From Ylistrum balloti (lineage: Eukaryota), in the NCBI RefSeq assembly GCF_031769215.1, contig NW_026781921.1, positions 124,001 to 188,000 of the forward strand: a stretch of 64,000 nucleotides of DNA, written 5' to 3'. The position numbers and the translations under genes were made by a program. Below, piece by piece: positions 1-64,000 of the stretch. The notes under the pieces are model-generated. The model made no database searches. It saw only the letters and a list, made by a program, of their open reading frames with translations, and was not told the origin of the DNA. Each line of letters begins with the position of its first letter. The stretch's first letter is position 1.

Positions 1-1133
1 TGACTATCTATCTGTTTTGGAAATATTGGAACAGTTTTATACACTATCGTATTCATTGACATGGACAAATAACTGGTTAGTGCTCTTTAACTAATTACTA
101 GATAAAGGATACATCTTTTTCTAATTGGTAACGAAAACTACTGTGAAATCTTTGAACGATTATCGTATTTTGGCACTTTTTGCGCCCGAATTATCGCTCT
201 AAAGTATGTTTGCACTTTCTGTTTGTGTCTTATTCATATGAATTATAGATAAAGGAAAACATTTTGACCATAGTGTACGTGTATGTGCACAAATGAAGAA
301 AGAAATTTAGATACTCCTATACAGTATATTTCATATCCTGTCGAGTCAGATATCTGTTTTCTGCTCATCTATACCACTTTACAGGTCACCATTGCTAATT
401 CGTGAAGAATACGCCTTTCATGGTGATCTGGTATAAGTAAACTGGAAGAGATACTCTGGACGACAAGCAATGGGCCTTCTACCCTGCATATGTTGTTCAT
501 TAAGACAGTCACCAGCTACTACAAGAACAACTCTCAAAGAGGCGCCCACTGGTCACTGAGCAATAAACAACAAAATTAAGACGCTTGGCCAACCATCTGT
601 TCGTTCTGTTTAAATAAAAGATTGTACCTCGACCTTGACCACTACAATGATACATCACTAATGCCCGTATTTGTCAATGACCGGTGTCGGACATTGACTC
701 ATTTCGCCAAAGGGTATACAGTACATTTTTATCATTTAATCACGTATAAAGTTATCTTAGTTCAGTCTCTATAAATACTATATTTAACATTATTTATTCA
801 TATATTCATTTATCAATCACTACAGTACATTATTCTATATTTTTTTTTATCTTCATATCGTTTATTCTCTCTAATTTATTTATTTTAATGTTGTTTTTTA
901 TTCGTGGTTAACGTCATCTTCAAGTATGTTCAACTCCTTGGTTGTGAATTCTGCTTGTGGGTGTTGAATCATTGATATGTTACATTAAATTCTGATGAAA
1001 AGGGTACCGATTTAGAATATAGAGATGTATTTGACATTCGAATATTCCAAAACAGAGCATTTCTTATTTAGTTTGACGGGGTTTTCAAAACGACTACACA
1101 CCAAAAGAATTTTCTATCGACCTTTTAAAAGCC

Positions 1134-1176
1134 AAAAAAAAAACAAAAACAAAAACAAAAACAAAAACAAAACAAC
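1134..1176. repeat. (AAAAAC)n microsatellite
   Basis: Direct reading; explains the KNKNKN/FCFCFC ORFs. Confidence 0.95.
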
Positions 1177-2428
1177 GTCGGAAAGCATATCACTACACCT
1201 TCAAATCTATCAGTGATATTTTCTACTGACATGAATTTCAGTACAAGAAATGTACTGATATCGCCAATAACAAGCTGGATTCTAAGCTCATCGTGTGGAT
1301 GTGTTTCCATTTACATACAATATAGGCTCAATCATTTTATTTCTTTCTATTGTGAACTGTCTACTTAGTCACATAATAACATATCGTCTATATAACTGAA
1401 ATCGAAGATAACCATTGCCCCCATAACTTGTAACTCTGTTACCTCAATTACATCAATAGCAACCCTGCTTCACCACATACTGTGATGTCAAGATTCAGTA
1501 TTTGAGGCCTGCAAAATATCAGTATTTCTGAACTAGATGTGAACTCAGTCTACCAGTAAAACCAGGGCAAATTTTAATTTCGTTTCATGTATTTTCTTCA
1601 AATGATATTATACCTAATTTTACCTTGAAATTATTCACATATTAACATTACTACCAATACTTTCTATATACATATCTGTTTATCTTACAATCCTAATATG
1701 ACCTTAATTTAAGAGAAAAAACACATCTTAAATTAACACTGACTGTTATCAATAATAAATAGTTATTGTTTTTGTAATCTCGATTGCTGCCTACTACAAA
1801 CTTCACACAATGGAGTCAGTTATTACACTATCTCCGTGACTAACTGTCACTATGACTTAGGAAAAAAACCATGTAATACCTAGATATATTTAAAACATCT
1901 ATATAAATAAGAAAAGCGTTATTAATTCCTGTCTAAATAAACAACATATTGTGAGATGCTGCCAACACTTACCTTTACTTGGTGGGATTGCCGCGTGGTC
2001 CATAGTATCAAACCGTATATGGCTTTCTTTGCGTTAGGAAAATCAAGAGTATTGTTTCATCAACATATATTTGACTGAGTGTTTCGGTCAAACTTGTGGA
2101 GTAGACAGAAAACTAGCCGATCACATTCTGCCTCGAGGTTCTGTTACTAGGTAGCCATTAACATATAGAATATGTTTGTGACTTTGCAGGTAGGTAGTAT
2201 GATTAGTACACCTGTTAACCGAGCACTGTCATATTGTAAACTTATATGGTACAAATCCCGTCCCACAACTGACACGGTGTGTATTGGAGCGAGGAACCTC
2301 CAAATAAGCTAAAAATGAATATTTTAGTCAGATTTTCGCAATAACCAGTTAATAACAATAGACAACAGCTCAGTACCTGGATCAGCTGAATCAGCTGATG
2401 CACTCTAGTAAACTACAAATAAACTGAC

Positions 2429-2920
2429 CAGGGAACAATACATTACCTTAAAATAAGATTATTGGGGATTCCTAGAGTACGACCTGATCAGAGAACAATA
2501 CGTAATGATCAAGGGACAATACATTACCTTAAGATAAGATTATTGGGGATTCCTAGAGTACGACCTGATCAGAGAACAATACGTAATGATCAAGGGACAA
2601 TACATTACCTTAAGATAAGATTATTGGGGATTCCTAGAGTACGACCTGATCAGAGAACAATACGTAATGATCAAGGGACAATACATTACCTTAAAATAAG
2701 ATTATTGGGGATTCCTATAGTGTGACTTGATCAAGGACCATTCGGGCATCTTAGAGTATGACTTCATCAGGGAACATTGGCGAAGCCTAGAGTAAGACCT
2801 GATCATGGACCATTGGGGAACCCTAGCGTATGACTTGATCAGGGACCATTGGTGAACACTAGAGTATGACCTGATCAGGGACCATTGGGGAACCCTAGAG
2901 TGTGACTTGATCATGGAACG
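2429..2920. repeat. Compound minisatellite: ~3.3 x 81 bp followed by ~6 x 36 bp
   Basis: 81-bp unit (27-aa repeat in ORF 2462-2725) contains the 36-bp unit attggggaaccctagagtatgacctgatcagggacc. Confidence 0.9.
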
Positions 2921-3776
2921 TTGAAAATCCATAAAAAAAGGAAGAAATGAAAGCGGCATTGACTCCCAGAAAACTTCTACTTAGGGCAAGGAACAGGGGA
3001 CGTTTAAGATACCTTGTTGCTCTCATAGCAACATTTACAATGTATATGGTAAACCCCCTTCGCCATGTTATTTTATTTGACTCCTCTATGACGTCATGAT
3101 CACCTCTTTGTAGCGATACATAAGAACTCCCTACATATGTTTTCACCCTATACGCGTTACCTTTTGCATCATTCTGAATATCATAAAACTATATATAGTT
3201 GCACGATTCATCCTCACTTAGCTTGCATCTGAAAATTACCTAGTGTAGCCTATCCTGCATGACACATGTCTCACCTGGGTGACTTTAAATCTTTTTTTTT
3301 TCATGTTTGTCACTTATCATAAAACTAGAGACCTGTAAGATACATTAAAATGTAAAGATTAGTCATTGAATATGTGTGTGGAGATAAGGATAGACTCCAA
3401 ACATATAAATATACAATTTTATTATTGAAATAATATCTTAATAATAAAATACTTTTATGAAAACAAATAAGATACTTATAAAAGTATTAAAAATGCTTAA
3501 TACACTTTCGTTAACATATATTTGATGCTTCGGGGGAAATAAAATCATAATTTTATAACCAAATGATATCCTTACACATAAATAGAACCAATTCCATCGT
3601 TCTTGTGGTTTTAAAGGCAATCATTCCATTTGTTAATTAAAGTACGATGTAATTGTGTACATATTTATTTTATTTCAAATATCATCGAATTATTAGATCA
3701 AAAGAAGTATTTGTAGGAAATGCTAGTTTGGATAGTACTTTATATATACAGATTAATCTCAGTCTGTCTTTTCGTG

Positions 3777-4580
3777 ATGGTGAACGAACGAGTACAAATT
3801 GATGTTTTTAGAAACAGGTAGAGGTGGTCATGGTGGCCTTCATGCTGGCTGTAAGTTTTCTATAAAGAAAAAGAATGACCGTGTTTATTGAATATGTGTA
3901 TCTCGGCATTGACTAGCTACAATGGAGACTTTGAACAACATCCCGCTGACTTTTGGACAGAACCATGATCATTCTGGAGACCCAATTGAATAATTTTCGA
4001 ATATCTTTATCGGTAGCGATCAATTGAATTATTTTCGATTTATTTTCGAATACATTTATCAAAAAATGATGATATTGGAGATATAATAGATCGGGTACCA
4101 ACATTCGAGAGTTACTGGGTTACAGGGCATTCCCCTACTGAAGCCGCGCTAAGATTCTACCAAAATTACAACAGGATGTTAGACTTGAAGGCTCATAGAC
4201 AGACACTCTTTTTTAGAGAAAAATTTTGTTCTGTGATGATACACAAAAACAGGGATGGATGTGTTGATGGTGCGATGTTACCAATAATGGTGTCCTTGCT
4301 ACCCAACAAAACATCTACCTGCACCAGATTCATCACGATTTTGAGAGACGCTTTACTTCAGAGGGATTTAGTGTTTTCACAAGAGACAGTTATGGTGAAC
4401 TTTGAAATAACCGCTGTAGTAATGTGAAAAGTCAGTATTCCAGCTGACGACTGTATTAGCTTGCTTCTTCCATTTTACATATTGTATTAGGAAAATGACT
4501 CGGGCATGCAGACTGGGTATGAGGTATGCGCAGGATAATGAAGAGAAGAAACAGTCGTGTTACCCTTAGTGCCTTGTTAA
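3777..4580 (+). pseudogene. Decayed Mutator-like (MULE) transposase with N-terminal FLYWCH zinc finger
   Basis: Manual translation across stops and frameshifts: ETGRGG..LHAGCKF...NDRVY*IC..R.*.AT..T.NNIP....NHDH (FLYWCH-like), RAKILPKL..DVRLEGS*, PIMVSLLPNKT...ETVMVNFE, ACFFHFTYCIRK (CxFH motif), LPLVP. Confidence 0.8.
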
Positions 4581-4633
4581 CCGAGGAGATGATGTCTCAC
4601 ATTCACTTTTCTATATTGGACTTTAGTTATACC

Positions 4634-5069
4634 CAGTGGCGTAGCCAGGATCTGAAGTTGGGGGTGGGGGCAAAAATCTGGCAACGCCGGCGAAGCCGTG
4701 CGTCGCGAGAGCCGAAGGCTCGAAGCTTTGGCGAGGGGTCTGGGTGCCCTCCCCAAGAAAATTTTGAAAAATTTGGCTCCATTTCCTGCATTTTGAGCGT
4801 ATTTTGAAGGAAAATAACGACACATTAATACTGGGATAAGTCGATATAATGTATTGAAATAAATCAAAGTTAGCAAAGATACAAATGGAAACAAAATAAT
4901 GTCGGACTACTGCTAAGGTAAAAAAATCACTGAAATATAGATATGATAAATACAGATTAAAAAATCAACGGATTAACACGTTTAACTAAATTCACCTCTG
5001 GGACAATTAGGGGGGCAGTTGCCCCCTCCAACCAACCAACCAACCCCCCCCCCCCTGCCTACGCCAGTG
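4634..5069. mobile_element. Non-autonomous hAT-type MITE
   Basis: 16-bp TIRs CAGTGGCGTAGCCAGG / CCTGCCTACGCCAGTG (2 mismatches); 8-bp TSD GTTATACC (4626-4633) / GTTGTACC (5070-5077), 7 of 8 identical. Confidence 0.85.
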
Positions 5070-6204
5070 GTTGTACCTATTGATTAACACCAACACCCAG
5101 TCTCACTTAGCCTGCACAGAAAAGCTTACTTATACACAGGTAAATACCAAAATACAGGATAAATCTATTAGAAAACACTGGTTGCACACCTCACATAAAC
5201 CTAACCAGCTGTCTTCACCTTCCAGTCACTGTCTGATAGTCATGGGCGATGTATTAGATATGCCGGGAAATTATTCCATGCAACGACACAAATATTCTAT
5301 CAAGTTTTTAAACAATGTTGAAATCAATATTTTTGCAAGATAAATGTCTGAGATTAATCAGAAAGTTTGATTTTCGATCTTTTGTAAAATGAAGAAATGT
5401 AATCAAGATTATGTAATTTATTTATTTATATGGACTGAAGGCGTTCCATTTTGCGTACATATATATCCCTATCTGTTTAAACGCATTGCCTGAACATGTC
5501 ATGCCTTTCTGTGCATACGGAAGATTAAGCTTGCTTACTTAATTTGCATATTCGCCATCTTGAATTTTGAATCTACTATTTATAGATATAGAACAGAGAA
5601 CGGATACATTCTCAAAATTAATGGGGCCGAGCACATTTCATCGGTTAATTATTACACCTGATACCTTTCCGTATGCATTGATATAAAAAAGAAAATTATT
5701 GTTATTTTTTTCGAGGTTCCTACGAAAATCACTGAAGCGGTAAGTGCTATGTAATCTTTGTCGTCATATTAAAAATTGCTCGATATAGCCGTTTTCGATT
5801 ACTTTTGATAACATAACTGGGTTGCATTCTTTGAGGACGGCAAGTTTCATTATACCGGAGAAGAAGCAGAATTGAAGTTTCCTCAGACCCTTTAAATGCG
5901 CAATTAGGAATTTGTGAATTTAAAATGCATTTATATTGTTTTACAAAAAAATAAATTTTGTTTGTCGCATCATTAGAAATGGGATACAGAATAAAAAAAT
6001 TGAAATAAATTTATTTTTAGCCTTCCTTCCACTTGTTTCATGCTTGCCGCCTCCTAAGTCCGTGATTGATTGTGTTATTTTTGTGTAGGTTAAGCATAGG
6101 ATATTTTTGAATTTGATATTTCGCGCTTTATCTTGTATTTTCTAAAGTTTTCACCAACACACAGTGATAAGTCTAGAAAAGTATCGAATGATGCTAGTAA
6201 CGTG

Positions 6205-6281
6205 TGCAAAGTTCCGGAACAGGTGGCGTTTACATCGTTTACTTCCGTTCAAAGGATTGAGAAGTTTATCGTGGACATCAG
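6205..6281 (+). promoter_or_regulatory. ZNF706: Probable ZNF706 core promoter and non-coding first exon
   Basis: ETS-type motifs TTCCGGAA (6212-6219) and ACTTCCGT (6241-6248) in CpG-containing sequence, followed by donor CAG|GTAAAC at 6281/6282; matching acceptor tttcag at 7703. TSS not determinable. Confidence 0.5.
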
Positions 6282-7739
6282 GTAAACACATGTACAATCT
6301 TTCTAGTTGTTTCTAGAGTTAATCTCATGGAATTAACCGTTCATTTTCACAGTGTTTTAAATTTCCGATGGAGACAGGAGTGTTCGTACATTTAATACCC
6401 GCATGACACTCTTTGACTCATATTAATTTGTGTTCTCGAACGAAAGTGTCCATCCTTATCAATAAGTTGACTAACAGTTGATTCAGAGACGATCTAATTT
6501 TCCTTTCTTAAAATTTACATAATTTGGTTGAGCTATAAATGTGTTCATGGTTCCGATAATTTACCACTTTCCTTTTCTTGACACATCATGGCTTTTACTT
6601 AAATCAGTTATATTGCGACACAAGGTAAGGGGAGACAATGCCGGTATATTTTTCTCAATCGTTGTCCGTCTTTATTTCTTAAACTGAAAATCACTCTGGT
6701 CTTGTTTGTAAGTCATTTAAACGACAATGGCATACGTTTCCTTAGACTGCTGTACTGAAATACTAAATATGAAGCGGACATAATGACATGTCGAGCATCA
6801 CAGAAATGAACAAGTACAATTTTTTAATTTTTTTTTATTTATTTATTGCTATTGGAAAACAACATAACAAATGGTGAATGAAGATAAACTCTGATACAAT
6901 CTTATAAATTTGAAATCGATGTAACCAGCTGCATATCATCTAATACTAGATCTTTTGTTCGTAATCATAATTTGCCCAACAATCATAAATTTGAAAATGA
7001 TCAGTTGTTTACCATAAATAACGATAAATGTTTCCCTATCATATTATGAAAATAATGGTAATTAAATAAAAACTTCATTATGTTAATGATGAAAAAAAGA
7101 TTTTTGGGCAATTTCAACTTTAACACATAAATTACAAGTCATTTGTTTGATTTATGATGTTTTAGGTTTATGATTACAATGCCCAACTCTGCCAGAAGTT
7201 GCTTTTCGCATAAATTTTGACATTATTGGAGCAGTTTTGTTGATGTTTCTTAAATGTCTTAAATTTTGAGATAGGATCAGTGTAATACAGTATGTTTTAA
7301 ACTCCATTTTGAAATGATAAATATATTCCAAACTTTCAACTATCTGGAAATGTTGATCCATTTTACAAGATGTGACTTGCCATGACCACAGCAATCATGT
7401 TTTTTGACATTGGTTTTGGTCATTTTTGACCTGATGATTAATTCTGTTTTGTGGCTGTAAAGAATATAATCCAAATGAATTTTTTAAAAAGTCTGGTGCT
7501 CGTACCATGTACATTTAATCACTACAAAGTGTAGACATGGATTGAGATATAGATAACGGTCCATAATGGCACCTATTTAGATATATTGATATTCATTGTT
7601 TCTTAGTTAACATCAATAAAACAATATAGGGTACAGGTTTGTTATTAACTTGAAAATGAAATGTAAAGATTGTATCCAGGTTGAAAATTAAATTGTATTT
7701 CAGGCACATTAGTCTTAGGTGTGTAAGACACTGAAAAGC

Positions 7740-7874
7740 ATGGCTCGTGGACAGCAGAAAATTCAATCACAGCAGAAAAATGCTGAAAAGATGGCAAAAT
7801 TGAAGAAAGGACAATCTCAAGATTCCAAGAAAGCAGCCTTAGCAGCACTGGTTTATAAATGTACTGTTTGTATG
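7740..7874 (+). CDS. ZNF706: Zinc finger protein 706, coding exon 1 (MARGQQKIQSQQKNAEKMAKLKKGQSQDSKKAALAALVYKCTVCM)
   Basis: MARGQQKIQSQQKN start is diagnostic of the ZNF706/4F5 family; acceptor at 7703, Kozak aagcATGG, phase-0 donor ATG|GTAAGT at 7874/7875. Confidence 0.95.
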
Positions 7875-9281
7875 GTAAGTGAGGTATAATTACACCCTTC
7901 AGTATATGTTATCATGCATTACATTAATTTCAGACTTGTACAGTACTTGATGCATGGCCCATATAACTTTTCACCGTAAAGACAAAGGATATTAATTTGA
8001 TAGAAATTACTCGTTGAATATTCATCTGATTCACTATTCAGTTTTTTGAATATTGGTTTTAATATCAATTCCATATGGTACCACCAACTGACACTTTAAG
8101 AGGGCAGTCATTACACACTAAGCCTACAGAGCTACTTTACCGGTAAAATTTTACCAATAAAGATCAGAACTGTACCTACAGTTACTGGATGTTTTCAATA
8201 TGTTGAACTAAACACATAGCTAGTTATACTGAAAATGTTACTTGTGAGAAATGAGATCTATTTCTAGGCCTTTAAACTTGTGAAACAAAAGTGAAAAACT
8301 CATGAAAATATGTCATGCAAAATGTTAAAGTGTGAAGACACAAATAGACCCTCACATATTTAAAAACTCAGAAAAATAATACATAGTAGTATTTCATAGC
8401 ATAATTTTTTTTTCACTATTTATGTATTTACAAAACTAATGCTAAATCCACATCTGGTACATTTGTTGTCTATTTTACAAGTATGAGGCCCAGAACAAGG
8501 TGAATTCAAACTAAATGTGAACGAAAACTGATAATGAAATGATTGGTTATTGAAATTGACCAAGAATTTCTCCTGTAATGTGTCAACATATTCATCACTG
8601 TTTACAAAGTTCTCATCATCAACATACAATAATGTAGTGGATTAAAAATGTCTGCAGGAAGATAACATCAGATATTACCACCAATTAGTGCCATGATGAA
8701 CTATGCAGGTGTTTAGCTTTGAACACTAATAATACTTTAATAATTTGGCCAACAAAAGTTTTATTCAGAATGAAAATAGAACAATCCATCCACAGTGAAC
8801 AGATTAATTATAGTGATCATTCAAACGTTGATTTGCAATTTTGAAAACAAATATTGCAATATCATATTCCTATTTGAATACAACCCAACTGAACGAATAT
8901 TTAAATATTTATTGACATCCATTGTAAAAGCGTTGCTTTATTTAATTTGGAAACCTACATCATTCAAATGGCGAACTTTTGAGATATTTGAATATTGGTT
9001 TTCTTCAAATTTACTGTAATGCTGGTTAATATGATACAGGTATGTCTCCAATGGAACATGCACTTCCTAAAATAGACCACTGTGAGTCTTCATTTGTATG
9101 ATCTGACATTTTTAGTTTGTGAAGTAAATGACTGGTAACAAGTTGTTAAATTAATTGAATCTTTATTAAATTATCAGCAATTTCTTAAGAGCATACCTGT
9201 TTATATTCCTGTTGAATATCAAGATGTTTCATAGAAATTAGGCAAAATAAAAAGTTATCATGCTGTAATTGTATTTTATAG

Positions 9282-9374
9282 TCTCAGATGCCAGACCCAA
9301 AGACATACAGGCAACATTTTGAGAGCAAGCATCCAAAGAGTCCTCTACCAGAATGTCTGAAGGCGTCATCATAG
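9282..9374 (+). CDS. ZNF706: Zinc finger protein 706, coding exon 2 (SQMPDPKTYRQHFESKHPKSPLPECLKASS*)
   Basis: Acceptor ttttatag at 9281; completes the CxxC...HxxxxH finger; QMPDPKT..QHFESKHPK matches the family; TAG at 9372-9374; 75 aa in total. Confidence 0.95.
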   Translation, partial: SQMPDPKTYRQHFESKHPKSPLPECLKASS

Positions 9375-10631
9375 TTGTACTGCTCAAATAAGAGGTACAT
9401 AATGTAGGTGTTGGTTCTATATATGCCCTAATTTGTATCAGTCTTCTGATTGAAAAGCATGTGATATTTTTTAATGATAATCATATTTTCTGGATTAGAA
9501 GCTGCAAGTTTTTTGAGTTCAATTGTGCAGCTTATTTTTTTCCTCGAGAGTCATGCATGGGGCTTATATCTGGACGCAGAATGAAAAAAAATGTACCAGT
9601 ACATAATGGTAAAGCATTTTTTGAGTACCAGCCCACCACATGTTTGTAATAGAAACAGATCGTGTAAAACCATCACTTGTAATCATATGCAGTATGATTT
9701 GAAGATTGCAATAGACATAACATTCTCGTGGATTTAATTTATCATACCTTTAAATATAAATCACAATAATATCTTCTGGACCTTTCTGGTTACTTCACAG
9801 CAACTACAAAAGGGCATGATGGATGTTTACAATAGCCTATTGCAACCTGGGATAGATAGGTCATTGGGTGATGGGTCAGGTTCTAGAACAACTGCCATGC
9901 TTGTTTACTATGTGAATTGTTTTGTGCATGGGTAACTTTTAAGAAGAAATATTATTGTACTATAAGAATTTTGTCAGCATGCAAGTGCCTTCTTTAATAT
10001 TTAACATTAGACACTGATGGAGAGATTGATTAGTAAACTGTATGTAGTGTCAGGCCTATTGTATGTGTGTACATTATCTGACATCATTTATGTATTTCAA
10101 ATGATCAGAATAATTTTCAAAATACATCAATAAGAAAATAAAAAATAAAAGGATTATTTGAGCATGAAGTAGTTTACAAACCTTCTTAAATATTTCACAG
10201 ATCTTGATAAATTGTCTTCTGTTGTCTGTTATATCAACATACTTTGATCGATATAATGGTCGCCATATTGTAAGATATTGTGCAACTCCGGTGCGGCTAA
10301 TGTGTGGATCAAATGAAAAAGTCACTAAAATCTGGCTCTGCAGTCTGTTTACTGGTGCGACTTATAACCTGGAAAATACGATATATCATGTTGTACTTAC
10401 TTCATTGTCACAAACTCTAATGATGTCATCAGGTGAACCTGATATTGGCCCTATCATGACCTGTTTAAAACATGAAAAATACTAGAATCACCTGATATTT
10501 CTTCTTTTGATCATTATTCAAAAATTTAAAATCAGTTTCTGGATCCAAGGTCGTCTATTTTTTTAACATCATCTAAATGCTTACAGATGTGATAACTATA
10601 CAATACTATTGAGTATAAGGTCTTTTTACTC

Positions 10632-10790
10632 CAGGGCTCTCGATCTGCCAGATTTAGGCCCCATTCCCGATGCAAAATAGTATCTTTTTTTCCCAATTTA
10701 GACCCCAAGTTTTCCCAATTCTAAGGAAAACACAGCTGTTTTTTTCCAATTCCAAGGGCCCCAGTCCCAAAATGGGGTGTGAGAGCCCGG
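10632..10790. mobile_element. Short hAT-like MITE remnant in ZNF706 intron
   Basis: Ends CAGGGCTCTC / GAGAGCCCGG (9 of 10 inverted match), internal ttcccaatt repeats; no TSD found. Confidence 0.4.
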
Positions 10791-11467
10791 TACCCGATAG
10801 ACCTTTAATATTCCATCTGCTCTTCGATTTTTGAAGGTCATGATAATTTGAAGAGGTTGACAACACTTAGCGGTCAACACAAAACCAAGTGTCATATGAT
10901 GTTTTCTAACAAGCATTTGGTTAAACCAAATATTGATTAAAAATCTTGTTGTTATGCTGTATTGTAGTACAGTTTGTTACAGTGTTACGTAACATGTGCA
11001 TGACTTTTATGATGATATTGGAGTATTACATGGAGTTTAACTCTGTACCTAAATATGTCATCTGGCACCAGATCAATATTGCAAACAGAGGCAATCATTT
11101 AGTTAGACCCTAAAGCTGTGCTTGTACATTTTTAATTATTCACATGCATGAGAGTGTTATTAGCATTTGTGATGAGTAATTTTAAGCTGAATCAACGTTA
11201 AGTCATGAATATGATGAAATTACCTGACAAAGTCAGCAGCTGGATATAGAATAAAACTTGCTACCATTAGATTGTTAGACAGGATATAAAAAAAAATTCA
11301 ATATTTGTTGAAACGGAAGGTCTGACGGTCCTTGGGGTTTGAAGGTCAGGGCAAAATTTGGCAGATAGATGTGATTTTTCAAATATCTTCCTCCTTCATT
11401 TGCATTGAATGTATCTCAGTTATTCTTGGATAAAGAGGAATCAGTTTGATGTAAATATATGGCCTGG

Positions 11468-12530
11468 ATGCCTTAGAGTGAGGGACAGGGCCCAGTGTGA
11501 GAAATAGAGTCTAGACTGCCTTAGAGTGAGGGACAGGGCCCAGTGTGAGAAATAGTCTAGGCTGCCTTAGAGAGAGGGACAGGGCCCAGTGTGAGAAATA
11601 GAGTCTAGACTGCCTTAGAGTGAGGGACAGGGCCCAGTGTGAGAAATAGTCTAGACTGCCTTAGAGTGAGGGACAGGGCCCAGTGTGAGAAATAGTCTAG
11701 GCTGCCTTAGAGAGAGGGACAGGGCCCAGTGTGAGAAATAGTCTAGGCAGTCTTGGAGTGAGGGACAGGGCCCTATCAGGGAAACAGAGGTAATGGGAGC
11801 CTTGGAGTGAGGGTACAGGGCCCTACCGGGAAATGGAAATAAAGGGAGTCTTGAGATGAGGGACAGGGCCCTATCGGGGAAATAGAGGTAAAGAGAGCCT
11901 TGGAGTGAGGGACAGGGCCCTATTGGGGAAATAAAGGTAAAGGGAGCCTTGGAGTGAGGTACAGGGCCCTGTCAGGGAAACAGAGATAAAGAGAGCCTTG
12001 GAGTGAGGGACAGGGCCCTATTGAGGAAATAGATGTAAAGGCTGTCTTGGAGTTAGTGATAGAGCCATATTGGGGAAATAGAGGTAAAGGCAGTCTTGGG
12101 ATGAGGGACAGATCCCTATCAGGGAAATAGATGTAAAGGCAGTCTTGGAGTGAGGGATAGAGCCATAACAGGGAAATGGAAATATAGGCAGTTTTGGAGT
12201 GAGGGACAGGGTCCTATCAGGGAAACAGACGTAAAGGCAGTCTCAGAGTGAGGGACAGATCCCTATCAGGGAAATAGATGTAAAGGCAGTCTTGGAGTGA
12301 GAGATAGAGCCATATTGGGGAAATAGAGGTAAAGGCAGTCTTGGAGTGAGGGACAGATCCCTATCAGGGAAATAGATGTAAAGGCAGTCTTGGAGTGAGA
12401 GATAGAGCCATATTGGGGAAATAGAGGTAAAGGCAGTCTTGGGATGAGGGACAGGACCCTATCAGGGAAATAGAGGTAAAGTGAACCCTGGAGTGAGGGA
12501 CAGGACCCTATCAGTTAAATAGAGATAAGA
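11468..12530. repeat. Intronic purine-rich minisatellite, 46/48-bp units changing to 49-bp units
   Basis: Core ttggagtgagggacagggccc..ggaaatag repeated about 21 times. Confidence 0.95.
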
Positions 12531-12900
12531 GTTTGAAATCTTTCTCTGTTTTGTTGAAGATATTTTGACAAAATTTAGTTTGAGTTTCAGTTCCTAATCT
12601 TTAACAATGTAACTGTAAATAGAAATGTTTTGATATGAAGCAAAACAATGCTTGTGTTGATACAGGCCCCATCATAGGACCATTGTATTATGGAGAGTGT
12701 TCTGTATTAGATACCAGTCATATTCAGCTAAAATGGTTGATTTTCTATCAAATTATGGTTATTTATAAGTTATCATCATACTTATGGGCTGTGACAGTTT
12801 ATTTTTATGTGCATCTACTAATAAGGAAAGCAATTATGCACTTTTTAAAATCACCCTGAACTGTATGTTGATGTTTGTTTTTCTGGTTTTCTGTTTTCAG

Positions 12901-13750
12901 ATGACCGAATGCAAGTTCCAGATTCCATTTTCTTGTGAATTACTGTTAACTCAAATATACTATAATGTGTCATCACATCGAGATGTTTAATTTGAAAGTG
13001 TTTTTTTCAATTTTTGAACTTTTTGGAAATTAAGAAGAGGAAACAGACTTCACTTTCTAACTGATGGGTGTGTTTAGATGTCAGTGAAACTTACCAAAGG
13101 GAGATAACTGATGTGAAGATAATGATTATTCAACTTGCAAGTCAGCCAGATATGAATGATCTTGCTGGTATAAAAAAAAAATTCTATAAACAAAAAGAAC
13201 ATATCACACCATTGAGACAAAAAAAACATGAATTAAATTCAGGACTACCTTGAATTTTATGTAGAAATTATATATTTCAAAAGAAAAATTATATAATATT
13301 ATCATTGATTTCTCTTGAGGATGTATGGCGTAGGTAATGCCATTTCTGGTAAAAATAATTTATTGTATCTTTTTACAAACTACCTGGCAGTGTAGGTTGT
13401 ATTCCTTCAGTCCTTTTTCTAATATGGAAGTGTTTGAAATTAACATTCAGTTATGTACATATAATGACCATGTTCCATTTAGGTTGGGAATTTAACTTTG
13501 ATTACTTTTTCTACAGATTACTGAAGTTGTTCTGCTGTCTTTCTGCATGCATTGTCTTATGTAAAATTGTGTGATGTTTTGTTTGTAGTTGTATTTTCCT
13601 CAGCCATAAAAATTATTTTTCTTTGTGTAAAGTGTACAAGGTTGGTTGAAGCTAAATTCTGTTTTAAGAGAAATTACTGGCAAAAATGTAAATGTTTTTT
13701 TTAGTATAAACTGTTTGTAAACAATTATGTTTTATATTGGATCAGAATGG
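12901..13750 (+). other. ZNF706: Probable terminal non-coding (3'UTR) exon of ZNF706; 3' end uncertain
   Basis: Very strong acceptor tttgtttttctggttttctgttttcag at 12900; donor GAG|GTACAT at 9394/9395, 20 nt after the stop; U-rich downstream sequence. Confidence 0.55.
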
Positions 13751-13807
13751 GGAACACATTGAACCAACTATTTCAAAGTAGGACATATTTAAAGAATATG
13801 TACTCTG

Positions 13808-14175
13808 TTTTTAGCCCATCATCAGATGGTGATGACTCATCAAATCCCCTTGTGTTCATTGTCCGCCTGACAACCATCCTTAAGTAATTTCTGTTATTGC
13901 CATTAACAGGAAGTGAATAGATTTTTCTCAAATTTCATATGAAGGTTTCCCTTGGTCCCTCATTGATATCAAGATTGATCAGAAGAAAAAAGGAACTGAA
14001 ATATGACCATCTTTGATTCCTGTTCGATATTGATTTTTTTTTTTTTTCAAAGGAATTTCCAAATTTTATGAGTTTTAGAGCAAAAAAAGAGAATAGAGGG
14101 AAAAAGATCTAACTTTTAAAGAACAAAGGAGGATCAGACAATTGTGGGTGCCAGGTTCCCTATAGGATCTATTGT
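13808..14175 (+). mobile_element. Decayed non-autonomous Helentron/DINE-like element
   Basis: Starts tttttagcccatcatcagatggtg and ends with a hairpin-like ggttccctataggatct, resembling the bivalve 'tttttagc...' repeat families (recognised from memory). Confidence 0.4.
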
Positions 14176-15354
14176 CGATTCATGTCTCAGCACGCTTAAA
14201 TAGAATTATTATTAATTAGGAAAAAAACTAGTGTTTGACTTGATAAATATTGTTTTAAATCACAAGTTGTATTTACACATAGAAAGTAAACTGTAAATAT
14301 GTTGATAAAGGTTAAAGTAAATATGTTTTTAAGAGTTACCCCATATACAGTTGCTTCTAGACTGTTATAGGACAAACTGTACAAGGTCATGTCTTCTTCA
14401 TTGGCAAGGAAACCGTAGCAGCCCCTGACAATGGTTTTAAATGTCTCAGTCTTTCAAAGCAAATGTAAAAAAAATGTTTCCAAAATAGCTATGAAACAAA
14501 TTATTTCCTTACAAGGCAGTTGAGGGAATTTTCGGATATTTTGTTATTATTCAGCGGAAGATGTATGTACAGTATAAGTAACCTCATTGCAGGGAAACGT
14601 TTTAATTTTTCGGCCAGGAAACATCTTAACATCTTATTCTGTAAATTTTCACCCAGTAAAAATAACAAATACTCCGTAAAATCATCACTCAGATTTATTG
14701 TGCAAGAGACTGGACCAATACATTAAAAAAAACACTCAATCAACTTTTTATGTCAAAGAGTCCAAAGAATTGTCATCAATATAATGTACCTTTTATATAA
14801 CTTCTTACAATACCAAATTTTCTATGTAATTTAGTCATTTACAGGCAGTAAAATTTCATCACTAGATCATCATTACTGAAGTATCATAATGGTAATGGGA
14901 CATTTTCTTTATATTTAACCTAGATTTTTTACTTCTGATATGTCTACATTTACGATTGATGTTATGAAATGAAGAAAAAGATATTTGAATATGATACATG
15001 TATTTTTTTTCTGATTCAGCTTCTGGTCACATTGATACACATCTTGGGTCATTTTATCAAAATCTTGTTCACAAGTTCCTGTTGTAAAGAGGTCTGATGT
15101 TGACTATTATCAATGATATTTGTATGAGTATTAACTACAGGTTTGTATACCTGTCTTGTTACTGAATCATAGCAAGTGTTGTCATGTTTTAGTGACAGAT
15201 TTGAAAAAGATTGTATGATTTGAGGAGACTCGAAAATATCTAGCCAACATCTCATTGATCGAGGTATTGGTGAAAATGGATAGAAATCAATAGAACATTT
15301 TGTCTGAGGGTCATTTAGGTATTGGATGAAATTATTGGATTTCTGAAACTCATA

Positions 15355-15590
15355 TTTCCCATGAAGTGATAGATAAAACTAGAGAAGGCCTGAATGTCAT
15401 ATTGTCATTGAATTGGTTGATAAATCTGGAGGATTCATGAATGTCACATGACCTTGAGGTGGTTGCTTAAACTAGATGAATATTGAACAATCAAATTGTC
15501 CTTGAGTTAGTTGATAAAGCTTGAGGATTCCTGAAAGATCTTATTGTCCTTGAAGTGGCTGATAAAGCTTGGGGACTGCTGAATGATAAG
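15355..15590. repeat. Degenerate ~47-bp tandem repeat, about 5 copies
   Basis: attgtccttgaagtggttgataaagcttgaggatt variants at 15401, 15447, 15495, 15543. Confidence 0.65.
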
Positions 15591-16433
15591 ATTATATACT
15601 TCTTGGAAAGAGTTCATAGATATTGATCAAAGGGAGGCAATCTGTAAACTTCAGTGACTTAAATTTGAATTTTATAACTGATGGTGTTATCAGTTGATAT
15701 CTCTTGCCTTGAAATGGTCATTTTTTATTTGTATTTTTTCCTGTATTTAGAGTCCAAATAGCTTAAGTTTTTTTCTGAAAAATGAAAAAAGTTCTGTAGG
15801 GACAAAAATTGTGGTTTATCAATAAGTTATATTTGAGGTGAAGAACACTTACAGTGTGTGTTCTACCTCATATACACCCACCTAGACCCTCAAAATTTGA
15901 TATTAGATTGTGTTTGAGGCTATTTACATATACATTAGTAGTTTCCAGAAAAACCCAGTGATTGCTAATCTTGAAATCATAGATATTGTTATTCTTATTG
16001 AAACATATATGTATAGTATGAAACATTCTATAACTTAATCCTAGTATGAGTGACTCTAGTGAGCATATAGATTTTATCAAATTTTATTTATTGTGTTTTT
16101 TGCAGGTACTGTGTTTACTGTAAACCTAAGAAAATATTTTCATTTTGGATGAAAAGATAGATTTTCAAATCAGTGAAAACCATTAACCTTTCAAACAGTA
16201 TTTCACTACTCATGTACCAATTGTTGTGTGACTCAGTAATCTGTTTATCAGTTCTTCAAACGAAGTAAACATATCTACAGGAAACACAGAGTTCGATTTG
16301 GTTGAGGCTGTTATGACTGAATGTGTCATTTTCTGTGATCTGATACTTGCCTACTGTTTCAAAACAATATGATGTATCTTGAACGAAGAAAAAAACAAAC
16401 AAAAAACAAAAAAAAAGCTTCACCATTTTTTTC

Positions 16434-16437
<4 letters not shown>

Positions 16438-16473
<36 letters not shown>
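16438..16473. repeat. (TA)n microsatellite
   Basis: Direct reading. Confidence 0.95.
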
Positions 16474-16479
<6 letters not shown>

Positions 16480-16571
16480 CGTTAACCGTTTTCTTTCCTT
16501 ATTCTATGGAGCACCTCGTGCATTATGTAGTAGGAGACTTGGTTGGCTGAACAGGTAGTATTTTGGAAGCA

Positions 16572-16862
16572 AGTAGTTGTACTGAAAAATTTAGGACCTG
16601 GTCACTGCGGTGTAAAGACCAGATTGTACATTAAGTGTAATATTTGGCAAGCTGTCGAGGTTAGGAAGGAAGTAGTTGTACCGATACACGGAGAACCTTG
16701 TCACTGAGGTGTAAAGACCAGATTGTACATTAAGTGTAATATTTGGCAAGCTGTCGAGGTTAGGAAGGAAGTAGTTGTACCGATACACGGAGAACCTAGT
16801 CACTGAGGTGTAAAGACCAGATTGTACATTAAGTGTAATATTTGGCTAGCTGCAGTTGTACT
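16572..16862. repeat. 99-bp tandem repeat, about 2.8 copies
   Basis: 33-aa periodicity in ORF 16591-16803; near-identical DNA units. Confidence 0.9.
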
Positions 16863-17084
16863 GTTTCTACACATTTCTTTAATTGGTGCAATTTGTCAGT
16901 AAAAAAGTATTTTATATTGTTGGGTTTTGTTTTGCATCCTTATGATAACACTGGTAATATTTATGACATGTTAACGTGTAATGTATGAATGAAAAAGAGA
17001 TATGCACTAAAGGAATGATCACTAGAATCGAGTCAAGAAGAAAATACCAGCATGTCAACAATATTATAATACAAACTCAAATTA

Positions 17085-17575
17085 TTAACAAAAGAAACAT
17101 TTACATAGAGTTTCCTGTATAAGTACAAGGAGAATAAGACCAGGTTTTCCGGAAGAGTAAGCGTCTTCTGCTTCATCGACAAAAGCCGCTATATAAACCT
17201 TGGTAAATCCAAGTAATGTCTTGTTCTCATTGTGAACGAGGTATACGACAATGGAGCCAAGAGGTAAACTAACCAGCATCAAACAAGTCCAGCGTCACAG
17301 AGCACAGAGAAATACAATATTCTCAACGAGACCACTACGAACTAGAACTTCCCCCATAATTTTCACTAACCTGAATCTTTTGAAACCCCGTTCCTAGTTG
17401 ACGATTCTTGCACGAAAATGGTAATAATGGTAACAGGCACTTGAGTATCGAATCAACTGCGATATGTCAATACCATAGGTTGGGGATGCAGGCGGATTGC
17501 CGTCAAGAAAAGGAAAATTCACAATAGGGAAGTTGAAATTATCACCTTATTATACAGCTTGGTTGAAAGCTGTCT
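17085..17575 (-). mobile_element. Penelope-like retroelement 3' fragment (RT C-terminus plus 3' tail)
   Basis: Minus strand reads RQLSTKLYNK/DNFNFPIVNFPFLDGNPPASPTYGIDISQLIRYSSAC, typical of the PLE (Naiad/Chlamys-like) RT thumb; tail motif at 17130-17190. Confidence 0.85.
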
Positions 17576-19775
17576 ATGTTGGTATCGTTGTAGGAAATGA
17601 TCGAAATAAGCGACTAACTTAAAAAAAGTCTGTTGTGTTCTTGACTTCCTGGTTGGTATACACAATGTAGTAAAACAAATGAAATAAATGAAATCATATA
17701 ACAAAAATCACGGAAATCAAACACAAAATGTAACAAATGAAAGATCATCGGAATGAAACATACCATTAATCAAAAAGATAAAATGTATTTTCTCCAGACA
17801 GAGAGAGATGGTTCAAGATTATATTGAGACAGTCTCTCGTCTCGCCAATGCTAAAAATTAGACCGATGTTTTTACTGATAGATGTATGTCGTCATCATCT
17901 TGAAAAGCCATAAATATTGACCTTCATCCAACTCCATACATGAGTCAAACATGCTTCACAGTTTATGGCGATTACTATCTGCTTAAAGAATTTCAGGTGA
18001 TGTAGCTCCTCACGCGAGATCAGACTGAGCTACGTGTAGCCTGTTGCCAATCTTGATTGGAATAGCCAAAAGACTACTGCCATGATCTCGAACAGTAGAT
18101 ACATGTAGCTTGGATTCTATCCATTTTTTGTAAACGGTTTTATATAGCCTATGATGATTAAAGTATCAGTAGCTTGTCCTGTTGCAAACTTTAATATATC
18201 CAAAGTAGAAAACAAAAATTTAAGTCATAGTTTTTATATAGAAAGAAATTAATGGCAACGAAGGAAAAAAAAGTAAACTAAATAGTAAGTAGAAATTTAA
18301 AAATCAATCGCATTCAAATTCAAAGGACTTTGGTCCTTATAGTTATGTTGATGAATGTTATCAAGGATCAAAAGTGATATGACATTAAAAACTAACATTT
18401 TTTTATTGCCAAAATTCTCAGAGAAATTATCAGTGTATTTCAATTCAATAATGACCACAACTTTATTGGTGCGTACTGAAACTTCGGGAAATTTGAGGTT
18501 TCCTCCGCTGTGCCCCATCGCCTACATTTGAATTTTTTAGACTAGTTTTGAAATACCGTAAGTGAGGTTCCATCACCCGTGAATTCGCCTGGAGTGCTCG
18601 CTGCAAAAACTATACACATAAAGGAGTTCTCAAATAGCTAACAAGTCTATTTCATTAAATGTTTATTTATTACAGGAAGGAGACTTTTGTACGAACACCC
18701 AAAGTATTTCAACGTGAACATTTTACTAACAAATAGCCACTTACACAGTCCGTGGGATGGGGCTTAAAACGGTGGCCCGTGTTTGAATGTCCAACGATAA
18801 AGATCCCTCTTCATTAATAGTAATCATTTATTTCAGAAAAAAGGTAGCCATTATAACGCCAACCCAGAGGTCACATCTAGATTAACAGTAGGGGTTTTTT
18901 TTATAAAAAAAAAATAGCCGAACTTTCAATATATTACAGACATATTTAAATTCATATAGAGTAGGTTCCCATCATCTTCCTCGCTGTTCACGACCGGTCC
19001 TCTTTTGTGACGTGCCCATGGAGAGTAATTAGACCAAGGGATGGTCTTAAAAATCATATTTTAAGAACGGGCTTGATAGTATAGACAAATGTTTCTCTTC
19101 CCTCATCTTTGTATCCTACTTTCTCCTAAAACTCCATACTTTTCCCTTTCTGTTCATTTTCCTATCTTTTCTCGTCCGCTGATAGACCGAAAGACTATTA
19201 TAGTGGATGTAAAACCCGTTCAGCCCCTTTGACGTATTACTTGAATTAAGACATTAAATATAAAATGAATTCCAACACATTTGTATGAACTTTTGTGTTC
19301 TTATACTCTCTGTTATCAATTATTGTACTTATAATCTTAAAAGTTCGATTTCTATAACGTTTTGAAGAAATTGCGCTCGTGGTTTACGTTTTTGACGGCG
19401 TTGTTAACGGCGTGATTCGGCTAATAGCGTCAACAATTTCAACGTTTTCTGGTTGCTAAGGTACTTCTCTTTAGTATAACTCATCACAAGAAGACTACAT
19501 CTTTGAACTAAATCAAATTACCACGACTATGACGTAATGCCGATATTTGCGAGGATAATAACGGACTTGGGGATATTAACAATCATTCAACTGAATCTAG
19601 TCATGTAAGAGTTATTTCCCTTTACGTGTTATATCTGCTGGGAATCACAGGTAATTACTACTAAATTCTGCCGTTCCTGAAATATAAATCATAGGAAGGC
19701 AGACATGACATTGCTTGCTATACAATTCATTATTTTGTTCGAGTTCAATAATATAGTCTAAAGTATTCAAAAGTA

Positions 19776-19947
19776 CCTAGCCGTCCGTTATTCGATTCCC
19801 GGAATGGAAGTGAAAAGGTATGAGGTCACCTGTCCGACCACGTGGGTTTTTCCCAGGTACTCCGGTTTCCTCCCACACCAAGACCCCTCGCGCGCTTCCA
19901 TCCGAGCCAACAAGAGTGATTAAATTCGCAATTGTTGTAAATAAAGT
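19776..19947 (+). mobile_element. 5'-truncated tRNA-derived SINE with V/Meta(MESC)-type core
   Basis: Degenerate B box TTCGATTCC, core GTGGGTTTTTCCCAGGTACTCCGGTTTCCTCCCAC, AT-rich tail; same family as 60700-60900. Confidence 0.85.
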
Positions 19948-20206
19948 AATATATAATATATTCAATACCCTGAACATTTGATAATATCCAGGGTATTGAA
20001 TAGTAAATACTGTTAAGAACGAAAGTATTGGCTAAAGATACGATAAATGTGTGATTATAACCAGACAGGCTTATTCATATAGTTGATGTGACTACAAACA
20101 ATAGTTATATACAATGGTATGTAGCTAAGCTCTAAAACACCCCTAGAATTTTTATTGATATTTCCAATATATAATGAATATGTTGAAGACGTCGACTATC
20201 CTCACA

Positions 20207-20446
20207 NNNNNNNNNNNNNNNNNNNNNNNNNNNNNNNNNNNNNNNNNNNNNNNNNNNNNNNNNNNNNNNNNNNNNNNNNNNNNNNNNNNNNNNNNNNNNN
20301 NNNNNNNNNNNNNNNNNNNNNNNNNNNNNNNNNNNNNNNNNNNNNNNNNNNNNNNNNNNNNNNNNNNNNNNNNNNNNNNNNNNNNNNNNNNNNNNNNNNN
20401 NNNNNNNNNNNNNNNNNNNNNNNNNNNNNNNNNNNNNNNNNNNNNN
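20207..20446. other. Assembly gap
   Basis: Run of N. Confidence 1.
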
Positions 20447-20721
20447 TGATTGAAGACCATTTGGGTGCATGACGACCCCGGTATTAGCAATTAGAATCAG
20501 CTTATGTGATTGTAAACTTCGCCATATGCTCGAAATTAAAAAAAGGAACCAAATCTATAATATTTAATAACATGTAATAAATCCGTAATGTACCTCGACA
20601 GTATCAAATCAATGAGCGTCACTGATCATTTGAATTGTCAAGTATGGAGCCATCTCTATTTGAATTATCTAAACGTTGTGCTTTTCTGTAAAATGTTTAT
20701 TGTTAACCTTCCTGTTGTTTA

Positions 20722-20900
20722 AGAGTGTGACATTACTTAGTTGGATTGACCAAGATTTACATGACAAATGTTGTCGAAAAAACGCTTATTATTCCGGAAC
20801 ACGTGGTCTTATTCTCCTTTTCTCTCACTTTTCCAGGTGTCCCCGTGTAAATCATATTGTGTTCTTGTGTTGTCCTCTCATTTGACTATATTGTATCTAC
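20722..20900 (+). mobile_element. PLE 3'-tail fragment
   Basis: ttggattgacc...gtcgaaaaaacgcttattattccggaacacgtggtcttattctcc matches the tails at 17130 and 28188. Confidence 0.75.
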
Positions 20901-23900
20901 TTGAGCCTCTTTACTTATCTCTTGTACAAGTTTTATCTATTTTTGTTTGAATTAAAACATGTTGGTATCTTTATATTGGTCGGACGTTGCTAATCAACAT
21001 TAGCTGTGACCATTATTTTGTAATCGCCTAACTTTTGCTTTACATAATTCTAAAAAAAAAAAGGTTAATAATAATTTTTCTTGGTAACAACATGATCGGC
21101 CTTGGTGACCATGTACTGACACAATCTTTGTCAAATCCTACAGAGTTTAAATTACTGTTGTTACATGCCATTGTTTGTAAATTCGTGCTCCTAATGCTAT
21201 CATTTGACTGCTAAATCAAGATGCAGTTGAAAGTTCAGGCAGTTGGTTATTTCTTTGATCTTCAAATTATATCAATAATGATTTCTATAAACAATAGAGT
21301 GTTTACGTCGAAGAATAGAGAGTGAACTGGTCCTAGGTTATCGCGATATTTGGAGGTAGCAATGCCGTGAATTAGGAAACCGACGGTGAGATTCGCGTGG
21401 CTGCCAACATCAAGCTTAGATGACCAGACCAGATGGTGGGGTCTATTGGTTAAAGCTAAATTTTTAAGTATGTAAGGTTTTCATGTCAGAAACAATAAGT
21501 GAACTTACCGCCTCTAATTGATTCTGACTGCGAGAGTCTATTTATAGGTAATATGTTATGTTGAACATGTTGAAAATACTTTAAAATAAAAAATATTTAT
21601 GAACATAAACAAACGTGGAAAGACTTTAAATTCAGTTAAATTAGGATCATATCTTTTTAATGTTTAAAGATTTTTAGTTCGTTCGAGCAATGTTTTCACA
21701 ACAGAACTCCTATCTTAAAAGATACAAGTTTACAAGTTTTATTAATCACTCCAGACACACCATAAGTGTGTAACAGGAGGTCAATAATCAGATACAATCA
21801 GATACATTGTTACATATTGTCTGCAAATAATCAGATACATTGAAAAACATTAAAGTCATATTCTAGTAAACTGTCCCGCTAATGATGTTATCTGTCACGT
21901 AAAACGGTATCAATTTTTAGTGGTACTGTTAAACACAACAGTGCAGTGACATAATCAGGCAGTGAACACGACATTGAACAATTGAAATGAGATTAACTAT
22001 TATTATAAATGTGACGGACAAACTCGTAACACAGAGTTTAAACAAATGTAGGTTGATAAAAAATAATAATAAGTATCGAGAGAGGAAGAAAAACTTCATC
22101 CCGAAATAGGTAATCTGTAATTCTAAATTAAAGTTATAATTCTCAAAATGTTAACAGCAATGTAAAGTTCATTTATAGGTGTGTATCAATATATTTTATA
22201 TTGCAATAGGATATATTTCAAGGCTCCGTCATTTATAATCTATATAAATGCCACAACAAAGCAATTCATTGTTTGTCTTTGATGCTGATTATAACAATTA
22301 CACTCAGGTTATTTATTGACGACAGTGTAATCCTTCAGACAGCCTTCTAACAGACATTTGGCGGTGTATCGTCGCAGGTCTCCGACGACAATAATTTACA
22401 GTCATTTGAAACTATTTTGGTGTTTCTGTAATAGTATTGTCATACAATTTTAAACAGAACCCAATAATCGCCTCGTACAATTAGAGTGGGATAAAAGTAC
22501 ATTAGTTACCTTTATACTCTGCCAACGGGATGTAGCACACATTAGTCGCCTCATGTGATATGATGATCCGAGTGCAGGGTATAAACCATTGTTTGTATAC
22601 AGGTATGTGTTATACATTGTCATACTAATCGTATAAAATGCCACAAAACAAGAAATGTTTTGACGTGTTAACGAAATGGGTATATATTTTTATTATTTCC
22701 AATTAATCTTTTTTTGTCAATTCCAAATTTTATGGGGTTTTGTCTCTTCTAAACTAGTGTTTTATCATATCGTGACTTATATCGCTAACTTCAAACACCA
22801 ATATGTATTTGATGTTTTTAGATGTATGCTATCAGTACATAGACAAAATAACACCCGACGCCATCTATAAAACAGAAGTTGTATCACAAAGGTGAATATA
22901 TATTTGGTGTTTGTCTATTGACGCAACCTTTATGTGCTTTGTCTTTATTAATCTGGTCATCATCTTCAAACAGGACGATTTGGTGTATCTGAGACCGAGT
23001 TATATAAATGTAGCCGACGGATCAACATGTGAAGAAGCAGGCGATAAAACGCCACTTAAAGAGTCTGCCCTCTTCAAAACTTCTACACTTTCTTAATATA
23101 ACCTCGAACACAGTTATATATCAATCCGCATGTCTCATTTTCAATTATTAATACTGCCTCTGTGGATTTTCACATAGTTTTCTTCCTCTCCGGCGTCATC
23201 GCGATAGTAGGATAATAATCTTCAAAGATTTCATAAGATTAGGTGATTTTCATGGTTAAACGAATACCATTACATTATGAAGAACATCTGGCCCACGTTG
23301 AATGTACTTTCTACTTTGTATATACAATTTCAAACAACATAACACAGGTAATGTGTTTTGACCACGGTGACTGCACGATGTAACAGAATCTAAAGCACGT
23401 GCCGATCATGCATTTTATAGTACGTTAGCACGTGTAACTCAACGAATTTAACGTATACATCGTGTTTTTCTGATTCATCATTGTTTTCCTTTCGCTTTCT
23501 CTATTTTCTGGTGTGTACATATTCAGACAGTCGCTAGAATATTTGATATGCATATTGTATGATTTGAAGTCAATCTTTATTAAGGCTACAAGGGATAAAA
23601 AAAAAATATCAGTACCAATTTGGGGTCAGGTATTGTAGAGCCAAATGATAATTTGCACTGCATCATACAGGTGTTTTGTCCTTCTGGGACCCCTTGTTAT
23701 GCTGCAAGGAGCCTTACATTTAAAAATCCGCGTATCGACAAAGGAAGAATTTTAAAATGTCGAAAGGAACGCCGAAACCTGTATCGGATCGTGCGCAAGT
23801 CCCACAATTCAATAAATATTGTGATAAGTAAGCCACAGTACCTATAAGCTATCGTCAGGTATTGTAGGCTACGGTAATCTAATTTCAAAAATTAATTAGA

Positions 23901-24079
23901 TTAATTTCATAAGTAAACTCATTCATTTGGCTCACTTTTGCAATTATCTTATATGGAAAACCACAACACTGTATAATTGTTGGGTAACGTACCATCCTCT
24001 CGTTATGTTCGCAGCAGTAGCTGTTGTTAGGACAGGTTTTGATTATCTTAACTTGTATAATCTTAGATTTTCTCACTAT

Positions 24080-24190
24080 AAATTGACTAAGATTTACATG
24101 ACGGTTATTGTCGATGAAATAAAGGAAGCTTATTATTCCGTAACATCTGTTCTGATTCTCATTGTACTTTTCAGGGGTCCGTTTTCTTTT
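24080..24190 (+). mobile_element. PLE 3'-tail fragment
   Basis: acggttattgtcgatgaaataaaggaagcttattattccgtaacatctgttctgattctc. Confidence 0.7.
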
Positions 24191-25379
24191 GGTCATATTC
24201 TGCCACCTTTCCATCGAATTTGTGCTTGAATGAAGATTCTGTTGATAAGACAGTATTCCTTTGTCCCTATCATCTGTCCGAGAGGGAGAAAACACGTGCA
24301 ACATACGCAGAAGCATTACTCAAACATCTCCTTTTATAAATTAATCACAAAATCCTACATATCTTTTAGTTTGCAGTCTTGTCCATGCAAATGAAAAAAA
24401 AAAACAAAGAAAAAAATGGGTGGTGGGGAGAGGGGTGGTAAAAAGGGAGAAAAAAGTCAGACGAGTATTTCTATGGTTTAACATAGGATGAAAAAGCAGC
24501 ACACAGTATAAAACTAGACTCCGCTGGAAGCGTCCTATCATTGTCTAGGACACGGAGATGTAAACTCTAACCAGAATATTACACCTATCTTTATCTACCT
24601 CAACAGTAAATGGCTCGTTTCAAAAAGTGTAGTGTTGAATTATCAATTACTGATGTTTTGGATCATTTAGTAAGACATTATATATTAATCCAATCATTTC
24701 ACGAATTATTTATGGTCATGTGTAAATGTACAAATTATTGGCAATAATGTAAACCAGCCCGTTGACTCAGAACGAGGCAAAATTTGGTATAAATACTTCA
24801 AATTGTGTACATCATGTCTGCTTTTGTGTACAGGTCAGTACAAGTGTTTAGAATACAGTTTTGACTGTTTGATTTTAAGCATTACGAAAAAAAAACAGCT
24901 TAGAAAAATTACCTTTCATCGTAAACATAAACTAAATGAAGTTCTTTATTAACATTTTGATATCTTATTTAAAAGGAAGACGATATTTTAATAAACAAAT
25001 AGTAAATGGAAATAACAAATCTCTATATATAATAATTAACTGACACGTAATACGGGATTCGGACCACAAACAAATTCTCCTACAACATCCCACATGTAAA
25101 CAAATAACGAATTATCCCCAAGGAATAACAGCGGTACTTACTGTTAGAGATTTCATATTTCTAGGTTTCTGAATAAAACAACGTAAAAACTAGGTTTCAC
25201 AGTAGAATGCATTAAACATGGAATTGGTTTGAGAGATGCAGGTTTAATGAGGATTATGGGAAGGTGTTTTGTCGTCATAATGATCTCACGAGGAAAACAT
25301 TATATTTATTTTTTTCAGGATTTTTGAATGTCAAATGGTTTCTTTGTTTACCTACTTATCGTTAGGAAACATGACGCTA

Positions 25380-25565
25380 CTAACATGGATTGACCAATAT
25401 TTAAATGGTGGTTGTCTTCGAAGAAATAGAAGACGCGTATTCTTCCGAAACACATGGTCATATTCTTCTTTTACATTTGTTGTCAGAATTCTCCGTGTAA
25501 ATCTTTAATTAATTAAGATATTTTGCCCTGATTTCATCTCGAATTTGACTTTGAATTAAGATTCT
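25380..25565 (+). mobile_element. PLE 3'-tail fragment
   Basis: ggattgacc...gaagaaatagaagacgcgtattcttccgaaacacatggtcatattc...attttgccctg. Confidence 0.7.
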
Positions 25566-40289: not shown

Positions 40290-41330
40290 ATACAAGGCTT
40301 AGGTGTGCGGTATTTGGCGTGAAGTGCCGGACAATTGGTGACGGGCGTGAAGTTACGGTTGTGAGACGCCTAGGTGGAGTTGCCGGGCGTGTGGTGCCGG
40401 ACGTGAGATGACCGGCTTAAGTTGTAATGCGTGAGGATCCGGGCGTGAGGTGCCTGACATGGAGTTTCGAACGTGAGGTTCCAGACGTGAAGTGCCGGGC
40501 ATGAGGTGTCGGACACGAAGTTCCGGACGTGAGGTTCCAGACGTGAAGTGCCGGGCGTGAGGTGTCGGACACGAAGTTCCGGACGTGAGGTTCCAGACGT
40601 GAAGTGCCGGGCGTGAGGTGTCGGACACGAAGTTCCGCACGTGAGGTTCCAGACGTAAAGTGCCGGGCGTGAGGTGTCAGACACGAAGTTCCGGACGTGA
40701 AGTGCCGGGCGTGAGGTGTCGGACACGAAGTTCCGGACGTGAGGTTCCAGACGTGAAGTGCCGGGCGTGAGGTGTCGGACATGAAGTTCCGGACGTGAGG
40801 TCCAAGACGTGAAGTGCCGGGCGTGAGGTGTCGGACATGTAGTTCCGGACGTTACCGGGCGTGTGGTGCTGGGCGTGAGGTTGCGGACGTGAGATGCCGG
40901 ACTTAAATTGCTATGCGTGAGGATCCGGGCATGAGGTGCCGGCCATGAAGTGCCGGGCATGTCGAGTGGTGACGGGCGTGAGCTTGTAGGACCCCTAGAT
41001 AGAGTTGCATGGCGTGTGGTGCTGGGCGTGAAGTTGAGGACGTAATATGTCCGGCTTTAGTTGCCATGCATCAGGAGCCGGGCGTGAAGTGCCGACATGA
41101 AGTTACGGACGCAGGGTTCCAAACGTGAAGTGCCGAGCGTGAGATGTTTAAAACTCAGTTGCCGACGTGAGATGCATGGCGGGAGGTGCTGGGACACAGG
41201 TGCCGGGTGTGAGATACATGGGTATAGTTGCCGGACAAAGAGGTGCTTAGCGGGAGGCGCCGGGCGTGTGGTGCCGCTCGTGAGATACCTGGATTTACTT
41301 GCCGGACGTGATTTGCCGGGCATGGGAATG
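40290..41330. repeat. GC/CpG-rich 14-bp satellite with a 56-bp higher-order core (40442-40850)
   Basis: ggcgtgaggtgtcg / gacacgaagttccg / gacgtgaggttcca / gacgtgaagtgccg repeated about 7 times. Confidence 0.9.
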
Positions 41331-42261
41331 ATAGAATAGCAGGTATCAATAAGAAGTAAAGATACGAAAGCTACCTAGATGGTGCAATGATATCACTAGT
41401 TATATGATGAGATTTACTGTAACCGTCAATAGAAGGACACATGTAACCGAGTAAAAACAGGGCAAATATTAGTATCTCCAATCCAGGGATGATGCCTTCA
41501 GATCAATCAGGTCATGTATACACTATCATAAAATCAAATTAGAGACGTTACTTGCCCAAATAGCTCGGCGTATGACTTCTTCAATCGTCACGATACCGGG
41601 AGAGGCGACTAATGTGTCACCCACTAAAATATTAACGGCTCGTCTGGGATTGCTCTTATTGAAACGCTTTATCATTCCCTGTCTTCCTCTAATCTCCTTA
41701 TTATTTTTTTTCTTCATTTTGTTAAATACTTGATAGTGCCTATCTAGACTCTGTCAGTTACACTGAAATACACATTCATATTTTGTCCTTTAAGCAGGTG
41801 CTGTCCTTAATTAATTACAATAACGTGATACACGACAGGGAACGTGAAGCAAGTGCAATTAAGTACAACCTAACAGGATCCTGATATGACGCTGATTGTT
41901 AGGAGAATGTTCAAAAACCAACAAATGCACTTTGTATATACCTCGGATGAAAAAAGCGAAACTAAATGAAAAAATGAAATGAAATAAAAATGTACACTTT
42001 GATTGAAATTGTATCAGATAGATAGAATAGTTATCCAGTTCTATCATGCATACTATACTTGTTCACGTAACAAGCTTTGACAATTCTATCAAAAACGAAA
42101 AGATGTTTCAATGACGTCAAACAAAAACTCAGGTATAACATAGGTTATGAGTTCAAGGTGAAGCGGGCAACGCTTGACAAATCATATACACCTAGTTAGA
42201 TTCAGGTGAGTAGGTAACCACAGGTAGCGAGATACTTAATTAGCATGATAAGATATAACTC

Positions 42262-42640
42262 TCATTAATTATAAAACCAGACATAATGTACTTATATAAC
42301 ATTGTAATAATTATAAACCAGACATAATGTATATGTATAACATTGTAATAATTATAAACCAGACATAATGTACTTATATAACATTGTAATAATTATAAAA
42401 CCAGACATAATGTACATGTATAACATTGTAATAATTATAAAACCAGACATAATGTACATGTATAACATTGTAGTAATTATAAAACCAGATACAATGTACA
42501 TGTATAACATTGTAATAATTATAAAACCAGACACAATGTACGTGTATAACATTGTAATAATTATAAAACCAGACACAATGTACGTGTATAACATTGTAAT
42601 AATTATAAAACCAGATACAATGTACTTGTAAAGCATTATG
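42262..42640. repeat. 41/42-bp minisatellite, about 9 copies
   Basis: taataattataaaaccagacataatgtacatgtataacattg; 14-aa periodic ORFs. Confidence 0.95.
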
Positions 42641-45552
42641 ATAATTATAAGACATGTTGTATTGTTGACAATATATGTTTATTTTTCTGCTATCGGATTA
42701 AGTCACAATCGTTGGTAACTTGGCTAGGATCTATAAGTCTGTCTTTAGAATACTTCCGTTGAAGGTGTTGATAAGATGTACCTTTTGTGACAATTTTAAA
42801 CACTTGATGTCTCGTTTCCGATTGTTTATGATAATATGATATTAGAATGTATATTTACAGTATTCCACTCTCTTTATTAGATACATTAAACTACAGTGCA
42901 AGTACACTTCCCCGTCTACATTATAACATTTAATTTCTGTAAATAGATTCCAACATGTCGGGCCCCTAGCATTACCGACAAGGTATAGTTGTCAGAAGTT
43001 GTTAAAATCATGAAGTCCGTTCGTATTTTACTCAAAATTTTAATGGAAGGTACTATTTTCTTGTATGTTTGAAGATAATGACCTTTTACAAACTTTCATT
43101 ATCTTTTTGTAATATTTGTAAATCAAATGAAGACGTTGTGCTCTCACTTTCTTTACAAATTACAAACTTTCTGAATCTTGCTTTATCAAAACTAGCATAG
43201 AGTTGGTATAGATACTTCCCGTGGGATAAAACACAAGCAATATTCATTCGCATACTTTCCCCGTGTTTTGTTGTATCATTGCATTTATATAAATACAGGT
43301 ATACTATTAAAATATTTTCCTTTGCTGTTTTATGGTATTCACAGAAAACATCCGTGGCATTTCAAAGACTTTTTCACAACATTTTTGAAGGGAAAAAAAG
43401 AAACACATAATTTACACGCTTTTGTTTTCAATTTCTGTCTTGAAATTCGAAGGATATGTAGACCCTGAGAGGAAGCCGGTACCACTACAATATTTGAAGT
43501 CCGGATAAAATGCGGCAATGTGCCCGGTAATTATAGTGAACTAAATCTTATCGACCTGTCTCGTGTTTTGTGTTAGCTTCCTATGTTGTTAATCAATTCC
43601 GGTAAATATCTGGAAATAAATTCCGGACAGATTCGGCTTTAATCATTAGATCATGCTTACGTAGAAACATGTGCGACTTTCAAATGTCAAAACAAACATA
43701 TGCATTACTTCAACTAGAAATTTAGGTCCAGTAATGCATAAAAATCACCTGTGTATGGTTTAGTTGAAACAGTTGTTAAAGTGATACTATTAACCAATTA
43801 AAGAATCACTCAAGTCTGAGATTTTGAAAGTATTTTCCTATCGGGTGTTCTTGTCTTACCTAATTGTTCATACTGACTATTGGCCAATACCTAAAATACA
43901 TTCAATGTAAACCCAAAACCTTCACCAATCCCAAAAATTCAAGGTGTTAGCAGACTTGTTCCTTTTAATGTAGGTTCTTACGGACTTTTTAAAGAGGAGC
44001 AATAGAAAGCCAAAATTAAAATGCGACTATGTGGATTTTTTTCTTTCATGTTTTATCATCTTATCATCAAGATTTTGTAAACATAAGGATATGGCAACCC
44101 AGTAAGATAATGAAACCCAAATGAAGTAAATGAAGGATATTTAAAAATAATAATGATACAATTCCAATTTGTTGTAATTAACATAATTTTTGTGTTGGTA
44201 TATTGATTAGGATGTCATTCAATAACTTCATTACATATCGGTCAGCATGTTTTCGTTACTTCAACATGAATCGCCCCTACAACATCGAATGAGAACACGA
44301 TATAATAGCTACTCTCCAACTTTTCTCGTTCATTTCACGGATCTTTGAAATCGGATTTAACAATAAAAATTTCATACAGTTTATATTATATATTTTTTAG
44401 AGTGAGTAAATAACTTGACCGATAACAAAAACAAACAAACAAATAACAATAACAATCCTGTTTATCTACATTATTCTGTCCAGCTACATAGACAAAAAGT
44501 ACTTTCAGTATCTCTTATCAATATACTTCACTTCCAAATCCAATATTACGCAGAGGAAACACAAGTGAATGCCATCTTTCAGTATAAATCTAGAGTGAGA
44601 AACAGTGGAGTAAAAACAATGAATTAAACTGCATCAATGATGCTGGGGACCTTAAAGTTACAACCTAGGAGGCGACCGTGTAAAATTCAATGATCGAGAA
44701 AAAAACTAAAAATCTAGATGTGAAGTTATAACGTGTCTACTTGTGAATAGAATAAGATGTGGAATATTTATCTAGATGTTTATCTACCCGCTCTCCTCTG
44801 TATTAACAAACGTTAAATCTAACTGGGCAATCTTATAACCTTACAAAACCATTCGTGAAGAAAATGGTACAGTATCGTCACTCTGAGGCGACCTTTTGCT
44901 GTCCGACCGACTAAATGTTGACCCATTGAAAAAAAAAACGACGTGTGGGTTTCCCATTAAACCCGCCTTGTACAAATATTAGTGTCAGCAACTTTATCGT
45001 GATTGATGTAGGTATCAGTTATAGGTTAAGTGTACAGTGGACTTCAAGCCTGTGTAATCATTCTACTGATACCTATATCAATCACACTTCACCTAGGTCT
45101 GGTTACCATTAATATCAACAATTAAAAAACGTATCCTCATGAGCTGTCATTTTCATGTTGAATTACAGATATTTTATTATCATACTATGTATATCCTAGC
45201 ACTTGGATAATACTTTGGTTTTATTGTTTTCGGAATTTCGGTATTTGTCCTTTTCCCCCCAAGAAGTGGGTTGTACTAGCTAATCTAACTGTAAGCGCCC
45301 CTCCCCCACGTATATGTATTTGATACAAGCTGGCAGACGTACAACAACCGTACAACCATGACCTACTAATGATGATATAAACTTGCCAGAAAATTAAGCA
45401 GTTGTTTGGTAAACTGATTTAAATGTGTATTTTCTCTTTTCCTTTTCGGTTTGAATTTTTTTATCTCCAAGTTTGATTTGATTTCACTTTTTTATGTACG
45501 TTGCATCCTTTCAAAAAAAACAACAACTCATTACAACTATAGCCTTTATCTA

Positions 45553-45645
45553 ACTTGGATTGACCTGGGTTACCCTTACTGGTGTTGTCGATGAAGCATC
45601 AAACGTTTACTCTTACGGAACACCTGGACATTTTCTTCCTGTATC
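45553..45645 (+). mobile_element. PLE 3'-tail fragment
   Basis: ttggattgacctggg...ggtgttgtcgatgaagcatcaaacgtttactcttacggaacacctgg. Confidence 0.75.
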
Positions 45646-47332
45646 TATAAATACAATGTCAAAATTTTGCTCTCGTTTCATCAATTGAGATTGATTTTCG
45701 TAAACAGAATCTGATTAAGGTTCTGTTAACGACCAACATATTGCTAGCGATTAATCCAGAGCCTTGAAATTAATTACGACCAATACATAGCCGTTCTTGA
45801 TACAAACATTTAAACTTTTTTAAAAGAAACTTAGAAATGAAAGCAGGACCGATCTGCAATGTGAAATAAGCAGGAGGCTTTGTCTTTCACACGCATTTAA
45901 CATCTTCTGAAGTCCTGAGAGTTCCATTGTTTTTATCGATGCTATCGCGATCTCCAATACATTTATCCTTCGCCATGCTGTAAGCCTGATCGCCTGATTA
46001 AACCTCTAAATATATAATATTGGAGTCCTTATCAGAGTCGATCCAAAACAATACTAACACAGCCTTTCGGACTCCTAATGATATATGCCAAAGATGACAT
46101 TGTTTTCATAAAAACGGACAGTAAATCGGTGACTAGGTTGACACTTGTACTAATATTTCACAACAATGTAAACATCATCCGCTCTATCCTGTTTTAACGT
46201 TCAACCAGACCACCCATTTTTGTGCCAGCAAAATTACAAACATTTCGACAACGTTATTTCGTATCAGCATAGAATGGAATGCACACGACATGTTGAAAGA
46301 ACTCTGAAAGAACTATCGGTGTTGCTTATGATTGCAATATTGCAATAAGACAATCATTAAGTTGATTTGATATAAAGCAATTGTCTAGTGGTAATTAAGT
46401 TTTCTAGCTGGCAAGAAAACACAAAGATTGTTTACACAATAAATGGACTTGATAGTATGTGGATTGTAAAGAGTCCAAAATATTTCTTGACCAATCTTCA
46501 AACATATTTTTTTATTTGAGATATTTTCACACTGTGTAACGCCATACCCATTTCAAACTGATATAACTCTTGTTACGAGAGTTGTCTTCTCCAAGAAAGG
46601 GGGTACAAATATTTTTGTTACCGTTGCTGTAGGAGATTTAGAGGATTCGCGAAGACAGACGAACAACTTATTTCTGATATGCATTACACCGACTCATAAT
46701 GGTACCACATTTATATCCATCTTAAAGAAGAGTTGGTTCCACGTGCTTGTTAGCTCGCTGTCGTTATAATAAGACCAAGTGAAGAGTCATTCCAATGTGT
46801 TCAGGTCCGGTTTGTTCAGTGTGATTACAATATAAAGCGCCGATCGGTTGCCGTATCATTCGTAGATACTATCCACCTAAAATCATAGTTGTTGTGAATA
46901 GGCCAGAGAACAAATGTCAGTTAGCATAATACATTTATCATTTGTTTTAATCCGTCTATTCGAGAAAATTCTTGTTTGTGAATTTAAAAACATTCCCTGT
47001 AGTCTTACTTCCGTTTTGATCCTGACTACTTTTTTATTGATGAACATTTGTTACCTATACGCTGAAGACGACCAAGAGTATTTTCAACGATGAATGTTTA
47101 CAATAGGCCTCTATTGTTATTGAAATAGACTCCCGTTCGTCCAGCGAGTTAACGCTGAGACGCTGTTCACAGAAACACTATGTTTAGTTAACGATAATTG
47201 GCCTAACTTATCTTGAATGATGTTTTGCTTCAGAAAATTTTCAACAAACTAAGCTACGAAACAGCTGTTAATGATAATTATCTAAACGTTATAAGATTGA
47301 TCTGATCAACGGTTTAGAAGTATTAAATAATG

Positions 47333-47460
47333 ACTGGTATTATTTTTCTTGTACTTTTTCAGAAGTGTCTGTGTGTTTGTTTGTTTGTTTGTTTGTTTTT
47401 TGCTTTGGTACATACTTTGCCCTAGTTTTATCAAATTTGAAAATGAATTAAGATTCTGCT
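47333..47460 (+). mobile_element. PLE distal 3'-tail fragment with (TTTG)n
   Basis: ctggtattatttttcttgtactttttcag...tttgccctagttttatc matches 63816-63900. Confidence 0.65.
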
Positions 47461-49099
47461 GATATCGTTTTTATTTCATATGTTAATTTTATTTTATATC
47501 TTTGTCTCATTTTTAATTATTATTATTTTCATATCGTTTAAATGAAATCAACGATTTAAGATGTATCTTTATCAAATTGATATCTTTATTCTTATACAAA
47601 AAGGACTAATTCGAAATAAGGCTGAAGCTGTACTATGTTGCTTGCACAAACCTTCATTGTAATCGGACATGTTTGATAATACGGAAAGATGATCAGACTG
47701 CAGTCAATCGGGGCAAACATCTGATATTGACATTTACCTTTCAACAGTGGCCAAGTATGATCAACAGTCAGCGGTCACTTTTCCATAAGAATACGTACTT
47801 TAGTTATTGGCCACGTGTTTATCATGTAAGCGGGTGGTTTCAGCGCGTGTCGCTCAGAGTTTATAATACAACATACTGATGCCACGTGAGATGTTCGAGG
47901 CATGAAAGTTACAGACCATGCGGAAGATTTCGCTTTGTTTACTGGCACACACAATGATAAACATGTAAGTCATGCATTAATTATCAATAGATAATTATGT
48001 ATTACTTATGTATACATCGTTGCTCTGTGATTATGTCTCTAAGTCTATTATTTCAATAATCTGAATTGGTACGGTTGTAACACCCAGATTGAGGGAAAGT
48101 ACGTCAGGGGTTTGCACTCATGTACAATAAAAGAAAGACAAATTAGAAAAAAAGTTCTTCCGGCTCATATTCTACCAGCTATACATTTGTTATTTACAAG
48201 TATCACACTGGAATTCATCTGATATACATTTCTGGTATGACAGTGATGTTCATCCGATGAAATAGCTAATGTCACAATCATATCCTTTATATGTTATTTA
48301 AAAAAATATTCTTCCCAATGTCAAAATAATATCAGAATGTTAATTGCAAATATCAATATGATAGTCGACCAGGAGTTTGTCATTAATTTGTTTCCGACAA
48401 ACTGATTTATACACCCATTAGGTAGTGGTCAGTGTATCATGTATGACCCTTCCTTGACCAGCGTGCTTGATGTCAACCCTAGCACATATTTGTCTGACAC
48501 ATTTTAAAATGCTGGATAATGCTTTAAACCTTGTAAGTGTTTACTTGGTACATTATACACGTTTATCGTGAAGGATTTATCGGTGTTTTCTTCACCAAAA
48601 CAAAACTTTAACAAAATAGCATTTAAGTTCAACTTATAGGATTTCAGATGAAAACAAAAAAAATGTGTATAGAAAAAAAAGATGCATAAGAAAATTACTG
48701 TACAAAAGAAAAGAAGAACAAGACAAGGCGAGATTTAATATTATGAAAAGACTTTAACCCTGATAGAGCGTCAGATTTGACCACCCCGCTAGTATCGAGG
48801 AACACATGCTACAGAGTACCAACGTATGTGTTTTCCAACTTGATGTTATTTCAACCTGTTGTTATATTGGTGAATACAAAGGACATATCTAAGCAATACT
48901 AGGTAAATCTCTCTTTCTATTTGGCTTTAGAAAAACAAATGACAGAAATTCATCTTTGTAGCTTATTAAACAATGTAGCTATATAGCTCTCATCGTACAT
49001 ATACTCATAGTAATCTCATTGGAATATATTTTACTCCTTTGTGTGATGGTAGCTAGCTTGCCTGGTGGTTCCATTGCTGTTAAACTTTGTTCTCATCTG

Positions 49100-49210
49100 A
49101 CAACGTGAAATTACTAAGGTCGACATGGTAATAATCACGTGACGGGCTCGTTAATGAAGCAGAAGACGCTAATTAATTGGAACACTTGGTCTTACTTTCC
49201 TTGTACGTTT
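49100..49210 (+). mobile_element. PLE 3'-tail fragment
   Basis: gacgggctcgttaatgaagcagaagacgct...ggaacacttggtcttactttcc. Confidence 0.7.
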
Positions 49211-50479
49211 TTTATGTATATACAAGTGAATAGTTCACGTGATGATATTTTGTCCTCATTTTATTGAACTTTTGTTTGAACTCAGGTCCTATTGACATGT
49301 CAGTATTTTCATTAATGGTTTTCGTAATAATGGTAGGAATCAAGATTTATTGACATTTCCTCATTCAACGTAACATGAAATTTATCGAACGAAATGCTGG
49401 CGTTATATCAGGTCATTGAATCGAATTATATAACATAAACTGACGAGAATAACGGGATAAATTGACTGTGACCGAGATGACATACTAAACATTGCACGAG
49501 ATATCATCTATATGGACTGTCAGTAATTTTTCGAGGGGTTCAAAGAGAAAGCTTTTTGACAAGGGAACATCATCATAGTGTTTTAATCCGAGATGATTGC
49601 TGCAGTACATATCCACAATAATAAATTTTCGTTCAAGAAACAAAGATTGCGTTTGAAGCACGGTTCAGGGCGAAGTTCAGGAAAGATACAATTTAGTCAT
49701 ATAACGAATAAAACCAGATTATACAATTGTAATGTTTAGGGTCTAAATCCTGAAATCTAGGGAGTTGGAAAGAAATGACAAAACCAGCTGACAATAACTA
49801 TGTTTAATGTATATTATTGTTGTTGTGATATATTTCATTGTGCGCAGTATTTGTTAAGGATATTGTATATGACATTGTCTCTAAGTGTATCGAGAATTTT
49901 ACCACCAAAACAAACAAGTAAAGGTCACGACTTCCAGGGGTAATCCAACATGATTGAGAAGTATTCGTCATAATGGATCATTATTGATGCTTTTGTCGGA
50001 TCTCCATCGTCCAATACTTTTTCTACTAGTGGAGACTGCAAACAAGAGAGCCTGGGGCTCCTGATATACATGTAAGTCCAGACAGTCTCTTCCGGCAATA
50101 CAATGAATCTTGATACATAGACATGATTAATATCCCCAACAATTTGACAACAACCACAGGCCAAGCACTTGTTGACCATGCCCGTAACCTTCACCTTGGC
50201 GCTGACTCTTCAGAGCCATGGACCCTTGATAACAACACTCTATATACAGTCTATTCAAATGTCCATACCAGCATTTTGAACCTGTCAGGAATGAAGTGAT
50301 GGACGCTTTTGGTTCTGTACATTTATTCTTAAAAGCAAGGTTTTACAGATTGAAAATAGATTCATCTGATATACAAATGTATTTATGGGAAAAATCAGAT
50401 GGATTACTTTTGCTTGGCATGGTAATTAGTAAGAAACTGGTTTTATAATGGCCACAAGATCACCATAGTTACGAAATGT

Positions 50480-50612
50480 CGACAGAATCTTAAACTAAAC
50501 ACATAGAAAGGACAAAAGATGATAAAATTTGGCATCACACAGAGAACCCTGAAAAAAGGCAAGGGCAACATCAGATGTCCCGAAGGTTTCTACTTCATCG
50601 ACGACACACGTC
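50480..50612 (-). mobile_element. PLE 3'-tail fragment with internal deletion
   Basis: cagatgtcccgaagg|tttctacttcatcgacgacacacg. Confidence 0.6.
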
Positions 50613-51254
50613 TAATGATATCATCGTCAGCCCAAGCCGCACAATAACGACAATTAGCGAGGGCAAACAGGCGAAGATTATCATTCTGTCGAGGCGACAA
50701 AACGAAACAAAGGAATTGCAGAATTCAGGCACCATAGAAATTTGTTATTCAGTTTTGTGCGTTTTACAAACTCTATTTCACTTATTGCTTAACCAACGTG
50801 TTACATAACAGTGAGAGCAGTGTTTAAACTTCTGAAAATAAATTAGCCTAATTCAAATCATCGATTATGTATTCAAATATGTATTACTCATTCAGAAAGT
50901 GTAGAGACGGCAGTTTCTAGCTTAACGCGTACAGAAACAATTGTAAATTTCATCTACAGATTTGAAATTTAGATGCGTTTGTCTTGTGGGAATGATTTTG
51001 TTATGAGGCCGTCATGTATCGCTGCTATAGTGCATTGACCTCACAAGACGGAAACCTAATTTACACTCCATCTCAGTGTGTAATATAGACCTGGTGCAAT
51101 ACCAAAATGTAAGTGGGGAAGATGTAGGTTGTTACGATGAATCCCTCTATATGTGTAATAAAGACATATCTACATACTGAAGGAATTTATTAAATAACCA
51201 GTAATAACACAATTTTTTAAGTAATCCGACTTTTTATGAAGAAAACAAGAAATT

Positions 51255-51540
51255 ATCTCCCCTTTATCACAACGAGGTGTGATTGTACCTTTAATCACGT
51301 TAACAAGAGGCGATTTCACCGTCCATCATATTAACATGAGGCAATCACACCCTTTTATCAAGAAAGACGAGACAATCTCACCCTTTTCTCAAGTTAACAC
51401 TTGGCGATCTCATCTTTTATCAGGTAAAGACGAGGCGATCTCACCTTTTACGTGTTAACACGAGGCAATCTCACCTTTTATGAAGACAATACGAGGCAAT
51501 CTCACCTTTTATGAAGACAATACGAGGCAATATCACTATT
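51255..51540. repeat. Degenerate ~31-bp tandem repeat
   Basis: acgaggcaatctcacctttta core repeated about 9 times. Confidence 0.8.
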
Positions 51541-52610
51541 TTCCACTAAAATAATCTAATTTGACAAATAAATAAAATAAACCATCTTCACTTATCTGCT
51601 TGGTGTTCCCAATATGATTTTTACGGTCGATTGCAGTCGGAGATGGCCTTTTCCTATTAATCATGAAAATATTGAGTTTGAATGTGTTATTCGCCTTTGT
51701 TTATGCTGTGGGGTTTTTTCACGATAAGTGCATATGGTGTCTCTACATCCGTAGGAAATTGTTAGGCGATCGTTCTCTTTTGGTCGAGAGCCGAGCACCA
51801 AATGTGATTATTTGCTTCATTTCAGGGTTTTAACACACATATACAAGTACAACGCCATCGATATGACAACGCTTTCCAACAACAGGTATGAAATATCATT
51901 CTAGGTGTTGATAAATATCCCGACCTACGTCACAAAGACAATCTCTTCTGTCAGACGGCTCTCTGGAATTTTAAATACCTCTATAAATCATTGTGTATAC
52001 AAATGCCGGAAGTCACTGCAACCTTGAAAAATAACACAAGAGACATTGAGAATCATCTTTTGCATTTACTCGGCGTAATGTTTATTATTGTTTGTCAGAG
52101 TGTTTTATGTAGTTCTCATGATTTTACGATACAAAAAGGACTTACCGAGCCCCTAACTCTGATAACCTTCAGTAGGATCCCGTTGACAGTACAGATGGCG
52201 CTACAGTGTATTGCATGATAGCATTGGAATACGGTGTGGTTGAATTTTATTTTATTTTTATTTTATAACACGAACAATATTATTTATCTATGGTGTTCGT
52301 TTTCATCAGAAAAGTTCTGTATGTACACGTTTAAAAGCACAAGAAAACATATCAACATAATCATGATACAAACTCATATTGATGGAAACTTGGGCAAATA
52401 TGAACACAAAATGACTATCACGTGGACACCTGAAAAGTACAAGGTGTTATACAAAGAAAGCACAGGTGAATAGCATATTCAATTAAAACATATTTTTAAT
52501 TAGAGATAATAGAGCGAAACAATTATTTAAACTGCATAAAATTATACAACTGTTTGTTTCGCTCTTCTATGACTCGTTAGTGATGCTAATAGACTGGGCG
52601 ACTGAGGATA

Positions 52611-52820
52611 GAAAAAGCGTTCCGGAAGAGTAAACTTCTTCGGCTTTATTGACGATGCCCGCCATGTCTTTTTCAGATGGAAGATACTGCCGGTGGAGTT
52701 AAATCCCCAAGGTTTGCCGTAAAGTCAATGTTTTAAATGTCTTCTGTCGCCTCCAAGGTTTAAAATGTCATGCCCTTAGCATCAATGGAGAGTCATAGAA
52801 GGACGAAACAGCTGTATATC
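52611..52820. mobile_element. PLE tail (minus) joined to a pLTR-like segment with a degenerate hammerhead (plus, 52772-52820)
   Basis: ttccggaagagtaaacttcttcggctttattgacgatgcccgcc then gatactgccggtgga...cccttagcatcaATGGAGAgtcatagaaggacGAAACagctGTA; the CUGANGA box is mutated. Confidence 0.7.
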
Positions 52821-53389
52821 AATGGCTTCAGGTCTCCACGGAGTCATCCTTACAAAGAAAGAGAGTGAATGTTTACATCTGTTTTAATTTCTTATGGAAG
52901 GCACACTCGTTAATGTTTCCAATCTTATCTTTATCCATTTTAAATGAAATAAATGTTTTTGTTTACATTGTTCTGTAGTGATTAGTTTCTGTAACTGTGG
53001 CGATATAATTGGTACAGGTGGGCGATTTATAACAGAGTCGTCAATTAGAACGGAATCAATGGTAGAGATGATAATGAAATTAATGTTTAAGGTTAAACAA
53101 TTGTCGTTAAACGATGCAATCGCCAGGTTTTTGTTTTTCTTTGTTTTTTTTTCTTTGTTTTATTTTGATTATAAAGCAACTAATTGTAAATGAAGTGATG
53201 TGGCAGTGCAACGTGATAACCGAATTGTTTGTTTGTGAAAAGTTTTGTCTTCCAACATCACAAGGTTTATGGTGAGCCTTACGAGAGACTGAAAATTGAA
53301 GAATTCACAAGATCCTCCACAACCTTTGGTGTTAAGGATCGAAGTTGATTCGATATTAATTACAATTTTCGTGAAAATATCGATAACCC

Positions 53390-53490
53390 ACAGGCTAACT
53401 CACAGCACAGGTTTACAGAGATGCAGGGTGATGAGAATTAGAGGAAAGTTTTACGATCGCTATTGTGACCTTATTGAGAATGTTTTGTTT
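53390..53490 (+). mobile_element. PLE RT extreme C-terminal fragment
   Basis: RLTHSTGLQRCRVMRIRGKFYDRYCDLIEN resembles the PLE ...RLKSSLRKFYGRHxDLV motif. Confidence 0.5.
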
Positions 53491-54495
53491 ATATTTTGTC
53501 GTAGTTCTTTTGAATTTGAGTTTGGAAAATTATCCTGCTTTGACATGTTGCTATTTTCTTGTTGCTTTTATCAATCATTTGAGTTGCCAGTGGAAACCTT
53601 TGCATTTGACCCGATAGTTCAACTTCTAGGCAAAACTTAAGAATGTACACGGAAAAAAACATCTTATTCAGCCGTTGCTTCCTACAGGAAAACAATGTTA
53701 TTTCAATGCAGTGAGGACCACCTTGATTGATCACGACTAAAATTGATTATCATTGGATGGTCCGTACATGGACGAAGTTTTATTTTTTCATCAAATTAAA
53801 AAATTCCTGTGTTTCATTTGCGAAAATTTGATAAGCAAACAATCAACTTCGTACACAGTTGAAAGTTGTCAGACATTAGTTTCTTGTCGTGTCGATGGAA
53901 TCTAAGAAAATGTCTAAAACCTTTATCTGTCAAGATAAACTACGATTACATGTAATTCAGCTAAATTTCAATTACTTTTTATTTTTTCAATCAAACATAA
54001 AAATGACGTATTTTCCTACTGACATAGTGTTATGTATGTTGTATATATGATATACTGACACAGTTCTCGTTTACTGTGTCATCACATTTAAATTAACAAC
54101 TAGAATATATGACATACAAGAGTTTCAACACCAGTACATGTCAACACTGTCAGATATCTATATAATCCCAGTTTACTAAAGTTTAGCGACGCACTGCATT
54201 CCGTCATAACTTTATCTTTTTGCGAAATAATATGAACCAAGAAGCAATATTAATATCCAAATCCATATTCTAGGTACAGTAGGTCAATCCGGAGGTTAAA
54301 GGGACATGGTTATCATATGTAAGTATGTCACATGTTGTAACCAAGGTGAATTATTTTAGCGTCCTTGACCAATATTCTACACAGGACAAGGCTAAGGATT
54401 TCAGCCTTGCGACGTGTAGATATATTGTCCGTCTGTTGAATTAATTCAGATACACTCTCGCTGACATTGTTGAACACACGCGAAAAATGTCCCCC

Positions 54496-54780
54496 CCTAC
54501 CCTAGACAGGTTTATCCTCTATGTTAAGACAATATGTTCCTACCCTAGATAGGTACATCCTCTATGTTAAGACAATATGTTCCTACCCTAGACAGGTACA
54601 TCCTCTATGATAAGGCAATATGTTCCTACCCTAGACAGGTTTATCCTCTGTGTTAAGATAATATGTTCCTAACCTAGACAGGAATATCCTCTATGTTAAG
54701 ACAATATGTTCCTACCCTAGACAGGTACATCCTCTATGATAAGACAAAATGTTCCTACCCTAGACAGGAATATCTTGTAT
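54496..54780. repeat. 43-bp minisatellite, about 6.5 copies
   Basis: cctaccctagacaggtttatcctctatgttaagacaatatgtt. Confidence 0.95.
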
Positions 54781-55040
54781 GTTCTAAGGCTAGGACAGGA
54801 GTACCTCTCTTTTATAACTATGACGTCACGTCATAAATACAACGCATTGGGGTAACAGCAAAAACAAAGAAGGCAAGAAAGGGAGGAGGAGGGATCTAAA
54901 GGTTCATTTCCTTAGTGGAGAGATAGGGGGTCACAACATTCAGGAAAAGGTTTCTCATCAAGCCTCGTGTTTGTTAGCTTAATTATCTTTCCCCTTTCCC
55001 CCTATTTCACCCTCAAGCCAGTGAAAGATTTTTGTTTATT

Positions 55041-55084
55041 TTCCGAAAGGGTAAGCGTCTTTTGCCACATCGACGACATCCCCT
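55041..55084 (-). mobile_element. PLE 3'-tail fragment
   Basis: ttccgaaagggtaagcgtcttttgccacatcgacgacatcccc. Confidence 0.65.
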
Positions 55085-55345
55085 CAACTAATCAATACAA
55101 GGAGAAGGTGAATACGTTACAAAACAAGACATTATCTACAGGATTACAATGTGCAAATAGATGACAATAGGAAAATACCATGGACAAAGGTATGTTTTAT
55201 TACAATGCACGGATGTTTCACGTACAAAAACGATGATCATGAAGTCTTTGTTGGAGATGGATAGATCAAAGATTGTACAAAAGACGAACAGGTGAACAGT
55301 ATCATTCTACACAAATTAAGAATTAGATACAGATGGGTCATTCTT

Positions 55346-55650
55346 CACCATAAAACTGTTTCATCCTTCTACGACTCGTCAATGATGCTATATCATACAG
55401 CTGTTTCGTCCTTCTACGACTCGTCAGTGATGCTACATCATACAACTGTTTCGTCCTTCTGTGACACGTCAGTGATGCTACATCATACAACTGTTTGGTC
55501 CTGTGATTCGTCAGTGATGCTACATCATACAACTGTTTGGTCCTGTGATTCGTCAGTGATGCTACATCATACAACTTTTTCGTCCTTCTGTGATTCGTTA
55601 GTGATGCTACATCATGCAACTGTTTCGTCCTTCTAGGACTCGTCAGTGAT
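55346..55650 (-). ncRNA. Tandem array of 7 minimal type I hammerhead ribozyme units (45/42 bp)
   Basis: Minus-strand unit: (tagc)AUCA-CUGACGA-GUCC-uagaa-GGAC-GAAAC-agcu-GUA-UGAU. The unit at 55391-55435 keeps all core nucleotides; the others carry substitutions. Confidence 0.85.
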
Positions 55651-56027
55651 ATTAAGGGTCTAAATTGCTGAGACTTAGGACGTGACTGAAAAATTTTATC
55701 GAATTTATTGTCAAAAATCACACGACGGGGATGCTTGGACTAAATAATACTTTACATTATTCTGACAGTGAAAGTAATAGTAAACATAAGACTATTTTAT
55801 AGTCGATATCAGGGATTTTATTTTATAAACTAGATATCATTAAAATATCAATTCACAACATGTATATTTAAACTAGGTACATCAAAGTCTCAAATAGTCG
55901 GCTTACTTAATATTTCAGAAAATATGTTGTTTCCTATTTCTGTCTTTCCGTTTCCCTTTGATCCATTCATATTCCCTAAATGTTTATTTTTGATGGTCAA
56001 AAGTACATCAGTATTAAAAACCCATTT

Positions 56028-56230
56028 GTGAGTTGTGGGTTGAGAGGTGAAGAGTTCTGGGTTGAGAGGTGAAGAGTTGTGAGTTGAGAGATGAAGAGTT
56101 GTGGGTTGAGAGGTGAAGAGTTGTGAGTTGAGAGGTGAAGAGTTGTGAGTTGAGAAATGAAGAGTTGTGGGTTGAGAGATGAAGAGTTGTGGGTTGAGAG
56201 ATGAAGAGTTGTGGGTTGAGAGGTGAAGTG
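56028..56230. repeat. 22-bp G-rich minisatellite
   Basis: gagttgtgggttgagaggtgaa, about 9 copies. Confidence 0.95.
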
Positions 56231-56476
56231 TTGCAAGGTTGGATGTCATGTACTTGCGACGGTTTCGTTTGTTAGGAAGATAATTTCCTTGGATGAGACA
56301 CATTTGACAAGTGCCACACATATCGCTTTAATTAGCATGCATAGCACATTTTGCATCACCTGTAGTTCAGTCAGGTAGCCATCAGTTACTACGTGGAGAT
56401 GTCGTCTAAACATGACACTCTCTGTTCTCGTTGCAATAAACTAAAATAACAAAAACAGTGTGTTGAAAGGTCTTAA

Positions 56477-56669
56477 AGCCATACGTTAGTACAGAAAGAT
56501 AGATAACAGCCATACGTTAGTACAGAAAGATAAATAACAGCCATACGTTAGTACAGAAAGATAGATAACAGCCATACGTTAGTACAGAAAGATAAATAAC
56601 AGCCATACGTTAGTACAGAAAGATAAATAACAGCCATACGTTAGTACAGAAAGATAGATAACAGACATA
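56477..56669. repeat. 31-bp minisatellite, about 6 copies
   Basis: cagccatacgttagtacagaaagatagataa. Confidence 0.95.
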
Positions 56670-56784
56670 CTTTAAATGTTTGCCTTGACATATTTTCAAC
56701 AACATGTCTGGTAATTAACGCAATTATGACTACAGAAATACAGAAATACATACATAAATTTTATCCGCCAATGATTCAAATATC

Positions 56785-56860
56785 CAATAAATCTATGAAC
56801 AAAGAAAAGAATTACACAGAGACTTCTAAAACAGTACAAAGCGAATAAGACCAAGTGGCC
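56785..56860 (-). mobile_element. PLE distal 3'-tail fragment
   Basis: Reverse complement cacttggtcttattcgctttgtactgttttagaagtctctgtgtaattc matches the family tail. Confidence 0.55.
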
Positions 56861-58574
56861 TATTGGGTGTCTGATATATATAAAATCCAAGAATTAATTA
56901 TTGAAGTATTGAACAGTTAGGTCTGATTACTCTGGAGTATATTACAGTACAGAAGTGTATCTAGATTCCATTCAGTTTGTTAGCATATGTTGTTATGTTT
57001 TCTATTACAAACCCTCAAATATTTATACTGAAACTTGAAACCAAATATACATACCTTACACCCAATTGTTCAAATAGATCAGATGCGGATTTAAGTTTAA
57101 TGTCTGTATCATGTACAACAGCTGCTTTGTATATCTGCGTATCAGCTAATATCCAAAGAACATACTTAACAAAATAGTTGTTCTAATTTTTTATAATTAG
57201 TTGATTCGTATCCAGTTAGATTCAATTGAATACGATATTAGATTTGGAGGAATGTTGACAGGTATCCAATCACGCTGTGATTTGTTTCAGATGCGCTTTA
57301 AAAAGAGTGGCTGCTTTAAGTCCAATTAAAATTGATCAAAATGCACACTGTAGACCAATCAACGAATATACTGACACAGATTTCTAATTAAGTTGTAGTG
57401 GCTGTGATAATAATGACAGGTATGGAAGCGTCTTGTCAGAGAACTATGTCTGTGTTAATTAAATCAATGCATAACTACACTGGTTTGACAGCGGTGTAAG
57501 ACACATGTAATCAATACCTTAAACTTTCAGGAGGAATTTGTAACATTAAAATGGCGTTCCGTCATACATCACAGCTTGATGTCCTTTATAGTAAGTAATG
57601 TCAATATATCTTATGTAAGTTGGTATAGTCAAACAACGTCAAGATGCTGTCTGGATTGAAAACTTATTAAGTTAAAGAAATAAGGCTACCTATTGGTGTT
57701 CTAGATTTCATAAAGTTATGCTGAAAGTAAAATTATAATATAAAATTATGTGTAATTTATGTACATGTGATTGAGAACGTTCAACAAAGCCACATATATT
57801 TCTGTAATAACCTGGAAAAAAGTGAGGTTTGTCGTTTAGTTTTGTATGGTAGCTTAGATTCTTCACGATGAAAAGAAAAATTAATCTTCCTTCATCCAGA
57901 CCAGATATACAAGGCAAACCGTACTAAACAAACATACCGTACTTACCTTACTAAACAAACATACCGTAAACACATTAATCTTCGTGGGGATTTATTTTCG
58001 TTGATTTCGGGCTTGTTTTTAATCCTCTGGATCATGTTTTTTTATGAAATAGTATTTATTGAATAACAAATTAACAAATTCAATACATCAACGTAAATTA
58101 CTCACAGATATGAAGCTTTTCGATATATTGGCTTCCGTACAGCAGTCTCTGATCATGATTGTATTTAAATGAAACTTCTCTTAAAAGAATAAAGATCCAG
58201 TTGGCATGTTGCCATTTCCCTTCTATTTCGTTCTTTATTGACTTATTCATTTTGCATTCTTATTATGACACAAAAGGAATGTTTGAGTTTAACTAGTTGG
58301 TCGGTCATAATTACATTTTGGAGCGAAAATTACTTAGTTGCTAATACACAAGGAAATACAGAATGTATTACTAGATAGCAGGTTTGACCTCGATTCTAAT
58401 CTCTAAACCGAACTCGTCTGCTGCCAATCTGTTTTGACCTTGTAAATAGAACATTCCTTTAAAAGAACACATACTACGATGCAGTGGCTATCAAAGCGGC
58501 GAGTTAGCAGTGCATACACAACATCATAGCAATAGGATAAAAAAACTTGGAATTAACTGGGTTTCATTTAAGAT

Positions 58575-58667
58575 CGTGACATACATATCTGGATTGACCC
58601 AGATTTAAATGTCGGATGTCATCAGTGAGGCAGACAACACTCATCCTTCTAGAACACCTGGTCTTCG
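58575..58667 (+). mobile_element. PLE 3'-tail fragment (diverged)
   Basis: ggattgaccc...gtcggatgtcatcagtgaggcagacaacactcatccttctagaacacctggtctt. Confidence 0.6.
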
Positions 58668-59224
58668 AATATTTTGAATGGTCTTTGAGTAAATCTATTA
58701 GTGATTTGTTAATGTGTTTCCTTTTCAAACGGAAACAATTTCAATGAAGCAAACAGCATGAAAGGCTTTCGTTCATTTTAAGTGTTATAGATACATCGCC
58801 AAGGATTCTCGACTTTAGAATAATGTTGATAATATCATATACCTAAACTGCATTTTACCGGAAATGATAGGAAATAGTAACCATCACTGTTAAAATTTCA
58901 TGATTTGTGATGATATATTTTAGGTCGTTCATCATATCTGACGGAACTAAAACAACTACTTCGCGTGCCTGTCGTTTATCTAAATATAGATGTAAGTGAT
59001 TGATGATGCTGTCTATTTGTTGATCATTCACGACACGACCCTTCATTTTCTTCTGTTTAGGATTTAATGCTTAATGTATTAAAAACAGAAATTCAGAAAA
59101 TCAATACAAATGTTTGATGCAATACGTTGTCATCATCATTGAAATAAGTTACTAAATAGATAGTTTCATTGTTATTATGTAATATAGGTGAGAAAATGCA
59201 AACAAATTCATTGATATTGTGGAG

Positions 59225-59470
59225 NNNNNNNNNNNNNNNNNNNNNNNNNNNNNNNNNNNNNNNNNNNNNNNNNNNNNNNNNNNNNNNNNNNNNNNNNNNN
59301 NNNNNNNNNNNNNNNNNNNNNNNNNNNNNNNNNNNNNNNNNNNNNNNNNNNNNNNNNNNNNNNNNNNNNNNNNNNNNNNNNNNNNNNNNNNNNNNNNNNN
59401 NNNNNNNNNNNNNNNNNNNNNNNNNNNNNNNNNNNNNNNNNNNNNNNNNNNNNNNNNNNNNNNNNNNNNN
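59225..59470. other. Assembly gap
   Basis: Run of N. Confidence 1.
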
Positions 59471-60352
59471 TTAATCAGATGTAAATCTATTTTGGATTCT
59501 TCAGCTTTGTCTGGGGCTTTTATGTCATTGTTCCCGTTTTTGTCACTGATTTTGATGTCGACTGTGAATTGGTAGTAACTTATTTATCGTCTTCGTCATC
59601 ATTAGAAATGTCCAGATTAGTCTTAAAATAAGCAAAAGGCAGTAATGTGATATGAGTATTCTCCGCAAAAAACCGAAAAGATACTACCTCAAACGACCAA
59701 AGAAAATTGACAAGATTTATTATATGTTATTTTTATATCTGTCAGGAAATTCTTAACTTCAAAGTGGTTGCTGACAGCAAAAATCAAAAACGCTTGTGAA
59801 TGTGATGACTGAGGTTCCAAGTGTGTCGATAATCACGACTGTACAAACAACACACAAGTGAATAACTTCATTTAATCCAAACTTAGATAAGATAACAGTA
59901 GAGCCAAACATAAAGATAGGTCGATAAGCTTGAGCTCATCAGTGAAGTGTGATGCTTCGATGTCGACACTGTCAAGTTCATCAGATGTTTGCACTACGAT
60001 TTTTCTTATTTGTTAAATTTAATTAAATTAAACGTTACACTTAAATCTTCTATTAGTTGTTTTATAAGAACGTGGACCGTGTTTAAATAATAGACATTAA
60101 CAATATTCCGAAATAGGTTAAACGCTTAATTTTACCTCACTCATCCGAACACTGATTAGTGGCTGATCGTGGAAGTGTATTCCAACGTCTGCAACTGTCA
60201 GGTATCATATCAGTTAGCCTGACGTTTTAACAGCCATATAAGTACACCTATGGGATGTATCGAATAATGGAACAAATGCGTTTCTCATTCAGATTTTAAA
60301 ATAGATTCCGACCTATTCGTTATGAATTTCATCAACCAGAATAGGTCAGCTG

Positions 60353-60394
60353 GATAACTGACGAATCCTAGAAGGACGAAACAGCTGTATGATA
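60353..60394 (+). ncRNA. Solitary degenerate hammerhead ribozyme of the same family
   Basis: CTGACGA-atcc-tagaa-ggac-GAAAC-agct-GTA-tgat; first stem II pair mismatched (A/C), stem I 5' strand altered. Confidence 0.65.
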
Positions 60395-60581
60395 TACCCT
60401 GTATCTGTCTGTACTCTTTGTAACAAAAAATATTGAGTAATGCTATTCACATGTAAGCCTGTACAATCCTGTCAATGCCAACAGAATTCTTAGTCAGACA
60501 CAAAATAAGACAACAAGCAATATTTACAACACATGTATATATCGGCGAATCAAAGCAAGTAATGTGACGTTCTCAGATCTG

Positions 60582-60900
60582 AACAAGTTAAGCAACAATG
60601 TCTTATTGTGGGAGGAAACCGGAGTACCCGAGGAAAACCCACGTGGTCAGGCAGGTGACCCCCTTACCTTTTCACGTCCGTTCCGGAAATCGAACCCCGC
60701 CTTTCACCTAGCCGACCGGGGTTCGATTCCCGGAACGGACGTGAAAAGGTAAGGGGGTCACCTGCCTGACCACGTGGGTTTTCCCCGGGTACTCCGGTTT
60801 CCTCCCACAATAAGACCCCTCGCGCGCTTACAACCGGGCCAACAAGAGTGATTAGTATAAGTTGACATAACTTGTTTCGCAATTGTTGTAAAATAAATAA
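60582..60900. mobile_element. tRNA-derived SINE (plus, 60700-60900) preceded by an inverted copy of itself
   Basis: B box GGTTCGATTCC, V/Meta-type core, AT tail; arms 60600-60699 and 60717-60816. Confidence 0.9.
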
Positions 60901-61154
60901 AGTTTATATATTATTTAATAATGTTACCACAAAATACTATATAGCAAATTGACCTCATTATTGATAATGTCTGATTGGTCTTACTCCATCTTACAACCGT
61001 TTGTCCAGAAATTTAGCGTTATCAAAATATCTTACTGCTTACTATCAAAACAATAAGAATTTCTGGTATTATTGAAATTTTAAAGCTATATAATGTAATT
61101 TTCATTATTAGGTTATGTTGTGTCTATTTGTTTACAGAAATGTGTCTTTCTTTT

Positions 61155-61200
61155 GTATAATCTTCATAATTGCAGATACTGCTGGTGGATGTTTAGATCC
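61155..61200 (+). mobile_element. Fragment of the pLTR-like leader of the hammerhead-bearing element
   Basis: gatactgctggtggatgtttagatcccgaggtttaccgtaa matches gatactgccggtggagttaaatccccaaggtttgccgtaa at about 52684. Confidence 0.55.
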
Positions 61201-62409
61201 CGAGGTTTACCGTAACCTGCATGTCGCGTTTTAATTTGAATTGTGAGACGGCTTATGATATACACTTGCCGTACTTTTGACAGATTCAACATTTAAAGTT
61301 AAGAAATATATCTGTTTTGGGGTTCAGACACCTTCCGATTTTCGTAGTAGCCTCTTAGGCTTGAACAGGTTGGGCCATTGACAAGATCAACTCATCCTAG
61401 GAGACCGAGGTAGTTGTATGGTACAGTCTGATTCATCATTTTCTTCTATCGTAACTTCAATCCAAATTTATATTTTTATATTAATTATTTTTAATCGATT
61501 TGTTTTGCGGTTCGAGTGTAAATGCCATAGTCTCAGATATTGTTATTAAGGCTTCATAAATATGATACGTGTGCGTTATTGCACGATATGTTTCCTGCAC
61601 GTGTTTATCACGTCCTAATCATTTTATAATGTGTCCAGACTCTACCAGGTGCTATGTTAACTATTTCCGACACCGTGTGTCATTCGTCGGAATGTTCCTG
61701 TTTTTTCTGTGTGATATTAGATTGAGGAATGCCATCTTGACGTCTGGTACAATGAATCAACATATCATTTTCGATAAGAAAATGTAAACTGGTGGATCAG
61801 ATTATATATTTAGCGACAGAAAAGAAAAAAACAAATCACATCAACTTTGTTGTTAGTCGATACTGCAACATATACATCAACCATTTTTTTTATAATCATT
61901 TTTTTGAAAAAAAAAGCTCAGAATATACTCATGTATGTTCCTGTTCCCAAAAAGTTATCAGACATTTCAAAAAATGATACAAATTAATTCAATTATGGAA
62001 CAAGTGAGTCCCGCTAGATTATTTTTATATTTCTTTCGATCAATTTGTAATTCTCTCCTAATACAGTGCAGGCATCACACTTTAGACCACAAGCATTGCC
62101 GACATTGATGAACAGTTTAATTCAGCATTTGACTCTACTCTTTTTACTTCTAAACGTGTGTCAAAAACGAGCCTTTTACTTATGTGTTTTTGTACATCAT
62201 TGCATATTTTTCTTTGGAAGCATCGCTCATCATCAATGTCAATGACAATGCATTGATGATGTTGATGATTGAAGCTGGTAGGATGTATTTTTGAAACGTT
62301 TTGAAACCGACTTACTCCAGTTACTAATACTCTATTGATAACACAAGCTTCCAGAACGTTATGAAAATCATAGACAAAAGAAACATTTACGCAGTGTCTC
62401 CTATAAAAT

Positions 62410-62460
62410 AAAGTACAAATAGAATAAGACCAGATGTTCTGGAATGGTAAGCGTCTTTTG
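62410..62460 (-). mobile_element. PLE 3'-tail fragment
   Basis: gaataagaccagatgttctggaatggtaagcgtctttt. Confidence 0.7.
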
Positions 62461-63224
62461 AAAACAGTGTGGAGTTAAAATATCCAACCTTACCCTTGTT
62501 TTTATCTTTATTCATAATAACAGGCGATGAAAGAGAAACGTATTCGCTTAACCGCTTAAATCAGATGTTTGTTAGCTATCGAAGACGCCATGGACATCCG
62601 ATTGACCTTTCACTTTCAGATGATTTTAGTAATTGATCAAACTCACGTGTTAGTAACACATGCCCTCGCTCTATCTTCTTCATTTATCGTATTCACAATA
62701 ATTGCATACGTGTACATTTAGAATTAATCTGTTAGATAGATTATATATGATGTGTCGGTCTCTTTTTTCTAACACGTGTTCTTGAAATTTGCATTAAGTA
62801 AATAGCAAATATGATACGACACGTTTTGTCATATGTGTCACGTGGCGTCTGATATTTCACACGGCCTTGACTTACTGTGGAAATATACAATAGTAATATT
62901 CTCATCATGATATCTAGGTCACCTGTATACACACAAGTAGCTTATAACGATTTATAAATCCAGATGTGATAAGCCATTTTTTTTTTCAATTGAACTATAG
63001 CGGACAGACCTTATATTGCTACATACGTTAACCAGTTTCAAGATAAACAGTTAAATAGATTTACTTAATATTCAATTCAAGCACTTGACCAAAGTTTCCG
63101 AATGAAACCAAGAATTATCAACAAGCCATGATAGGTCAAAGTGACGTTTTCATTTGTTTACCTTTTGGTAGATGGAAAACCTTATTTTCACACCTGTTTT
63201 ACAGTATCAGACCCTACCTACTTT

Positions 63225-63260
63225 GACGTTTCGTCCTTCTAAGACTCATCAGTGATGATA
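63225..63260 (-). ncRNA. Truncated hammerhead (enzyme half only)
   Basis: Minus strand CATCA-CTGATGA-GTCT-tagaa-GGAC-GAAAC; the agct-GTA-TGAT half is absent. Confidence 0.6.
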
Positions 63261-63369
63261 AGGGTCTAATATTTGAAACCTAGAATATGACCGAGTAACA
63301 TCTAATGTGATTGAAACAAATGAAAAGTGTGTGAAATCGAAAGTAGAAACAATTTTTTTCGAGTTTTGT

Positions 63370-63930
63370 GATAAGATTTTCCAACAGACTAATGGGACAC
63401 TTAGGTGAACTTATTGTGCCCCTCTGTTTGCTGACTTCTTTTGTTTACAAACGAGGGTGAATTTATTGAAGAGCTTATCAAAACAGTTCACAAAGCCCTG
63501 GTAAAGACGTGTAATTTCACTTGCAAATATATTGATGACGTCTTGTCTATAAATAACAACAAATATATTGACCACTTCAATCGTATATACCAACCAGAAA
63601 TGGAAACCAAGGACACGACAGACTCTTCTACACCAGCTGCTTATCTCGATATTTCCCTACCACAACACCAACATCAAAACCAAACTGTATGAAAAGCACG
63701 ATGGTTTCACTTTCCCTATTGTGATTTTTTTCTTTTCTGGATAGCAACTCCCTTGTGTCTCTAACCTATGGTGCTTTCATGTTGCAGGTAATACCACTTT
63801 CAAGGGCATGTGGATAACCTGGTCTTATTATCCTTGTACTTTTTCAGGAGCCTCCGTGTTAATCTTTATTTTGTTCATATTTTGCCCTAGTTTTATTGAA
63901 TCAGAATTTGGATTATGATTATGTTGACGT
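63370..63930 (+). mobile_element. Penelope-like retroelement RT fragment plus 3' tail
   Basis: IFQQTNGT..TYCAPLFADF/FTNEGEFI..L.K..HKALVKTCNFTCKYIDDVLSINN...RIYQPEMETKDTTDSSTPAAYLDISL/LYEKHDGFTFPIV: RT motif B and YIDD motif C of PLE type. Confidence 0.9.
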
Positions 63931-64000
63931 AATGGTATTTTCATGTTGTTTTCTATAACACAAATCTAGAAGACAATCAGTCAAAATAATCCTTGACAAT

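What the first reader, a model, noticed from the sequence alone, without database searches (positions are those of the whole stretch)
17130..17190. Recurrent ~55-nt PLE 3'UTR motif that folds as a pseudoknot, with apparent cross-species covariation
Seen: the motif recurs at about 17130, 20765, 24100, 25410, 28188, 31500, 34415, 45580, 49140, 50570, 52615, 55041, 58610 and 62420. By-eye consensus in RT sense: CGGGTGT-CGTCGATG-AAGCAG-AAGAC-GCTTACYCTTCCGGA-ACACC-TG-GTCTT. GGTGT/ACACC and AAGAC/GTCTT are interleaved stems (H-type pseudoknot), with a near-palindrome in the first loop. Recalled from memory and unverified: the equivalent mussel repeat has GGTGC/GCACC and GAACT/AGTTC, and the oyster repeat has GGTGT/GCACC and GGGAT/ATCCC, at identical positions around invariant GCTTAC and CACCTG. 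That would be full compensatory change of the second stem. Strand order resembles HDV P1/P2, but there is no P1.1, P4 or catalytic C, so it is not a canonical HDV ribozyme. Inference: an undescribed structured RNA element (RT recognition or packaging signal, or a new ribozyme) of bivalve PLEs.
Basis: partly seen in the sequence, partly recalled or inferred. Interest (0 to 1): 0.75.

Follow-up and report, generated by a model that had tools for sequence, protein, structure and literature searches.

The report
Conserved pseudoknotted RNA in Naiad retroelements
The repeated motif is the core of a roughly 100-nt folded RNA domain in the 3' untranslated tail of a very abundant invertebrate retroelement (Naiad-type Penelope-like element); its helices are kept by compensatory base changes across eight element families, and it carries a self-complementary stretch that suggests two RNA copies pair, none of which appears in the literature or Rfam as searched.

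Summary
Observation confirmed. All 14 listed sites, plus two more, are copies of one repeat. It has over 1,100 exact core copies in this genome against 0 for the control.

The repeat is the 3' end of a retroelement. Full-length homologues have an N-terminal GIY-YIG nuclease and a C-terminal reverse transcriptase, which is the Naiad-type PLE layout. Naiads are reported to lack hammerhead ribozymes.

I recovered the same 3'UTR motif from eight element families in at least seven other samples. Most were reached through protein homology, blind to the stems.
- **Stem 2** occurs in seven fully complementary versions (96% paired; all 5 pairs change on both sides).
- **Stem 1** is 5-6 bp (91% paired).
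- **New parts:** an outer closing helix and a downstream hairpin, giving a ~100-nt pseudoknotted four-helix domain.
- **Strand:** G.U outnumbers A.C 82 to 20, so the sense RNA is what folds.
- **Palindrome:** a 10-nt stretch in the first loop takes nine different sequences. It stays self-complementary through its centre, which no hairpin can explain, so I infer RNA homodimerisation.

There is no Rfam match, hammerhead or HDV architecture, coding signal or preferred cleavage-defined copy end.

Best reading: a cis-acting RT-recognition and dimerisation domain; function is inferred. Other windows' first readers noted the motif; none was checked.

The parts
17038..17500 (-). 5'-truncated, decayed copy of a Naiad-type PLE. 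It holds the end of the RT ORF, with the stop codon TAG at 17271-17269, and a 3'UTR of about 230 nt running to about 17038.
   Evidence: the alignment to genomic copies spans query positions 11-317; the ORF end is read in sister copies.
17099..17198 (-). The whole structured RNA domain of this copy, from the outer-helix 5' strand to the outer-helix 3' strand.
   Evidence: Alignments A1 and A2, the RNAalifold outer helix and the MFE folds.
17190..17195 (-). S0 5' strand (outer closing helix). It pairs with about 17103-17108. In this copy the helix extends over 17189-17198 with 17099-17108.
   Evidence: 85.5% paired against 22-57% slid; 5 of 6 pairs change on both sides.
17182..17187 (-). S1 5' strand. 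The family reads GGGUGU; this copy is mutated to GCUUUU.
   Evidence: helix 1 is 91.4% paired, and its first pair is G.U in 19 of 31 copies; the family letters are seen in other copies.
17173..17182 (-). pal1: a 10-nt self-complementary stretch (UCGUCGAUGA in the family; this copy reads UUGUCGAUGA, because column 17 is the mutated last base of the S1 5' strand). It shares its first base with S1.
   Evidence: 93.5% complementary, including the adjacent centre pair; the homodimer is -12.5 kcal/mol and the monomer hairpin is 0.
17168..17172 (-). Conserved unpaired AGCAG. C and A are invariant or nearly so.
   Evidence: list of invariant columns.
17163..17167 (-). S2 5' strand (AAGAC).
   Evidence: helix 2 is 96.1% paired, and all 5 pairs change on both sides.
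17157..17162 (-). Invariant unpaired GCUUAC.
17147..17154 (-). pal2: an 8-nt palindrome, UUCCGGAA.
   Evidence: 96% complementary. Variants that keep the palindrome are UCCGCGGA in family C and UUCGCGAG in one B2 copy.
17142..17147 (-). S1 3' strand. The family reads ACACCU; this copy reads AAACCU.
17136..17140 (-). S2 3' strand (GUCUU). One invariant G (17141) separates it from S1.
17112..17132 (-). H3 hairpin: CUCCU, an 11-nt U-rich loop, then AGGAG. This copy reads AGGAA.
   Evidence: every family has a hairpin starting 1-4 nt after S2.
20739..20850 (+). Decayed copy of the domain.
   Evidence: E=3.9e-10.
24082..24176 (+). Decayed copy of the domain.
   Evidence: E=7.1e-10.
25383..25498 (+). 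Decayed copy of the domain.
   Evidence: E=1.5e-11.
28154..28237 (-). Copy of the domain with S2 intact.
   Evidence: E=6e-11.
31490..31565 (-). Copy with small deletions inside the domain.
34391..34478 (-). Decayed copy.
   Evidence: E=4.1e-08.
45553..45651 (+). Decayed copy; S2 is broken.
49106..49208 (+). Decayed copy.
   Evidence: E=3e-07.
50538..50629 (-). Weak, strongly decayed copy.
   Evidence: E=0.069.
52610..52667 (-). Copy truncated after the S1 3' strand.
55039..55087 (-). Copy truncated after pal2.
56812..56860 (-). Weak copy holding the 3' part only.
   Evidence: E=0.09.
58588..58666 (+). Decayed copy.
   Evidence: E=2.8e-07.
62387..62460 (-). Copy that lacks S1 5' and pal1.
63808..63860 (+). 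Copy with an internal deletion. RT coding sequence (..LSRAC) is joined directly to the 3' half of the domain.

Best explanation
**What it is (shown by comparison).** The motif is the core of a roughly 100-nt cis-acting RNA domain in the sense-strand 3'UTR of one clade of Naiad-type Penelope-like retroelements.
- An outer helix S0 (6-10 bp) closes the domain.
- Helix S1 (5-6 bp, with a G.U at its base) and hairpin H3 branch from it.
- Five bases in the S1 loop pair with the five bases that follow the S1 3' strand after a single G. This is S2, the pseudoknot.
- The unpaired stretches AGCAG, GCUUAC, the junction G and an A after S2 are invariant or nearly so.
- Two loop segments are self-complementary: a 10-mer whose sequence differs between families, and an 8-mer around CCGG.

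**How it works (inferred).**
- The folded domain is the mark by which the element's own reverse transcriptase picks and positions its template RNA for target-primed reverse transcription.
- The family-specific 10-mer lets two RNAs of the same family pair. This would suit an enzyme thought to act as a dimer that nicks and extends both DNA strands. It would also suit the tandem and inverted insertions typical of PLEs.
For: **Covariation**
- S1 and S2 together are 93.5% paired, against 30-50% when partners are slid by 1-3 columns. Nine of 11 pairs change on both sides, and 0 of 500 shuffles reach this.
- The unfiltered 46-copy set gives 87.2% paired against 31-49%.
- S2 has seven versions: AAGAC/GUCUU, GAACU/AGUUC, GUAAU/AUUAC, GAGGC/GCCUC, GAAAU/AUUUC, AGAAC/GUUCU and GGAAC/GUUCC.
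- Families A-E were reached through protein homology alone, blind to the stems.
- RNAalifold found S0 without prompting. It is 85.5% paired, against 22-57% slid.
- Every family has the H3 hairpin.
- Three copies in one tandem array show S1 going from G:C through G.U to A:U (L189).

**Strand**
- The helices hold 82 G.U pairs against 20 A.C.
- The sense-strand MFE is lower than the antisense MFE in all four families tested.

**Palindrome**
- pal1 is 93.5% complementary across 9 different 10-mers. This includes the two centre pairs, which cannot pair within one molecule.
- Predicted homodimers are -8 to -19 kcal/mol. The monomer hairpin is 0 in 8 of 9.
- Families that share a genome differ in pal1. 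The B/B2 heterodimer is -0.1 kcal/mol, and F/G is -7.4 against -13.8 and -16.5 for their homodimers.

**Not coding**
- Variation shows no 3-periodicity. Third codon positions are invariant in the loops.

**Context from the literature**
- Naiads lack hammerheads (PMC8557442).
- A canonical PLE RT needs a specific RNA segment, starts cDNA internally, cuts and extends both strands, and is predicted to be a dimer (PMC11167929).
Against: - No experiment bears on the function. RT binding and dimerisation are inferences from sequence alone.
- Single-sequence folding z-scores are modest, from 0 to -2.6. The pseudoknot is not scored in them.
- The eight families are related, so the shuffle controls overstate independence.
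- Families F and G came from regions next to the queried gene. They were first seen in a scan that required pairing, although a core-only scan finds them too.
- Family C has a U-U mismatch at the centre of pal1, and its pal1 homodimer is weak (-8.1 kcal/mol).
- Not every related element has the domain. L192, the 3' flank of the queried gene in L191, and the distant Naiad L228 lack it.
- The first base of pal1 is also the last base of S1, so both cannot form fully at once.
Confidence: 0.6

Rival explanations
1. It is a new class of self-cleaving ribozyme. It would stand in for the hammerhead that canonical PLEs carry in their pseudo-LTRs, cutting multimeric or read-through transcripts.
For: - Naiads lack canonical hammerheads, yet they share the tandem arrangement of other PLEs (PMC8557442).
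- The domain has about 12 invariant or near-invariant unpaired bases packed around a pseudoknotted junction.
- S1 begins with a G.U pair, as P1 of HDV-like ribozymes does.
Against: - No ribozyme family in Rfam matches, even at E up to 10.
- The strand order differs from HDV: the S2 3' strand comes before the hairpin. There is no P1.1 and no J4/2 cytosine.
- The 'CGAUGA' of the window family lies in pal1, which varies freely between families. It therefore cannot be a hammerhead core.
- Among the 100 rows listed for each of the two own-genome pattern searches, the upstream flank is continuous in about 90-95% by eye. Break points are scattered, with no preferred copy end at S1 or inside the motif.
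- The two palindromes are left unexplained.
Confidence: 0.12
2. It is a structured RNA with another post-transcriptional role. One option is an exonuclease-resistant (xrRNA-like) knot that protects the 3' tail. Others are a 3'-end processing, export or translation element.
For: - The fold is a closed multi-helix junction whose pseudoknot involves the junction strand. In outline this resembles viral 3'UTR xrRNAs (my own knowledge, not tested here).
- 3' ends of these elements are far more abundant than full-length copies (PMC8557442).
Against: - No Rfam xrRNA or other 3'UTR family matches.
- Genomic copies do not start preferentially just upstream of the domain.
- Family-specific palindromes are not a feature of xrRNAs.
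- Only assembled contigs were on hand, so RNA ends could not be mapped.
Confidence: 0.15
3. The conservation acts on DNA. The palindromes would be binding sites for a dimeric protein, such as a host factor or the element's own nuclease, or part of a promoter, because PLE pseudo-LTRs carry the promoter.
For: - pal1 and pal2 are DNA palindromes in most families.
- In PLEs the transcription start lies in the pseudo-LTR (PMC8557442).
Against: - pal1 changes its sequence completely between families and keeps only self-complementarity. That is how nucleic-acid pairing behaves, not a protein recognition site.
- The abundant window family keeps pal1 only through G.U pairs, which are mismatches in DNA.
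- G.U outnumbers A.C 82 to 20 in the helices.
- Long-range compensatory changes in S0, S1 and S2 have no meaning at the DNA level.
Confidence: 0.05
4. The stretch is protein-coding, for example a read-through or second ORF. One frame across the domain (..QELLTLPEHL..) is free of stops in six of the eight families.
For: - Over the 108-nt domain, frame 2 has no stop in six of the eight family representatives; E and G each have one stop at the third codon, upstream of the conserved stretch.
- Gene callers predict 'genes' over the domain, for example a 144-aa call at L193:10735-11169.
Against: - Variation shows no 3-periodicity: 2.05, 2.10 and 2.19 distinct letters per codon phase.
- Third positions in the loops are invariant, although the RT proteins of the same families share only 47-75% identity with the query.
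- The variable positions change in complementary pairs.
- The frame is cut off from the RT ORF by its stop codon.
Confidence: 0.02

Closest known systems
Retroviral dimerisation initiation site (HIV-1 SL1/DIS) and other dimer-linkage palindromes in structured viral termini, such as the 16-nt DLS in the HCV 3'X element (PMC12809093, abstract seen)
   Same: - A short self-complementary sequence sits in an exposed part of a conserved structured UTR domain of a replicating RNA.
- The palindrome sequence differs between lineages while self-complementarity is kept.
- Predicted homodimers are much more stable than heterodimers between families that share a genome.
   Different: - Here the palindrome is 10 nt. 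It lies in the large loop of a pseudoknotted helix in the 3'UTR of a PLE, not in a hairpin loop of a 5' leader.
- Neither Gag nor packaging is known for PLEs.
- Dimer formation has not been tested.
3'UTR recognition elements of stringent non-LTR retrotransposons (the R2 3'UTR, the UnaL2/eel LINE 3' stem-loop); named from my own knowledge
   Same: - A conserved folded RNA near the 3' end of a retroelement that uses target-primed reverse transcription.
- It is presumed to be the handle by which the element's own RT picks its template.
   Different: - No sequence or structure match: Rfam holds these families and nothing matched.
- The element class differs (PLE, with a TERT-like RT and a GIY-YIG nuclease).
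- The architecture is a pseudoknotted four-helix domain with palindromes.
Hammerhead ribozymes in the pseudo-LTRs of canonical PLEs and of retrozymes
   Same: A small conserved structured RNA in the non-coding terminal part of a PLE.
   Different: - There is no CUGANGA...GAAA core at conserved positions and no three-helix hammerhead junction.
- Rfam hammerhead models do not match.
- Naiads are reported to lack canonical hammerheads (PMC8557442).
HDV-like ribozymes of R2, L1Tc and other retrotransposons
   Same: Two interleaved helices, and a G.U pair at the base of the first helix.
   Different: - The strand order is S1, S2, S1', S2', hairpin. In HDV it is P1, P2, P3, P1', P4, P2'.
- There is no P1.1, no P3/L3 and no catalytic C.
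- The domain lies inside a 3'UTR, not at a 5' end. No copy ends fall at the S1 base. Rfam gives no match.
Telomerase RNA core (core-enclosing helix, pseudoknot and single-stranded template); named from my own knowledge
   Same: - The partner enzyme is the closest relative of TERT (PMC8557442).
- The domain is a closing helix around a pseudoknot, with an invariant single-stranded hexamer.
   Different: - No homology was detected; Rfam telomerase RNA models do not match.
- There is no evidence for a triple helix, or that GCUUAC is copied.
- The resemblance is one of layout only.

Membership tests
Naiad-type Penelope-like element (the carrier of the motif) | Reverse transcriptase domain in the single ORF | tested here: met
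   RVT_1 is found in homologues that share the C-terminal region. P0230 scores 30.2 bits against a cut-off of 29.6. P0071, P0025, P0212 and P0157 give weaker hits.
Naiad-type Penelope-like element (the carrier of the motif) | GIY-YIG endonuclease placed N-terminal to the RT (permuted order) | tested here: met
   In full-length homologues GIY-YIG lies at residues 77-203 of 960-1055, and the region matching this family's C-terminus lies at about 650-980. P0208 scores 24.0 and P0157 scores 22.7, against a cut-off of 22.6. This was shown in homologues, not in this genome's decayed copies.
Naiad-type Penelope-like element (the carrier of the motif) | CxC linker motif and CCHH motif of the nuclease | not tested
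   I did not align against reference Naiads. The paper's supplement is not held.
Naiad-type Penelope-like element (the carrier of the motif) | No canonical hammerhead ribozyme | tested here: met
   Rfam gives no hammerhead match in the window or in three loci from other families.
Naiad-type Penelope-like element (the carrier of the motif) | Partial-tandem or inverted insertion structures (pseudo-LTRs) | tested here: inconclusive
   L168 holds two copies tail to tail. L189 holds a tandem array with a unit of about 7.7 kb. I did not analyse these systematically.
H-type (interleaved two-stem) RNA pseudoknot | Two helices whose strands interleave, both kept by compensatory change | tested here: met
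   S1 is columns 12-17 with 52-57, and S2 is columns 32-36 with 59-63, in alignment A1. S1 is 91.4% paired and S2 96.1%. Nine of 11 pairs change on both sides, and 0 of 500 shuffles reach this. The result is robust on A2. The loop lengths (14, 15 and 1 nt) differ from the classical compact type.
Hammerhead ribozyme | Conserved core CUGANGA ... GAAA around a three-helix junction | tested here: not met
   The only core-like string (CGAUGA) lies in pal1. That stretch reads CCACUAGUGG, UCUUAUAAGA, UCAGUACUGA and so on in other families. Rfam gives no match.
HDV-like ribozyme | Nested double pseudoknot P1/P1.1/P2/P3/P4 with a catalytic C in J4/2, and cleavage 5' of P1 | tested here: not met
   The strand order is different, and no P1.1 or P3 can be drawn. 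Rfam gives no match. Genomic copies do not start at the base of S1. Catalysis itself cannot be tested here.
Dimer-linkage / DIS-like RNA element | Self-complementary sequence, variable between lineages but always palindromic, in an unpaired part of a conserved fold | tested here: met
   pal1 is 93.5% complementary over 5 pair positions, including the centre. It takes 9 distinct 10-mers, and all 5 positions change on both sides. Homodimers are -8 to -19 kcal/mol, against 0 for the monomer hairpin.
Dimer-linkage / DIS-like RNA element | Physical RNA-RNA dimer that depends on the palindrome | not testable with these tools
   This needs native gel, SEC or cross-linking experiments.
Any Rfam 15 family | Score at or above the family's gathering threshold | tested here: not met
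   There are 0 matches in the window at gathering thresholds. At E up to 10, none overlaps the motif in L168, L043 or L190.

The most novel reading that the evidence does not exclude
The domain would be the PLE counterpart of the telomerase RNA core. A closing helix, a pseudoknot and an invariant single-stranded hexamer would be held by a TERT-like RT, making it a surviving intermediate between a retroelement template and a dedicated telomerase RNA. Its family-specific palindrome would make the template a dimer. The dimeric enzyme would then copy two RNAs from the two nicked DNA strands. That would explain the head-to-head and tandem insertions that have set PLEs apart since their discovery.
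Probability: 0.12. Interest if true: 0.92.

Novelty: new variant of a known kind. Interest (0 to 1): 0.78.

Why it matters
- **A gap in PLE biology.** PLEs are the third class of eukaryotic retroelements and the closest relatives of telomerase, yet their mobilisation is barely understood. Naiads are reported to dominate bivalve and other invertebrate genomes with tens of thousands of copies. They were a puzzle because they lack the hammerhead found in other PLEs (PMC8557442).
- **A concrete handle.** A conserved, covariation-supported RNA domain in their 3'UTR could be the RNA partner for the RT. It also offers a testable dimerisation code that may explain PLE insertion architecture.
- **A new RNA family.** It could be added to Rfam-type libraries.
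- **Better annotation.** The domain is a sharp marker for the very abundant 'unknown' 3'-end repeats in mollusc assemblies. It also explains spurious ORF calls over it (..QELLTLPEHL..) that enter protein databases.

Tried and rejected
- **Hammerhead-like core** (also suggested by earlier scan note s1-254445): rejected. The core-like letters lie in the freely varying palindrome, and Rfam does not match.
- **HDV-like fold:** rejected on strand order and on the lack of any Rfam match.
- **tRNA-derived SINE:** no tRNA is present.
- **Coding:** rejected.
- **DNA-level palindrome:** disfavoured by G.U pairs and by the sequence turnover between families.
- **Cleavage-defined copy ends:** none was seen in the own-genome flanks.
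- **Other Naiad families in this genome:** 20 copies with only 51-61% protein identity all turned out to belong to the same decayed DNA family.
- **Own-genome GIY-YIG hits:** these belong to other, canonical PLEs with a C-terminal nuclease. None has the motif downstream.
- **The 875-aa 'gene' at L193:** it is a low-complexity tandem repeat, not a PLE ORF.
- **Metagenome scan with the 14-base core:** most hits were chance hits in bacterial contigs. About 12 were true copies, all of families B or B2.
- **Viral contig scan:** 0 hits.
- **Distant Naiads (38-42% identity):** L228, which has about 100 nt of 3' flank, shows no motif. L227 ends with its gene, so it is uninformative.
- **Supplement of PMC8557442 (Naiad consensus library):** not held.
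- **RNA evidence:** only assembled contigs were available, so transcript ends and strand could not be read.
- **Further own-genome fetches:** I did not attempt them any other way.
not found in the sequences I could reach.
- **Single-sequence thermodynamic z-scores:** weak, from 0 to -2.6. I do not use them as support.
Full report
**1. The observation**

- The 15-nt core has 8 matches in the window at 2 or fewer mismatches, against 0.04 expected.
- A profile search with the surrounding 116 nt finds 16 copies on both strands.
- In the whole 648.5-Mb assembly the exact 15-nt loop occurs 1,128 times. The stem-1/palindrome 15-mer occurs 1,381 times. The reversed control gives 0 in both cases.
- The copy at 17130-17190 is a decayed one. 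Its stem-1 strands carry mutations that most copies, here and in related organisms, lack.

**2. What carries it**

Aligning 30 genomic copies shows that the repeat is the 3' end of a longer element.
- An ORF ending ..KFYGRH.DLIEKY.ISLCDMKLDVFDA. stops at a TAG (window 17271-17269).
- A 3'UTR of about 230 nt follows. The motif begins about 70-80 nt after the stop codon.
- The genome holds over 12,000 candidate matches to the C-terminal 179 aa. All those scored are decayed.
- Pfam sees nothing above threshold in the C-terminal part.
- An exhaustive protein search with a 312-aa homologue finds 27,796 relatives. Several are 960-1055 aa long and match at their C-terminus.
- These long proteins have GIY-YIG at residues about 77-203 and RVT_1 at about 650-880.

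That is the permuted nuclease-then-RT order that defines the Naiad/Chlamys clade of Penelope-like elements. Naiads are reported to dominate bivalve genomes and to lack canonical hammerheads (PMC8557442). A bivalve host is my inference.

**3. Related sequences from elsewhere**

A word-based protein search with the 179-aa C-terminus returned 1,478 homologues from unnamed public assemblies. I fetched the DNA around representatives of different protein clusters and read their 3' flanks. The motif sits at the same place after the stop codon in these families:

| Family | Locus or source | Stem 2 version |
|---|---|---|
| A | this genome and L168 | AAGAC/GUCUU |
| B2 | L071, L064 | same stems as B, different palindrome |
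| C | L166, L167 | GUAAU/AUUAC |
| D | L189 | GAGGC/GCCUC |
| E | L190 | GAAAU/AUUUC |
| F | near the queried gene in L191 | AGAAC/GUUCU |
| G | near the queried gene in L191 | GGAAC/GUUCC |

- Families F and G were found by a structural scan. A core-only scan that ignores the stems finds them too.
- The structural scan gave 2 hits on reversed sequence over about 1 Mb.
- Three related elements lack the motif in the flank available: L192, the 3' flank of the queried gene in L191, and the distant L228. The domain therefore marks a subclade, not all Naiads.

**4. The structure**

In a MAFFT alignment of 31 natural copies, columns 1-63 have no gaps (A1).

| Element | A1 columns | Cells paired | Slid control | Pairs changed on both sides |
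|---|---|---|---|---|
| S1 | 12-17 with 52-57 | 91.4% | – | 4 of 6 |
| S2 | 32-36 with 59-63 | 96.1% | – | 5 of 5 |
| S1 + S2 | – | 93.5% | 30-50% | 9 of 11 |
| S0 | 4-9 with 105-110 | 85.5% | 22-57% | 5 of 6 |

- For S1 and S2 together, 0 of 500 shuffles reach the observed values. This includes the count of pairs changed on both sides, which the tool's own trials rate as seldom misleading.
- Adding every decayed copy I had gives 46 sequences (A2). They are still 87.2% paired, against 31-49% slid.
- RNAalifold proposed the outer helix S0 without prompting.
- Single-sequence folds of eight families give the same picture. S0 continues into S1, and a hairpin H3 starts just after S2.
- The S2 3' strand is the junction strand between S1 and H3. 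S2 is therefore a loop-to-junction pseudoknot, and one invariant G lies between S1 and S2.
- Within one tandem array (L189), three copies show S1 position 3 as G:C, G.U and A:U.
- Across all helices there are 82 G.U pairs and 20 A.C. The sense fold is always more stable than the antisense fold. The folded molecule is therefore the sense RNA.
- Folding z-scores alone are unremarkable, from 0 to -2.6.

**5. The palindromes**

Ten bases at columns 17-26, which include the last base of the S1 5' strand, are self-complementary in every family but differ in sequence between them:
- UCGUCGAUGA in family A. UCAUCGAUGA is the commonest form in contigs of related organisms.
- CCACUAGUGG, UCUUAUAAGA, UCAGUACUGA, CCGCAUGCGG, UCACUAGUGA and UCACGCGUGA in six other families.
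- AAGCUUGCUU in family C, with a central U-U mismatch.

All five pair positions change on both sides, and 93.5% of cells are complementary. This includes the adjacent centre pair 21-22 and its neighbour 20-23. Those bases cannot pair within one molecule, and the 10-mers have no stable hairpin (0 kcal/mol in 8 of 9). As homodimers they give -8 to -19 kcal/mol.

Families that share a genome differ in this stretch. B/B2 pair at -0.1 kcal/mol. F/G pair at -7.4, against -13.8 and -16.5 for their homodimers.

A second palindrome of 8 nt (UUCCGGAA or UUCCGGAG) lies in the other half of the S1 loop. It has two palindrome-preserving variants: UCCGCGGA in family C and UUCGCGAG in one B2 copy.

Self-complementarity that survives complete sequence turnover is how nucleic-acid pairing behaves, not protein recognition. 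I therefore read pal1 as an RNA-RNA dimerisation site. This is an inference.

**6. What it is not**

- Rfam 15 gives no match in the window at gathering thresholds. At E up to 10, nothing overlaps the motif in three families. No tRNA is present.
- The hammerhead-like letters of family A fall inside the variable palindrome.
- The strand order rules out the HDV fold.
- The domain is not coding. Variation is not 3-periodic, and loop third positions are invariant, although one frame has no stop in six of the eight families.
- Among the 100 rows listed for each of the two own-genome pattern searches, the upstream flank is continuous in about 90-95% by eye. The rest have scattered break points. Nothing marks a cleavage site.

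**7. How it most likely works**

*Shown:* this is a conserved, pseudoknotted, sense-strand RNA domain with invariant unpaired bases and a family-specific self-complementary stretch. It sits in the 3'UTR of a very successful retroelement clade.

*Inferred:* it is the site where the element's RT recognises and positions its own RNA. The palindrome pairs two RNAs of the same family.

Three things are reported for the only PLE studied biochemically (PMC11167929):
- The RT needs a specific RNA segment and starts cDNA internally.
- The protein nicks and extends both DNA strands.
- The protein is predicted to be a dimer.

Two templates held together would fit the inverted and tandem insertions typical of PLEs (PMC8557442). 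Rivals are a new ribozyme, an xrRNA-like or other post-transcriptional element, and a DNA-level site. My odds are in the structured fields.

**8. Novelty**

- Full-text searches for the motif strings, and for Naiad/PLE together with structure or dimerisation terms, found no description.
- The Naiad paper searched only for hammerheads and SECIS elements.
- The library does not cover most subscription journals, so an earlier description cannot be excluded.
- Four first-reader notes from other windows of this genome flagged the same motif. None had been checked, and they are not independent evidence.

**9. Limits**

- Organism names are hidden or absent.
- The eight families are related.
- No raw RNA reads were available.
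All sequences used are natural copies.

Noticed in passing
L168:825-2934 (ENA ERZ928222 contig, same family as the window): Two copies of the element's 252-aa C-terminal ORF lie tail to tail, at 825-1583 on the plus strand and 2176-2934 on the minus strand. Their 3'UTR domains face each other about 360 nt apart. The resulting long inverted repeat draws a spurious weak miRNA-precursor hit from Rfam (MIR2630, 50 bits against a threshold of 144).
   Followed up: partly
L189:2815-18380: A tandem array with a unit of about 7.7 kb carries one domain per unit, at 2851, 10671 and 18309. The record name of the 22.8-kb contig ends in '_c'. The three units show a G:C, G.U, A:U series at one stem-1 pair.
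   Followed up: partly
G000:C422:240415-261997 and G000:C129:50248-67783: There are other, apparently intact PLEs of the canonical type. They have 755-aa open frames with the GIY-YIG domain near the C-terminus. On C422 they repeat in tandem about every 5.3 kb. They do not carry the motif.
   Followed up: partly
L192:4587-4800 (TARA metagenome contig): A related element (P0101) has a different 3'UTR. It forms a hairpin, AGGUUU ... AAACCU, whose loop holds the 8-nt palindrome GGCCGGCC. This may be a second solution to the same dimerisation problem.
   Followed up: no
window:63764-63871 (+): In this copy the RT coding sequence (..YGAFMLQVIPLSRAC) is joined directly to the 3' half of the domain. 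About 330 nt are missing between the two.
   Followed up: no
L193:10735-11169, and frame 2 of the domain in all families: The domain and the UTR after it are free of stops in one frame (..RRV....QELLTLPEHL..). Gene callers therefore predict proteins there, such as a 144-aa call. These non-coding tails probably seed spurious protein clusters in metagenome databases.
   Followed up: partly
L193:16994-19621 (-): A called 875-aa 'gene' is a low-complexity tandem repeat that is open in several frames. It is not a retroelement ORF, and Pfam finds no family in it.
   Followed up: yes
window:37149-39106 (-) and 40370-40960 (-): These are the longest open frames in the window (163-244 aa). None has a Pfam family above threshold. 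Their nature is unknown.
   Followed up: no
window:16800-17600 laid on runs X6, X7, X9: In contigs of other, coded organisms, some from runs guessed to be RNA, hundreds of pieces align only over 17124-17177. The motif core is therefore by far the most conserved part of the element across related species.
   Followed up: partly
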